Below, piece after piece: positions 1 to 64,000 of a stretch of 64,000 bases of DNA. The stretch lies in contig CAWCKY010000006.1 of assembly GCA_963796275.1 (NCBI GenBank), forward strand, positions 2,816,001 through 2,880,000, in the 5' to 3' direction. The notes below the pieces were generated by a model that had not been told where the DNA came from, searched no databases, and saw only the letters and a list, made by a program, of their open reading frames with translations. The translations under genes were made by a program, and so were the position numbers. This stretch comes from an uncultured Acidobacteriota bacterium. Its GTDB lineage: Bacteria > Acidobacteriota > Blastocatellia > RBC074. The stretch's first letter is position 1, and each line of letters begins with the position of its first letter.

Positions 1-2
1 TC

Positions 3-290
3 AAACGCATCGCCGAAAAGTGCATGCAATCCGTTCGCACTAAGGATTCTGGGACGTTGCAGTACGACTGGTTCTTTAGCGAAGACCATTCCGAGTGTGT
101 CGTACACGAGAGATATCGTGACTCTAACGCTGCTCTTGAGCACAATGCGAATCTGGGAGAAACGCTACGCGAACTTTTTGAGACATGCACTGGTTCGGGC
201 GAGATATTCGGGACGCCGAGCCCGGAACTGGTAGGGGAGGGGCTCAGGCGTATCAACGCGAAGATCTACTCACCCTACCAGTCCATCTAG
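3..290 (+). CDS. Antibiotic-biosynthesis-monooxygenase (ABM/quinol monooxygenase)-like protein, 5' end outside window
   Basis: Frame is open from base 3 (KRIAEKCMQSVRTKDSGTLQYDWF...VHERYRDS); the GTLxYdW and ERY motifs are typical of ABM dimeric barrels. Confidence 0.6.
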   Translation, partial: KRIAEKCMQSVRTKDSGTLQYDWFFSEDHSECVVHERYRDSNAALEHNANLGETLRELFETCTGSGEIFGTPSPELVGEGLRRINAKIYSPYQSI

Positions 291-517
291 TCCGCCTCTT
301 TCTAGACAACAGCAGGATGATAATGCCCGGCCGTTCTTCAAACCTGAAACATCCTCTGAGATGATCCTATGGGCAATCGGGTGATCGGGAGCGCCGCGTT
401 TCACAAAGCAGACGGAGGATACAATTTATCTTGGCCTAATGTCGATTTGGACACCCGCCGTTCGATTCACCTGTGAAGAAAACAATTTTTATGCAAGCAA
501 AGTTGAAAGGAAATACA

Positions 518-1018
518 ATGCGAATCGCAGACTCAATCCTGATGGAAATAGAAGAAGAAGCAGCGATCACTCGGCGGCTGCTGGAGCGGGTTCCTGAAGA
601 TAGGCTCACATGGCAACCTCATCCGAAATCAATGACCTTGGGTGAACTTGCTTTGCATGTGGCGCAAACCCAACGTGGAGTTGTTGATTTTGTATCTGCG
701 GATACGAGAGAAGCGCCCGATTTCGGCTCCCGGCCATCTGCTGAATCGAAAACACATCTGTTATCGGAATTTGATGCATCCCTGGCGCACGCCAAAGAGG
801 TGATCAATCGCTGGGATGACGCCACGGCTACCGCCAATTGGACATTGACGAAAGACGGCAATGTCTTGATGTCACTCCCTCGCATCGGATTTATGCGAGC
901 GATCGGAATGAACCACCTGTATCATCATCGCGGGCAATTATCTGTTTATCTGCGACTGCTCGACGTGCCGCTGCCTTCGATCTACGGGCCAAGCGCGGAT
1001 GAAAGCCCATTCGGATGA
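518..1018 (+). CDS. DinB/YfiT family protein
   Basis: TRRLLERVP, WQPHPKSMTLGELALHVA and NHLYHHRGQLSVYLRLL motifs; RBS aagga before ATG 518. Confidence 0.85.
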   Translation: MRIADSILMEIEEEAAITRRLLERVPEDRLTWQPHPKSMTLGELALHVAQTQRGVVDFVSADTREAPDFGSRPSAESKTHLLSEFDASLAHAKEVINRWDDATATANWTLTKDGNVLMSLPRIGFMRAIGMNHLYHHRGQLSVYLRLLDVPLPSIYGPSADESPFG

Positions 1019-1238
1019 CTGACGCTGATGATTCATGGAGATCAATCTCTCGTAAGTACTGCCGGACCGGACGCGAAACTGTGATCGCCGAGCTGATGGT
1101 TGCGCTCAAAGCCGGTGTCGGACCTGGTGTCGATCTTCGGGTCACGTGGTCGTGTTTCGAAAGTAGTCAATGGCAAGCGCGCGATCAGCAAGGCTCGGGC
1201 GAAGGCGCTGGGAGAATTCTTCAAAGTCTCACCGAGCT
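1015..1238 (+). pseudogene. HigA-type HTH antitoxin relic
   Basis: DLVSIFGSRGRVSKVVNGKRAISKARAKALGEFFKVSP is near-identical to the C-terminus of the higA at 31380-31794; no intact ORF. Confidence 0.75.
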
Positions 1239-1425
1239 CGTCGAGAAGGGAAATTGGCGCAACGCCGGCGTTGTTGACGAGTACATCGAGCTTGCCATAT
1301 CGCTCAATTGCCAACCCGACGAGATTGGATAAGTCTTCGCGCCGTTTAACGTCTGTTCGTGCGTAGGCTGCCTTGCCGTCCGATGCCTCGATGCGGTCAG
1401 CGAGACGATCCGAACCTTGATCCAC
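1232..1425 (-). pseudogene. Short-chain dehydrogenase internal fragment
   Basis: TDV...YGKLDVLVNNAGVAP SDR motif; no GxxxGxG and no YxxxK. Confidence 0.7.
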
Positions 1426-1456
1426 CAGACTGTCTGGGGCAGCGCTTCAACCAGGG

Positions 1457-2005
1457 CTACCTTCTCGGTTCATACCGCATCGCCACCACCCCCGAGCCGA
1501 ACTCCAGTCGGCTCACGAGCTTCAAGTCGATACACTTCGGTAGCCCCGCGAACAAAGTCGGCCCATGGCCCGCCAGCCTGGGCTGCACCACGAACTCGTA
1601 CTCATCGATCAATCCCAGCTCCGCCAACGCCAGCGGGAGCTTCACGCCTCCCGTGAACAGTCCCTTACCCGACTCCTGCTTGAGCTGCTGAACGGCTTTC
1701 CCAATATCCCCGCGCACGAGCTCCGCGTTCCAGTCGACCCGCTCCAGGGTGCTCGACACGACATACTTCTTCTTCGCGTTGATCGTCCGGGCGAAGGGTT
1801 CCATCCAATCAGGCCTCGCTCCCGTCCGCGCCGGCGACCGGAACGCTGCCTCCATCATTTCATAAGTCACCCGGCCAAAAAGGAGGGCATCGGCCCGGTC
1901 GAGGTTCTCGACCGCGTGACGATGCAAGTCTTCGTCCGGGAGCATGACACGATGATCGCAGCACCCGTCCAGGGTTATGTTGATGGAATACCGAAGGGGT
2001 CGCAT
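1457..2005 (-). CDS. Dihydrofolate reductase-family (RibD C-terminal domain) protein
   Basis: SINITLDG, LLFGRVTYE, KYVVSSTL and GLIDEY motifs; starts just downstream of an attC site. Confidence 0.85.
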   Translation of the reverse strand: MRPLRYSINITLDGCCDHRVMLPDEDLHRHAVENLDRADALLFGRVTYEMMEAAFRSPARTGARPDWMEPFARTINAKKKYVVSSTLERVDWNAELVRGDIGKAVQQLKQESGKGLFTGGVKLPLALAELGLIDEYEFVVQPRLAGHGPTLFAGLPKCIDLKLVSRLEFGSGVVAMRYEPRR

Positions 2006-2034
2006 AACGTAAGTGTACCGATCGCCATATGGCG

Positions 2035-2112
2035 GCCTAACTACTTGCGCTGAGCCGCAGCGCATTCCAGCTCTCTTCCAAATGCGCTGTCGGCTCCAGC
2101 GCGGGGTTAGGC
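2035..2112 (-). mobile_element. Integron attC site (78 bp)
   Basis: Minus strand GCCTAAC-cccgcgctggagccgacagcgcatt...aatgcgctgcggctcagcgcaagta-GTTAGGC: R'' and R' boxes plus an imperfect palindrome with extrahelical bases. Confidence 0.8.
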
Positions 2113-2211
2113 TTCGTGCCCGGTCGCTACTCATCTGGTTACAGACGGGCACGGCACCGATGCGGGCTCGTAGGGACGCACCACCACCACCGTCCGGTGA
2201 TTAATGCGTCG

Positions 2212-3504
2212 TCACTTCGCCTTGTTCTCCTCCAGAAAGAGGCCCGATTTGCCGGCGCTGACGACGTCCATGTCGCCATCGCCATCCATGTCGCGTACTA
2301 CGATCTGCAAACCGCCGCCAGCCTTGCCGCCATAGGCGATGGTGTGGCGGGTCCATTCGACGACGCCGCCACGTGCTATGCGTTTGAATTCGTACCAATA
2401 GAGACCCAGCGGGTCCTCGTCGCCAGGAGCGGGGGCATTGCGGGCCATGTAACGCTTGCCAGTGACGATATCCGGGTGTCCGTCGCCATTCATGTCGGCG
2501 AGTACCGACGCGTGGGCGTGCGACCAGGAATTGTCGATGACATACTGGAGCCAGGAGCCGTCGGCGCGCTGCTCGAACCAGCAGAGTCCGTAACTGTGCG
2601 CGCTCGTGGTGAGGACGTCGTTCCGGCCGTCGCCGTTGATGTCGAGGACGTGAAGAAACCCCCATTCGGCGATGCGGCCGCCCTGCGCAGCGGCGCCAGG
2701 TGGCCGATTGAGGTCGATCATCACGGACATGGGCGGCGGGATGGTCGTTGAGGGCTTGGTTGAAGCAGGCGGAAGGCCGATCGGATGCTGCTGCCAATTG
2801 GTCGGATGGAAGGTCCAGTTGCCTGGAGTGCGCGGGTCGGCAGGAGCCTCCAGCCAGCCCTGTGGCGTCAGGATGTCATTCCGCTTGTCGCCGTTGACAT
2901 CTCCGACGCCGATGCCGTGGCCATAGCTTCGTGTACTGACCTCATGCTTTTTCCATTTGCCGTCGCGGAATTCATACCAGGTGAGCGGAGCACCCGCCGC
3001 CCCCGTAAATTGGGGCAGTAGCTCGCGCGCCTTGCCGTCATTGTCGAGGTCGACCACAAACGCGAATTCGGTCGGCCCGACCGCGTCGATCAGGTTCTCC
3101 GTCCAGGCGCTTCCGCTCTTGCCCGGGTTCTTCGCCCACACGATGCGGCGCGCGAAATAGCCGATCTGGATGACGTCCATAAACCCATCGCCATCCACGT
3201 CGAGCGGCAGGTCGCTGAAGCTGTCGACGTACCCGTTGGTCACCGGAATGGTCCGGATCGGGTGCGTGATCCAAGTTGGAGCCTCATACCAATTCTCGGC
3301 GGAGACGATGTCGAGCTTGCCGTCGTTGTTAAAGTCAGCGATGGCCGCACTCTCGGCGGCTCCGCCATCGATCTGGATCGTCTTGAAGGGCAGTGCGCCC
3401 GAAACACGCGCCAAGCTTGCAGAGGTTCCAGACTGGGAATGGACCGCCGCACTCATGCCGGCGATGGCAAACATGAACAGGATTCGTTTCATGGCTGATT
3501 CCAT
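2212..3504 (-). CDS. Secreted FG-GAP/VCBS-repeat beta-propeller protein
   Basis: Signal peptide; repeated DFNNDGKLDIV, DVDGDGFMDV, DVNGDKRNDIL and DMDGDGDMDVV motifs. Confidence 0.85.
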   Translation of the reverse strand: MESAMKRILFMFAIAGMSAAVHSQSGTSASLARVSGALPFKTIQIDGGAAESAAIADFNNDGKLDIVSAENWYEAPTWITHPIRTIPVTNGYVDSFSDLPLDVDGDGFMDVIQIGYFARRIVWAKNPGKSGSAWTENLIDAVGPTEFAFVVDLDNDGKARELLPQFTGAAGAPLTWYEFRDGKWKKHEVSTRSYGHGIGVGDVNGDKRNDILTPQGWLEAPADPRTPGNWTFHPTNWQQHPIGLPPASTKPSTTIPPPMSVMIDLNRPPGAAAQGGRIAEWGFLHVLDINGDGRNDVLTTSAHSYGLCWFEQRADGSWLQYVIDNSWSHAHASVLADMNGDGHPDIVTGKRYMARNAPAPGDEDPLGLYWYEFKRIARGGVVEWTRHTIAYGGKAGGGLQIVVRDMDGDGDMDVVSAGKSGLFLEENKAK

Positions 3505-3799
3505 GGGTTATTTCGTCAGCTCACGCTCATCACCAGCTTCGCTTAGAAGTCTAACTAGAATTCTGCGGACTAAGAAGGTTTCTACTGTCAGAAACATGTT
3601 TCCATTATCAGAGATTACTTTCCGCAGATGGGAAAGTTTCAGCTTTCAACTATCGGAAACATTTGCTTGATGGCTCATTCACAAGAATGCTGGTAAAGGT
3701 GAAAGGTAATTTTAGAGCAGAATGAAAACAGGCTTCAAGAGAACTGCATCGAAAATGATGATTCAGCCAAATTACCTCTGAAAGTGCGCTACGCGTAAA

Positions 3800-4015
3800 G
3801 CGTCCGGTGACGCGTGGTTGAGCGCCGAAGTGGCGGGCTTCCTGTTCGAAACGGCGCAGACGATCAGAATCCGGGCGATTTCGGTGAGCAGCAATTTGAT
3901 GGCGACCCGCGCCGAGCCGCTGGTCTTCAGCCAAATAGACCGCGCCGACTCCACCCGCGCCAAGTAGAGAAACAACCTCATAATGGTTGATGCGTGTGCC
4001 GGGAGTAATAATCAT
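3800..4015 (-). pseudogene. Hanks-type Ser/Thr kinase N-terminal relic
   Basis: YEVVSLLGAGGVGAVYLAED, then RVAIKLL in another frame and RLRRFEQEAR; truncated. Confidence 0.8.
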
Positions 4016-4036
4016 GTTGACTTGATATGGCGGCCT

Positions 4037-5368
4037 TTAATCGGCGATCGCTTGATAAGCCAGGACACGAAACTCCGAGCCGTATTCCAGGCCGTTGTGC
4101 GGCAAAATCTGGATCATGAAGATGCCGATCAATTCTTCCTGCGGATCAATCCAGAATCGCGTTCCGGCCGCGCCGCCCCAGTTGTATTCGCCTGGCGATC
4201 CCATCATTCCCGCTTCACCCGGAGCTTTACTGACAGCGAAACCGAGGCCGAATCCGACGCCCGGCCCCATTCCAGGAATGGCTCCCAGATTGTCGCTTCT
4301 CATCAGCTGGACGGTCTTGCGGCTGAGCAGTCGCTTGCCGCCATATTGCCCCTGGTTGAGCAACATCTGGCAAAAGCGCAGATAATCATAGGTTGTCGAA
4401 ACCAGCCCGCCGCCGCCTGAAGGCATCGTGGGCGGCTCTAGAAAGGAAGGCACGGCGTTGGGGAATTTCTCCAGGCATTCCTGCCTTGTCGCGCAAATCA
4501 CCGCCGGCTTGATTTTGCCGTCTTTGGTCGGACTGTAGAGTTTTGCAAAGCGATCCTTTTTATCGGCTGAGACATAAAATCCGGTGTCGCGCATTTCCAG
4601 CGGAGTGAAGATGCGCTCCTGCAAAAATTGTTCGAAGGATTTGCCCGACAGGACTTCAACCAGACGCCCGAGAACGTCAACCGAAACGCTGTAATGCCAG
4701 CGCGCGCCGGGCTCGTAGAGCAATGGGATATTGCTGAGGTTTGTGATGAATTCCGCCAGATTCAGATCGCTCAGTATCCCGGCCTTCCGATATTCCCGAT
4801 CAACCAGCGTGTCGCCAAAAACGCCGTATGTCAGCCCCGCCGTATGTCGCAACAGATCGCGGACCGTGATCGGGCGTTTCGCGGGCACGTTTTTGAGCGT
4901 GGGCATACCTGTCTGCGGGTCTTTTTCTTCGGTCCCCACCTGCATCTTGGCGAATTCCGGGAGATATTTGGCGACCGGATCGTTGAGCTGAAACTTGCCT
5001 TCTTCGTATAGCATCATCACCGCGACGCTGGTGATAGGTTTGCTCATCGAATAAATACGGTGAATCGTATCGAGCCGCATCGGCTTCCCCGCTTCTACAT
5101 CGGCCATGCCGAAGGTTTCCTGATAAGCGATCTTGCCGCGCCGGGCGATTAAACCGATGGCGCCTGGAATCTGTTTTTCCGCCACGTGCCGATTCATCAC
5201 TGAGCGGATGTTGGCGAGGCGAGCGCTGGTCAGGCCGACCTCTTCAGGCGCGACAGCCGGCAATTCATTGTTGCTTTTGCCGGGGGACGCGCTGGAGATT
5301 GGGCCAGACGCAGGATTGATGGACAGAGTGAGCAGAACTAACAGTAGAGAAATCAATACCCGTCTCAT
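4037..5368 (-). CDS. Serine hydrolase, class C beta-lactamase-like
   Basis: Signal peptide, YSMSK (SxxK), LLRHTAG, WHYS and WGGAAGT motifs. Confidence 0.9.
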
Positions 5369-5454
5369 AATTCCTCCTCGGAAGCCTCACCCTTCGGGTC
5401 CTGTAAGGGCAATGGCATTGAATTGAGGTACCTATCAGGTAAGCACTTTATCTT

Positions 5455-6716
5455 GTCAATTACCCGCCACTAAGCTCGAAGACTCACAATAGTGGGGGCT
5501 TGCGATTCGACTCTTAGAGTCGTCCGCGATTGGCTGATTGACGGCAGCCCTGCTCCGAATGTTGAGAGCAGCGTTGATGTCGGCGTTACGGCAGTGACCG
5601 CATTGCCGACATTTGAAAACTTTTTGAGATTGCCGGTTAACTTTAGAGATATGGCCACAACTGGAACATTCACGAGAAGTGCTACGCGGGTTCACGGTAA
5701 GCACTGGCACGCGCGCGAGCTTGGCCTTGTACTCAATAAAGCAGCGCAATTGACCGAACGACCAGGAATGCAATTCAGAACGTTTAGCCTTGCGAGCCCG
5801 AACCCTCGAACGAATGCCTTTCAAGTCTTCCAATGCAATCGCTCGATTCGTGCGTTTGGCTTTGTCTACGATCTGTTTGCTGATTTGGTGATTGATGTCT
5901 TTGGCAAAGAGCGACTCTTTTCTGCGTCTCTCACGCAATCGTCTCTTTGCGCTTTTGGTTTTCTTCGCTTGCAGCCGTCGCCGAAGCTTCAAATGTCGCT
6001 TTCTCAGATTTTTAGTGTGGCTACCGGAAAACGATTTACCATCCGAATCGGCGGCGATCCGGGCAATCCCGAGATCAATGCCGAGATAGTCATCCGGGTT
6101 ATACGGCGACTCTTCGACTACATTGACCGTCGCAAACAAGTACCATCGGCCTTTACGGTAGACCAGATCAGATTCACCTTGGCGGGATGCGAGCAGAATC
6201 TTTTCTCGCTCTCCACCAACAAACGGAATCTTCTGTCTGCCTGTGACAGTCCAGATAGAAACGTAGTTTTCGCCGTAACGAAGAATTCGATCATCGAAAG
6301 CAATCGAACCGTGCTGGTGGAAGGTTCGTTGGCGTTCGTGGTCGGGCTTATACGCATCAGCCACTTTAGCGATTACTCGAACGGCAACCTGAGCGGAAAT
6401 ATCGAATTGTTCACGCAGAGCAGAGTAAGCGAGTTTATGGAGGTGAAATTGGCCGAAGGTCTTATGCTCCCACGCTATGCGCGAGCACTCACAAGCAGCT
6501 GCATTGGCTCGCTCAAGCGTCTCTTTCAATGCGGCAGCTTGCTCTTTGGTCGGATTCAGTTTCAATCCTATCGTCAATTTCATGGAACGAATAATACCAC
6601 ACTGCATTCTATACTTGAAGAGATTTTCCGTGCTAAGTCGCGCGGTCTCAAAATTCCTCTCCATCCAAGCTCGCCCAGATGCTCGTCTATGGATGGAGTA
6701 TCCTTTTGAGGTTTAG
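5455..6716 (-). mobile_element. IS200/IS605-family (IS1341-like, tnpB-only) element
   Basis: Left-end hairpin (ccatcc...ggatgg, 6661-6696) preceded by TTCAT on the minus strand; right-end hairpin CAAGCCCCCACTA...TAGTGGCGGGTAATTGAC; the flanks rejoin into a kinase gene relic. Confidence 0.75.
5456..6583 (-). CDS. tnpB: RNA-guided endonuclease TnpB
   Basis: RuvC-I GIDLG, RuvC-II ALEDL, Zn finger CSSCG...CRQCG and RuvC-III NADINAA are all intact. Confidence 0.95.
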   Translation of the reverse strand: MKLTIGLKLNPTKEQAAALKETLERANAAACECSRIAWEHKTFGQFHLHKLAYSALREQFDISAQVAVRVIAKVADAYKPDHERQRTFHQHGSIAFDDRILRYGENYVSIWTVTGRQKIPFVGGEREKILLASRQGESDLVYRKGRWYLFATVNVVEESPYNPDDYLGIDLGIARIAADSDGKSFSGSHTKNLRKRHLKLRRRLQAKKTKSAKRRLRERRRKESLFAKDINHQISKQIVDKAKRTNRAIALEDLKGIRSRVRARKAKRSELHSWSFGQLRCFIEYKAKLARVPVLTVNPRSTSRECSSCGHISKVNRQSQKVFKCRQCGHCRNADINAALNIRSRAAVNQPIADDSKSRIASPHYCESSSLVAGN

Positions 6717-6870
6717 ATGAATAATCGCCTGTCACCGGTCTCCACTCCGTAAGATGAGATATCGCCTGAATCTTGAATCCATCCGTCGAATACCGCAAGA
6801 CCAGACCGGTAGATCTGAAAAAGTCGCCCGGTATTGAGCGATCATTTGAGTCTAATTAGAGGTGCCGGAT
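6717..6870 (-). pseudogene. Relic of the 5' part of a kinase gene homologous to 27772-28644
   Basis: gagatatcgcctgaatcttg...ccggtagat...gagcgatcatttgag aligns by eye with 28526-28622. Confidence 0.7.
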
Positions 6871-6889
6871 CAGTATCCCTTCTCACAAA

Positions 6890-7110
6890 AGTGAGCCAGA
6901 ACGCTTATCGAAAGAGTCGCCGAAACGAGCCGCGAACGATTTCCCTCTTTCGGTGAAGAGCTGGCATTGATTAACTTTTTGCGATAAGCCCGGGCCGCGC
7001 GGAAATGCCCATCTGCGAGCCGTGCTGATCGTAGCAGCAGACACTGGGTTACGCGAGAACGAGATGTTCACTCTGGAAAAGAGTGATATCGATTTCAGGT
7101 CGGGGGGCAC
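6890..7110 (+). pseudogene. Tyrosine integrase internal relic
   Basis: Translates as AHLRAVLIVAADTGLRENEMFTLEKSDIDF, matching AHLRAVLIIAADSGLRRNELFTL..KDIDF of the 29025 integrase. Confidence 0.8.
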
Positions 7111-7284
7111 ATTACGTGCGAATGTCGCTAACTGGCGGAGAAAGACGGTCTGTCTTTATTGCGGCTGACAAAATATTACTCGTCACCATTTATATGGCTA
7201 AGGGGGTACACCAGTCTCAATCTGAAGTGAGATTTCTTCCGCCATTCTGGACTTACAAAAGGCGAGGCGTTTACAATCACGGCG

Positions 7285-7725
7285 ATGCGGATTAATTGGC
7301 CGGCGACAAAAAGAATGGTTCGACTTCATTTCGCCGTCTTCATCTTGTTGTGGTGGGGCGGACTGAATTGTCTTTCCGGCTGCCTGATTCCGAAGATAGG
7401 CGCTGACGGCGAAAGCCATTGTTCGATGGGCGGCGAGGGCGGAGATTGTTGTCATATCCAGGCCGGCGGCGAAGAATCGCTTTCATCAAAATCAATCAGA
7501 GCGCCTTCCACTTCAATACAATCTTTATCATGCTGTTCTCTCCTATCGCTTTCAGGGGATGTAAGTCGTGACGTGCGAGCCGTTGACGGCGCGCCTACTT
7601 CGGCGATATTGAGTCGAGCAGGATTCATTCCTGAAAGCGGGCCTCGCGTCCAATTTCCTGACCGTTGGGTGCGCCTCCCTGATCGCGGAGGAACTCACCT
7701 CCTTCACTGTGTCTTCCTGATTTAG
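7285..7725 (+). CDS. Cys-rich membrane-anchored hypothetical protein (leader of the metal operon)
   Basis: Hydrophobic N-terminus, HC and CC motifs, C-terminal HLLHCVFLI. Confidence 0.6.
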   Translation: MRINWPATKRMVRLHFAVFILLWWGGLNCLSGCLIPKIGADGESHCSMGGEGGDCCHIQAGGEESLSSKSIRAPSTSIQSLSCCSLLSLSGDVSRDVRAVDGAPTSAILSRAGFIPESGPRVQFPDRWVRLPDRGGTHLLHCVFLI

Positions 7726-7812
7726 AAAAAAAGTTTGCACGCGGAATTCTTATCAGCGCCAGTATGCTCACTGGTCTATGGGCAAACTTTATCTAAAATA
7801 GGAGATACAACA

Positions 7813-7992
7813 ATGAAATCCGTTAAAACATTCGTCATCGCTTTAGTCCTCGGGTTGGGCGTCGTTGTGTACGCGGCCGATGGTTCACAGGCCTCAACGC
7901 GGTCTTGCTGTCTGACTGGGGCTGACTGCTGTGTCGCCGGCGCAAGTTGCTGCACGTGCAGATTGTGCTGCGCGACTCACGAAGCCAAGTGA
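7813..7992 (+). CDS. Small exported Cys-rich peptide (metallothionein-like, CC repeats)
   Basis: RBS aggaga, signal peptide, then SCCLTGADCCVAGASCCTCRLCC. Confidence 0.75.
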   Translation: MKSVKTFVIALVLGLGVVVYAADGSQASTRSCCLTGADCCVAGASCCTCRLCCATHEAK

Positions 7993-8079
7993 GCTAATCG
8001 TTAATCAAGAGGGGCGGGGGCGGACATCGTCCGCGCCCGCTCCGCGTTCAACGCACAATCAATCCAAGGAGAATTCGCA

Positions 8080-9507
8080 ATGAAACTACTCGCCACCGCG
8101 ACGCTTGGCGCCGTCTTCTTATCGCTCGTAAACTTGGGCATCGGTCTTGCCCAGGTAAAGCGTGTGGAGATGAAGATCGACGGTTACCTCTGCGGCAACT
8201 GAGTGTTCAACATCCAGAAGGCCGTGAGCCGTCTAAACTTCGCACCGAAACTCAATGAGATCGAAATCACTGACATCAAAAACGGTATCGGCGTGTTCAC
8301 GCCGAAGGCCGAGAAATCCGTCTCCTATGTGGCGCTCAAGAAGACATTGAAAAAGGCCGGTTATACGCTCGCTTCCGCGAAAATTACCGTGAACGGAAAA
8401 CTCGCGCGTGACGCCTCAGGATGGGCGCTACTGTCTGACACATCTGGTCAGCGCTTTGCTTTGGATGGAGAGGGCGTTGAACTGGCTCTACCGGACGCCG
8501 CCCCGAACGCGCAAGTAGAAGTCACTGGCGATTGGAAGTCGGCAGGGGAAGGGAAGGAAGTCATCTCTCGTTTGCCCGCAAAGAAGGCCGGGCGATCTCA
8601 CAATGAAAATGGAGATAATCCTGTCCAAACAGAATACGTCGATGTAACCTGCGGCGGTCCCATGGAAGCGGGACCGTTGCCGGTTGCTCCCATAAGGACG
8701 ACGAGCCCGGGGCTGACGGTTTATCGCGGCGGCGCGTTCACGCCGCGTTACATTTTTGTGCGGCAACAACTAGGAGGGCTGAAAGTTGATCGTAATATTA
8801 TGCTCTTGGACTTCTCCTACACTCCGACGCCGAAGCTTCTGGTAGAGGCTGAAATCCCGTTCACGTGGATTTCATTCAAAGAAGGGGCGACATCCGGTAG
8901 TGACGAGGGTATAGGTAACATCATCATTTCGGGCAAGTATCGCTTCTTTCGGCAGGTCGAGGCGTGGGGGGACCGCCAGGCAGCGCTGCGCTTCGGCTTG
9001 GAGCTTCCGACCGGGAAGGATGACGCTCCGAGCGAACAACAACTCCATGCGCCGGCATTTATACGCCAGCAGCTTTCGCCGATCAGCGGCGGCCTCTCTG
9101 CACACATTGACCTGACTTACTCGCAAGCAAAAGGCCGGTTCATTTTCGGGGGCAACGTCGAAGGCGTTCTACGCTCCGAGCGAGATGGGTTCCGGATGGG
9201 GAACGAACTTCGCATCAATACTGACCTTGAATACGTGCTCTTCCCGCGGAAGTATGACCGTCCGGGTGGGGAAGTGTTCGCCATCCTGGAATCAAACTTC
9301 ATCCGCCGCGGAACCGGGCGCGTCGCCGGCGCGCCCGTGCCCGGGAGTCGCTCTACCGAGTATTACCTTGCGCCGGGAGTCCAATACGCGATGCGTCCGA
9401 GGTTCGTCATCGAAGCTAGCTATCAAATTCCGGTGGCGCGTAACGCCGGGTCTCAAGCTCTCCGCGTCGAGCGGGGCTTACTTGTTGGCGTCAGAATACT
9501 GTACTGA
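8080..9507 (+). CDS. Putative selenoprotein: signal peptide + HMA-like domain (CxxU) + small beta domain + outer-membrane beta-barrel; 475 aa with UGA at codon 41
   Basis: RBS aaggaga, ATG 8080, MKLL...LAQVKRVEMKIDGYLCGN-TGA(8200-8202)-VFNIQKAV in frame; LKKAGY at the HMA C-terminus; barrel-like C-terminus ending in an aromatic residue (VGVRILY). Confidence 0.75.
8216..8234 (+). promoter_or_regulatory. Candidate bacterial SECIS hairpin
   Basis: AGAAGGC-CGUGA-GCCGUCU stem-loop; the G-containing apical loop starts about 21 nt after the UGA. Confidence 0.5.
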
Positions 9508-9516
9508 GGTGGACCG

Positions 9517-9996
9517 ATGACAGGAACGGCAATTACCGCAATGCTCCTGGTTGTGTTCTCTGCGCTCGTCCTGGGACAGGGCGAAAAGCCTGCTCCTAAA
9601 TTGAAGCTCAGGGATGTTGAGGGGCGCGCTCTGCGTCTGAGTGATTACAAGGGCAGAGTCGTGCTCCTCAACTTCTGGGCGACGTGGTGTGCGCCGTGCC
9701 GGGTCGAGATGCCTGACCTGGTGAAGTGGCAGCGGGAGTACAAAGGCAAGGGCCTTCAGGTTATCGGCGTCACGTACCCGCCGGAAGAATTAGCCGAGGT
9801 GCGTGAATTCATCAAAAGTATCAGAGTCAACTATCCCGTTGCTCTGGGCGAGGAACAGACGAAGGCAATGTTTGATGAAGGGGACATTCTTCCTGTCACC
9901 GTGGTGATTGATAAAAAGGGGATGATTCGTGAAGTCATCCACGGAATCATTTTCCCGGAAGAGTTTGAACATAAGGTGAAGCCGTTGCTTCGTTAG
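9517..9996 (+). CDS. TlpA/ResA-family thiol-disulfide oxidoreductase
   Basis: LNFWATWCAPCRVEMP; signal peptide. Confidence 0.9.
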   Translation: MTGTAITAMLLVVFSALVLGQGEKPAPKLKLRDVEGRALRLSDYKGRVVLLNFWATWCAPCRVEMPDLVKWQREYKGKGLQVIGVTYPPEELAEVREFIKSIRVNYPVALGEEQTKAMFDEGDILPVTVVIDKKGMIREVIHGIIFPEEFEHKVKPLLR

Positions 9997-10417
9997 ACGT
10001 CTTGCTGTTCGCCATGTTCGCAATCTCATGAGAGGGTGAGGAAGAGGGCGCGATATACCGCGAGCAAGCGCGGCATATCGCAATATTAGTCCAGATTTCG
10101 CCACCAAATATTTTTAACCAGAGATTCATCAACGGTATAAAAACGATTTTCTTGATTAGCCTGAATAGTTTATCTCAGAAATCGACGACAGAGATCACGT
10201 TTGGTCAGAGAATTGCCTCATACAACGGGGGTAATTTCTCGTCTTTTATCCATTCTCAAAACAGTGCGGCAATAGGATTCTGGCGGTGATGGTTTGATCG
10301 GATGCGCCTCTCAGTTCAGAAACTGCTTTGTAGACCTGATTGTCGCTTCCAACATTAGCATCTACGAGGCCTGGGCGCCCTAACCAGATTGTATGATTTG
10401 AAACCGGGGGTTTGACA

Positions 10418-13400
10418 ATGAAGATGGCCTGTTTCCTTTTACTCATTGCGTTTTCAACAATAAGTTTTGCGCAAAGCAACTATGTAACGATTGTCGGAAC
10501 CGTCTACGACCCGCAGAGCCGGTCTCTCCCGGGCGCGAATGTACAGATCACCTCGGCCGGCACACAGGCAATCCGTAAAGTTGTCAGTAATGAATTGGGA
10601 ATATACCGGATCACTGGTCTTCTGCCGGGTGAATATGAACTCGAGGTTACAGTCACGGGCTTTGCTTCCGTAAAGCAATCCTTGCGTCTTGAGGTCGGCC
10701 AACAGTTGACGCTCGACATTAATCTTAAGTTGGCCTCCGTTACTACCACTATTGAAGTCGGTGCGGCCGACGTTTTACGCACTACAGATTCCAGCGTCGG
10801 CGAGGTCATTGAGCCGGCCGCCATTCGTAATTTACCGCTCAACGGGCGCATGCTGATCGATCTCGTACTAACTGTGCCGGGGGCGCATCTCAGTCACGGC
10901 GCGCAGGCCGGTGATATGAATCCCTTGTATTGGCGGCCCGGACAACGTTCGTCGGTCAGTATCGGTGGAAATCGACCGAACGCGAACTACTTCCTCCTAG
11001 ACGGGGCGACCAATACCGATCCGACATTCAATACTCTGAACCTGAGCCCCTCGCCGGACGCCGTACTGGAGTTCAAGGTCCAGACCGGCAGTTATTCCGC
11101 TGAGATGGGCGGCGCCGGCGGCGGACAGATAAATATCGTTACCCGCTCGGGCTCGAACCAATTTCACGGTACTGTCTACGAATTCCTCCGCAACAGCGCG
11201 TTCGACGCCCGATCCTTCAACGAGATGGAATCAGGTAATCATCTCGTCCAAAACAATTTCGGAGCCTCGCTAGGCGGCCCCATCGTGTCCAATAAGGCTT
11301 TCTTCTTTCTTAACTATGAGGGACTGCGGCGGACGAATGCGATGACGATGGCGCAGACCGTGCCGACGGAGATGGAGGTGATGGGCGATTTCAGCATGAG
11401 CGGAACGATGATCTACAACCCGTTCAGCTCTCGGCCGAACCCGAACTTCGATTCTTCCAGGCCGATCGGTCCCACGAATTCACAGATCATCCGCGATCCG
11501 TTCCCGGATAATATGATCCCGGAAAATCTGCTCAATCCCGTAGCCGCGAAATTTCTGCAAAAGTATATGGTGCGCCCGAATATGGGGATGGACATGGGGA
11601 TGATGATGATGGGCGGGTGTGGGATGACGATGATGGGAGCTCCGACGGTTGTTGGAGGCGGCGTAGATTGCAACAACTATCTCGATGTGCGCAATGCGCG
11701 GCATGTCACGGACCAGGGTACGGCCCGCTTCGATTACAACTTAACCGGCGGAGACAGCCTGGCAGCGCGTTATTCATTGAGTAAAGAACGTGGATCTATT
11801 CCGCAAAACCTGCCAGGGTTCGGCGCATTCCACGATAACTTTTCGCAGCACGGGAGCGTCTCCTGGAACCATATCTTCAGCCCTACCGTGGTGAATACGG
11901 CATCGATCACGGTTTCCCGCCTTGCCATGCACCGGTCTTCCGAAAACAGTGAGTCGAACGACATCATCTCTGATTTGGGGATACAGGGTGTTGGCTTCGG
12001 TGGTAAGGGGGCTTTCGGCGCTCCCTGGTTCAATGTGCAGGGCTATTCGGGCATGGGCGACACATTCGCGGCCACGCCGATGCGCGCCTGGGATACGATT
12101 CTTGAACTCCGCGACCACCTGAGCTGGCAGCGCGGGCGGCACAGTCTTAAATTCGGTGGAAGCTATCGGCACTTCATATGGCCGATGTGGGGCTTCTTCC
12201 AGAACCGCGGCTATTATCAATTTACAAACGGATTCACGACTCAAACGGCGACCAACGACGGAACGGGCTCTGCTCTGGCCAGTTTTCTGTTAGGGCTGCC
12301 TGCAGTGAAGCAACGCCAGGCCGGGATCCCCCAGATGCAGCTCCGTCAATGGTATGCAGACGGTTTCGCCCAGGATACTGTTCAACTCACCCGCACGACG
12401 ACGGTCGTGGTCGGACTCCGCTATGAATACATGAACCCTTTGCGGGATCTGAAATACACGAACACCAATCTCACCTTTGAAAACGGAACGCCGTCGGTTT
12501 TCATCGGCGGCCAGCAAGGATTTCCCGAGGGGTTGATGTATGCGAAGCGGAGCAACTTCGCCCCTCGGATCGGGATCTCACAAAACATCCCTCGCTATGG
12601 CATCGTGATCCACACTGCCTACGGCATTTTCTATACGCCGGTGGATATGAACACATGGTGCAACCAGCGCCATAACGTGCCATTTGTGTTTCCGGAGACT
12701 CAGCAGAGCGACAATTTTATCCCGGCGATAAACGGGTTTGATTTCGCGCCGGCCGCGCTCGGCAGGACCACGGTCAGCTTCGCGGCTTTCGATCCGCATG
12801 CACCTTCGCAGTACATCCAGCAATGGAGCCTTTCGGTGTCCAAGAGTCTGGGGCGTGAAACCACGCTCGAGGTCGGATACCTGGGAGCGCGTGGATTGCA
12901 TCTGCAACGATCGCACTTGATTAACAATGCGCCGCCTGGCCCTGGAGCGCTTGGGCCACGCCGTCCGTTCAGGACGCTCAGTTTCCTGCCGGGAATGGAG
13001 CTGCCGTCGGACATCACGGTCATCAGTACTACATTTCCCGTGAGCGGGATAAATTTGCTTGAGAATACTGCGAGAAGCTGGTACGACGCGGGTTATGCGA
13101 ATATCAGGCGACGGTTCTCTAAAGGGATGAGCCTTCTGGCTAATTACACCTGGTCGAAGAGTCTGACGGATGCGCCCGACTTCCGCTCGCCGATGTTCGA
13201 ATCTGCCATTCCGCAGGACAACAACAACCTGTACGCTGAGAAGGGACTCGGCTGTGACATCCGCCACCGCTTTTCGCTGAGCGCTGTCTTCGATCTTCCA
13301 GGGGTAGGGAAATCGGGCAGCTTGTCGGCAATCACAAAGGGCTGGCTTCTCTCCACCATCTATCAGGTTCAGAGTGGATTCCCGTTCACCGTCTCCGTCT

Positions 13401-13792
13401 TTGGCGACACGGCGAACGCCGGAACGCTGCTCGGCGAAAATCCCATTCGGGCCAATTATACGGGACAACCGATCTTCGACGAGGGCTCGCGCACCGCGGA
13501 CCGCTGGCTCAATCCGGCTGCCTTTGCCGTCCCTCCGGCTTTTGCGTTCGGAAATGTTGGACGGAATACGGTCGTCGGACCCGGAATGCAGACGCTCGAT
13601 CTGGCCATGACGCGAGAGTTCAACATCACGGAAAAAACAAAGTTCCAGTTCCGGGCGGAGTTTTTCAACGCACTCAATCATACTAACCTGGGGACGCCTG
13701 GCCGGTTCGTGAACACGCCGCAATTCGGTGTCATCACTGAAGCCGCGACTCCCGGCCGCCAGATTCAATTCGGCGCCCGTATATCGTTTTAG
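10418..13792 (+). CDS. TonB-dependent receptor-like protein with carboxypeptidase-regulatory N-domain and a Met-rich loop
   Basis: GTVYDPQ..LPGA, NLPLNGR, EFKVQT..YSAEMG and C-terminal QIQFGARISF; Oar/Acidobacterial type. Confidence 0.9.
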   Translation: MKMACFLLLIAFSTISFAQSNYVTIVGTVYDPQSRSLPGANVQITSAGTQAIRKVVSNELGIYRITGLLPGEYELEVTVTGFASVKQSLRLEVGQQLTLDINLKLASVTTTIEVGAADVLRTTDSSVGEVIEPAAIRNLPLNGRMLIDLVLTVPGAHLSHGAQAGDMNPLYWRPGQRSSVSIGGNRPNANYFLLDGATNTDPTFNTLNLSPSPDAVLEFKVQTGSYSAEMGGAGGGQINIVTRSGSNQFHGTVYEFLRNSAFDARSFNEMESGNHLVQNNFGASLGGPIVSNKAFFFLNYEGLRRTNAMTMAQTVPTEMEVMGDFSMSGTMIYNPFSSRPNPNFDSSRPIGPTNSQIIRDPFPDNMIPENLLNPVAAKFLQKYMVRPNMGMDMGMMMMGGCGMTMMGAPTVVGGGVDCNNYLDVRNARHVTDQGTARFDYNLTGGDSLAARYSLSKERGSIPQNLPGFGAFHDNFSQHGSVSWNHIFSPTVVNTASITVSRLAMHRSSENSESNDIISDLGIQGVGFGGKGAFGAPWFNVQGYSGMGDTFAATPMRAWDTILELRDHLSWQRGRHSLKFGGSYRHFIWPMWGFFQNRGYYQFTNGFTTQTATNDGTGSALASFLLGLPAVKQRQAGIPQMQLRQWYADGFAQDTVQLTRTTTVVVGLRYEYMNPLRDLKYTNTNLTFENGTPSVFIGGQQGFPEGLMYAKRSNFAPRIGISQNIPRYGIVIHTAYGIFYTPVDMNTWCNQRHNVPFVFPETQQSDNFIPAINGFDFAPAALGRTTVSFAAFDPHAPSQYIQQWSLSVSKSLGRETTLEVGYLGARGLHLQRSHLINNAPPGPGALGPRRPFRTLSFLPGMELPSDITVISTTFPVSGINLLENTARSWYDAGYANIRRRFSKGMSLLANYTWSKSLTDAPDFRSPMFESAIPQDNNNLYAEKGLGCDIRHRFSLSAVFDLPGVGKSGSLSAITKGWLLSTIYQVQSGFPFTVSVFGDTANAGTLLGENPIRANYTGQPIFDEGSRTADRWLNPAAFAVPPAFAFGNVGRNTVVGPGMQTLDLAMTREFNITEKTKFQFRAEFFNALNHTNLGTPGRFVNTPQFGVITEAATPGRQIQFGARISF

Positions 13793-13812
13793 TTTTGCTG
13801 GGATGTGTCGGG

Positions 13813-13847
13813 TAAGCGGCGCGGGCTGTGCGCCGCTTCGTTAAGAA
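13813..13847 (+). terminator. Hairpin after the receptor gene
   Basis: aagcggcgc-gggctgt-gcgccgctt inverted repeat; weak U tract. Confidence 0.35.
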
Positions 13848-13945
13848 GTGAAACCCTAAAGAATCCTCCCAATCAATCGCAAGCTATGGTAATGGTTGTT
13901 GGTCGAAGTATTTGTCATACCAGATGAAGAGGTGAGCGCTCAACA

Positions 13946-14206
13946 ATGTCCAATGGAGAAGAGACTCTTCTAAATGAACATAACAATACGCTTCATGGCG
14001 AACAGGTTGTGCTTCGTCCAATGACCGAAAATGATTGGGATATACTGGCCAAATGGAATAGTGATTCCGAGGTCCTCTACTTTTCGGAAGGTGGTGACGT
14101 GGAATCCTATGATCTCGAAGAGGTACAAGGGATATATCGAGGGGTTTCCCAAAACGCGTTCTGCTTCATCATCGAGTTCAATGGCCAGCAAATTGGCAAA
14201 TGTTGG
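13946..14206 (+). pseudogene. GNAT acetyltransferase (RimJ/AAC(6')-like), 3' truncated
   Basis: LRPMTENDW..WNSDSEV...FIIEFNGQQIG.CWL, after which the ORF runs into the antisense of the next gene. Confidence 0.7.
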
Positions 14207-14238
14207 CTGCCGCGGTCAGGTGCAACGGCTGGTTCGGC
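14207..14238 (-). mobile_element. Half attC site (R''/L'' arm only)
   Basis: Minus strand GCCGAAC-cagccgttgcacctgaccgcggc just after the hydrolase stop; the right arm is replaced by the GNAT relic. Confidence 0.55.
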
Positions 14239-14286
14239 CTGTCTGCCAAGCGCCGTAGCGGCTACGCCTTGGCTTTCTGTTTTGCT

Positions 14287-15135
<849 letters not shown>

Positions 15136-15157
15136 GTTTGGTGTAAACTCCCATTCC

Positions 15158-15256
15158 GCCGAACGCCCAGGGTAACCCGCGTTGTGCGGCGCGAGTTGCG
15201 TGCATTACAGACCAGACCCGGACGCCGCACACGTCGGGTCGAACCGCTTGTTAGGC
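15158..15256 (-). mobile_element. Integron attC site (99 bp)
   Basis: Minus strand GCCTAAC-aagcggttcgacccgacgtgtgcggcg...cgccgcacaacgcgggttaccctgggc-GTTCGGC, directly before the RBS and ATG of the hydrolase. Confidence 0.75.
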
Positions 15257-15376
15257 CCAGCACTGTGACTACGCGTCCTTGCGAGCAATAACGAGTTGCA
15301 TTACCGATAATGCAGTGTGCCAACCCGCGGTCAATGATGCAATACCGGACTTCCGTTGCAGAGTTACCTACAGTTG

Positions 15377-15470
15377 TCAGTGCCAGTCGTAGCCACACCA
15401 CAAGCATTGCTTGGCCTGAGGCGTGGCGACAACACGCGTGCATTCGGGACACCGAGCGATGACTATTAGG
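15377..15470 (-). pseudogene. C-terminal relic of a small Zn-ribbon protein (cassette remnant)
   Basis: IARCPECTRVVATPQAKQCLWCGYDWH-stop upstream of the attC; 5' part missing. Confidence 0.55.
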
Positions 15471-15506
15471 GTGGAGTGCGATGCTAAAGAGCGTGTCTTC
15501 TAATTG

Positions 15507-15603
15507 GGGTGGCCGGGGCTGGACCGCAGGGAAGCCCCGGTGACGTTTGACGTTTCTGTAGGAAAACCGGGGCTTCGCGAGTACGCTCCAGCCCCGGCCA
15601 CCC
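15507..15603. repeat. REP-like long inverted repeat
   Basis: gggtggccggggctgga..gaagccccggt / accggggcttc..tccagccccggccaccc. Confidence 0.7.
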
Positions 15604-15710
15604 ACTGTTCTCGAATTGGAAGACATGCACGAAGAGCTGAATTCTTGCGAATCCAGCTACAAGAGGAACAACGGCGAAGAGCTCCACTCACGACTTTCAC
15701 TCGTCACCCT

Positions 15711-16541
15711 TCAGCCAGCACATCCATCGAGCAGCTTGTAGCTCATCTCCATACCATCAGTCATGCCAGTAGAGAACGCCTCGTCGCGGTCGGCCTTCGA
15801 AGCATACTTGATCGAGGTCGCCACGTTCGTGATCCCGTCGGCTTCGTGGAAGGTGACGGTCACGATCGATGGTTCACCCCCCATGGAAACGCCCAGATCA
15901 CCCGGATCGAAGATTTGGGTATGCACGATTCTCGCGTGCGGAACGACTTCCAGGACCTCGCCAGTGAATCCAAACTCCTGGCCGTTCTCGTCACTGCGCC
16001 AGCGCCAGCGATACTTGCCGCCGACGCGCATATCCATCTCGCAGACAGGCATCGACCAACCGGGGTGGCCCGAGCACCAACGACGCATCAGGTCCGGTTC
16101 CATATACGCCCGCCACACCAGTTTGACGGGAGCATCGAAGCTCCGTTTGACCAGTACTTCGGTATCTGACGGCAGGCTTGCTTCGGCGGGTTTCATTTCT
16201 TTCGCTCCTGTTTCTCGTGCTTGTTTTAACTCGGCAAGTAACGCATCGAGACGCTTGTAGTTGCCTTCCCAAATCTCCTGCACCTGCTCCAGCCAGTCGG
16301 TGACCGCCTTCAGTCGCTCCGGCACCAGTTTGCACGGCCGCAACTGGGCCTCTTTGCGACGCGAAATCAGCCCCGCAGATTCCAGCACCTTCAAGTGCGA
16401 CGAAATCGTGGGCTGCGTCAACGAGAAGCGGCCAACCAGCTCTGACACAGAGGCCTCACCGCGGGCAAGATGCACCACGATTCCTCGTCGGGTGGGATCC
16501 GCAAGAGCGGCAAAGGCTTGGTCCAGTTGTTTCATGTGCAT
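15711..16541 (-). CDS. ArsR/SmtB regulator fused to an SRPBCC (AHSA1) domain
   Basis: FAALADPTRR..SHLKVLE.AGLI followed by RSFDAPVKLVW..CEMDMRVGG.YR. Confidence 0.85.
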   Translation of the reverse strand: MHMKQLDQAFAALADPTRRGIVVHLARGEASVSELVGRFSLTQPTISSHLKVLESAGLISRRKEAQLRPCKLVPERLKAVTDWLEQVQEIWEGNYKRLDALLAELKQARETGAKEMKPAEASLPSDTEVLVKRSFDAPVKLVWRAYMEPDLMRRWCSGHPGWSMPVCEMDMRVGGKYRWRWRSDENGQEFGFTGEVLEVVPHARIVHTQIFDPGDLGVSMGGEPSIVTVTFHEADGITNVATSIKYASKADRDEAFSTGMTDGMEMSYKLLDGCAG

Positions 16542-16781
16542 AGATTACAGTCTATATAGAGAGTTGTCAATATACAACTTGAATCTCGTTCGTTCGTCGC
16601 GAGTATCTTCGGTGGCATTGAATCCCCCATTTGCCCCCTTCCCCCGTCCTGATTTGCACTTGGCAACGGTGAAGGGTCGCTGCACACTGAATTATCAAAC
16701 GTGGTCGACTGAACAGATCTGAAATCCATCCTAAGACACGGTCAGCGGCCTGGACACGAAATTCAGCGATGCCGTCTGCAA

Positions 16782-17777
16782 TTGGAATATTATTTCAGCG
16801 AGATGAAGCTTCCTTCGATCACGGTCGGCGAGATCAAGAAGTTCGCGATCTGGCTGTCTAAGATTCCCGCTCGCAGCATTATTGTTGAAGATGATAATGC
16901 AAAATTGGTTCTGAATATCAAGGAGAACGGCGGCCAGAGGAGTATTGAGTCCATCAATCGAGCGGTTGAACTATTGAGAACAGTGCTCAATTATGCGGTC
17001 GAGGAGAAGATACTCCGAGAGGAACAGAATCCTTTCTCGAAGAAGAAGGCGAGATCATTAATCGACAGACGTGCCGAGTCAAAGCGCGAGCAATTGCCGA
17101 CCTTCGGCGAAGAGATGGCGTTGCTCAAGGTTTGTACTGGAGATCGCGCTCATCTACGAGCAGTCCTCATTATCGCTGCTGATTCCGGTTTGAGAAGGAA
17201 TGAACTCTTTACTCTTTCATGGAAAGAGAAGGACATCGACTTTGAAAATCGGCTGATCAGACTCAGAGCTATCAACGCGAAATGGAATAAAGCAAGAACG
17301 ATCCCGATGACGCAGCGTGCTTACGAAGAACTGTTGAAACTCAAAGAGCAGTATGGCGATCATCCATCGGGCCTTGTGTTTGGGGGGATTAAAGAAGTGA
17401 AAAGATCATTCAATACAGCCTGTCGCTTGACGGGGATTGAAGACCTCCACAAACACGACCTCCGGCACGCATTCGTCACGCGCTCAATCCTGGCAGGCAT
17501 ACCACCGGCTATGGCTTTGAAGGCCAGCGGCCATAGTTCGGATGAATGGAAGCGATATCTCAATGTGACACCGGATATGCTTCATGATTTGTTTACGCCT
17601 CTGGAAGGCCAGGAAAGCGAGGTTGTCAAAGCTTATGGATTTGAAGTGATGCGCCAGTTGACAGAGGCGCTAATGGGATATTGGAAGACAGGGGGAAACG
17701 GCGCATTTTTCCAAGAACTGCGTGCCAGAGTTGAAATGCCAACTGGATCAGGTCAACGCCAGGCGCAAATGCCATAA
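16782..17777 (+). pseudogene. Tyrosine integrase, N-terminal ~108 aa (arm-binding region) deleted
   Basis: Catalytic R, HDLRH, GH and Y are retained; homology to 29025 starts abruptly at 16777. Confidence 0.85.
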
Positions 17778-17930
17778 TTATGGGTGGAATAATTTGCTCC
17801 ATTGAATCGTGTAAGGCTGCTACGCGAAACGTGCAGTCCGATTTTTGTCGCTGGGAGGCGTGTTCCTCGATCATTGGAGCGCCGACTCATCCGGGCGTAT
17901 ACTTTATTTGATTATGACATTTGATCGCTG

Positions 17931-18311
17931 ATGTCGGAGGTATTTATGCCAGAGATCGAAAACCCATACGCGCAAGCGACGGTCGAAAATTTTCGCCGGA
18001 CTCCGGCCAGTTTAAGGCCGCAGTTGTTAAAAATGCTCGAACGGGAACTGAACGGCGCTGAAGCCGATCAGACTGTTCCCACTTTCCGGCGAATCCCGTT
18101 CGATGATCGCTCAGAGGAGTTTCAGTGGCTGGCGCAGAACTCTGGCCGGTTTCATGGAGAATGGGTTGCCCTGTCCGGGAAGCGTCTTCTGGCTCACAAT
18201 GTCGATTACAATAAAGTCTCGCAGGAAGTGAAAAGCCTCGGCATAGATGGAGCTATGTTTATGTTCATCGAAGGCAACGGGAATGAGGATTTTGTTCGGT
18301 TCCTGCCATGA
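17931..18311 (+). CDS. DUF5678-like protein (copy 1)
   Basis: EFQWLAQN..F.GEWVALSG.RLLAH motif. Confidence 0.7.
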   Translation: MSEVFMPEIENPYAQATVENFRRTPASLRPQLLKMLERELNGAEADQTVPTFRRIPFDDRSEEFQWLAQNSGRFHGEWVALSGKRLLAHNVDYNKVSQEVKSLGIDGAMFMFIEGNGNEDFVRFLP

Positions 18312-18726
18312 CTTATCCACTCGAATTCAAACAAAAATTCGTCTATCAGGAGATAGAGCGGGGGATTTTCATTCCGCTTACGCTTGTCTATGGAGCGATA
18401 TTACCGCCTGCGGTGCAAAACTCGATACTGGAGCGGACTTTTGTTATTTCAGCCGTGAACACGCCGAAGAGATCGGACTGCAGGTCGAAGAGGGAACTAT
18501 GCTTCGCGTAGAAACAAACAGGCCTGAGCAGTCGATGATTTTTTACGGGCACGAGATCAAAATTCAAGCCCTTGGATATGAAATCGAGACGACAGTCTAT
18601 TTCTGGGAACACCATCGCTTACCGCTCAATTTGTTGGGGCGCGCTGGGTGGATCAATAAATTCAGACTCGCCCTGATTGAACACGATCTGGAATTGTATC
18701 TGTCACATCACGATGAACAATCCTGA
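18308..18726 (+). pseudogene. Retropepsin-like aspartyl protease (copy 1), 1-bp deletion near 18400
   Basis: LDTGAD and LLGR motifs; split relative to the intact copy at 30880. Confidence 0.8.
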
Positions 18727-18891
18727 ACAATGAGGGGAGGAGCGCGTATCACGTCTGATATGCCGAACGCTGACGCGCGCCGAGTATGACAGAGGGAAAA
18801 TTGGAAGGATGACTGCAACTGTTAGAGAAAAATTCGACCTGCGCAAGTATTCTCGGCTGGTGTCCAAAGTCGCGCCCCTCGTGATCGAGAA

Positions 18892-19428
18892 GCGCGCGCG
18901 CGCGTCACCGCGGGATTCGCGAACGATGTTGATGCCGTGAACCAATAAGCGGCGGTGATGTAAGCGCCAACGGCATAAGGAGCTGCATCGGAACGCCGCC
19001 GCGTCACTCCCCAAATGACCGATAGAAGCCCAAAGGTGGCAACAAACTCACTGAACATTTGTGCTGCGCCGCCCCGCGCATGGAGTGCAACTGAAAAGAG
19101 GCGCTCATCGAACATCAGGTGGGCGGGGTAGCCACCCCTACGAACGCGCCACATACTTGATCTGCAATATACGACGGAACCTCGCGCCATCGAATGCCGC
19201 CCTGTGAGGCGTCAGCGAGAGTTACTGCCGGGTTGAAGTGAGCTCCGGAGATAGGCCCGAAGGTCAGGATGAGAGCAACCAGCGCTGCGCCAGTCGCCAG
19301 GGTTGGCGAGTAACGCGATGGCGACATTACCGCCGGCCAGTCGTTCCCATGATTCCGGAACCGATCACAGTCGCCAGCAGCAGCGCCGATCCCATAGCCT
19401 CCGCGACACTTCGCCGAATAAGACTCAT
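18892..19428 (-). pseudogene. Aquaporin/MIP channel (arsenic AqpS-like), frameshifted and 3' truncated
   Basis: GPISGAHFNPAVT and WFTASTSFANPAVT motifs in different frames. Confidence 0.85.
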
Positions 19429-19901
19429 CGCTCGATCCTGTGCTCCTCAGGCTGAATGTCGACCTTCATTAAAGCCGCCGAGGAGCAACGCGGCAGCCGC
19501 CATTCCGGCGATTGTGCGAGGCGTTCGTCGTAGTCCTCACGAACTGTTACTGAGAATCCGAATTTCTTCTCGAAGAAATCCCTAGCGGTGGTCGTCAACA
19601 GTAGAGCTTCGCTGATGCCTTGCCGTGCAGCATCCTGAAGAATCGCCTCTGTCAGTCGAGTTCCGAGACCAGACCGCTGAAGCTCCGGTGTGACGGCTGC
19701 CGACCGCAGCAAGCCAAGTCTACCGTGCCGCTCGATCCCGGCGCAGCCGATCAGACGACCCTTATTGTCTCTGGCGATGAGGAAGCCACCGAGATGTTCG
19801 GCTACTCCGTCAGGAGGCAGATCGACGGTATTAAGCAGCGAAAGAATTTCCTCAAGGTCTGAAACTTCCGCCTTTGAGATCATGACTTGTGGTGATTCCA
19901 T
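19425..19901 (-). CDS. arsN2: Arsenic-resistance GNAT N-acetyltransferase (ArsN2-like)
   Basis: GLLRSAAV..GLG..L.LLTTTA.DFF..GF..C; ars cluster context. Confidence 0.7.
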   Translation of the reverse strand: MESPQVMISKAEVSDLEEILSLLNTVDLPPDGVAEHLGGFLIARDNKGRLIGCAGIERHGRLGLLRSAAVTPELQRSGLGTRLTEAILQDAARQGISEALLLTTTARDFFEKKFGFSVTVREDYDERLAQSPEWRLPRCSSAALMKVDIQPEEHRIER

Positions 19902-19979
19902 TACTGTACGCAGTTATCAAGCGATCTGTAAGCGCGCCAAGCCGCAGCATGCGGTTTCCCTCTCGAATGCGAAAGACGT

Positions 19980-21017
19980 TTACTTTAGTTTGTTGTCCAA
20001 CTCCAGACGTCGATGAGCCTGCATCAAGACACAGAGCATGAGGCGTCCGATGTCATCGCGTCGCTCAGCGTATTTCGCAGCCTCAAACTCAGCGCCGTCA
20101 TACTCCTTCGGGTCGGCGTATGGCGCCGAGATTCTTTTGACAGCTCCCTTAACAATCGGACATTCGGCGTCCGCTTGATTGCAAACCATAATGGCAGCAA
20201 AACCGCTCTGGGGATTATTAACGTCGGAGTAAATCTTCGAGAACTCCAAAGTCTCCAGTCCCGTTCCCCACCGGATTCGGTAGATCGGATTTGCTTCACC
20301 GGAACTCCCACGGGAAGCTTCCTTCCCTGATGGCTCCACCTCGACGCCGATCTCCTTGAGAGTCGCTACTGTCCTCGGGTTGAACGCGCTTGGCGTTGTG
20401 CCGCCGCTGTAGAAGTAAATGTCCGGCAGCCCGTAATAGGCTGCGGCGATGTTGCCCATCGTCGAGCCCAGGATGCTACGCCGAGAATTGCCAGTGCAGA
20501 CGACGATGACAGCCAGGGGCTTGCCGGGCTGGTAGTTCGTGCTGATCCAAGCTACCAACTCGTCCGCCGCCGCGCGGTGGCGCTCTTCGATCAGATCGAA
20601 CTGAGTGGTAAGCAGATCGGCCTGACGCCGGACCTTCAAGAACATATCTTCGCGGGAGCGTGGTGTTTTTTCATTTAACATGCGTTCCATCTCCGGCAGA
20701 GTGATGTAGTCATTGGCGCTTGCGAAGCTCTGGAAAACACGTTTCTCAAACACCTCGCTCACCAGATTCCAGGATAGTCCCGCCTTCTTGGCTCGTAGAG
20801 TTTCGCCCAAAGTGGTTTTGAGCTGGCGGTCTTTGCTCGGTGTCAGCGCATGTGGCTCCGCGTACAGGTGCGAAAACCATAAAGCCGTGACCAGCGGGTT
20901 GCCAGGCTTACCCGCTGGTTGAATTTTAACCGCCCGAGCCGGCATTTGTGTGGCGAGAATACAGAGCGTGACAGCGCCAGCTAAGATAATCCCTCGTCGA
21001 ATCATGCCGTTGGTCAC
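19980..21017 (-). CDS. LMW-PTPase/arsenate reductase-like protein with signal peptide and N-terminal extension
   Basis: VCTGNSRRS P-loop, YSGGT..AFNPR, CPIV.GA and DPK motifs. Confidence 0.75.
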   Translation of the reverse strand: MTNGMIRRGIILAGAVTLCILATQMPARAVKIQPAGKPGNPLVTALWFSHLYAEPHALTPSKDRQLKTTLGETLRAKKAGLSWNLVSEVFEKRVFQSFASANDYITLPEMERMLNEKTPRSREDMFLKVRRQADLLTTQFDLIEERHRAAADELVAWISTNYQPGKPLAVIVVCTGNSRRSILGSTMGNIAAAYYGLPDIYFYSGGTTPSAFNPRTVATLKEIGVEVEPSGKEASRGSSGEANPIYRIRWGTGLETLEFSKIYSDVNNPQSGFAAIMVCNQADAECPIVKGAVKRISAPYADPKEYDGAEFEAAKYAERRDDIGRLMLCVLMQAHRRLELDNKLK

Positions 21018-21130
21018 TCAAAATAAACAGGATCGATTGCCGCCTAACTTCAGATAGGCCGCCACCACCTGGATTCCCGGAATGATTTCGACTCCGCGTC
21101 TCCGAAGCTTAAATCATTCCGGAATATTGT

Positions 21131-21607
21131 TTAACTCTTCGTGATACCGACGAAGCCTGGTATCGATGCGCCACAGCACTCGCCGATTGCCGCCCCGCTT
21201 TCCTCGGGCAGGTTGTCTTCCAGGACGACGAACACCTCCCACTCATTGCCATCAGGATCGGTGACCCAAGTCTTGTCCTGAATCGCGTAACAGCAGTTGG
21301 TTTGCATCTCGTCGCGGGTATCGAGTCCCGCTATCGCCCATTGCTCCCGCATTGCAAGGACGTCATCGGTCGAAGCAACCTGAATCCCCATGTGGGAGAG
21401 TGCGCCGCGTTCGTTGAAAGATATTTCATTCAGGGCGAGGTTGAGTGGCGGGTTTTGCACATCAAACTTGGCGTAACCCGTCCTGACCTTGCTCGGCTCA
21501 ATCCCCAGCATCTTTTTGTAAAACTCCACGCTTTGCTCGACGTTACGGACGTTGAGAGCGACATGAGCCTTGATCGTCTGCACAGTTCTGGTATTTTTAG
21601 CGTTCAC
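21131..21607 (-). CDS. ArsI/CadI-family VOC (glyoxalase-like) metalloenzyme
   Basis: HVALNV, GYAKF..NPPLNL, CCYA.QDK.WV.DPDGN.WE motifs. Confidence 0.9.
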   Translation of the reverse strand: MNAKNTRTVQTIKAHVALNVRNVEQSVEFYKKMLGIEPSKVRTGYAKFDVQNPPLNLALNEISFNERGALSHMGIQVASTDDVLAMREQWAIAGLDTRDEMQTNCCYAIQDKTWVTDPDGNEWEVFVVLEDNLPEESGAAIGECCGASIPGFVGITKS

Positions 21608-21710
21608 CTTTGTCTCCTTCTACGCTCTGATTATCGAGCGTGTCTTCAGACTAGCAGTGAAAAATATATGCGTCAAGGCGAATATGTTTTAGTGATATCA
21701 TGATTGTGTT

Positions 21711-22110
21711 ATGAGCCGAGCAAATAAGAGTTTCGACCTCGAAAAATTCTTCGTCGCGCTTTCCGACCGCAATCGCCTACGCTTGATTAACCTGATGGGG
21801 GACGATGAGGTCTGTGTGTGCTTCTTCAGCGAAATTCTGAAGATGCCGCAGCCGAGGGTCTCGCGGCATCTCGCCTACCTGCGCCATGCCGGGAATAGTG
21901 GTGGCCCGTCGGGAAGGGAAATGGATGCACTACCGCCTCATTCCTCCGACCGACGAACATGCTTCGCATATCCTTCAAAACGTGCGCGAATATCTTTCGG
22001 GTAATCGAGAGATGCAGCAGGATCGGGCGCGCCTGATCAATATCTGCTGCGCGCCGTCGCTTCCGGTGCAGTTGCAAGGCGCGCCACTCCCCGCAAGTTT
22101 ACAGGTCTGA
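21711..22110 (+). pseudogene. arsR: ArsR repressor (frameshift near 21890)
   Basis: ALSDRNRLRL..EVCVC..VSRHLAYLR, continuing VVARREGKWMHY in another frame; divergent from the ars genes. Confidence 0.85.
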
Positions 22111-22194
22111 GCGGACATTAGTTTCGGCGTGAAAAACCGGCCGCCGGGTGGTCAGAGAAATCGAGGTTGAAGAAATTGTTGGATCAAATCTGAC

Positions 22195-22718
22195 ATGAAA
22201 TATCACACCAGTTTACTGAGCTTTATCCGGCGCCGCGTCGATGTCGCTGATCTTGCCGAGGACATCCTTCAAGACGTTTTCATCAAGGCCCATTCAAGGT
22301 TGGACACGCTGGCGCATGCGGATCGGGTGCAGAGCTGGATTTACCAGATCGCGCGCAACACGATCATTGATTATTACCGCACCCGTAAAAGCACCGAGCC
22401 GCTTCCCGATGAAATTCCGGAGCGGCTGGAACAAGGAGATCAGGGATGGCGGGAGTTGGAAAATGCGTGGCGCCAATGATCGAGATGCTTCCCACAGGCT
22501 ACCGAGATGCGCTAATGCTCTCCGAGGTCGATGGCCTGCCCCTCAAGGAGGTGGCAGAGCGGCTGAACCTCTCACTGCCCGGCGCGAAATCGCGTGTTCA
22601 GCGGGGTCGAGAGAAGCTTAAAAAAGTATTTCTGGATTGCTGTCATTTCGAGTTCGATTGTCGCGGGAAGCCGATCGACTGGTCTCCAAAAAATGGTTGC
22701 AAAAGCATCTCCTGCTAA
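22195..22718 (+). pseudogene. SigZ-like ECF sigma factor (frameshift near 22460)
   Basis: AEDILQDVFIK..WIYQIARN; GAKSRVQRGR..CCHFEFD. Confidence 0.85.
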
Positions 22719-22811
22719 ATTTGTTTCTTCAGCCTTGCATCTTTTCACTATCTCTTTCGTCTCTCCGGTTGGCGGGCGATTAATCCCGTTAATATCGAGG
22801 TACGAAGGGAA

Positions 22812-23577
22812 ATGAATATGAATGTTTTGTTTCGCTCGGCAATGTTTCTTTGTCTATTGACGCCTCTCTTCCTGGCGCAGGATCCGCTGAGGCTTACAAG
22901 CTCGAATTCGAGAACGAGTGGGTGAGAGTAATGCGTGACTACTACGGCCCGCGCGAGAAAACCCCGGCACACGACCACACTCAGCTTGCGGCCGCCTACA
23001 TCTATCTGAACGACGGCGGCCCGTCATTTTCAAGCACATCGGTCTGGACTATGGCCCCGTAACCAGACCAGCGACGAAAGCCGGGAGCTTTCGTATTTAC
23101 AAGGCCATTAAAGAAGTTCATGAGGTCGAAAATACATCAGACCTGCCGAGTGATTTTCTGAGGGTTGAATTCAAGACCAGGATCGTTGACGAGAAGACCT
23201 TATGCGGCCGTTTCCATCGTGAGACCTGGCCTGCCGACGAAAATTTCGAGAAGACACAGTTTGAGGATGAGCAGATTCGTGTCAGACGATTGGTCTGCAA
23301 CCCAGGTAAAAAGCTCGAAGTTCCTGCGGGCGCGTCGTGGCCTGCGCTGCTGGTTGCGTTATCCACGGCGCGTCTTAATATGGCCGGCCAAGGAGGCAAT
23401 ATCTCAAGATTGAGCCTTGAACTTGGACAGACAGGTTGGCAGCCAGCTAGCCAGCGGATGCAACTGGACACTCTGGGTAGCGCGCCAGCCGAGTTGCTCC
23501 AGTTTGAGTTCAAGACTGAGCCCGTCGGTCGTCAGGGTGGAAAGTCAAAAGCGCACGATCTCCGCACAATTAGGTAA
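22812..23577 (+). pseudogene. Secreted cupin-like protein, frameshifted
   Basis: Signal peptide, AQDP, LEFENEWVRV..HDH and HEVEN.SD..FLRVEFK across frames. Confidence 0.6.
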
Positions 23578-23675
23578 GGACAGCCGTGCTTACCAGTTCA
23601 CCCCATAACATCAACGAGGAAACACGCATACTTCATCATCAATCTAGTTATGGAGACAATAGAAAGAAGGTGATT

Positions 23676-23830
23676 ATGTCAGAATTGATTATCGATGCAG
23701 TACGTTCAAGGTATGGGGCTATCGCGAAGAGCGGCCTCTCGAGGGATCACGACAAGGTGCGAGCCGTGGCTGAAGCGTTTGGTTATGCACCAGAAGAACT
23801 GGCCTCTATTCCGACTGAAGCGAACATGGC
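23676..23830 (+). pseudogene. arsM: Arsenite methyltransferase N-terminal relic
   Basis: AVRSRYG..GY..EELASIP.EANM; truncated before the GLSCG motif. Confidence 0.7.
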
Positions 23831-23985
23831 ACTACCTTTCGCCGGATCACAAGCGGAGCGCCACCGAACTGCCGCTGCAATAGCCCATAGCTGATGATGA
23901 CAATGCCGTTCTTTTCCGAAGCGTTTTCTGTCGTGAAATCGCGACCCAACAGCGGTTTGATACCGAGCGTCCGATTGCCCCACTC
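23831..23985 (-). pseudogene. ADOP/MacB-type ABC permease internal fragment
   Basis: LGIKPLLGRDF...VIISYGL.QRQFGG. Confidence 0.65.
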
Positions 23986-24021
23986 ATGTGACTGCAAACC
24001 GCTGTAGGAGCGCGATGCCCT

Positions 24022-27015
24022 TTATGGCGCCGGTGTCACAAAGCGAATAGTGTAGCGCACGGAGTTAGTTTCATTTCTATCCCACAGGATGAGCGTGGCC
24101 TTGCCGTTCACGGAAGCCGCGTCGAGAACCCGGGAGCGGAAACGGTGATCATGAGGCCGGACATCGGGGACTTCGGTCGTTCCCGCCGGCAATGTGACGG
24201 TGTATTCAAATACGTTGGGCAAGAAGGTCTCGAGCAAACGGTTATTGATCATGATCCCTTTCACCACCGGCAGGTCCGTTTCGAGGCGAGCCTCGTCGAG
24301 CGCGCCGCCGCCGACCGGCGTGCGCTCGATACGCTGCACGGCGATCGGTCCGAGGCGATCGGTGAGCTGTTGCAGATAGAGGCTGCGCGGTTCAAGGTGT
24401 TGGCCGAGCGATTCAATCCAGCCGTCGGGCCGCGGCCGCGGATCCGTGGCGTTCGGCACAAAACCGGGGACTTTGCTGCCTACGTGGCCGAACGAGTAGT
24501 TTTGCGCGGTTGGGGGTTGTTGCACGGTAATGATCCCGTTTGAATTCCATGTTACATAGTTCGCGCCCGACCAGCCGTGGCCGGTGCCGAACCATGCGCG
24601 ATCCTGGATGGCGATGCCCGCCGTTATGTTGTCGTACAGCCCGCCAACCGACCAACGATGATGTGGCTCGCTGGTGGCGAATTCATTGATCGAGTCGCTG
24701 TCGAGGAAGACGTTCACGCCCGGGACGCGGGAATCAACCACATAGGCGTGACGCGCCGTTTCCGCATGATTGCGCTGAACGAGCGTCAATTGCCCCGCGA
24801 GTTTGAAGTTATAACGACGTTCGCCAGTGATCAGGCTGACCATATCGATGGCCGCGCTGTCCTGGATCGTCACCCATTTGGCCTGGCTGCTTACATTGAC
24901 CAGCGCATGCTCCAGATGCAAGGTCGTGACCTCGCGGACCCAGGCGTTTTTGACATTGTTGATCGCGGCGAAGATTCGGGCGTGGTCTTCGTCGGCGAAA
25001 TAGGTAACGCCGGCGTTGACCGCAGTCACGGCCGGATTGAATTGGACATCGACGCGCAACTGCTCGACGCCGACCTGCTCGATGCGGTCCGGATCGTCAT
25101 AGCGAATGATTTCGCCGCCTCCCCAGCGCTGCTCGATGGCGTTCGGAATCGGGGCGTCAAGCGTGATCAGATTTCCGTCGATGGAGGTGATGACGCGATC
25201 GAAATCGAGATTGAAGGGCTCGAACTGGACAATATCCGGCGTCACCCGCACGATCTGATCCATCAGGATCGCATGGATCCAGCGATCATTGCCGACGCGA
25301 CGGACCACGACCGAATCGCCCACCGAGAAACCATTCGCGCCGCTCACGTGTAATTGGTGCGTTCCGGATGGCGCGTACAGATCGGTGATCGGCTTGCGCA
25401 GCGGTAGTAAGGTCCTGCCGCCCGAACCGCGAATTTCCAGAACATTCCGCTTGGCCGTGCCCGTAGCGAACAGGACCGTTCCATCCTCGCCTTGTCCTTC
25501 GCCGCGCAGGACCACGCCGCTTGCGCGAATCACGAGCGTCGTCCCCACTTCATAGCGGCCTTGTTTGAGCAGAACGGCGCCGCGAATGCCTTCGGCGTTC
25601 TGTGGCATCGCGGAAACCTGGTCGATGGCCGCCTGGATGCGGGCGCTGTTGTCTCCATCGGCCGGCTCGAGCACGACGCGCGCCTGCACGTTTGGCAGCG
25701 CAACCCCGCCGCCGCCATAGCCGGCGTTCGAGAAATCGAGCGGCCGATTGCCCTTGTAATCCGGCGCATACCCCAGCTTCCCGCTCGAGCCCATAAACAC
25801 TACACTGCTTTGCCCGGCCGGCGGCTGGCCGCTGGCCGTGACGCTAAATGTGAACATGTCATAGGCGATCGGTTGTCCCGGCCGAATCAGCGCCAGGTTA
25901 AGCCTGTACAGGCCCGGCTGACGCGCCATCCCACGCAGCGGAATCGTCGCCGGAACGCCGGGCAGCAGGATCGATGCGGTCAGATCGACTACGCCTTGCC
26001 AGACGGGATTCTCAAAGTCCGAAGGGGCAGACCGCGTGAGTGTGCCGATCAGCACGCAGACGGAATAAGAGGTCGCCTTCAAGGAAGGATAGGCCGCGCC
26101 GACCGGAATCACGGCCGGCCGGCCGATCGCCGTTTCCATCGTTGGGTGCGACAGCGTGAGCTCCGCAACGATCTGGGCCGGATCATAACTGTCGATCCAG
26201 ACCGTGGTATCACGGCCGACGCCGTCCAGGGTCGCAGCGACCGTGATCAGGGCGACGCCCTGTTGCAGGGCCGCGATCGATACGTTGTTCCCCGTAGTCG
26301 TCGGCGAGATGATTGTCGGTTTGGGGCTCGTCGCCGTAACCGTCGCGTTTTCCAGCGTCACGTCCTGGCCGTTTGTGAGCCGACCGCGCAATGTCAGCGG
26401 GACCGAAGCCCCTTTGGCGACCGTAAAGGTCTCGGCCGGCGCGAGCGTGCGCCCGTCGCCCGCAACTAGAAACACGCGCGAAAGCGAGGGCGTCGAGGAA
26501 TAAAGCTCAAATTCGTTTAATTGGAAATTGGCCGTTGGAACGCTGAGTACAAATTCCAACCGTACATAACGCGCGATGACGTCCGCGAAAGAGGTTCGGT
26601 CGATTTGATCGAACGTCTGGTCCGGTCTGAATTTCGAGAATACTGGCTGCCAGGTTGCATTGTCGTCCGAGCGAAGAACGCGGAAGCCGTTGACGCTTCC
26701 CAGATTGGTGCGGAAATTCAAAACGATTTCATTGAAGGGGGTTGCGCCCCCTAGATCGACGCCGATCCAAACCATGGCGTCGTCCGAGCGATCCGCCGCC
26801 AGCGGCTGCCAGAACGTGGCGACATTGCCGTCCACGGCGCTGGTCGCGCGGCCGGCCGTGATGTCCGAACTTCTCAGGACGGCTCGTCCCAGCGCGAGAT
26901 TGCCGGACTGCGCAAGCGCCTGCAGCGCGGCCAAATGGACGACCAAGAGCGCGGCGATGATGGGGATTGGAGACCAGGCTCCGTTAAGGGCGCGTTGAGT
27001 TATGTGTTTAGTCAT
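24022..27015 (-). CDS. Secreted polysaccharide lyase-like beta-helix protein with an F5/8 (discoidin) domain
   Basis: NLALGR..AVDGN..W..VDLG; DFSNAGY.GG..IQAAID..GAVLL..G.Y; HHRWS.G.LYDN. Confidence 0.75.
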   Translation of the reverse strand: MTKHITQRALNGAWSPIPIIAALLVVHLAALQALAQSGNLALGRAVLRSSDITAGRATSAVDGNVATFWQPLAADRSDDAMVWIGVDLGGATPFNEIVLNFRTNLGSVNGFRVLRSDDNATWQPVFSKFRPDQTFDQIDRTSFADVIARYVRLEFVLSVPTANFQLNEFELYSSTPSLSRVFLVAGDGRTLAPAETFTVAKGASVPLTLRGRLTNGQDVTLENATVTATSPKPTIISPTTTGNNVSIAALQQGVALITVAATLDGVGRDTTVWIDSYDPAQIVAELTLSHPTMETAIGRPAVIPVGAAYPSLKATSYSVCVLIGTLTRSAPSDFENPVWQGVVDLTASILLPGVPATIPLRGMARQPGLYRLNLALIRPGQPIAYDMFTFSVTASGQPPAGQSSVVFMGSSGKLGYAPDYKGNRPLDFSNAGYGGGGVALPNVQARVVLEPADGDNSARIQAAIDQVSAMPQNAEGIRGAVLLKQGRYEVGTTLVIRASGVVLRGEGQGEDGTVLFATGTAKRNVLEIRGSGGRTLLPLRKPITDLYAPSGTHQLHVSGANGFSVGDSVVVRRVGNDRWIHAILMDQIVRVTPDIVQFEPFNLDFDRVITSIDGNLITLDAPIPNAIEQRWGGGEIIRYDDPDRIEQVGVEQLRVDVQFNPAVTAVNAGVTYFADEDHARIFAAINNVKNAWVREVTTLHLEHALVNVSSQAKWVTIQDSAAIDMVSLITGERRYNFKLAGQLTLVQRNHAETARHAYVVDSRVPGVNVFLDSDSINEFATSEPHHRWSVGGLYDNITAGIAIQDRAWFGTGHGWSGANYVTWNSNGIITVQQPPTAQNYSFGHVGSKVPGFVPNATDPRPRPDGWIESLGQHLEPRSLYLQQLTDRLGPIAVQRIERTPVGGGALDEARLETDLPVVKGIMINNRLLETFLPNVFEYTVTLPAGTTEVPDVRPHDHRFRSRVLDAASVNGKATLILWDRNETNSVRYTIRFVTPAP

Positions 27016-27454
27016 GTGGAACCTCCTGAATGGCCTGTTTTGCAGACGCATGCGCCGTTCGTCTCACGGCTCTCGTAATGGCCTCCCAATTATTTACACT
27101 GAGGCAGGCAAGATTGATCCAATAAGACAAAGAACCGAAACCAGGCGCCACGTAAGCAAGAGAGCCTTAATATCTATCTTGGATTCGAATTTATATCTGC
27201 TGTCCGCAAGCAAAGAAACCCATACTTATGACGTATGCAGACCGAAGAGCGCCAGTTCGGGCTTCGCGCGCTCGATCAATTCAACCGCTTCCGCTTGTCA
27301 CAAGGACACCGATGAGAAGCGAATAGTGGACGCCGTGTGATTGGCCATATATTAACGACGTTACTCTGTCGGGCCTGGATCAGACCCAGGACACTTCACC
27401 GCGGCAAGATCGCCTGCTCTATATTGAAGATGCTTCAATTGCCGCGTTTTGTTT

Positions 27455-27580
27455 GACGGGTGAAGAATTTTTTCGGGGGATCTTCGACGGTGTGACGCCT
27501 GGATCGTTGCTGGCGCACTGCGGCATGGGAATCTGCCTGACGCTGGCGCGCCACCTGGTCGAGATGCAGGCGGCAAAATT
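27455..27580 (+). pseudogene. Histidine kinase HATPase C-terminal relic
   Basis: IFD...GMGICLTLARHLVEM resembles the G2 box. Confidence 0.45.
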
Positions 27581-27771
27581 GAGGCCCACAGCGCAAAGGA
27601 TTCCTTCAATCTCGGAATGCAATCCACGATGTGGCTTCGGGAAGCCGCTTGCCAGGCATTTCAATTATCAAACCCGCTTCTTGAAGGAATACTGTTTTTC
27701 TTAGCCTGTTCCCTTGCCCGTCGTGAGCTTCGGTGGGCCAGGACGACAATGGGCGCCAGCCCACCGAAAGC

Positions 27772-28644
27772 TCACAGCCAATCCGCCGAAGACTCACAGA
27801 TGATATATCTGCAGGCGACCGGCCACGTCGCATGGAACGCTTTCATCGAAGTAAACCGTTCTTTACGCTCAGGTTGGCAGGCTCTGATCATGACTTCGTA
27901 GAGAGACCTACCGCCACGAAAGGGAGTGGGTTCCAAAGTCCCGTCCGACAAAAATACGGATATGACACGACCCATCGTAAAGACAGTCGTGACCTCCTCG
28001 ATTATCGCGCCAAGTTCGAACTCCTCAGGCGCCATGAATCGAGTCGATCCGAACATCCGCCCCATCTCGTTAGTGAAAGGCCGGTCGCGATAATTATCCA
28101 GGTCAATCAAGCGCATGGACTGCGTTGCAAAGTCATAGATCATCGCGCCGTCGTAGAAGTCCACCGCCACCCAGCCCAACTCCGCAGCAGATCGATGAAA
28201 GTCGAAGACGACATTCAGACCAGTGAGCAAGTCGGAAAAGGGAAGAGCCCGAAATCGCTGAAATGGTGATGCCGGATCGGCTCGCCGCGAGCGTTCTACA
28301 CCGAAGAGTTCTCCCGGGACCCACTCATAGACCAACATCGGACCATGCGGTGACTCGATGACATTAATCAACTTCGGGAGGCTGTGGTGGTCGACACGCC
28401 GGCGAAATGAGACGGCATTTCTGAGCAGCGCCACTCGCTGTTCGTGTGAGAGATGAGCTTTAGAATTCTCCGGCATTCCGGCCGTCTTCACGAAGAATCG
28501 TTTGTCATCGGCCAGCACCCCGTAAGAGATATTGCCTGAATCTTGGGTCCGTTCGTCAAATACTGCAAATACCTGTCCGGTAGATTGGAGAAAGTCGTCC
28601 GGGGACTGAGCGATCATTTGAGCCTCTATCAGAAAGTGATCCAT
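27772..28644 (-). CDS. Ser/Thr protein kinase-like protein
   Basis: FVK, LVYEW, DFYDG (catalytic loop variant), IDLD and GSTRFMAPEE. Confidence 0.8.
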   Translation of the reverse strand: MDHFLIEAQMIAQSPDDFLQSTGQVFAVFDERTQDSGNISYGVLADDKRFFVKTAGMPENSKAHLSHEQRVALLRNAVSFRRRVDHHSLPKLINVIESPHGPMLVYEWVPGELFGVERSRRADPASPFQRFRALPFSDLLTGLNVVFDFHRSAAELGWVAVDFYDGAMIYDFATQSMRLIDLDNYRDRPFTNEMGRMFGSTRFMAPEEFELGAIIEEVTTVFTMGRVISVFLSDGTLEPTPFRGGRSLYEVMIRACQPERKERFTSMKAFHATWPVACRYIICESSADWL

Positions 28645-28725
28645 TGGGACGACTGCTGACTGAGCCGGATTACTGTGGAAAAGACCAATGCGGTATAGCT
28701 AATTCGAAAATATTTTTTCGGGGCG

Positions 28726-28753
28726 AATGTGGAACTCAATGTGGAACACAATG
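28726..28753 (+). repeat. Direct repeats AATGTGGAAC(T/A)C, putative integrase arm-type sites (left)
   Basis: aatgtggaactc aatgtggaacac aatg. Confidence 0.65.
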
Positions 28754-28756
28754 AAA

Positions 28757-28779
28757 ACGGGCACCTTGTTGGTGCCCGT
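28757..28779 (-). terminator. Hairpin downstream of the tRNA fragment
   Basis: acgggcacc-aacaa-ggtgcccgt followed by tttc on the minus strand. Confidence 0.6.
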
Positions 28780-28798
28780 AAACTATTGATTCTAAAAG

Positions 28799-28855
28799 TC
28801 GGGACGGCGGGATTCGAACCCACAGCCTCTTGCACCCCAAAAAAGTGCGCTACCA
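28799..28855 (-). tRNA. 3' fragment of tRNA-Pro(GGG), degenerate (att core; not a functional tRNA)
   Basis: TGGTAGCGCACTT..TGGGGTGCAAG..GGTTCGAATCCCGCCGTCCCGA; 5' acceptor strand absent and anticodon stem mismatched. Confidence 0.8.
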
Positions 28856-28954
28856 TTTCCGGCCTTTTCCTGAATTGTCTCAGCTAGTCAAACCCCTATC
28901 AATACTTGTATTTAACATTTTCGGTGTTATCATCGGTTGCCCCACATGTTCGAT

Positions 28955-28982
28955 CCAATGTGTAACACCAATGTGTAACACC
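28955..28982 (+). repeat. Perfect 13-bp direct repeat CCAATGTGTAACA, putative arm-type sites (right)
   Basis: ccaatgtgtaaca ccaatgtgtaaca cc; shares the AATGTG.AAC.C core with 28726-28749. Confidence 0.7.
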
Positions 28983-29024
28983 TAGCTGAGGCAATAAACA
29001 AGGGTATTTCAGGAGCGGAAAGCA

Positions 29025-30344
29025 ATGAAAGCAAGAGAAGGCTATGTCGGGTACAACGAGCGACGCAAGCGATACTACGCCAGGGTGACCGCGACAGATC
29101 CTGTGACGGGCAAGCGAACTCAATTGATGAGGTTTGCCACGACAAAAACGGAGGCCTTAAAGAAGAAGCGCGAACTCCTCAACCAACTCGACAAAGACGG
29201 CCATGAATCTTTCGTAGGGGATCGCACGAGATTCGCTTATCTGGCGCGGAAGTTCAGGGAAGAGAAGTTGATACCGGCGGTTTACGTGGGCGAAAGGAAA
29301 ATCGCCGGACGTCGTGAACTCAGCGCGCCCCGCTCCTGGCTTTTGCAGCTGGAATATTACTTCGGTGAGATGAAGCTTCCTTCGATCACGGTCGGCGAGA
29401 TCAAGAAGTTCGCGATCTGGCTGTCTAAGATTCCTGCTCGCAGCACTATTGTTGAAGATGATAATGGAAAATTGGTTCTGAATATCAAGGAGAACGGCGG
29501 CCAGAGGAGTATTGAGTCCATCAATCGAGCGGTTGAACTATTGAGAACAGTGCTCAATTACGCGGTCGAGGAGAAGATGCTCCGAGAGGAACAGAATCCT
29601 TTCTCGAGGAAGAAGGCGAGATCATTAATCGACAGACGTGCCGAGTCAAAGCGCGAGCAATTGCCGACCTTCGGCGAAGAGATGGCGTTGCTCGAGGTTT
29701 GTACGGGAGATCGCGCTCATCTACGAGCAGTCCTTATTATCGCTGCTGATTCCGGTTTGAGAAGGAATGAACTCTTTACTCTTTCATGGAAAGAGAAGGA
29801 CATCGACTTTGAAAATCGGCTGATCAGACTCAGAGCTATCAACGCGAAATGGAATAAAGCAAGAACGATCCCGATGACGCAGCGTGCTTACGAAGAACTG
29901 TTGAAACTCAAAGAGCAGTATGGCGATCACCCATCGGGCCTTGTGTTTGGGGGCATCAAAGAGGTGAAAAGATCATTCAATACAGCATGTCGCCTGACGG
30001 GGATTGAAGACCTTCACAAACACGACCTCCGGCACGCATTCGTCACGCGCTCAATCCTGGCAGGCATACCACCGGCTGTGGTTTTGAAGGCCAGCGGCCA
30101 CAGTTCGGACGAATGGAAGCGATATCTCAATGTGACGCCGGATATGCTTCATGATTTGTTCACGCCCCTGAATGGTCAGGAAGCTGAGTCTGTCAAAGCT
30201 TACGGGTTTGAAGTGATGCGCCAGTTGACAGATGCGCTAATGGGATCTTGGAAGACAGGGGGAAACGGCGCATTTTTCCAAGAACTGCGTGCCAAAGTTG
30301 CAATGCCAACTGGATCAGGTCAACGCCAGGCGCAAATGCCATAA
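29025..30344 (+). CDS. Phage-type tyrosine integrase, full length
   Basis: N-terminal arm-binding-like region, GLRRNE, HDLRH, SGH and KRY; next to the tRNA fragment. Confidence 0.92.
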   Translation: MKAREGYVGYNERRKRYYARVTATDPVTGKRTQLMRFATTKTEALKKKRELLNQLDKDGHESFVGDRTRFAYLARKFREEKLIPAVYVGERKIAGRRELSAPRSWLLQLEYYFGEMKLPSITVGEIKKFAIWLSKIPARSTIVEDDNGKLVLNIKENGGQRSIESINRAVELLRTVLNYAVEEKMLREEQNPFSRKKARSLIDRRAESKREQLPTFGEEMALLEVCTGDRAHLRAVLIIAADSGLRRNELFTLSWKEKDIDFENRLIRLRAINAKWNKARTIPMTQRAYEELLKLKEQYGDHPSGLVFGGIKEVKRSFNTACRLTGIEDLHKHDLRHAFVTRSILAGIPPAVVLKASGHSSDEWKRYLNVTPDMLHDLFTPLNGQEAESVKAYGFEVMRQLTDALMGSWKTGGNGAFFQELRAKVAMPTGSGQRQAQMP

Positions 30345-30496
30345 TTATGGGTGGAATAATTTGCTCCATTGAGTCGTGTAAGGCTGCTACGCGAAACGTG
30401 CAGTCAGATTTTTGTCGCTGCGAGGCGCGTTCCCGATCATTGGAGAGCCGGCTCATCCGGGCGTATACTTTATTCGATTATGACATTTGATCGCTG

Positions 30497-30883
30497 ATGT
30501 CGGAGGTATTTATGCCAGAGATCGAAAACCCATACGCGCAAGCGACGGTCGAAAATTTTCGCCGGACTCCGGCCAGTTTAAGACCGCAGTTGTTAAAAAT
30601 GCTCGAACGGGAACTGAACGGCGTTGAAGCCGATCAGACTGTTCCCACATCCTCTTTCAGACGAATCCCGTTCGATGATCGCTCAGAGGAGTTTCAGTGG
30701 CTGGCGCAGAACTCTGGCCGGTTTCATGGAGAATGGATTGCCCTGTCCGGGAAGCGCCTTCTGGCTCACAATGTCGATTACAATAAAGTCTCGCAGGAAG
30801 TGAAAAGCCTTGGCATAGATGGAGCTATGTTTATGTTCATCGAAGGTGAAGGGAATGAGGATTTCGTTCGGTTCCTGCCATGA
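30497..30883 (+). CDS. DUF5678-like protein (copy 2)
   Basis: Same motifs as copy 1; ATGA overlap with the protease gene. Confidence 0.7.
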   Translation: MSEVFMPEIENPYAQATVENFRRTPASLRPQLLKMLERELNGVEADQTVPTSSFRRIPFDDRSEEFQWLAQNSGRFHGEWIALSGKRLLAHNVDYNKVSQEVKSLGIDGAMFMFIEGEGNEDFVRFLP

Positions 30884-31299
30884 CTTATCCACTCGAATTC
30901 AAACAAAAATTCATCTATCAGGAGAATGAGCGGGGCATTTTCATTCCGCTCACGCTTGTCTATGGGGCGAAAACTACCGCCTGCGGCGCAAAACTCGATA
31001 CGGGAGCGGACTTTTGTTATTTCAGCCGTGAACACGCTGAAGAGATCGGACTGCAGGTCGAAGCTGGAACTGTGCTTCGCGTAGAAACAAACAGGCCTGA
31101 GCAGCCGATGATTTTTTACGGGCACGAGATCAAAATTCAGGCCCTCGGATATGAAATCGAGACGATGGTCTATTTCTGGGAACACCATCGCTTACCGCGC
31201 AATTTGTTGGGGCGTGCCGGGTGGATCAATAAGTTCAGACTCGCCCTGATTGAACACGATCTGGAATTGTATCTGTCACATCACGATGAACAATCCTGA
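30880..31299 (+). CDS. Retropepsin-like single-domain aspartyl protease (copy 2, intact)
   Basis: KLDTGAD catalytic motif and NLLGR.GW. Confidence 0.85.
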   Translation: MTYPLEFKQKFIYQENERGIFIPLTLVYGAKTTACGAKLDTGADFCYFSREHAEEIGLQVEAGTVLRVETNRPEQPMIFYGHEIKIQALGYEIETMVYFWEHHRLPRNLLGRAGWINKFRLALIEHDLELYLSHHDEQS

Positions 31300-31379
31300 A
31301 CAATGAGGGGAGGAGCGCGTATCACGTCTGATATGCCGAACGCTGACGCGCGCCGAATATGACAGAGGCAATGGGAAGA

Positions 31380-31794
31380 ATGATTGTATCTGTTAAACAA
31401 AAATTTGACCTGCGCAAGTATTCGCGACTGGTGTCGAAGGTCGCGCCCCTCGTGATCGAGAATAAGGAGGAGTTCGAGCGGGCGGATGCTGAGATCGGTC
31501 GCCTGCTTAAGAAGGGTACGATAACCTCTCCGTCGAGGAAAGAAGACTGTTTGCGCTGCTCAGTAGGCTGATTGAAGATTACGAAGACCAAACCTTCCCC
31601 GTACCAGATAGCCTTCCGCACCAGACGCTTCAGTTTCTGATGGAACAAATGATTTGCGCCAGGCAGACCTGGTGTTGATCTTTGGGTCACGGGGGCGAGT
31701 TTCGGAAGTTGTCAATGGCAAGCGTGCGATCAGCAAGACCCAGGCCAAGGCGCTGGGAGAATTCTTCAAAGTGTCGCCGGAATTGTTCATTTGA
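31380..31794 (+). pseudogene. higA: HigA-type antitoxin, frameshifted, preceded by the last codons of a higB toxin
   Basis: LIEDYE..PH..L.FLMEQ..LRQADLV.IFGSRGRVSEVVNGKRAISK; upstream LTRAEYDRG at 31344-31370. Confidence 0.8.
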
Positions 31795-31804
31795 GCGATT
31801 GGAG

Positions 31805-32128
31805 TCATATGTTCGTGTCAACGGCATTCAGGCAGTTCCTCACGGCTGAAAACGGGGCGGATTGCCGGTTAAAGCGCTCACCCTTCATACTCACCGCGAT
31901 GGCCTGCAACTCGCTGGCGCGGTCCTCCTTTTCAACAGGTTGTCTCGGTTTTACCGTTCGCTGCCATAAAAACTCATCGAAATCCTCCACCCCGACAATC
32001 TTTTCCGATGGCAACCCCTTGATTCGTTCGATCAGTAACTCTGCCTGCATAAGCTCATATATGGCTCCCTGTTCGATCTTCTGTGGCGCCCGCGCATGTA
32101 TGTCCTCAATGTTGCTGATAAAACTCAT
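31805..32128 (-). pseudogene. Probable chimeric relic (ferritin-like N-terminus plus DUF2281-like segment)
   Basis: MSFISNIEDIHARA..IEQGA, then LPSEKI..VEDF.EFL. Confidence 0.3.
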
Positions 32129-32239
32129 TTCTTTCTCTCCTTGAATATATTTTGATCAATTGAGCACAGCCATAACAGAGTCCTCAGACCGATCATTCTC
32201 AATCACCCTCATCATTAGCAAGTCTGGTGCTACAGGAGC

Positions 32240-32255
32240 TGGTATAGCTTTTGCA
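32240..32255 (+). promoter_or_regulatory. Sigma-54 promoter
   Basis: TGGTATAGCTTTTGCA; a divergent TAGCACCAGACTTGCT lies at 32217-32232. Confidence 0.6.
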
Positions 32256-32308
32256 TCTTTGTAAGTTTGCATATGGCTTCAAACAGTTTGATTTTTAAGT
32301 GAAAAACT

Positions 32309-32758
32309 ATGAGCTGCTTCCCTCCAACTAATATCGTTCGCAACATTTCACACTTGCTGGCCGCCTTCACTAGGAATTGCACTCATTTTCAACGGGAATG
32401 GCAGCAGTATATTCCCAGGATTGAGACTGCTGATATCTCAGGCCGCTGGGAGGGTGAGTGGGTGAGCGAGGTAAATAGACACCGGGGCCAGCTCAAATGC
32501 ATTGTGATCAGATTAGACGCGCACCATTACCGAGCAAGTTTTCACGCCACTTATTGGAATTTTCTGCGGGCTTGTTACAGCGTGAATCTCTCCGTGAATG
32601 AAGTCAACGGGCGGTTCAAGTTACAAGGAGAGGTCGATCTCGGAAAGCTGGCCGGAGGAGTTTATCGATATGAAGGCGAGGTCGCAGACAAGGGATATTT
32701 CTCGACTTATAAATGCCGATACGACCACGGCACTTTTCATTTACACCGCCTGGATTGA
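32309..32758 (+). CDS. Conserved hypothetical beta-barrel-like protein
   Basis: GRWEGEWVS..H.G.L.C and DLGKLAGGVY.Y.G. Confidence 0.6.
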   Translation: MSCFPPTNIVRNISHLLAAFTRNCTHFQREWQQYIPRIETADISGRWEGEWVSEVNRHRGQLKCIVIRLDAHHYRASFHATYWNFLRACYSVNLSVNEVNGRFKLQGEVDLGKLAGGVYRYEGEVADKGYFSTYKCRYDHGTFHLHRLD

Positions 32759-32947
32759 TACTCACATAGACATTTGGGCCTAATATGCATCCTGCGCTTA
32801 CGAGCGAGAGACACCGAAGTGATTCTTACACCAATCGGTACAGCTATATCTTTCAGGGCCGTGCCGATGGTTTAAACAGGGTTTTCCATTCACACGCAGT
32901 CTGAAAACGTTGTGGATCAATGTTCCGAGTTACACAATGGAACCTTA

Positions 32948-34441
32948 TCAGAGCAGTTGGTTGAGAGCCCTGGTTAAGACTTCGTATCCCAGAACCCGCA
33001 CAGGGTCGAACCCCGTGTGTTTTTGGTAGACCTCGCCTTTGGAATCGATAATCACGATGGATGGCAGTGCATCCAGGCCAAATGCGCGAAAGGCCTTCCT
33101 CTCGGGATCGCGCAGCACAGTCAGCTGCAAACCATTCTCTCGGGCGAAAGCTTTGAGACCGGCATCTGAAATGTAGGATTCGTCGCCGACACGCGCACTG
33201 TTAATGCTCACCCAGTAAAAGACGACGCTACGGTTTTCATAAAGATTGGCGATTCGCTGTAACGCTGGTAGAGACTTGTTTGTCATTGGTACCCAGGTCC
33301 CATTGAACACGAGCACGACTACATGCCCGCTGTGGTCAGCCAGGCTGACTCTTTTGCCGTCGACCGACCTGAAGGTCAGCTGATCCGTCTGCCTTGCGAT
33401 TTTCAATGATGCGAAAGTTAATAGTTGTTGTGAGTCGTGCCAGCGTCGGTTAAGTGTGGGCTGTTCATTTTCTTCCGTTTCGTCGGGTTGATCGCTCTTT
33501 TCCAACCTGTGTCGCTTGAGCGTAGGGAGGCGCTGGTCCTCTTTCTCCACCTCAGTCCGCCCTCCGCGGATGAATATTCCCATGCGCTCTTTCAAGGCGA
33601 TGAAGTCGGAGCTGTTGATTTGATATTCCCTCCGCTCGGGGAAACGTACCAGGAGCTTCTGTACTTCCTCAATGCGGTCTTTGCTCATCGGGTGGGTGCG
33701 AAAGGCCTTCCTCAAGGTGCCGGGATCCTTCTTCTCGGATGCCCGCAGTTTCTCGAAGAAGGTAATCAATCCCTGAGGATCGTATCCTGTCTTCCACAGA
33801 TACTGAGCCGCCAGCCGATCAGCTTCCTTTTCTGCGCCGCGCGAGAACTTGAAATAAGAGAGCGGGATCACCAGATTGGCAGTCTGATTAACCAGGAAAC
33901 CGCCCCAGCCGCCGAAGAAGATCAAAGGTATCGCCGCCCAATTGATCAGAACGCCTTTTGTGGCCTGTTCGATGCCGTGTCGCGCGGCGATGTGCGCCAC
34001 CTCATGAGCGATTACGCCTGCGAGTTCAGCCTCGTTATCGACAGACTCGATCAACCCTCGATTGATATAAAGAAAACCTCCAGGCAGCGTGAAGGCGTTG
34101 ATGTCGGATGAATCGATCACCTTAATCGTCACAGGCACTTTGACGTCCGAGTTGATGACGATGTTTTGTGTGACGCGGTTGACGAACTCGAGCAGGATCG
34201 GGTCAGCGACTAAATTCGAGCGCCGATCCATTTCAGCAGCCATTCGCCGGCCGAGCGCTAATTCCTTCTCCAGCGAGTAGAAATTGATCTGGCCATTGTT
34301 GATGTCGCGTTTGCCGATCAGTTGCGGGTTCTCTCTCTTTTTGAGCGGCCTCTGTTTGTTATCCGCCAACACAGGGGCGACGACAAGCCAAAAGGCTAAG
34401 AGCGGTGGCAAAATGTGTCTGGATAGATTCTTAGCGCTCAA
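32948..34441 (-). CDS. M48 metallopeptidase fused to a Cys-less TlpA-like redoxin domain
   Basis: NAFTLPGG, AHEVAH, FSR..E.EAD and THP; the C-terminal thioredoxin fold has GTWVPMT in place of WCxxC. Confidence 0.85.
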   Translation of the reverse strand: MSAKNLSRHILPPLLAFWLVVAPVLADNKQRPLKKRENPQLIGKRDINNGQINFYSLEKELALGRRMAAEMDRRSNLVADPILLEFVNRVTQNIVINSDVKVPVTIKVIDSSDINAFTLPGGFLYINRGLIESVDNEAELAGVIAHEVAHIAARHGIEQATKGVLINWAAIPLIFFGGWGGFLVNQTANLVIPLSYFKFSRGAEKEADRLAAQYLWKTGYDPQGLITFFEKLRASEKKDPGTLRKAFRTHPMSKDRIEEVQKLLVRFPERREYQINSSDFIALKERMGIFIRGGRTEVEKEDQRLPTLKRHRLEKSDQPDETEENEQPTLNRRWHDSQQLLTFASLKIARQTDQLTFRSVDGKRVSLADHSGHVVVLVFNGTWVPMTNKSLPALQRIANLYENRSVVFYWVSINSARVGDESYISDAGLKAFARENGLQLTVLRDPERKAFRAFGLDALPSIVIIDSKGEVYQKHTGFDPVRVLGYEVLTRALNQLL

Positions 34442-34469
34442 ATCTTACTCTTTTACACGCGCCCATCGC

Positions 34470-35624
34470 TCAGTAACGAAAGATTGCGGCGACAGGAGAG
34501 ATATCGGGCATCTGCTCTCGTGGGACGGCGAAGACCGTTCCACCAGTAGCGAGCGTTCGCAATGCCATCAGATCGAGCAGGTCTTCATCTTCGGGTTGGG
34601 CATCTGTGTGCATAGTGACGGTATTCTGGTCCGCATCAAAACTTCCCCGGCTCTGTGCATTTACCTGAACAAAGAGCGTAGCAATACGACCATGTACGGC
34701 AGCAAGGTCGGCCTCGCTGACGCGATTGGTCGTTTTGCCTGTGCCTGTTAGTTCCCAATATAACTCTTCTGCTTCTTTGCGAGCTCGCCGATAGTGCGAC
34801 TGCACGATCGTCCACGTATTCTTATGTAGTTCTTCGAGCGGCATCTGCTGGGGGTCGCCGTGAATTCCTTCAATGAGCCTGTGTGGATAAGTGTTAACCG
34901 AACGATAGATCGGATGGAGATATTCAACACCGGCCAGGATCAGCGGTGCAGATTCTTCTCTGAGAAGATCGTGCAGACTCGCGTCCACCCATCGGAAGAA
35001 ACGCCGCAACCTGTACTTGTGGACCTCGTCTTCTCCGACCTGATCGTGAAAGACTGCTGTACGTATTCCTCCTGACGGCGGGCTGCTATGAAACTGCCAT
35101 ATTTTCTGTGGCTCTTCTTCACCGAGAGTATCGGCCAAACTCACAGGCATTCCTTCGAGGAAAATCTCGTTGAGGCTATAGCTCGAGCCTTGAAATACCC
35201 TGACCTGATTTTGACATAGCGCCAGAAGATAAAATTGGCCGGCACTCGTGAAATAACGCAGCAATGGTTTCAGGTAAAAGTGGTCAGCGATGACTGCAAG
35301 TTTTGGGAACCTGACCGGCAGGCTGTAATGGCGGAAGAAATCTTCGGTCAGAAACAGTGCCAGACCATCGCTCTGATGCTGCCAGAAGTATTCCTGATCG
35401 AATAATTGCTGCGCCGGTTTGAGAAGCTCTTGCACCTTCGCACTCCACAGGCCGAGGGCGAGAAGGCGCTTCTCAGCTTCACGCAGGAGGTTCTTCAGCC
35501 TGATCGGATCCTGGCGAGTCTCTGCTTCGGCACGATGCGTTGGCAAATAGATCGAGATGCAATAATCATTCTGTTTCCCAACCAATGAGTGCAGTTCTTC
35601 TCTGTTCAATATTGGCATCTTCAC
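34470..35624 (-). CDS. Bacterial archaeo-eukaryotic release factor family protein (baeRF3/7-like)
   Basis: CISIYLPTHR, DGLALF, F.LKPLL, PLILAGV, GR..TLFV and AAIFRY. Confidence 0.8.
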   Translation of the reverse strand: MKMPILNREELHSLVGKQNDYCISIYLPTHRAEAETRQDPIRLKNLLREAEKRLLALGLWSAKVQELLKPAQQLFDQEYFWQHQSDGLALFLTEDFFRHYSLPVRFPKLAVIADHFYLKPLLRYFTSAGQFYLLALCQNQVRVFQGSSYSLNEIFLEGMPVSLADTLGEEEPQKIWQFHSSPPSGGIRTAVFHDQVGEDEVHKYRLRRFFRWVDASLHDLLREESAPLILAGVEYLHPIYRSVNTYPHRLIEGIHGDPQQMPLEELHKNTWTIVQSHYRRARKEAEELYWELTGTGKTTNRVSEADLAAVHGRIATLFVQVNAQSRGSFDADQNTVTMHTDAQPEDEDLLDLMALRTLATGGTVFAVPREQMPDISPVAAIFRY

Positions 35625-35714
35625 CTCAATGTCAGGATTTTCACTTATGGGCTGCTCAGAGAACCGCTAATCGTGCGTCAGACAACCCTCTCTGCGGGGC
35701 TCGATCATTGGAAG

Positions 35715-35730
35715 TGCAACGCCTATGCCA
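35715..35730 (-). promoter_or_regulatory. Sigma-54 promoter of the baeRF gene
   Basis: TGGCATAGGCGTTGCA. Confidence 0.7.
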
Positions 35731-35968
35731 GCAGAGAAGCGCGCAGGAAAATACAGACTTTTCAAGCAGTAAGGAGCGCGAGATGGGCAAGGATTAGTTG
35801 TAAAGACAGCTTGATATCAATTGTAAAGTTGGCGCCAGAGTGTGTGGGCAAATGCCACATGTGTGTAGAAAAATTACTCATTCTATAAACCGCGCTTCTG
35901 CGTGCTTTGGGTAGCAGAGTGAGGCAACGTGCTTGGCTCCGGCTCACCCGCTGATACAACTCATTGAT

Positions 35969-36823
35969 TCACATTGTCTCACTCAACAGTTGCATTACCG
36001 CATCGCGCCACCCCTGCGGGCCGATGCGCTCGGTCAGTCGCGCTCCTGAGAACTGAGCAGTCAGGTTTGGGTCATGCATGCCTGACGGGCGTTTGACGAT
36101 GATCGGCAACTCCACGTTGTTGAACATCGGCTCGTCATTCGGGCTGTCGCCGATGGCGACGGTAGTAATCGGGCCATAGGCGCGAAAGAACATCTCATTG
36201 AGAAACTTGACAGCTAACCCTTTATCGGAATTGCCGTGCAGATGGTAATAACGCCCGCCGACTGAAAATCGCAGGCCGCATTGCCTGATTCTTTGCAGGA
36301 ACCCCTGGATCTCTTCCGGCGCGGAGCTGGAGAAGCGGAATGGCTCGCTATATTCGCGGTCTTTGGCGCGCTGCGCTTCAACAAGCGTCATGGCGCATTC
36401 ATGAGCGATCTCCTTGACCGTTAGATCGCTGAAGCCAACGATGCTGAGGTTGGGAAACTCAACGCGATACCTGCGGAAAAGATCGACAAGCTTCGAGTAT
36501 GGCTCAGCCATCTCGATCACCGAGTAACCGTCGCATGAAGCGCTGCCTTCGATGGCGAAGGGAAAATATCCCTCAGGCACATAGATTGCCCCGCCGTTCT
36601 CGACGATGAATGGATCGTTCGCTTCTGTCGCTTTCCGAATATGCTCGATCTCGGCACGCGTCTTACTCGAACAGAAAACGACTGGAATGCCTTTCTCCTG
36701 TGCAGTCCACAACGCCGGTAGCGACTCGCGAAACTTATAATTCTTTTCATCAAGAAAGGTACCATCCAGATCTGTGTAAATAATCGTCTTGCCATTCTGT
36801 CTCATAAATTTAGTTATCTTCAT
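35969..36823 (-). CDS. HAD-IIB mannosyl/glucosyl-3-phosphoglycerate phosphatase
   Basis: TDLDGT, SSKTRAE, ENGG, REYSEP, DKG and GDSPND. Confidence 0.9.
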   Translation of the reverse strand: MKITKFMRQNGKTIIYTDLDGTFLDEKNYKFRESLPALWTAQEKGIPVVFCSSKTRAEIEHIRKATEANDPFIVENGGAIYVPEGYFPFAIEGSASCDGYSVIEMAEPYSKLVDLFRRYRVEFPNLSIVGFSDLTVKEIAHECAMTLVEAQRAKDREYSEPFRFSSSAPEEIQGFLQRIRQCGLRFSVGGRYYHLHGNSDKGLAVKFLNEMFFRAYGPITTVAIGDSPNDEPMFNNVELPIIVKRPSGMHDPNLTAQFSGARLTERIGPQGWRDAVMQLLSETM

Positions 36824-38034
36824 TACCTTTCATTATCTGCTTCTACTGCTGCTTTCAGTTCCTCGAAGAAATGCGGGAATGCCGAAGCTACACGGTTCCA
36901 ATTGGGAATCAGCGGCACACCGAGAGGGTCTTCAAAGAATTTCTCGCCAGCGATTCTGATTCCGCGTGCGAAAGAGTCCACCGCCGTCTCCTCAGCGTGA
37001 CGATCGAATTCCAATCCGTTGATCCACGCGTCGCCCTGATAGCGATTGATCGTATCTTCGGCCATGCGGACATAGGCTGCCTGCAAGGTTTTAAACCGAC
37101 CTTGCGTTAGCTCGACGCCCTGTGCGGCGAGCGTCCGGAAGAGAGTCTTGCTCACGTCAATGCACATCTTGAGTAATCCCTTTTCGGGATCGTCAGGTGA
37201 AAGGCACTGATGCTTGTGTTCGTAGTTATCGGCGATATCCACCTGACAAACGCGTTTAATCGAGGTGTTGCGGCGCACTTCTGCGAGTACGCCGATCTCC
37301 AACCCCCAGTCGCTCGGGATGCGGTTGGCGCGCGCCAGATCGGATTGCATACAGAACTCGCCGGCCAGCGGATAGCGAAAGCTGTCTAGATAACGCAGGA
37401 ATTCGGTATGGCCGACGATCTCCAGCATCGAACGGATGAGAGGCGCAATCAGCAACCGCGTCGCGCGTCCATACATCCGGTCAGTCACCCGGGCATAAAA
37501 TCCTTTGCTGAACTCGTAATCGGCATTCGGGTTGGCGACCGGATAGATCAGCCTGGCCAGGAGCTCGCGCGAATAGTTGACGATGTCGCAATCGTGCAGG
37601 GCGATCACCTGGCTGCGCTGACAAGCTAAAACGTAGCCATAGGCCATCCAGCATGAGCGGCCCTTCCCATCGCCGCCAACGCGCATTCCGGCGCCTTCGA
37701 GCTTGTCGTACAAGGCGCTGATGCGCGGCCCAGTATTCCATACTATCATCGGGCGCTGCGGCAGCGCCGTGAAGAACTCCTTCGCGTGGTTGAATTCATG
37801 CGTATTAGCGCCTCCCATCGTGACGACCGTCTGCTCCAGATACTTAACCTTTTTCAACTCCTCGATGATGACGGGCAGGGCAGGTCCTTCGACTTCCGAA
37901 TATAGGGCGGGGAGCACCAGCGCTATTGGGCGTTGTCTGGCAAAGCTCAGCAACTCATCTTCGAGCCGTTCCAACTTTGGCTTACCAAGCCGATGAAACG
38001 TTGCTACCAATCCGGTTTGATAAAAGTCGCTCAT
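36823..38034 (-). CDS. Glucosyl-3-phosphoglycerate synthase (GpgS-like glycosyltransferase)
   Basis: MSDFYQ.G..TFH, GKGR..W, HDCDI, KGFYAR, FRYPLAGE, DWGLEIG and Y.HKHQ; adjacent phosphatase. Confidence 0.85.
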   Translation of the reverse strand: MSDFYQTGLVATFHRLGKPKLERLEDELLSFARQRPIALVLPALYSEVEGPALPVIIEELKKVKYLEQTVVTMGGANTHEFNHAKEFFTALPQRPMIVWNTGPRISALYDKLEGAGMRVGGDGKGRSCWMAYGYVLACQRSQVIALHDCDIVNYSRELLARLIYPVANPNADYEFSKGFYARVTDRMYGRATRLLIAPLIRSMLEIVGHTEFLRYLDSFRYPLAGEFCMQSDLARANRIPSDWGLEIGVLAEVRRNTSIKRVCQVDIADNYEHKHQCLSPDDPEKGLLKMCIDVSKTLFRTLAAQGVELTQGRFKTLQAAYVRMAEDTINRYQGDAWINGLEFDRHAEETAVDSFARGIRIAGEKFFEDPLGVPLIPNWNRVASAFPHFFEELKAAVEADNER

Positions 38035-38195
38035 TGGGCCTCCTAATCTTTCTGTATTTGGTTCAACGACTGAGCGTGATGTGTGGTCACTGCGCCTCTC
38101 TTGCTTTGAAACAACGAATGGTCTTTCTAAGGCGAGTGTGCGCTCCGGTGCATTGCAAAGCTTGGTTCTGTCGTTTCGCTATCAGCTTATGTAAG

Positions 38196-38211
38196 TACAA
38201 TCGGCGTGCCA
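38196..38211 (-). promoter_or_regulatory. Sigma-54 promoter of the gpgS operon
   Basis: TGGCACGCCGATTGTA, identical to 40839-40854. Confidence 0.65.
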
Positions 38212-38362
38212 CGGAGAGCAGGAGTAAAGGCCTTTAATGAAGGAGTTTAACCGTCGTTTTCGTATTGTCGCGCTGCCAGTAGGCTAGCCCATGTGGCAAT
38301 CTGGGACATGGCATTGGCTAAATGCTAATCTCTCGAGTGATGCCGGTAACAATCAGCAACTC

Positions 38363-39543
38363 TTATGAGCTCTGGGTTTCGTAAGCATCGTGCTCCATCT
38401 TCAACTCGACGCGCTTCATTAACAGGCGCTTGATGTGATCGCGCGAAATGAAGCCGACCAGCCGGCTGTTGGACGTCACTGCCAACGGATCTTCTTGACT
38501 ATGGCCCATTAACCCTAACGCTTCGGTGATAGGTGTTTCGGGAGTAACCGTTTGAAGCCGATCTATTTGCTTCATCACATCGTAGACCACTGTGTATGGC
38601 CATCGCCTACGCGCGATCTTTCTAACTTCCTGAACCGTGATCAATCCAGTCAACTCGCTGCCATGCATAATCAGAAAGCAATCCCCCTCGCCGCGCATTA
38701 AGTGATCTTCAACGAAAGTTTGAAGGTTGGTATTGCCATCAATGACGGGGCAGTCACTCTCCATCACGTCCTTGGCGCACACACCGCGTAACCGCTCGCT
38801 AACCTCAGTTTGTGAGACACTCGCCAGAGCTACCTGGAACAGAAACCAACCGATAAACGCCATCCACAACCCGCCGAAGACGGCCCCCTTAAAGATGGCG
38901 AGGATGCCGATAACGATGAAGGAGGTGGCAAAGAACGTCCCGGCGAATGACGCTAACCAGGTCGCGCGTGTTTCATCGCCTGTCCCCCACCAGATAATTG
39001 CACGCAACACGCGCCCGCCATCCATCGGAAAGCCGGTACCAGGTTGAAAATTGCCAGCCCGATATTGATGTAGCCAAGCCAGACGATCATTGCTTGCAAC
39101 AGCGTCACCGGTTCCGCAAGCAGCATCCAGCCGCTCAGCCATGCCAGCGCCAGACAGATAAACCCAATTGCAGCGCTGGTGAATGGGCCGGCGATTCCTA
39201 TCCAGAATTCAGATTTCGCGTCGCTGGCCTCGTTTTCTATTTGCGCCACGCCGCCGAGGGCAAACAACATGATCGCCCTCACAGACAGTCCGAGCCTCTT
39301 GGCTACTACCGCGTGTGAAAGCTCATGAGTCAGAATCGATGCGAAAAGGAGAGCGCAGGTGATCATCGCTGCCCCCCAGACCATACCTGTACTCCAGGCT
39401 GGATTGACGGTTCGAAAATGGCTTGCCAGCAAAATGACGATCAGTGCTGCGGTGATCAACCAACTGATATGCAAATTGATTTCAATGCCGGAAATGCCCC
39501 CTAGCTTGAATAATGTTCGTATCTTCACCTCTTTACCTGTCAT
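38363..39543 (-). pseudogene. Site-2 protease (M50) with CBS domains, frameshift near 39030
   Basis: HELSH, AGP, FNLVP / PMDGGR and a C-terminal CBS pair. Confidence 0.85.
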
Positions 39544-39623
39544 TTACAAAACTTTGCTGCCTGTTGCTGCGAGTCGACCACTATTTATCCACCTGATCGC
39601 GGCATCAGTCTCTTTTCGTTACA

Positions 39624-40472
39624 TCAAGCCTTTTCTCGCAACAATCGCATAACTGCTTCCGCCCATCCTGCCGGGCCGATGGCTTCTGTCAGCCGCGCCT
39701 GTGAGAATAGGGTGACGAGTCCCGGTTGATGGGCGCCGGATGGCCGCTTGATAATGATCGGCGCCGCAACCTTGCTGAGCATCGGCGCGTCGTTCTGGCT
39801 GTCGCCGATGCCGACGGTTGTAACCTTGCCATAAGCTCTTTGGTACAAGTGCGTGAGAATTTCAACGGCGTGTCCTTTGTCGTAGTTTCCATGCAAATGG
39901 TGATAGCGGCTGCCGACAGAGAATTGGCGGCCGGATTGCTTGATCCTTTCCTGGAATACATCTATCTTCTCCGGCGTAATATTGGAGAATCGGAAAGGCT
40001 CAGTGTATGCGCGGGCTTTGGCGCGTCTGGCTTCATCGAGCGTCATGCCGCATTCGAGCGCGAGTTCATTGACCGTCAGATCGCTGAAGCCAACGATATC
40101 GAGATTGATGGAACCGGCGCGCATCAAGCGGAAAAGGTTTACCATCCTAGAGTACGACTCGCCCAGCTCGATCACATCGTAACCGTCGCGCGACATGCTG
40201 TCTTCGATGGTGAAGGGGAAATAGCCCTCAGGCACGAGGATCGCCCCGCCGTTTTCGACAATAAACGGATCGGTCACTTCCGTCGCCTTCCTGAGGTGCT
40301 CGATCTCGGCGCGCGTCTTGCTCGAACAGAAGACCACAGGAATGCCTCTCTCTTGCGCAGCCCGCAACGCCGGCAGAGACTCCCGAAACGAATAGCCCTC
40401 TTCATCGAGAAATGTTCCGTCCAGATCGGTGTAAATAATCGTCTTTCTATGTGGTCTCATAAACTCAGTCAT
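39624..40472 (-). CDS. Second HAD-IIB mannosyl/glucosyl-3-phosphoglycerate phosphatase paralog
   Basis: Same motifs; strongly similar to 35969-36823. Confidence 0.9.
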   Translation of the reverse strand: MTEFMRPHRKTIIYTDLDGTFLDEEGYSFRESLPALRAAQERGIPVVFCSSKTRAEIEHLRKATEVTDPFIVENGGAILVPEGYFPFTIEDSMSRDGYDVIELGESYSRMVNLFRLMRAGSINLDIVGFSDLTVNELALECGMTLDEARRAKARAYTEPFRFSNITPEKIDVFQERIKQSGRQFSVGSRYHHLHGNYDKGHAVEILTHLYQRAYGKVTTVGIGDSQNDAPMLSKVAAPIIIKRPSGAHQPGLVTLFSQARLTEAIGPAGWAEAVMRLLREKA

Positions 40473-40558
40473 CCCCCCTCTCCTTATCCGCTTCGACCTA
40501 CGCCTTCAACTCCGCAAAGATTGGCGCTGAGTGTTTCCTGCATCTCTCTCTGATTACT

Positions 40559-40768
40559 TCACGGCTTGTGCCTTTTCTGCCCGTGCGGCGCTACGCTATC
40601 AGAGCAATATGTTTGCAGGATAGTGAACCGATAGTTACACGTTCGGCAGGAATACTCCTCATTCTCCCGCAAGCCAATGGCCAACCAAACTTGTCCGCAC
40701 TGCGGGCAAGTTTGGAAGTGCTGCTTCAAGGCTTCTTCCCACTGCTGGGTGTCTTTTTTTTGATGCAT
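40559..40768 (-). CDS. Small Zn-finger protein
   Basis: RBS ggaga; CPQC...CRTC. Confidence 0.55.
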   Translation of the reverse strand: MHQKKDTQQWEEALKQHFQTCPQCGQVWLAIGLRENEEYSCRTCNYRFTILQTYCSDSVAPHGQKRHKP

Positions 40769-40838
40769 AGTCTTTTCTCCACCGAATGCGTGTGCAGCAC
40801 ACTGCAAAAAAAAGTTTCGACGTCTCTCCATTAATGAG

Positions 40839-40854
40839 TACAATCGGCGTGCCA
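40839..40854 (-). promoter_or_regulatory. Sigma-54 promoter
   Basis: TGGCACGCCGATTGTA. Confidence 0.65.
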
Positions 40855-41038
40855 TATCTGGCGATGCTAAAGCCGTCAAAGCCCTATTTGGCGGGCGTTC
40901 CCGCATCATCGCGCAGCCCATCATTTGTATCGTGTGGCAATTTGGGACTCGGCTTAGGATAAACGCTACAACTCATTGTCAGACGAACTGCAGTTTGTCC
41001 GACAATTTCCGGGCAGACGCGCGCGGCAGGAGAACAGC

Positions 41039-42322
41039 TTAAATGATCGTTCCGTCCGGGATGGTTGCGTTTTTAGGAATCACCACGATGCCATCGCGTA
41101 TGCAGTAGTTTGGACCATCGTGATGTTCGATCCCGGCCTCGTTGAGGATGTGGACGTTCGCACCGATGCGCGCGTTCTTGTCGATAATGGCGTGGCGGAT
41201 AACAGCCCCCTCGCCGATGGCGATTCGTGGGGCGCCGCGCCTTCGGTCTTCCTCCAACTCTTCGATCGTCTGGTAGTAATCGGCGCCCATCACCAGCGAG
41301 TCGCTGATTCGGGCATTGTCTTCAATCCGCGTCCGGATGCCGATGACGGAATGCTCGATCACGGCGCGATTGAGGATGCTTCCGTCGCAGATGATCGAGT
41401 TGCGGACGACGCAGTCGGCCAGCTTGGTGCCAGGCAGAAAGCGTGAGTGCGTATAGATCGGGGCTTCGGCATCGAAGAGATTGAAGCGGGGCACGATGTC
41501 GGCCAGCGCCAGATTGGCCTGGAAGAATGTCTTGATCGTTCCGATGTCCTCCCAATAATCGTCGAACAGGAACCCCTGCATTCGATATCGCCCGATCGCC
41601 GCGGGAATGACCTGATGGCCGAAATCAACGTGGTCGGTATTTTCGAGGACCTGCCGCAACGCCTCATAGCGAAAGACGTAAACCCCCATCGACGCAAGAT
41701 ACGGGCGCTCGGCGGCGGCCTCCGGGCTCAGTCCGAAGCGAGTAGTATCGACGCGCATTGGCGGTAGCGCTTCCCCCTTGGGCTTCTCGCTGAATTCGAC
41801 AATACGGTCCCGCTCATCAGTCTTTAGCAGGCCAAAGCTCGAAGCGCTCTGCTCGTCGGTCGGGATGACGGAGACCGTCACGTCAGAGTCGGTCTGTTGG
41901 TGATGGTGCAGCAGCGCGCGGTAGTCCATGCGGTAGAGGTGGTCGCCCGACAGGATCAGGACGTTGTCCGGGTTCAGTTCCCGGATGTGAACCAGCACCT
42001 GGCGTACGGCATCGGCTGTGCCCTGAAACCATTCCTTGTTGCCGGGCGTCTGCTCTGCGGCCAGCACATCAACGAAGCCATCTGAGAAGGCGCTGAAACG
42101 GTAAGTCCGCGCCAGGTGGTGATTGAGTGATGCCGAATTGAACTGCGTGAGGACGTATATCTGCGCCAGGCTCGAATTGATGCAGTTGGAGACCGTAATA
42201 TCGATCAGCCTGTATTTGCCGCCGAGCGGCACTGCGGGTTTCGAACGGTAGAGCGTTAGCGGATACAACCGCTGCCCCTGTCCTCCGCCCAGAATCAAAG
42301 CCAGTGTGTTCATGTCTTTCAT
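41039..42322 (-). CDS. glgC: Glucose-1-phosphate adenylyltransferase
   Basis: [35 protein letters not shown] and YWEDIGT. Confidence 0.97.
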
Positions 42323-43353
42323 CCCTCCTGTTTGATTTGAATGGTCCTGATCGGGAAAGGGATCTCTATCCCTTCCTGCTGATAACGTTCGTGCAGCCGC
42401 TTGATGAACTCGTGTTTGATCAGGAACTGGTCGGTGAATTCGCGCCCGCGCAGGATGACACTGAAGTCGATGCTCGAGTCGCCGAAGGTGTGATAGCGAA
42501 TGAAAGGCTCGAACTCGCGCACCCCGCCCTCGACTTCCTGCATCACTTCCCGCGCCACGTCGATCGTCACTCGCTCGACCTTCTTCAAATCGCTCTGATA
42601 ACTTACTCCGATCTGCAACAGAACGGCCATCTCCTTCTCCGGCTGGTGGTAGTTGGTGACGAGGGTTGAGGCCAGCTTGGAGTTGGGCACGATCACCATA
42701 TTGTTCGGGAGCGCGCGGATCGCCGTATTGCGCCAGGTGATATCGATGACATACCCCTCTTCGCCCGATTCAAGCTTCACATAATCGCCCGGCCTGACCT
42801 GGTTTGAAGCGATGATCTGCAACCCGGAGAACAGATTCGAGAGCGTGTCCTGCAATGCCAGGGCCACCGCCAGTCCGCCCACGCCCAGGGCTGTGAGAAT
42901 AGGCGTGATCGAGATGTTGAGTGTCTGAAGGATGATCAACGCGCCGATCAGAAAGACCAGCAGCTTCGTTAAGTTTGCGAAGAGCGAGGTGGCGGGCAGC
43001 GTTCCCTCGATGCGGCGCGCATACAATCCCACCAATCCGGCAGCGACTTTCGCCACGAATATCGTGACCGACAGAACGGCGATGACGAGCAGCGCTTTCT
43101 TCAGGAAGTTTTGCCAGGGCGGGCTGAGCGGCAGGCTTTGCAACGCCGCATACACTCCGAGCAAGGTCAGCCATAGTATCGGCAGACCGCCTAGAGCGGA
43201 GAAGACAATTTCATCTCCATTCCATTTCGTCCACGCTACGGCTTTCCTGATCCTGCCGAGCACGAATTTGTTGACGAACAGACCGACGAGCATGCCGCCG
43301 AGGATCAGCCCCAACGGCACAACCCATTGAATAATGCTGAAGTCTTTTGCCAT
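42319..43353 (-). CDS. MscS mechanosensitive channel
   Basis: [28 protein letters not shown] and VPNS. Confidence 0.92.
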
Positions 43354-43373
43354 TCAATCTCCTTCTTTCTTCA

Positions 43374-43550
43374 TTAAACTCTCGATTGAGCGCGATCGTT
43401 GTTGCGGTGAATCTCGACGCCATCCTTCAACGTCCGCAACTGGTGGTAGGGGCCGATGATGATCTCTTGTTTTTCACTCAGCCCACTGGTGATCTCAACC
43501 TCAATCTGACTGATGATCCCAGTCTCGACCGGTGTGAAATCGGTGGCTAA
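43374..43550 (-). pseudogene. C-terminal relic of a HlyD/MacA periplasmic adaptor
   Basis: FTPVETGI...EITSGL.E..EIIIGPY..LRTLKDG. Confidence 0.6.
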
Positions 43551-43600
43551 CTACGTTGGAAATCAAGGGGCAGCGTAGTAACCTTCTTTTGTGCGTACAG

Positions 43601-44780
43601 TCAGATGAGGCAGACCGCATCATAGAGGGCCATTCGCCTGCATGGATCGAGCAGAATGAGCTTGTTCGCGACTGAGTCGCCGTCAGAGAACAATGCTTTC
43701 AGCGCTTCACGTGCGCGATCGATCTTGCTCTTCATGCTACCGGAGACATCAAAAATCACACCAATGCTGACCAGCTGGTCCTCATTGCTCAAATAATCGA
43801 TCTTCTGCCTGACTTTGTCCTCGTAAACAAGGAAATGCTATTTATCAAGACCGGTTCACCAGTCGGTTGTAAGAGTCGGTCACGGTGACCAGAAACGTGA
43901 CGAGATCAGTATTCTCCCGGATGACCATCTCGCTTTCTGATCGTTCATTGCTCCTCCGCTGCTTCGGAGCGCGCTCCTTTGCAAGTAAACGCGCCTGCTC
44001 AGCTAGACGCATAATGTCGCGGGCTAGGTCGGCGTATTCCTTTTCGTTCTGACGCTGCTGTGGCCAGGATCGTTCCAGTTCCTCGAGTTTTGACTTCACT
44101 CGTTGAAACTCTGCTTGAGCATATTGCTGCGCTCCCGCCCGGCGCGCGATCTCGACCGCCCGCCGCGCGCCGAGCACAAGAGACGGCGTCTGGTTGTCTG
44201 CGATGTCACTTTCGGACTTAGGCAACGGAGCAACATAGAGAAATCCGTCATCTCCGCGATACTTAGCCCGAAGCGTTCTCACACCGCTGCTCGTCTTTCT
44301 GTGGTGCTCGTTCTCCGCCAGGATGACCGGGCTGGGGAGACTGACCTCTGGATGCGGTTCCGCCGTGATTATCAACCCAAAGGTCTGCTGTGGCGTCATC
44401 ACCTCGATCTTGAAGTTGCTGCTTATCGCTGCGTCGGCGAGACGATCAATCTTTCCATCCGGCATCACCGCCCAGAGAACGTAGGTCGTGTAGAAATCGC
44501 CGAGATTTTTTGGGTAGAAGAGACTGGCTATCTCCAACCTTATCTCCGTGCGCTGGTTGTAACGATTGATTTCAGCTTCGCCATACGCTTGCGGACAAAG
44601 GAATGTCCCTCTCATGCCGATGGTGCTCTTCTCACCATCAGGATAGCCGAGAACCAGAGCAGTGCGATTAGCAGTTTCTGCTTGCGAACCATAGGCTGAT
44701 AATGATCTGTCAGAAGATTTAGCAAAGACGATGCTTAATAACAATAGAAGGCCCGATATCATCCATTTTTCTACCTTCAT
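43601..44780 (-). pseudogene. Chimeric or decayed gene: DUF4398/OmpA-type N-terminal part joined to a VWA-domain fragment
   Basis: TYVLWA..F.L.ITAEP; then TDLVT..VTVTD..NR.V and SIGVIFDVSGSM, with frameshifts. Confidence 0.6.
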
Positions 44781-45067
44781 ATTTTCACCTCCTTTCAGAG
44801 TTGCGGGGCTTCGTAAACATTGGCAGAGTTTGTTAATAATTAGTTTGGGCAATAATTGTGCCGTAATACATCTTTAGCTCTTCCAGACTATTGTTATTCC
44901 TACCCAATGCCGGACGCGAACCGGCGAATGCGCTTCGAAAGCAGAGTCATGTGGTGAAATGCAACACTTGAGGATGCAGGCTTACTCACCCTTGTTGATT
45001 CAGGAAAATGTGATTCGTGCGCAGATAATGTGAGCCGCCCTGCCATAGCCTCTAAAAATCCTTTTCG

Positions 45068-45083
45068 GGGCACGATGATTGCA
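45068..45083 (+). promoter_or_regulatory. Sigma-54 promoter (divergent partner at 44848-44863)
   Basis: GGGCACGATGATTGCA; minus-strand CGGCACAATTATTGCC. Confidence 0.6.
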
Positions 45084-45160
45084 CCGATAGCAAATTGCAC
45101 CGATAGCAAAAAGCGAGATGCATATACTTGTTCCGGGCCGTTTTTTTGATATGGAGAGTG

Positions 45161-46519
45161 ATGAGGAGAGTATTTTTGATGGTTTTACTGATCTGCCTGG
45201 CGGTCTTGATCATTACCGGGATCGCGCTTGCGGATAAAGGAGAAGGAGATACGCACGGAATCGATCCGATTGTGCTCGGCGGGGTGGCGGTGTTCCTGTT
45301 GATTGCCAAACTGGGCGGCGAACTCTTCGAGCGGATCAGGCAGCCCACCGTGCTCGGCGAGCTATTGGGCGGGATCATCATTGGTAATCTCACGATCATC
45401 GGTTTTATGGGATTTGAGTCGCTCAAGACCAACGCGGTGGTCGGCGCTCTGGCGGAGATCGGTGTGATCATCCTTCTCTTCGAAGTCGGACTGGAATCGA
45501 ACATTGGTGAGATGCTCGAGGTTGGATGGTCATCGCTGTTGGTCGCACTCGCAGGCGTCATTGCCCCTTTCTTTCTTGGTTGGGGCGTCGCTGCCTACTT
45601 CCTGCCGGAAGAAGGGATGCTTGCTCACATCTTCATCGGCGCGACGCTCTGCGCCACGAGCGTCGGGATCACGGCGCGCGTGCTCAAAGATATTGGCAAA
45701 TTACAGGCGCGCGAATCGCGTATCATTCTCGGCGCAGCGGTGATCGATGATGTGATGGGGCTTTTGATACTGGCGGTCGTAGCCGGCGCTATCAACGCCG
45801 CCACCACCGGAACGGCGCTGTCGTTGGCCGGCGTCGCGCTCATCACGGTCAAAGCGATTGTCTTTTTGATCGGTGCGGTTGCTGCCGGGCGGTATCTCAT
45901 GCCGCACCTGTTTCATCACGCGGGCAGGTTGGAAGTGCGCGGAGTGCTGTTGGCGCTGGCTATCTCGTTCTGTTTTCTCTTGGCATGGCTGGCAGCGAAA
46001 GTCGGGTTGGCGCCGATAATCGGCGCTTTTGCCGCCGGAATGGTGCTGGATGATTCCCACTATGAATCCTTCCGCACCAAGGGAGAGAAGAACCTCGAAG
46101 AACTGATCCGGCCCGTGAGCGATCTGTTGGTTCCGCTCTTCTTCGTTCTGATGGGTTTGAAGGTCGATCTGCGTGCGTTTGCACAACCGGGGCTGCTCAC
46201 GTTTGCTGTCGTGCTCACGATCGCCGCGATCATCGGCAAGCAGATTTGTTCACTGGCCGTTGTCGACAAAGGAATAAATCGTCTCGTCGTCGGGCTGGGG
46301 ATGGTTCCGCGCGGCGAGGTTGGATTGATCTTTGCCGGAATAGGCGCATCGCTGATGCTGCCCAACGCACAGGGTGTCAATGAACCGGTCATCAATGTGG
46401 CGACCTTCGGTGTGGTCGTGTTCATGGTTGTTGTTACGACATTGCTGACACCGCCTGCGCTCAAATGGGCGATGGAGAAAAAAAGTCGGGCTGCCGAGCA
46501 GAACAAAGGAATGGTTTAG
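45161..46519 (+). CDS. Cation:proton antiporter (CPA2)
   Basis: LF.VGLE, ATSVGIT, AAVIDD and GMVPRGEV. Confidence 0.92.
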   Translation: MRRVFLMVLLICLAVLIITGIALADKGEGDTHGIDPIVLGGVAVFLLIAKLGGELFERIRQPTVLGELLGGIIIGNLTIIGFMGFESLKTNAVVGALAEIGVIILLFEVGLESNIGEMLEVGWSSLLVALAGVIAPFFLGWGVAAYFLPEEGMLAHIFIGATLCATSVGITARVLKDIGKLQARESRIILGAAVIDDVMGLLILAVVAGAINAATTGTALSLAGVALITVKAIVFLIGAVAAGRYLMPHLFHHAGRLEVRGVLLALAISFCFLLAWLAAKVGLAPIIGAFAAGMVLDDSHYESFRTKGEKNLEELIRPVSDLLVPLFFVLMGLKVDLRAFAQPGLLTFAVVLTIAAIIGKQICSLAVVDKGINRLVVGLGMVPRGEVGLIFAGIGASLMLPNAQGVNEPVINVATFGVVVFMVVVTTLLTPPALKWAMEKKSRAAEQNKGMV

Positions 46520-46586
46520 GTTCGATCCGTGAGAATGAATCACGATAATGCCGTAAGCGAAGTCATGACGGCGAAGGAGGAAGAAG

Positions 46587-47462
46587 ATGATTACTATTGA
46601 ACGTATTCTCTGTCCAATTGATATGTCGATGAATTCCAACCAGGCGCTGCGTTATGCCATTGCGCTCGCCAGCACCTATGAAGCGCAGCTCATTGCCTGT
46701 CACTGTATGGATCCGACGAGGTTTGCTGATGAATCGGCACGGGCACAAATCTACAGGCAACTTGAAGGACTGATCGACGAATTTAATCCTCAGGTCGCTC
46801 CGCCCTCTTTCGACTGGCAGGGACGGATCATCGAAGGCGATCCAACCGTAGACATTACGAAAGAGGCAGCCCTGCTGCCCGTCAATCTGATTGTTATGCA
46901 ATCACGCCGGCGTCCGGTTGCAGCCGCGATTTTCGGTTCGACCGCTGAAGCCATCTGCCGCGAAACACACTGCCCCGTCATTGTCACTCATACGGACGAG
47001 CGCGAATGGGCCGGATTGTCGACTGGTGAGATTCATATCAAGCGCGTGCTCGCCGCTTACGACTTTTCTCACGGCTCAGAGGCGGCGCTCTCCTATGCGC
47101 TCTCGCTGGCGCAGGAATACCAGGCCGAGTTACACCTGATTCACGTTCTGCCCAAAGAAGCGCGGGGGTTGGCGGCTGCGCCCGGAGGTGATGAGAGCGT
47201 GCTTCAATTGATAATGCCCCGTTTGGAGGAGACTATCCCCGGGGAAGTCAATTTGTGGTGTGAGGTCAAAATGGTTGTAAAAGCGGGACTGCCGGCTAAT
47301 GAAGTGCTGAATTATGCCGAGAAAGAGCAGATCGACCTGATCTGCTTGGGCAAGCACGGCGCAGGCGCCGGCTTTACCTTGCTCTTTGGCTCGAATACCG
47401 ATCACGTGCTGCGCCACGCGCGGTGTCCTGTCCTCGTGGCACCTCCGCTGAAATCCTTATAG
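46587..47462 (+). CDS. Tandem universal stress protein
   Basis: ILCPID.S, GSTAE, DFS..S, FGSNTD.V.R.A.CPVLV. Confidence 0.92.
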   Translation: MITIERILCPIDMSMNSNQALRYAIALASTYEAQLIACHCMDPTRFADESARAQIYRQLEGLIDEFNPQVAPPSFDWQGRIIEGDPTVDITKEAALLPVNLIVMQSRRRPVAAAIFGSTAEAICRETHCPVIVTHTDEREWAGLSTGEIHIKRVLAAYDFSHGSEAALSYALSLAQEYQAELHLIHVLPKEARGLAAAPGGDESVLQLIMPRLEETIPGEVNLWCEVKMVVKAGLPANEVLNYAEKEQIDLICLGKHGAGAGFTLLFGSNTDHVLRHARCPVLVAPPLKSL

Positions 47463-47738
47463 GCTGGATATGCCGCCAGCGCGATATTCATCGAGCCTGC
47501 GATAAAGCGTCTTACGGTCGAGGACGAGCAGTTCGGCCGTACGTGATTTGTTGTCACCCGAACGGCGCAACATCTCCAAAATATATTCACGCTCCAGCTC
47601 TCGCAGCGTCATATTCTGTTCGTGTGAGCGCGCTATTAGCGCAGAAGTCATACTGCTGCATCGTATGCGCTCCGGCAGGTCATCAGGTTTGAGTACTGCC
47701 CCTTGCGCGAATGCTACTGCTCTCTCATTTGTCTCCAT
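47457..47738 (-). pseudogene. C-terminal Fis-HTH relic of a sigma-54 activator
   Basis: ERAV..DLP..TL.ELEREYI...NKS.TA.LL..DRKTLYRRL; AAA+ domain missing. Confidence 0.8.
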
Positions 47739-48231
47739 TTGTTCCCAGCTACATTGGCCTGCTCTATGGCTTTAAGCTGCAACCTCCGTACCGGCAGAGC
47801 AATAGTCGTATGATGGAAATACACACAGTAAGAGTGGCTTATGATTGAATTTTTCGATTCAGCGCTCTAGTGGACCATCAGAGAGACTGTCCCAAACTGC
47901 CACACTGCTGCCCCCTACGGCCACGCATCGGGTTCTTTGAGTTAGTGATCCTCAGTTGGATCCCAACAATCCATATTCCGGAAACCCAGACGCCACTTTC
48001 TATCCTCGTATGGCACAAACATTTCCTCAACGGCACATGGATTGCCGTTCTGAAAGATGTCCAGTGAGAGTAGAGGACTGGATATATGCGACTTAATTCT
48101 ATTTTTGCTTTAGCTGCGATTTTGGTGGTTACCATATTTGTCTACCCATCGAGTCACTGGTCGAATGGATCTTCAGGTACAGCGCAGGTGCAGTCAGGAG
48201 AGCGGAGATAGCAAAGTAATGAGGTGGGATA

Positions 48232-49357
48232 ATGAATAATTTGGGTTGGAAAGAAAGAATTCACCGTTTCTGGAGATCATCTTTCAAGGGAATTAACCTG
48301 GCCATGACCGGAGATACTGGCGATCGATCTCGGCACCGCCAACGCTCGCATCTATTTGCCGGGAGAGGGTGTGGTCATTGATGAACCGTCGGTAATCGCG
48401 CTAAGCACTGAAAGTCGAAAAGTCACGGCAGTTGGAGAGGAAGCGAAAGTTTTAGCCAGCCGACGACCGCGCACAGTTCGGGTTGTACGTCCAGTCAAGG
48501 ATGGAGTTATCGCAGATTGCGAGGTCGCCGGGCAGATGCTCTCTGTCTTCATCCGCCGCGCATTAAAACAACCTGGCCTGGCCGGTTCGTCGCTGCTGAT
48601 TTGCGTTCCTGCCCACATCACGCAAATGGAGCGAAGAGCTTATGAAGAGGCTGCCAGACTGGCCGGCGCGGTGAAAGTAAAACTCATCGAAGAGCCTTAT
48701 GCCGCAGCCGCGGGCGCAGGTCTCAATCTACGCGCGCCGCCAGCCTGTATGATCGTTGACCTCGGCGCGGGCACTACAGACATTGCAGTCATCAGCAGCG
48801 GCAGCGTTATTTACGCTTCCACGCGGTGTATCGGCGGAGATGAAATGGATCGCGCCATCGCACATTATTTGCGCCATGAACGAAGGTTGGATGTCGGCGA
48901 GGAGACTGCGGGGGGTGTCAAAATAGTGCTGGGTACAGTCGGCGCCGGGCATACTCGGCGATCGATGGCTGTGCGAGGCCGTAATCTGGTGACTGGCCTA
49001 CCTGGAGAGATCGCTGTTACCAGCGAAGAGATAAATCCGCTGATCCAGCCGGCGCTCCGTGTCGTCAAACAACATATCCGTACGGTGTTGGAAGAGATTC
49101 CAACGGAGGCTTCGGTCGATCTACTCGACTCGGGAATATCGCTGAGCGGCGGTCTGTCGCAGCTTCCGGGTCTGGCCGAGCATCTAGGCCATGAACTGGG
49201 TTTGTGCGTGCGAGTAGTCCCCGATCCGATGCTCGCCGCGGTGATGGGCGCAGGCCGTTTTCTCGAACAGAAGTCTCAGGCCTCGACTCTGAGAGCAATA
49301 AAGGGAAGAAAATCAGCCGAGGCTGACGAGAGCGGGTCTTCGCTTGCCAGGATATGA
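48232..49357 (+). CDS. mreB: MreB-like rod-shape actin (apparent +1 frameshift near 48316)
   Basis: LAIDLGTAN, EPSVIA, RP.KDGVIAD, EEP.AAA.G and VDLGAGTTD. Confidence 0.85.
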
Positions 49358-49448
49358 AATCAAAACGGTGTGAACGGTGATCAGAAGCGAGTTTGAGGTA
49401 CCACACTTGACGCACGATCAATGCGGGTCAAGTGAAGAGAAGAGGGCA

Positions 49449-51386
49449 ATGAGAATGCGGATATTTTCCGACAATCTTTTCGATGATTATGAAGAGCGGA
49501 GGCAAATTCGGCTGCGGCTGGGCATCCTGCGTTTCATCGCCATAGCCATCTTTCTCTTATTCGGCGCAAGACTGTATTGGATCCAGATCGTCAGTCACGA
49601 AACTTATGCCGAGATGGCGCGGCAGAATCGGATGCGCAAACTTCCGATCAAGGCGCCGCGAGGCCGTATTCTCGACCGTCAGGGCGTTGTGCTGGCCGGC
49701 AACCGATCTTCATATAACATCGTCGTCAGCCGTGAGGATATGAAGAGCATTGAAGCAGAGGCTGAGCTGCTCGCCGATCACCTCGGCCTTGATCGTGACT
49801 GGCTGACCATGAGATTCGAGGAAATGATATGGGAGCCGAAATATCTGCCGATAGTTGTGAAGCAAGACGCTTCTCCGGCTGATATCGCGTGGGTGGTAGC
49901 TCACCAGTTTGAGCATCCCGAATTGCGCATTGTGGAGATGCCGCAGCGCCATTATGTTCACAGGACATTCGCCGCGCACGCGCTCGGTTACGTGGGCGAA
50001 GTTAGCAGGCGCGAACTGGAGCAAGGTGCCTACAGTAGGGATAACGATTACCGAATGGGAGACATTGTTGGCAAGAGCGGGCTGGAGCGCACATACAACG
50101 AAATTCTGATGGGCAAAGACGGAGAGCGGATCGTCGTCGTTGACAGTCGTGGCCGCCTTCGCGACGAAGTCAGCCGTGTCGAGCCGACGCGGGGACGCGA
50201 TCTTTACACGACGCTCGATTTCGACTTGCAGAAGGTCGCTGAAGAGCAGGCCGATCTGATGTCGAGCGGTCGCGGCGCAATTGCCGTGATGAATCCGGGC
50301 AACGGCGAGGTGTTGGCGATGGTCAGCCGCCCCTCATTCGATCCCAATCTCTTTTCGCTGCGCACGAAGTCCCCGAAAAATAGGGTAGAGATTAGCGGTC
50401 TTTATGAAGATGAGAACCGCCCGCTCTTCAATCGCGTGATTCAGGGCGCATATCCGACCGGTTCGACCTGGAAAATCTTCATGGCGGTCGCAGCGCTCAA
50501 CGAAGGCACTATCACAATAGAGGAATCGAGGATCAAAGACGGAGGGCTGCGGATCGGCAACTACTATATGAGTTCGCTCTCGCATCTCGGCTATCCGGAC
50601 ATCCATCAGGCGATTGTGAGATCAGCGGATGGCTATTTCTACCGGCTAGGTCTAAAGATGGGCATCGAGAATATCGAGAAGTGGACGAACATCTTCCGTC
50701 TCGGTCAACGCACAGGCATCGACCTGCCGAGTGAGCGCGCCGGCATTCCGCCGAGCCGTGCATGGAAAGCGAAGGTCAATCCCAAGGACCCGAAATGGCG
50801 CGATTATGATACGGCTGCCGCGGCGATCGGTCAGGGCATCGCGATCACTCCGTTGCAAATGCTGCGGATGGTCGCAGGAGTGGGGGCAGATGGAGAAATA
50901 GTAACGCCGCATCTATTGCTCAAAGGAGCGGCGGGGATTGACCGCTTCGGCAAGGTGCAAACAGAGATTTGCTATTCGGACGAGTCGAAGTTCACCGTTC
51001 CGATGAGTCCTGAAATTCATGAGAAGGTAACGCGTGCGATGTGGGGTGTGGTCAACGAAAACGGCACGGGCACAAGGGCACGCGTCGAAGTCTTCGATGT
51101 TTGCGGCAAGACCGGCACTGCCCAGGTAGCATCGAAGTCCAGAGCCGGGGAGAAGCACAAGGATCACGCCTGGTTCGTCAGTTTCGCACCGCGCGACAAA
51201 CCTGAGATCGCTTCAGTGGTGTTAGTCGAAAACAGCGGTTACGGAGGAGTTCACGCCGCACCCAAAGCGGGTGCGATATATCGAGCTTACTATCAGCGCA
51301 CGCGTGGTCTGCCGGCCGATACATTGATAACTGCAGATCACGAAGACGGGCACGTTTCTGAGGAGATTTCCGGCGTGCATCGATAG
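49449..51386 (+). CDS. mrdA: Penicillin-binding protein 2
   Basis: APRG.I.DR, GSTWK (SxxK), SAD (SxD), GKTGTAQ and HAWF. Confidence 0.92.
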   Translation: MRMRIFSDNLFDDYEERRQIRLRLGILRFIAIAIFLLFGARLYWIQIVSHETYAEMARQNRMRKLPIKAPRGRILDRQGVVLAGNRSSYNIVVSREDMKSIEAEAELLADHLGLDRDWLTMRFEEMIWEPKYLPIVVKQDASPADIAWVVAHQFEHPELRIVEMPQRHYVHRTFAAHALGYVGEVSRRELEQGAYSRDNDYRMGDIVGKSGLERTYNEILMGKDGERIVVVDSRGRLRDEVSRVEPTRGRDLYTTLDFDLQKVAEEQADLMSSGRGAIAVMNPGNGEVLAMVSRPSFDPNLFSLRTKSPKNRVEISGLYEDENRPLFNRVIQGAYPTGSTWKIFMAVAALNEGTITIEESRIKDGGLRIGNYYMSSLSHLGYPDIHQAIVRSADGYFYRLGLKMGIENIEKWTNIFRLGQRTGIDLPSERAGIPPSRAWKAKVNPKDPKWRDYDTAAAAIGQGIAITPLQMLRMVAGVGADGEIVTPHLLLKGAAGIDRFGKVQTEICYSDESKFTVPMSPEIHEKVTRAMWGVVNENGTGTRARVEVFDVCGKTGTAQVASKSRAGEKHKDHAWFVSFAPRDKPEIASVVLVENSGYGGVHAAPKAGAIYRAYYQRTRGLPADTLITADHEDGHVSEEISGVHR

Positions 51387-51691
51387 AGAATGCGAAACAA
51401 CCGAAGATAACCGAGCAAACGAACAGGGCAAATGACCAGGCTCACAGTCTATCGTTTGTGTCACATTGTTTTCGTATCAGGTTAGGACAATGCGGTGCAG
51501 AAGTATCTTGTGATTGTGGCACGCGGCTCGCAGCTACCAAGTTTAGTATTGTGGTCATTATCGGGACTGGATCAGGGTGGATTTCTTCCCCAACCTGAGA
51601 TGAATATCAACGGATCAAGTCGGGCAGTCACAATCTTTATCCTTATCCAGGAATTGTCTCAACAAAAAAATGGCCATAGGAAGGAGGAGTT

Positions 51692-52471
51692 ATGTTGCAT
51701 AGCATTAAAGATTTACGTGGGCTTTCCATTCATGCGACCGATGGTGACATCGGCAAGGTTATTGATTTCTACCTCGATGACCAGCATTGGACTATTCGTT
51801 ACCTGGTGGTTGACGTCGGCACCTGGCTGAAAGGACGCAAGGTCCTGGTCTCGCCAATCTCAATCAAAATGATAGCCGCCGATCTCGGAAGGTTTATGGC
51901 ATCGGTTACGAAACAGCAGGTTAAGGATAGTCCCGATTGGGATACTGAGAAACCGGTGTCGCGCCAGTACGAAGGGATATTTGCCAATTATTACAAATAT
52001 CCTTACTACTGGGGCGGGCCGTATTTGTGGGGGCAGGCACTTTACCCGGCAGGCATCTCGGTTGTGGAAACGATTAAGCCACAGCCTGTCTCAGTTGAGG
52101 AGGCAGAGGCGGAGATCGAGAGATATCATCTGCGGAGCGCCCGCGAGGTCTCCGGCTATCATATCGTGACCACGGATGGAGTGATCGGACAAGTTGATGA
52201 CTTTATTTTCGATGACGAGAGTTGGCAGATTCATTACCTGGCGATCGATACGGGAGGATGGTTGGCTGGCCGTAAGGTGCTGATCAGTCCGCGCTGGATC
52301 GAGTCGATTGACTGGTCGAAATCGCAGGTATCTATCCGGCTCGATAAAGAAACGGTCAAAAACGCGCCTGCCTATGACGATCCGGGAACTATCACTCGAG
52401 ACTACGAAAAAAGGCTATTTGCTTATTACGGCAGGCCAGGATACTGGGAAACTCCTGCCGAAAGGCCGTGA
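51692..52471 (+). CDS. PRC-barrel tandem-domain protein
   Basis: Two ATDG.IG.V.DF..DD..W.I.YL..D.G.WL.GRKVL.SP repeats; sigma-54 site at 51517-51532. Confidence 0.9.
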   Translation: MLHSIKDLRGLSIHATDGDIGKVIDFYLDDQHWTIRYLVVDVGTWLKGRKVLVSPISIKMIAADLGRFMASVTKQQVKDSPDWDTEKPVSRQYEGIFANYYKYPYYWGGPYLWGQALYPAGISVVETIKPQPVSVEEAEAEIERYHLRSAREVSGYHIVTTDGVIGQVDDFIFDDESWQIHYLAIDTGGWLAGRKVLISPRWIESIDWSKSQVSIRLDKETVKNAPAYDDPGTITRDYEKRLFAYYGRPGYWETPAERP

Positions 52472-52595
52472 TCAGTGGCAGAAGAAGCAATCTGAAAGTC
52501 ATTCGAAATAGCAGCCTGCGCTGTTATTGATGAATCGGCGTGGAGCGACTCTGTATTTGACCATGCGGCCTGAAAGATAGACAAAGGAAGTTCTA

Positions 52596-53121
52596 CTATG
52601 ATTGGAGCAGTTGACAAATGATAGGAATGGATGCGGCATAGACTAGCGAATGCTCGGTGTCAAAGCCCACAATCGTCATATTCACCTTACCCTCACGGTC
52701 AAGAATCAACAGAGTGGGAATAGCATACAGTTGTAAGTAGCGAAATATTTCTCTTTCCGGGTCGCGCAGTACTTTGAGATGCAAGCCATGCCTTTGTGCA
52801 AAGTTTTTGAGTATCCTCATCGGAAACATAGTTTGTTTCGCCAGCTCTTGCGTTGTTGATACTTACCCAATAAAAGCTGACTCCTTGACCGATGAAATAG
52901 TCGGAGAGTCGTTGAAAGGCAGGCAGGCTTCTTGACGCCGTCGGGCTCCAAGTCGTACTGAAACTTAACACAACCACCCTGCCGTGTTCTTTGGCTAAAT
53001 CAATCACACCGCCGTCTACTGATCGCAGCTTCAACTGTGGGGTCTGTGCAGAATCTGTTCCCAGAATTGAAGCCATTATTAACGGAAACAACATGAGTTT
53101 TACAAATTGTCGACAGAACAT
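52596..53121 (-). pseudogene. Secreted Cys-less TlpA-like redoxin, frameshifted
   Basis: VVVLSFSTTWSP; homologous to the C-domain of 32948-34441. Confidence 0.7.
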
Positions 53122-53634
53122 GATGTATTACCTCCTTTTTTATATTTCAGTGAAAGTCTGAACATATAGTAGGATGCGCTGCCTTCTGTCGCCTTCAATG
53201 CTACGAAATAATGATTCTCTAAAGTAATGGCAAGCACCGTACCGCTGACGCTTGGTCTCGGGTGAGTTACATATAAATTCCTTATCCCGATAGGATTTGG
53301 AAATTAATAGTAAGTGTCCGGAGAACTCGCACGCATTCAGCATATGGATAAATGTGTCTCTATCCACTGGGGCAAAATTCCACTTTGGCGGGGGCGAGAT
53401 TCCACAACCCCCTGGATGAATTTCGATTGTGTGTAATCCTTGACATCGTTACGCGTACGAGAGAAGTCGTTGTCGGTGCGGCTGAAGCTGGATCCGAGAT
53501 CGCTGGCATAATAGACTCGATTGACGCCTTGGCGCTCGCGGATTGCTTTATTGTTCTGCTTGAGGTCCCAATTTTTAATCAATGCTATCATCAGGTTATA
53601 GAGTAAAAAAATTCGGAAATTTTGAGGGGAAGCC

Positions 53635-54470
53635 ATGCAAAGAGTATTGGTCATAAGTGAAGCTACGGAGGAGTTATCGTGGTTACGTGAAGCGCCATCG
53701 TTACAAAATTGCGAGATTGAAACGGTTGGCGAGGATGATGCCGATATCTTACAGCTTCTGCGACGGCGTGATTTCGATGTGGTGCTGACGAGTCCCAGGA
53801 CTCCAGTGAAGGCGGACCTTGCGCTGTTTGGCGAGATGCGGCGCATCCGGCCGGGCCTGCGCCTGATTTTGTTGGCGTCAGAGACTACTCCGAAAGATTT
53901 GATCGCGGCCATGCGCGCTCACGTCTTCGCCTGTTTCAGCCCGCCGTATAATGCCGGCGAGGTTGTGGCAATGATCAATCGCGCCATTGAAGAGCGCGAC
54001 TGGAAGGACGGCATCGAAGTCCTGTCGGCAACTTGCGATGGATCACCCTCAGGGTTACGCCGCGTCGTTTGACCGCTGAACGCCTCGTGCGGTTTATGAG
54101 TGAGCTGAGATCAGACCTGCCCGACCCGGAAAGAGAAGAGCTCATCACAGCTTTTCGAGAGGTTCTGATGAACGCGATGGAACATGGCGCGGGCTTCAAT
54201 CCCGAATTGGTAGTGGATGTTTCAGCCATCCGTTCGCAGCGGGCCATCGTTTATTACTTCCGTGATCCCGGCCCCGGGTTTGACCCTGAAGACTTGCCGC
54301 ACGCCGCCGTCTCCAACATACCCGAAAACCCCATCGGCCATATCGAGTACCGTGAGGCGCGCGGGATGCGTCCCGGCGGCTTCGGTATCATATTAACGAA
54401 ACAATTGGTTGATGAAGTGATCTACAACGAAATCGGCAACGAGATCCTACTCATAAAACATACTTCTTGA
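53635..54470 (+). pseudogene. Receiver domain plus RsbW-type HATPase (anti-sigma kinase), frameshift near 54035
   Basis: REC-like N-terminus; E.LMNAMEHG, DPGPGFD and GGFGI. Confidence 0.8.
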
Positions 54471-54784
54471 TGACTTTTCAGGACAACGGACAACTTCCAC
54501 TGAAATGGCCCAGGGTCCGGTTATTTTGTGGGACGATTACGATAGGACCGCAGCTAAGTGCTGAAGATCACGTCATCCGGGTCATCAAGGGCGAATTGAA
54601 CGATCCGACTTTGTCAATTCAATTCAAACAGGGCTTCAGGTTTTTGCCGTCGGTTCTGGCTATCTGCGACGTGATCCTGAAAGTCCCGGTTATGCCGCAA
54701 TCATCGAATGGCTCAACGAGCGTGTAGCTAAGCCGGAAGATTATGCGGGGCGAGATCCGCGTTTCATTTAACGGGGGCTACCAG

Positions 54785-56644
54785 ATGAGCGAAAGCATTT
54801 CAGGCGAAACGGGCGGGACTGATGGGTTGCTGAGATTTCCCGGCTGGGGCACTACCGAGCAGCTAGATATGTCGCAGCCGCAGGCGGTCGAGATCAAACA
54901 TCTCGATTCCGGAGTGAGGCACAAACTCGGCGAGTGGCGCTCGACGGCGATCTGCGGCAATGACATCACGTCGAGCTGCTTGTATGTAGCCGCGCTCAGC
55001 GCGCTTTATGCCGGGCCGTTTGCGCCGCTTGCTCTGGTGGCGGTGGCGTTGCTGCTCTATATGTTTCGCAGCATCTACGCTGAAGTCGGCACGGCGTTGC
55101 CGCTCAACGGCGGCGCTTACAACGTGTTGCTCAACACGACTTCGAAGGCCAAGGCCTCTGTGGCTGCCTGCCTGACGCTACTCTCCTATCTCGCCACCGC
55201 GGTTATCAGTGCGAAGGAAGCCATGCATTACGCGCATAATCTGTGGAGCGGGATGAACGTCTTCTGGGCGACGATGGTACTGCTCGGCGTCTTTGCGATG
55301 CTCAACTTGATCGGCATCAGGGAGTCGTCGAGCGTGGCGCTGGCGCTGTTCATCATCCACATCGCCACGCTGACGATTCTGTCGCTGACTTCCGGCGTTG
55401 CAGTGCTGACCGACCTATCCACCTTCGCCGCGAACTGGCAGGTGCCTGCGCCGGACGGGATGCTGAAGGCCATCTTCTTCGGCTTTTCGGCGGCGATGCT
55501 CGGCATCAGCGGGTTTGAAAGCTCGGCCAACTTCATTGAGGAGCAAGAGGAGGGCGTCTTTCCGAAGACGCTTCGGAATATGTGGATCGCCGTAGCGATC
55601 TTCAACCCGCTGACAAGTCTGCTGGCAATGGGGCTGTTGCCGCTGGCGCAGATCGCTTCCAACAAGGAAGACTTGTTGGCCACTATGGGAATGATCTCTG
55701 CGGGGCGCTGGTTGCACATAATGGTGAGCGTAGATGCGGCGCTGGTATTGTCAGGCGCAGTGTTAACGAGCTACGTCGGCGTGACGGGGCTGGTGCGGCG
55801 GATGACGCTGGACCGCTGCCTACCGCAAATTCTGTTGCGCGAAAATGAATGGCGCGGGACAAACCACTGGATCATTGTGTTCTTCTTTCTGTTGTGCTGC
55901 TCGGTCTTGATGATCACCGCCGGAAGGATCGAGGCGCTAGCCGGCGTCTATACAATTTCATTTCTCGGCGTGATGGCGCTTTTCGCCATCGGCAACATGC
56001 TGCTGAAGGTGAAGCGCGCGCGATTGCCGCGCGCCGTGCGTGCAAGTTGGCCAACCGTGGTGTTCGGTTTTCTCGCAGTGTGCATAGGCTTGCTCGGCAA
56101 TCTGCTGATCAATCCCGCCTCTGTGCGCGTGTTCGGCGTCTATTTCGCTGTCGTCCTGGCAATTGTGGGGGTGATGTTTCTGCGCGTCCAGATTCTCAAA
56201 GTCGCGCTGGCCGTTTTGCGCGCGGCCGTTGAAAGGATGCAGGAAGCTAATCGCCTCATCTGTCGCTGGATCATCGCTGGCATTGAACGGATCAATAGTC
56301 AGCGCGTGATCTTCTTTACGCGCGGCGACAATCTGGCGACGCTCAATCGCGCGGCTCTCTACGTGCTGGAGAACGAGCAGACCAAACGGTTCAGGGTGGT
56401 TCACTGTTACGAACGCGAGGAAGACATACCCGCCGATCTGGCGGAGCAGATTCGCATCATTGATCGCATCTATCCTGAGATACGCATTGATCTGTTGCTG
56501 GTTAAAGGAACCTTCTGCCCGGAATTGATCGAGCGCTTATCACAGCGGCTCGGTGTGCCAAAAAACTATATGTTCATCGGCACACCCGGCGACCGCTTCC
56601 CACACCGGATCGCCGATCTGGGAGGGGTGCGATTGATTATGTGA
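54785..56644 (+). CDS. APC-family permease
   Basis: TAICGNDITSS, GFESSANF; many transmembrane helices. Confidence 0.88.
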   Translation: MSESISGETGGTDGLLRFPGWGTTEQLDMSQPQAVEIKHLDSGVRHKLGEWRSTAICGNDITSSCLYVAALSALYAGPFAPLALVAVALLLYMFRSIYAEVGTALPLNGGAYNVLLNTTSKAKASVAACLTLLSYLATAVISAKEAMHYAHNLWSGMNVFWATMVLLGVFAMLNLIGIRESSSVALALFIIHIATLTILSLTSGVAVLTDLSTFAANWQVPAPDGMLKAIFFGFSAAMLGISGFESSANFIEEQEEGVFPKTLRNMWIAVAIFNPLTSLLAMGLLPLAQIASNKEDLLATMGMISAGRWLHIMVSVDAALVLSGAVLTSYVGVTGLVRRMTLDRCLPQILLRENEWRGTNHWIIVFFFLLCCSVLMITAGRIEALAGVYTISFLGVMALFAIGNMLLKVKRARLPRAVRASWPTVVFGFLAVCIGLLGNLLINPASVRVFGVYFAVVLAIVGVMFLRVQILKVALAVLRAAVERMQEANRLICRWIIAGIERINSQRVIFFTRGDNLATLNRAALYVLENEQTKRFRVVHCYEREEDIPADLAEQIRIIDRIYPEIRIDLLLVKGTFCPELIERLSQRLGVPKNYMFIGTPGDRFPHRIADLGGVRLIM

Positions 56645-56771
56645 TCTCGCGACGGGAGCGCGGCAAGAATTTCGGGTAGAGTCGTATGGCAAATTGGGAC
56701 CATCTGTTGCCGGATACAGCAATGTCGTCTGTGCAGGAGTACATTTTTTCGCTTCCGAAGGAGTGTTTTGT

Positions 56772-58550
56772 ATGAGTGAAACCGTAGGTTCTATGGTGCG
56801 GCCGCCGCATTGGCTGAGCGGATGGCGTGACAAACTCGCGGCGAGCCTCGGCGTGTCGCCGCAGCGCAAGGAAGAGATTTACCTTGAACTGTCGAAATCC
56901 ACCACGCTGCGTGATCCGAGTTACTGGCTCCAAATCGTCTTTGCTGCTGGCATCGCCACACTGGGGTTGGTTCTCAACAGCCCGGCGGTGATTATCGGCG
57001 CGATGCTCATCTCGCCCTTGATGGGCCCGATTCTAGCGGGCGGCCTGGCTTTTGCTTCCGGCGACCTGATTCTCGGCCTGCGTGCAGGCATCATGCTGCT
57101 GTTGAGCTGTATCGTGGCGATCGCTTTTTCGGTGCTGCTCGTCGGATTCTTACCGTTCAAGGAGATGACCGGCGAGATCGCTGCGCGGACGCAGCCGAAC
57201 ACGCTCGATCTGGTAGTTGCACTCTTCTCCGGCGCTATTGGCTCAATGGCGGTTTGCAAGGAGGTCAAGGGCGTCGTGACTTCGGTTCCGGGTGTGGCGA
57301 TCGCCGTCGCGTTGATGCCGCCATTGTGTGTTGTCGGTTACGGGATCGGCGTGGCCGTGAGCTTGAACGGCGCAGAGGGGATGCGCGTGGCGCGCGGCGG
57401 CGGATTGCTGTTTTTGACCAACCTCGTGACGATCACCTTCACGGCGATGGTTGTCTTTCTGGTCTTGCACATCGACACGAGGCAGGTGAAAGAGCGTGTG
57501 CGCGAATGGCGCAGCGAGGATAAGGAGAGTGTCCTGGCCCGTTATCTGCTCATGCGCTTTCGCGTTTCGGACAAAGTGCGCAGCATCGGAGGGTTGTCCA
57601 GCCGTCTGGTGATGGTCCTCGCGGCCATCGCGCTGTTGCTGATCCCGCTCACCCAGTCGCTCAGCCAGCTCAAGGGCGAGATCGCGCGGCAGCAGTGGGA
57701 AAATCGCGTGCGGCGCGTCGCCACCCAGTTGTGGCAAAACCATTATGAGAAAATGCCGGGCGGCGAAGCGCGTTCCTTCCTCGATTCTCTCGCGATTTCG
57801 GATGCGGATGGCAAGATCATGCTGGTGCTGCGTGTCTTCGACATTAAACCATACACAGAAGCCGAGAAGGCCGAATATATGCGGCTCGTGGCCGAACGGC
57901 TTGGCAGGCCGGCGGATTCCGTCAGACTGCAACTGATCGAGATTCCTACCGCTGCGGCGCTGCTCGGTGCGAAGGCGAGAGAGGAGAGGCGCGAGGTGCC
58001 GCCGCCAACGGTCGCACAATTGCGCGCCAGCTTTTGGCAGGGAGTCGAAGCAGCGATGCAGGGAGTACGGCTGCCGCCGTCGATGCAGCTGCTCGGTTAC
58101 CGGGTCGTGACCGGCTCCACCGAGCCGACGCGCCTCGTAATTGTGTACCTCGGCGAGCGTGACATCGAAAGCGACGCGCAGGCGTTGATCGCTGAGGATG
58201 TTCGCGCACGGCTCGCCATACCGAACACGGAGATGAGTTGCGAACGGGTACAGTCGCTCTTCGGCCCGATCGGCTTCAGACGTAACCAGGCGTCGTTGCC
58301 TGCGAGAGTCTCAAATCTGCTTGATCAAATCGGGCAGATGCTCCAGCAGTATCCAGAGTTGCGGGCCGAGGTCGTCGCACATGCGGAAGGGCCGGAACGT
58401 GTGTGGATCGCCGAAGAGCGCGCACAGGCCGTCAGCAATTACTTGAGCGAGCGCAGCGGGGTTGCATCCGAGCGAATCAAAATCACAACCCGCCCTGAAG
58501 CGGCGCACAACGTCATCGTCAGGCTGGTTAAGAACAGTCAGGGTCAGTGA
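56772..58550 (+). CDS. DUF389 membrane protein with an OmpA-like C-terminal domain
   Basis: GL..NS.AVIIGAMLISPLMGP, GVAIA.ALMPP; C-terminal F...A.L....ERA.AV..YL..GV..ERI. Confidence 0.8.
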   Translation: MSETVGSMVRPPHWLSGWRDKLAASLGVSPQRKEEIYLELSKSTTLRDPSYWLQIVFAAGIATLGLVLNSPAVIIGAMLISPLMGPILAGGLAFASGDLILGLRAGIMLLLSCIVAIAFSVLLVGFLPFKEMTGEIAARTQPNTLDLVVALFSGAIGSMAVCKEVKGVVTSVPGVAIAVALMPPLCVVGYGIGVAVSLNGAEGMRVARGGGLLFLTNLVTITFTAMVVFLVLHIDTRQVKERVREWRSEDKESVLARYLLMRFRVSDKVRSIGGLSSRLVMVLAAIALLLIPLTQSLSQLKGEIARQQWENRVRRVATQLWQNHYEKMPGGEARSFLDSLAISDADGKIMLVLRVFDIKPYTEAEKAEYMRLVAERLGRPADSVRLQLIEIPTAAALLGAKAREERREVPPPTVAQLRASFWQGVEAAMQGVRLPPSMQLLGYRVVTGSTEPTRLVIVYLGERDIESDAQALIAEDVRARLAIPNTEMSCERVQSLFGPIGFRRNQASLPARVSNLLDQIGQMLQQYPELRAEVVAHAEGPERVWIAEERAQAVSNYLSERSGVASERIKITTRPEAAHNVIVRLVKNSQGQ

Positions 58551-58589
58551 TAGTATTCGCTCTCTATTTGCGGCTCTTAGCTCTCTGAC

Positions 58590-58735
58590 CAGGGAGCATA
58601 GCATTAAGGACCTGGACATCGAGCCGAGGATCAAATCATCAAAGCTTTTCCCGAAGATACTGCACCGCGCTTCCGCTTCGGTGTGTGCAGCCGATGAAAT
58701 GTTGCTACCAATCCGGTTTGATAAAAGCCACTCAT
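58590..58735 (-). pseudogene. 5' relic of a second gpgS copy
   Basis: gatgaaatgttgctaccaatccggtttgataaaagccactcat nearly matches 37992-38034. Confidence 0.75.
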
Positions 58736-58945
58736 TGCACCTCCTATTCATTTAACGGCTGACCGGGATGAAGGTCAGCGTGACATATCGGGCGGGTACT
58801 AGTGTCGTCAACGCCGATTTGGCGTGCGGTTTCGCATCATCAGAGATAGTGTCAGTTGTGCTGTGTAGCAATTTGGGACTAAGGGTTGGTCAAACGCTAC
58901 AGTTCTCCCAAACGTCTACAAGTCTATCCTCTGGGCGATCGCACG

Positions 58946-58961
58946 TGGCACTCGAATTGCC
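58946..58961 (+). promoter_or_regulatory. Sigma-54 promoter of the treZ operon
   Basis: TGGCACTCGAATTGCC. Confidence 0.65.
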
Positions 58962-59023
58962 CTTAATGCAATGAACACTGGTTGAACCAACGCTCTGTCT
59001 TTTCAAGTCACTAAGGAGAGTCT

Positions 59024-60859
59024 ATGGGTATCAAGATCGGCGCTCGCTGTGCAGGTGTCAGCGGATGTGAGTTCATAGTTTGGGCCCCACAAGTGAATGA
59101 AGTTGCCCTTAAGCTGCTCTCGCCTGAGCTGAGAATGATCCCGATGGAACGGGATGAATGGGGATATTGGCGCACGGCGCTCGATAACGTTGCAGCCGGC
59201 GCGCGGTATCTTTACCGCATCGACAACGATGAGGAGCGACCTGATCCGGCATCACATCTCCAGCCCTTCGGAGTGCATGGTTCATCGGAGGTCGTCACGC
59301 ACGATGATTTTCCGTGGTCGGATCAGGGCTGGGCAGGCATCCAGAAGGAGCAGTTGGTCATTTCCGAACTGCACGTCGGCGCCTTCACACCCGAAGGGAC
59401 ATTTGACGCCATTATTCGGCGCTTGTCAGAACTACATGAGCTCGGCATTACAGCTATTGAGCTGATGCCGGTTGCTGAGTTCCCCGGCGAGCGGAACTGG
59501 GGCTACGACGGAGTCTATCCTTTCTCTGTGCATCACGCTTATGGCGGGCCGGTGGGATTGAAGCGATTGGTCAATGCCTGTCACGAGGCTGGGCTGGCGG
59601 TGATCCTTGATGTTGTATACAACCATCTCGGGCCGGAGGGAAATTATCTCGCACGGTTCGCGCCGTATTTCACCGACAAATACCGAACGCCCTGGGGTAG
59701 CGCAATCAATTTCGACGGCGCCTGGAGCGACGGCGTGCGGAACTACTTCATCGAAAACGCTCTGCATTGGTTCGGAAACTATCATATTGACGGCTTGAGA
59801 CTGGATGCCATTCACGCAATTTTTGATCAGAGCGCAAGGCCTTTTTTACAGGAGTTGGCCGATGAGGTGACGGAATTCGCTGCGCAGCAGGGCCGGAATC
59901 CATTCCTGGTTGCGGAATCAAACCTCAACGAGCCACGTGTCATCCGGCCGAAGAAGAGAGGAGGGTTCGGACTGGAGGGGGTATGGTGCGATGACTTTCA
60001 TCATTCCTTGCGCACGCTGCTGATGGCTGACCGCAGCGGCTATTACGTGGACTTCGGATCTGTCGCGCATCTCGTCAAAGCAATGCGGGAGGGATTTGTT
60101 TACTCGGGCGAATATTCGGCATTCCGCAAACGAAGACATGGAAGCTCATCTGCCGACAGACCTGGCCATCAGTTTGTCGTCTTTGCACAGAATCATGACC
60201 AGATCGGCAATCGCATGCTAGGCGAGCGACTAGCAGAGCTGGTTTCATTTGAAGCTCTCAAACTCGCTGCGGGAACGGTATTGCTCTCTCCCTTCATTCC
60301 GCTTTTGTTTATGGGTGAGGAGTACGGCGAGGACGCGCCATTTCTTTATTTCGTCAGCCACGGCGATCCGGATTTGATTTCGGCTGTGAGAGAAGGGCGG
60401 AAGGAAGAATTCAAAACCTTCAAGTGGACGGACGAGCCGCCGGATCCACAGGCTATGGATACGTATCTCCGATCGAAAGTCGATTGGGAGAAACGCAATC
60501 AGGGCAGGCATCGTCTGTTGCGCGAGTTCTACCGAAAGCTGATCCGGTTGCGCCGCGAGATACCCGCGCTTGCGGCGCTCGATAAGAGCTGCCTGGAGGC
60601 GAGCGGGGACGAAAAGAAGCGAATCGTATTGATGCGTCGCTGGAATGGCGATAGTCGCATCTTCTGCGCCATGAATTTCAATAGTGAGGAAGTGAGCTTC
60701 CGCCATGAATTGCCGGGCGAATGGACCAGGCTGGTTGACTCGGCAGACGAGACCTGGGACGGACCGGGATCGTCGTTGCCTGAGAGAATCACTGCATGGG
60801 ATGAGGTTCTCATTAAAGGGTCGAGCATGGCGCTCTATCGGCAGGAGGGTTTCTTATGA
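59024..60859 (+). CDS. treZ: Malto-oligosyltrehalose trehalohydrolase
   Basis: WGYDGV, DVVYNH.GPEG, GLRLDA.H, QNHDQ.GNR and LFMGEE. Confidence 0.95.
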
Positions 60860-63291
60860 GTCGTTATATCTGCATTCACGGACACTTTTATCAACCCCCG
60901 CGCGAGAACCCCTGGCTCGAAGAGGTAGAATTGCAGGATTCGTCCTACCCTTATCACGATTGGAATGAGCGCATCACAGCCGAGTGTTATGCGCCCAATG
61001 CGGCAGCGCGCATCCTCGATCGCAACCGCGCTATTCGGGAGATCACCTGCAACTATGCCAGGATCAGTTTCGACTTCGGTCCTACACTCCTGGCCTGGCT
61101 GGAACGGCAAGTGCCGGAGGTCTATGCGGCAATTATCGAAGCCGATCGGGAGAGCCGGAAACGCTTCTCCGGTCATGGCTCGGCGTTGGCGCAGGTCTAT
61201 AACCATCTGATCATGCCGCTGGCCGACAATCGCGATAAGCAGACTCAGATCATATGGGGCATTGCAGATTTCGAGCATCGTTTCGGACGCCCGCCTGAAG
61301 GAATGTGGTTGCCGGAAACCGCCGTCGATCTTGAGACCCTCGAAATCCTCGCCCTGCAAGGCATTCGCTTCACGATTCTCGCGCCTCGGCAGGCACGGCA
61401 GGTACGCCGCCTGGATGAGAGATACTGGCATAACGTCGATAACTCCCGGATCGATCCGAAAAGGGCGTATCTGTGCCGTCTGCGGTCGGGCCGCAGTATC
61501 AACTTGTTTTTTTACGATGGCCCGATTTCGCAGGACATCGCTTTCTGTGGATCGCTCAATAATGGTGAAACGCTGGTACAACGATGGCTGAGCGGATTCA
61601 CGGAAGATCACAGAGAATCGCAACTTGTTCATTTTGCCACTGACGGTGAGACCTATGGACATCATCACCGTCATGGCGAAATGGCGCTGGCCTTTGCCCT
61701 TCATTATCTGGAGGAGCGCCGCCTTGCGAGATTGACTGTCTACGGCGAATTTTTGGAGAAACATCCCCCGCAATATGAGGTCGAGATCATCGAGAATTCC
61801 TCGTGGAGTTGCGTGCACGGCATCCAGAGATGGCGCGCACATTGCGGATGCAACTCGGGACGCGACAGTTGGACGCAGCATTGGCGCGCGCCGCTGCGCA
61901 AGGCGCTCGACTGGCTGCGAGATGAGCTGGCGGCAATCTATCAGAGTGAGATCACGCGTTACCTGCGTGATCCCTGGGCGGCGCGGGACGATTACATTTA
62001 CGTCATCCTCGACCGTTCGGAGTCGAACGTCGAATCGTTTTTAGCTCGCCAGGCCTTGCGGGAGTTGCAGCGGCACGAAAAAGTCAGCGTCCTCCGGCTG
62101 CTCGAAATGCAACGGCATGCCATGCTCATGTTCACCAGTTGCGGCTGGTTCTTCGACGAGATTTCCGGGCTGGAGACGACCCAGGTGATGCAGTACGCCG
62201 CACGCGCCATCCAGCTCGCGGCGCGCAGCAGCGGAGTAGACCTTGAACCTGGCTTCCTCGATATTCTCCGGGGCGCCGGTAGCAACCTCCCGGAGCATCG
62301 GGACGGGGCGGAGGTTTATCTGAAATTGGTCAAACCGTCGAAGGTTGATCTGCTGCGCGTCGGCGCCCATTATGCGGTGTCATCGCTCTTTGAGGACTAT
62401 CCGGAAACGTCCGTGATCTACAGCTACACAGCACAACGGCTCGTTTTCGACCGCCGTGAGGCGGGCCGTCACAAGCTAGCTGTCGGCAAAGCGGCATTGC
62501 GCTCCAACATCACCTGGGCCGAGCGCACAATCAGTTTTGCCGTGCTGCATTTAGGCGATCACTCTCTGGCGGGCGGAGCGCGGGAATTTATGGGCGAGGC
62601 AGCCTTCGCTGCTATGCATCAGGAGATCACCCAAGCATTCTCGCGCAGCGACGTGCCGGAGGTCATCCGCCTGATAGATAGGAACTTCGAGATCCACAAA
62701 TACTCGCTCTGGTATCTGTTTCGAGACGAACAACGGAAAATCTTCTCGCACATTCTCGATTCGACTCTTCAGGACATCGAAGCCTCTTTCCATCAAATCT
62801 ACGAACACAACTACCCGATTGTGCAGGCGATGCGGGATCTGAATATCCCGCTGCCGAAAGCGCTCGCAACCCCGGTTGAATACACGCTCAAGGGGAAGCT
62901 GCGTGAGGTGCTACAGGCTCAAGTCCCGGACCTGGTGCACCTCCAAAGCCTCATGGATGAGATCAATAGATGGGAATTCGAAACTGAGAAGTCCTCGCTC
63001 GGATATATCGCCAGCAGCCGGATCGAAACGCTGATGGAGCGTTTCGCCGCTGACCCGCGCGACTTGCAATTGCTCCAAACCATTGAAGGGATGATGCGGA
63101 TTCTACAAACCCCGTCTATTAAGCTTGATCTGATGAAGGCACAGAATTTGCACTTCCGTATCGCCAGAACGCTGTATCAAACAATGGCAGCAGAGGCAAC
63201 AAGGGGAGGCGAATCCGCCAAACAGTGGGTAAGCCTCTTTGACAGTCTGGGCACATATTTGCAGATCTGCAGGCGCATGAGCCATCTGTGA
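60856..63291 (+). CDS. GH57 / DUF3536 glycoside hydrolase
   Basis: [31 protein letters not shown] and SCGWFFD. Confidence 0.92.
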
Positions 63292-63346
63292 TGTTGGAAG
63301 AGTCTTAGACATCTACCACCTCGAAAGGAGGCAAGGTCGGGAAGTA

Positions 63347-64000
63347 ATGATAGTTGAGGAAAAAAAAAGGGTGATCATCGAAGGCGTCCACCCCGAAATT
63401 GATAGCGGCCAATTTCCCATCAAACGGGTCGTCGGCGAACAGGTCATCGTGCAAGCCGACATCTTCGCGGATGGTCATGACGCAATCGCGGCCGTGCTTC
63501 TCTATCGCAAGGCTGCCGAGATGGGCTGGCACGAAACGCCGATGAAACCTTTGGGCAATGATCGCTGGGAGGCTGCCTTTACAGTCGAGGGGATCGGATT
63601 TTATTACTATACGCTGCAGGCCTGGGTAGATCACTTCCAAACCTGGCGGAAAGACCTGGGCAAGCGGGTCGAAGCTGAACAGGACGTCAAGATCGAGTTG
63701 CTGATCGGGGCCCAATATCTGGAGGCGGCGGCTGAGAGCGCCTCTCCCGCTCTCAGCCAACATCTGCGAACGTGGGCCGGGACGCTCAGTAATGCGCAGG
63801 AGATCGAAAGAGCCATTTCGCTCGCCTTGAGCGATGAACTGGCCAAAGTCATGGCAGCTTCGGCGGACCGGAGCCGGGCGACCGGTTATCCGAAAGAACT
63901 GTCCGTCTCGGTCGATCGAAAACGGGCGCTTTTCAGTGCATGGTATGAGCTCTTTCCCCGATCTTACGGGCAGGAACCGGGGCAGCATGGCGCCTTCAAA
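63347..64000 (+). CDS. glgE: Alpha-1,4-glucan:maltose-1-phosphate maltosyltransferase, runs off the window
   Basis: RVIIEGV.PEID.G.FPIKRVVGE..ADIFADGHD, NDRW and WYELFPRS; missed by the ORF track because there is no stop. Confidence 0.92.
   Translation, partial: MIVEEKKRVIIEGVHPEIDSGQFPIKRVVGEQVIVQADIFADGHDAIAAVLLYRKAAEMGWHETPMKPLGNDRWEAAFTVEGIGFYYYTLQAWVDHFQTWRKDLGKRVEAEQDVKIELLIGAQYLEAAAESASPALSQHLRTWAGTLSNAQEIERAISLALSDELAKVMAASADRSRATGYPKELSVSVDRKRALFSAWYELFPRSYGQEPGQHGAFK

What the first reader, a model, noticed from the sequence alone, without database searches (positions are those of the whole stretch)
8080..9507. Hidden selenoprotein candidate: CxxU heavy-metal-binding domain fused to an outer-membrane beta-barrel
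Seen: the ORF track starts this gene at GTG 8203. A strong RBS and ATG at 8080 open the same frame, giving a signal peptide and VKRVEMKIDGYLCGN, then TGA (8200-8202), then VFNIQKAV...LKKAGY. A hairpin with a G-led loop (AGAAGGC-CGUGA-GCCGUCU) starts about 13 nt after the UGA. Known: HMA/MerP/CopZ domains use G-M-x-C-x-x-C at this position, and bacterial Sec insertion uses UGA plus an immediately downstream SECIS. Inference: the UGA encodes selenocysteine, producing an exported 475-aa HMA(Sec)-barrel fusion for soft-metal (Cu/Hg/Ag) handling. I do not know this architecture as a described selenoprotein. Without readthrough the barrel would have no signal peptide.
Basis: partly seen in the sequence, partly recalled or inferred. 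Interest (0 to 1): 0.88.

Follow-up and report, generated by a model that had tools for sequence, protein, structure and literature searches.

The report
Unannotated selenoprotein: metal-binding domain on outer-membrane channel
The in-frame TGA at 8200-8202 almost certainly encodes selenocysteine in a previously uncatalogued, always mis-annotated family of exported proteins from soil Acidobacteria, in which a copper/mercury-type metal-binding domain carrying a Cys-x-x-Sec pair is tethered to an outer-membrane channel.

Summary
ATG 8080 (RBS AAGGAG 8066-8071) opens one 475-codon frame interrupted only by TGA 8200-8202. That TGA sits at the second Cys of the HMA metal-binding motif (G-Y-L-C-G-N-U). 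It is TGA in 99 of 100 homologous loci examined (91 of 92 unique sequences); the exception is a truncated TAA pseudogene copy in the same genome. A Cys form (TGC) exists in one related genome, and distant relatives have CxxC. The genome has selA, selB, tRNA-Sec and Sec-containing selD and fdhA. A small hairpin 13 nt downstream is frozen at synonymous sites in Sec forms and broken in the Cys form, although it is thermodynamically weak. Models show signal peptide, HMA fold, OB-like domain, disordered linker and a 12-stranded COG4313/FapF-like barrel. A TlpA-like thiol reductase gene is nearly always adjacent. The family matches no NCBIfam selenoprotein model and is not among the 119 families of a 2026 catalogue; gene callers start it after the TGA. 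Sec in HMA domains is already known, so this is a new variant. The metal(loid) handled and the direction of transport are unknown.

The parts
7285..7725 (+). Upstream gene: 146-aa Cys-rich protein with one hydrophobic N-terminal segment (LWWGGLNCLSGC..., DCCH, SCCS); variable partner of the operon
   Evidence: ORF. No Pfam or NCBIfam family. Homologues upstream of the selenoprotein gene in 7 related loci and in 19 of 56 metagenome loci with at least 900 nt upstream. ESM Atlas finds only unnamed Acidobacteriota clusters. Pyrinomonadaceae-type loci carry a different Cys-rich exported protein at this place.
7810..7992 (+). Small Cys-rich exported peptide (60 aa from ATG 7810; CC..CC..CC motifs)
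   Evidence: ORF 7735-7992. No family. Homologues in 4 close loci.
8066..8071 (+). Shine-Dalgarno AAGGAG, 8 nt before ATG 8080
   Evidence: Sequence. The same AAGGAG context lies upstream of the start in the closest orthologues.
8080..9507 (+). Selenoprotein gene, 475 codons plus stop; one in-frame TGA (codon 41)
   Evidence: Orthologues are open on both sides of a single TGA: 74 of 74 full-length metagenome matches have exactly one in-frame stop, a TGA.
8080..8154 (+). Signal peptide (residues 1-25, ...GLAQ/VK); no lipobox Cys
   Evidence: Read from the sequence: K2, hydrophobic core, small residues before Q25. Conserved position and character in 13 orthologues. Helix 2-17 in the model. No signal-peptide predictor was available.
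8155..8370 (+). HMA-like (ferredoxin-fold) metal-binding domain, residues 26-97
   Evidence: Beta-alpha-beta-beta-alpha-beta order in both models. Foldseek top hits are ZiaA-N, CopZ, MerP, Atx1 and ATP7B domains, target TM 0.7-0.84, rmsd about 2 A. Pfam HMA 25.5 bits on the N-terminal part.
8191..8202 (+). C38-G-N-U41 motif; TGA 8200-8202 = selenocysteine codon
   Evidence: Aligned to the C-x-x-C of copper-ATPase HMA domains and of Cys-form homologues. TGA in 99 of 100 locus rows.
8216..8234 (+). Putative SECIS hairpin AGAAGGC-CGUGA-GCCGUCU; invariant core AAGGCCGTGAGCCG at 8218-8231
   Evidence: Recovered by RNAalifold on 82 sequences. Stems invariant in 91 of 92 unique sequences, with loop variant AGUUA in 3. 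Minor-synonymous-codon fraction 0.013 for codons 47-51 against 0.36 in 28 other conserved codons. The core is broken in the Cys-form gene.
8368..8568 (+). Small beta domain, OB-like (residues 97-163)
   Evidence: Strands. Only weak Foldseek matches to PriB/SSB OB folds, target TM 0.40-0.47. The same HMA+beta-domain unit exists as a free exported protein in relatives.
8575..8712 (+). Variable, predicted disordered linker (residues 166-211), ending in the conserved PVAPIRTTSPGLTVY segment before strand 1
   Evidence: pLDDT below 50 for 166-211. Length varies among orthologues, and P204-Y215 is invariant or nearly so.
8713..9504 (+). 12-stranded outer-membrane beta-barrel of the COG4313 / Phenol_MetA_deg type, ending in aromatic Y475
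   Evidence: PF13557 at 40.5 bits against cut-off 22. Foldseek hits: FapF 5o65 and COG4313 channel 4rl8, E 3e-11 to 7e-11, target TM 0.73-0.76.
9517..9996 (+). Downstream gene, 10 nt after the stop: exported TlpA/ResA-like thiol:disulfide oxidoreductase (WATWCAPC)
   Evidence: NCBIfam ResA 4.9e-30 and TlpA 1.5e-24, both below their cut-offs; Pfam AhpC-TSA and Redoxin. Adjacent in 12 related loci, in 10 of 10 class-sample loci including the Cys form, and in 49 of 65 metagenome loci with at least 450 nt downstream.

Best explanation
window:8080-9507 is one gene for a 475-residue exported selenoprotein. UGA at codon 41 is read as selenocysteine by the cell's SelA/SelB/SelD/tRNA-Sec system, directed by a small conserved hairpin (8216-8234) that starts 13 nt downstream. 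The mature protein has four parts: an HMA-type domain whose metal-binding pair is Cys38-x-x-Sec41, an OB-like beta domain, a flexible linker, and a 12-stranded COG4313/FapF-like outer-membrane barrel. The steps that follow are inferred. The N-terminal module sits in the periplasm, tethered to its own channel. There it captures a soft metal(loid) or an organometal(loid) species with the thiol/selenol pair and passes it to, or takes it from, the channel. The co-transcribed TlpA-like reductase keeps the Cys-Sec pair reduced. Shown here: the reading frame, the conservation of the TGA, the Sec machinery, Cys homologues, nucleotide-level constraint on the hairpin, the domain folds, and the linkage with the TlpA-like gene. 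Inferred: Sec insertion itself, periplasmic location, the ligand, the direction of transport, and the TlpA role. The confidence given (0.85) is for the core claim, a real Sec-decoding gene with this domain architecture; the metal-handling mechanism alone I put at about 0.5.
For: (1) One frame and one stop. 74 of 74 full-length metagenome matches have exactly one in-frame stop, a TGA.
(2) Position. TGA at the codon-41 column in 99 of 100 locus rows and 91 of 92 unique 171-nt contexts. In a 401-genome sample of the class, 66 of 69 N-terminus-spanning rows carry one TGA. The column was verified in 9 of 9 newly fetched Sec loci.
(3) The column is the second Cys of the HMA C-x-x-C. Cys forms exist: G537/L142 has TGC in a full-length fusion, and P0170, P0156 and P0199 have C-x-x-C. 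All 16 distant HMA-OB proteins fetched have C-x-x-C.
(4) Machinery. selA 559.8 bits, selB 335.9 bits, selD 358.7 bits with its own in-frame TGA, tRNA-Sec 62.6 bits, and fdhA with an in-frame TGA.
(5) Hairpin. Stems are invariant and change is confined to two loop positions. The minor-synonymous-codon fraction is 0.013 in codons 47-51 against 0.36 elsewhere. In the Cys-form gene the same codons carry synonymous changes (GTA, AGT) and R to L.
(6) The codon after the TGA is not a start codon in at least 14 of 92 unique sequences (GTA 5, GTC 9). A signal peptide exists only upstream of the TGA.
(7) Folds.
(8) TlpA-like gene linkage.
(9) The module is also found split. A MetA-type barrel gene lies next to an exported HMA-OB gene with UxxU in G014 and CxxC in G056.
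Against: No direct evidence of selenium incorporation or of expression; no RNA run holding the stretch was listed. The hairpin is weak: -4.8 to -5.6 kcal/mol alone and z = 0.66 in context. The selD and fdhA SECIS regions of the same genome reach -21 and -24 kcal/mol per 60 nt. There are no compensatory base changes because the stems never vary (0 of 12 pairs), so the structure is supported by conservation, not covariation. Two class-sample loci have CGT to CGA, which breaks one lower-stem pair. No Rfam family matches. HMA scores below Pfam's cut-off on the whole protein. Nothing identifies the ligand: neighbourhoods beyond the TlpA-like gene vary. COG4313 channels are described as channels for hydrophobic molecules, not ions (PMC4493636, passages).
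Confidence: 0.85

Rival explanations
1. The Cys-x-x-Sec pair is a redox centre rather than a metal site. The HMA-like module would be the end of a TlpA-fed electron relay that reduces a substrate at the outer membrane, for example a disulfide, a peroxide, or an oxidised metalloid such as selenite, tellurite or arsenate.
For: CxxU and UxxC motifs are mostly redox motifs in known selenoproteins (PMC13188914, section 7 read). A thiol:disulfide reductase gene is the most constant neighbour. HMA similarity by sequence is weak.
Against: The fold and the motif position are those of metal-binding HMA domains. The nearest NCBIfam models are metallochaperones and MerP. TlpA-type reductases are also known to keep metal-binding cysteines of copper chaperones reduced (recalled, not checked here), so the neighbour does not discriminate.
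Confidence: 0.2
2. Autotransporter-like surface display. The N-terminal HMA-OB module would be a passenger threaded through the C-terminal 12-stranded barrel and exposed on the cell surface, where it scavenges or sequesters metal outside the cell.
For: The order signal peptide - soluble domains - linker - C-terminal 12-stranded barrel is that of type Va autotransporters. Autotransporter beta-domains (EspP, BrkA, NalP, Hbp) appear among the Foldseek hits, target TM 0.47-0.61. The COG4313 structure paper says the fold resembles the post-cleavage autotransporter (PMC4493636, passages).
Against: The best barrel matches are FapF and the COG4313 channel, not autotransporters. No helix is predicted in the linker. 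No autotransporter Pfam family was hit. In relatives the HMA-OB module is a separate exported protein next to the barrel gene. The constant partner is a TlpA-like reductase, expected to be periplasmic (inferred from its family).
Confidence: 0.15
3. UGA 41 is read through by something other than Sec (near-cognate Trp, Cys or Arg tRNA, or a suppressor), giving a full-length protein without selenium.
For: Two database gene calls print W at this position (P0122; P0191). The hairpin is weak.
Against: The W calls come from automatic calls whose DNA could not be fetched, and are most simply TGA read under another code (inference). UGA is an ordinary stop here: the gene itself ends in TGA. The position is a metal-ligand Cys in homologues. 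The whole Sec machinery is present and used by selD and fdhA. The frozen nucleotides downstream are what a SelB site predicts.
Confidence: 0.04
4. Two genes: a 40-codon leader ORF ending at TGA, and a separate barrel gene starting at GTG 8203, as annotated everywhere.
For: GTG follows the TGA directly. All 120 best database hits are called this way.
Against: This would split an HMA fold inside its metal-binding loop and leave an outer-membrane protein without a signal peptide. The codon after the TGA is GTA or GTC in 14 of 92 unique sequences. The Cys form is one continuous ORF.
Confidence: 0.03
5. Pseudogene, nonsense mutation or assembly error.
For: The region holds mobile elements (TnpB 5456-6664, integrase 16782-17777). 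The second copy of the gene in this genome is truly broken (TAA, truncated next to a transposase-like ORF).
Against: The same TGA stands in 91 unique sequences from many assemblies, with no other stop or frameshift. Both flanks are under protein-level conservation.
Confidence: 0.01

Closest known systems
NF041115 UxxU_metal_bind, 'metal-binding (seleno)protein' (listed as 'putative mercuric reductase' type in PMC13188914, Table 1)
   Same: HMA/CopZ-like fold with selenocysteine in the C-x-x-C metal site; it is the only NCBIfam hit of the protein.
   Different: Score 17.6 bits against a cut-off of 95. The motif is C-x-x-U, not U-x-x-U. This protein is exported and fused to an OB-like domain and an outer-membrane barrel, whereas NF041115 is a 74-position stand-alone model.
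[quoted passage not shown]
   Same: Sec inside an HMA-type domain that is fused to a membrane transporter for soft metals.
   Different: The ATPase is listed with UxxC. Those transporters are named as ATPase and MerT types, which are inner-membrane proteins (recalled). NF045683 did not hit this protein at E up to 0.1. Here the partner is an outer-membrane beta-barrel.
MerP / CopZ / Atx1 (Cys-type HMA metallochaperones)
   Same: Fold, position of the two ligands at loop 1 / helix 1, and (MerP) export to the periplasm. Foldseek target TM 0.7-0.84.
   Different: 14-29% identity over about 72 residues. G-Y-L-C-G-N-U replaces G-M-x-C-x-x-C. Covalently tethered to a channel.
COG4313 outer-membrane channel Pput2725 (PDB 4RL8) and FapF (5O65)
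   Same: 12-stranded barrel, PF13557 membership, and a conserved segment just before strand 1 that could correspond to the lumen-inserted N-terminus of Pput2725.
   Different: Those proteins carry no HMA domain. COG4313 is linked to hydrophobic molecules and FapF to amyloid secretion. Identity 12-15%.
[quoted passage not shown]
   Same: Predicted outer-membrane selenoproteins; the first also has CxxU.
   Different: Unrelated barrels and domain contexts. Neither model was hit.

Membership tests
Bacterial selenoprotein gene (UGA-Sec recoding) | In-frame UGA at a conserved position, with coding conservation on both sides | tested here: met
   99 of 100 locus rows have TGA. 74 of 74 full-length matches have that single stop only. 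Alignments.
Bacterial selenoprotein gene (UGA-Sec recoding) | selA, selB, selD and tRNA-Sec in the genome | tested here: met
   All four are over their curated cut-offs. selD and fdhA themselves carry an in-frame TGA. selA is over its cut-off in 57 of 61 relatives.
Bacterial selenoprotein gene (UGA-Sec recoding) | Homologues with Cys aligned to the UGA | tested here: met
   L142 has TGC. P0170, P0156 and P0199, and all 16 distant HMA-OB proteins fetched, have C-x-x-C.
Bacterial selenoprotein gene (UGA-Sec recoding) | SECIS stem-loop just downstream of the UGA, with G/U in the apical loop | tested here: inconclusive
   A conserved hairpin lies at the right distance with loop N-G-U-K-A. Synonymous sites are frozen and the element is lost in the Cys form. 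But it is weak, shows no covariation and has no Rfam match. The loop and distance criteria are recalled from the literature, not checked here.
Bacterial selenoprotein gene (UGA-Sec recoding) | Selenium demonstrated in the protein | not testable with these tools
   Needs 75Se labelling or mass spectrometry.
HMA domain (PF00403) | Pfam gathering score | tested here: inconclusive
   22.7 bits against 24.8 for the whole protein. 25.5 bits against 24.8 for residues 26-165 alone.
HMA domain (PF00403) | Beta-alpha-beta-beta-alpha-beta fold, with two soft ligands at the loop 1 / helix 1 junction | tested here: met
   Model pLDDT 88.8. Foldseek hits are HMA domains throughout the top ranks. C38 and U41 align to C-x-x-C.
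NF041115 UxxU metal-binding selenoprotein | Score of at least 95 bits and a U-x-x-U motif | tested here: not met
   17.6 bits; the motif is C-x-x-U.
COG4313 / Phenol_MetA_deg outer-membrane channel (PF13557) | Pfam gathering score and a 12-stranded barrel | tested here: met
   40.5 bits against 22. 12-13 strand segments in the model. 4rl8 target TM 0.76.
COG4313 / Phenol_MetA_deg outer-membrane channel (PF13557) | N-terminal segment inserted in the barrel lumen | tested here: inconclusive
   The conserved segment 204-215 precedes strand 1, but model confidence is low up to residue 211.
Type Va autotransporter | Autotransporter beta-domain family and a helical linker in the pore | tested here: not met
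   No autotransporter Pfam hit. No helix in the linker. Autotransporter barrels rank below FapF/COG4313.

The most novel reading that the evidence does not exclude
A family of outer-membrane-tethered selenocysteine metallochaperones, almost fixed in the Sec state (65 Sec genomes against 1 Cys genome in the class sample). The proposal is that aerobic soil Acidobacteria spend selenium on a periplasmic Cys-Sec trap that couples to a channel of a type linked to hydrophobic molecules. The system would then handle neutral or organic soft-metal(loid) species (for example organomercurials, methylated arsenicals, or Hg/Cu/Ag complexes) rather than free ions. It would be recoded by an unusually small SECIS whose invariant core is only 14 nt.
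Probability: 0.3. Interest if true: 0.78.

Novelty: new variant of a known kind. Interest (0 to 1): 0.66.

Why it matters
Annotation. Gene callers start this gene after the TGA. All 120 best database hits lack the first 41 residues and are named 'transporter' or 'hypothetical'. The signal peptide, the metal site and the selenium are therefore invisible in public records.

Extent. The family is common in one class of soil Acidobacteria: 70 of 401 sampled genomes and 404 metagenome stretches.

Biology. It would add an exported, outer-membrane-anchored member to the few selenoproteins linked to metal handling. It would also offer a natural Sec/Cys pair (TGA forms against the TGC form) for testing what selenium adds to a metal site.

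Recoding. The very small conserved hairpin, if functional, would be a useful minimal SECIS for this phylum and a training case for selenoprotein gene finders.

Tried and rejected
Hairpin energy as evidence: rejected, since it is no better than shuffles.

Rfam: nothing at gathering thresholds in the window. Only a chance-level Mahella-1 hit (E 3.2) around the site.

Search for the same hairpin elsewhere in the genome: the core occurs only at this gene and its pseudogene copy. The looser TGA+hairpin pattern gave one further chance-like hit on C1. So it is not a shared SECIS sequence.

Covariation: none is possible because the stems are invariant.

Sequencing runs: no listed run holds the stretch (best share 0.13) and no RNA holder was listed. 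Contigs of four soil/sediment runs were laid at 85% likeness. None of the 40 differences shown falls between 8161 and 8276, but 432 further differences were not shown, so this adds little.

Neighbourhood as a clue to the ligand: beyond the TlpA-like gene the flanks vary. They include methyltransferases, a P-type ATPase fragment, an aminoglycoside kinase and integrases. In this genome both copies lie within a few kb to about 10 kb of ORFs that look like arsenic-resistance genes. That reading comes from the translations only, not from a family search. It is suggestive, not used as evidence.

ESM Atlas for the upstream Cys-rich protein: only unnamed clusters.

Literature: searches found no paper describing this family. 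The catalogue in PMC13188914 (section 7, parts 1 and 2 read; part 3 not read) and passages of PMC9312934 and PMC12013277 list no HMA-barrel selenoprotein. Supplementary tables of these papers were not seen and could hold it.

Complex prediction (HMA module with the TlpA-like protein) was not run: an enzyme-substrate pair is a poor case for it.

A scan of the window for other TGA-interrupted frames with Cys nearby gave only noise-like hits.
Full report
WHAT IS THERE. AAGGAG lies at 8066-8071 and ATG at 8080. An open frame runs to TGA 8200-8202, GTG follows at 8203, and the same frame stays open to the stop at 9505-9507. Read with TGA=U, the product has 475 residues and contains ...KIDGYLCGN-U-VFNIQKAVSRL.... 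The mechanical ORF list gives only the 434-codon ORF from GTG 8203. The hairpin AGAAGGC/CGUGA/GCCGUCU occupies 8216-8234, 13 nt after the TGA. Its loop begins with C (G is second), and its stem has one A/G mismatch.

IS THE TGA A SEC CODON? COMPARATIVE EVIDENCE. I collected homologous DNA from three sources:
- 61 related genomes;
- one-genome-per-species contigs, giving 14 loci named Blastocatellia, Pyrinomonadaceae, Pyrinomonadales or Acidobacteriota, plus one labelled Heliomicrobium;
- metagenome contigs, where 404 stretches encode a relative and the best 80 were kept.

Of 101 tblastn rows, 100 include the column of residue 41. It is TGA in 99 and TAA in 1. Collapsed to unique 171-nt contexts, that is 91 TGA and 1 TAA, with no Cys codon. 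All 74 full-length metagenome matches have exactly one in-frame stop, this TGA, and no frameshift.

In an evenly drawn sample of 401 genomes of the class, 70 have the gene. Of the 69 rows that span the N-terminus, 66 (65 genomes) contain one TGA. Two rows (both in G537) contain none, and one (the second copy in this genome) has TAA. I verified the column for 9 newly fetched Sec loci, and G537 has TGC there. For the other rows only the count of stops was seen.

In a 301-genome sample of the whole phylum, only this genome and one more of the same class had the fusion.

WHAT THE COLUMN CORRESPONDS TO. A profile of the N-terminal 140 residues was searched against 1.84 billion representatives and found 334 proteins. 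Most begin at profile position 17, just after the Sec column, as expected from truncated gene calls. I fetched 20 of these proteins.
- Three close relatives have Cys at the column: P0170 (a complete 473-residue fusion, C-S-M-C), P0156 (C-N-S-C) and P0199 (C-S-M-C).
- All 16 distant exported HMA+beta-domain proteins of about 180 residues have C-x-x-C.
- One call (P0191) has W, like P0122. I take the W to be TGA read under another code, but I could not fetch the DNA.

PDB copper-ATPase HMA domains align their C-x-x-C to C38 and U41. The classical criteria for a selenoprotein are therefore met: a conserved in-frame UGA and Cys homologues at the same site.

MACHINERY. The 9.46-Mb assembly has selA, selB, selD and tRNA-Sec, each over its curated cut-off. 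selD and the formate dehydrogenase alpha subunit each carry an in-frame TGA. selA is over its cut-off in 57 of 61 relatives. The trait is general in the class, so it does not discriminate carriers from non-carriers. UGA is otherwise a stop: this gene ends in TGA.

THE HAIRPIN. Energy gives no support.
- The MFE of 8195-8260 is -9.7 kcal/mol, z = 0.66.
- The hairpin alone is -4.8 to -5.6 kcal/mol.
- The 60 nt after the selD and fdhA UGAs of the same genome fold to -21 and -24 kcal/mol.

Conservation does support it.
- In 92 unique sequences both stems are invariant in 91. The only recurrent change is CGUGA to AGUUA in the loop (3 sequences). Both changes are synonymous and keep G-U at loop positions 2-3.
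- The fraction of minor synonymous codons is 0.013 for codons 47-51 (K-A-V-S-R; 2-, 4-, 4-, 6- and 6-fold degenerate). It averages 0.36 for 28 other codons whose amino acid is at least 90% conserved.
- RNAalifold recovers the hairpin but finds no compensatory pair, because nothing varies.
- The most distant Sec form (L053, 42% identity) keeps the apical GGC-CGUGA-GCC and pairs different flanking bases.
- Two class-sample loci have CGT to CGA, which breaks one lower-stem pair, so the strictly invariant core is AAGGCCGTGAGCCG.
- The natural control is the Cys-form gene. With TGC at the site, the same stretch reads AAG GCC GTA AGT CTT: synonymous changes at exactly the frozen sites, plus R to L.

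This is the pattern expected of a SelB-binding element. The shared G-U in the loops of the selD, fdhA and present hairpins fits what is recalled of the E. coli element. That comparison is from memory.

THE PROTEIN. A full-length AlphaFold model was built on 68 sequences (pLDDT 78, pTM 0.72). It shows:
- a signal helix;
- a beta-alpha-beta-beta-alpha-beta domain (26-97);
- a small beta domain (97-163);
- a low-confidence linker (166-211);
- a barrel (217-474).

Foldseek places the barrel with FapF (5o65) and the COG4313 channel Pput2725 (4rl8; E about 1e-10 to 1e-11, target TM 0.73-0.76). Autotransporter beta-domains rank lower. Pfam PF13557 agrees.

The N-terminal part was modelled alone (pLDDT 88.8). 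It matches HMA domains (ZiaA, CopZ, MerP, Atx1, ATP7B; target TM 0.7-0.84, rmsd about 2 A). Its second half matches OB folds only weakly. HMA passes Pfam's cut-off on this part (25.5 against 24.8 bits).

According to passages of PMC4493636, COG4313 channels are 12-stranded. Their first 14 or so residues are inserted in the lumen from the periplasmic side, and they are thought to carry hydrophobic molecules. The conserved PVAPIRTTSPGLTVY just before strand 1 may be the counterpart of that plug; the model is not confident there.

CONTEXT. The gene is followed after 10 nt by a TlpA/ResA-like exported thioredoxin with motif WATWCAPC. This pairing holds in:
- 12 related loci;
- 10 of 10 class-sample loci, including the Cys form;
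- 49 of 65 metagenome loci with enough downstream sequence.

Upstream lie Cys-rich exported proteins of no known family, which differ between sub-lineages. In two relatives the system is split. A MetA-type barrel gene lies next to a gene for an exported HMA+beta-domain protein, with U-x-x-U (two TGAs) in G014 and C-x-x-C in G056. This ties the soluble module and the barrel together functionally. It also favours a periplasmic location for the module.

MECHANISM PROPOSED (INFERRED). The module hangs in the periplasm on a flexible tether. It binds a soft metal(loid), or an organic or neutral species of one, with the Cys-Sec pair, and exchanges it with the channel. The TlpA-like reductase restores the reduced pair. 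Rival readings are a redox relay rather than a metal site, and surface display in the manner of an autotransporter. They are set out under rival explanations with their tests. Nothing here identifies the ligand or the direction of transport.

THE SECOND COPY. C1:90761-92511 is 88% identical to window 7241-8988. It has TAA at the Sec codon. It ends at residue ~305, close to an ORF that I read as an IS256-like transposase from its translation only. It is a decaying duplicate and the only non-TGA, non-Cys case found.

KNOWN OR NEW. Sec in HMA-type domains is known:
- NCBIfam NF041115 (UxxU) and NF045683 (MerT/CopZ fusion);
- the cation-transporting ATPase (UxxC) (Table 1 of PMC13188914).

The present protein scores 17.6 bits against NF041115's cut-off of 95 and hits no other selenoprotein model. 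None of the 119 families in that table combines HMA with a PF13557 barrel. Literature searches found no description; supplements were closed. All 120 best database hits are truncated calls named 'transporter', 'hypothetical protein' or 'MetA-pathway'.

I therefore class it as a new variant of a known kind: an uncatalogued selenoprotein family with a new architecture.

VERDICT. That this is a real Sec-decoding gene I put at about 0.9. The metal-handling mechanism as stated I put at about 0.5. Interest 0.66.

Noticed in passing
G000:C1:90761-92511 (L025): Second, decaying copy of the operon: 88% nt identity to window 7241-8988, TAA in place of the Sec TGA, and homology ending at residue ~305 of the barrel, close to an ORF that looks like an IS256-type transposase (read from its translation only). 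ORFs that look like ArsC, an aquaporin and ArsM lie just upstream (also read from translations only).
   Followed up: partly
window 19425-22004: Cluster of ORFs that look like an arsenic-resistance island: GNAT/ArsN-like 19425-19901(-), LMW-PTP/ArsC-like C-terminus 19980-21017(-), a glyoxalase/ArsI-like ORF with a vicinal Cys pair 21131-21607(-), ArsR-like 21711-22004. An ArsR-like/SRPBCC-like fusion lies at 15711-16541(-) and an integrase-like ORF at 16782-17777. All read from translations only; no family search was run.
   Followed up: no
whole genome G000: Pfam HMA (PF00403) gave no match at E <= 0.001 anywhere in this 9.46-Mb assembly (48 candidates scored), although the model passes its cut-off in 13 of 14 control genomes. 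The divergent Sec-bearing domain may be the only HMA-like domain here. The assembly is 94.7% complete.
   Followed up: no
L038 (G014:C45), locus 1429-1944: Exported HMA+beta-domain protein with two in-frame TGAs (G-M-I-U-G-L-U), directly after a PF13557 barrel gene. It scores 41 bits on NF041115 (cut-off 95), so it may be a further unannotated UxxU selenoprotein, the split counterpart of the fusion.
   Followed up: partly
L053 (JBPCNK010000171.1), locus about 3959-4303: A short form: signal peptide + HMA with C-G-R-U and the same apical hairpin, ending about 75 residues after the Sec codon with no barrel in frame (42% identity).
   Followed up: no
L042 (JAJNQA010000022.1): A 113-kb contig whose copy of the gene is 78% identical to the window's is labelled 'Heliomicrobium sp.'. 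That is a Firmicute name (recalled), at odds with an outer-membrane barrel gene and with all other labels (Blastocatellia, Pyrinomonadaceae). Probably a binning or labelling error.
   Followed up: no
window 5456-6664 (-): IS200/IS605-type TnpB (OrfB_IS605 + Cas12f1-like TNB domain) immediately upstream of the operon.
   Followed up: no
P0122, P0191 (database gene calls): Two automatic gene calls read through the Sec codon and print W there, most likely TGA translated under another genetic code. The DNA could not be fetched to check.
   Followed up: partly
A2 columns 1-4 with 51-54 (window 8191-8194 with 8241-8244): RNAalifold also pairs UGCG (codons 38-39) with CGCA (codons 54-55), enclosing the UGA and the hairpin. 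Only one-sided, wobble-compatible changes are seen. Codons 38, 39 and 42-46 also show reduced synonymous change.
   Followed up: no
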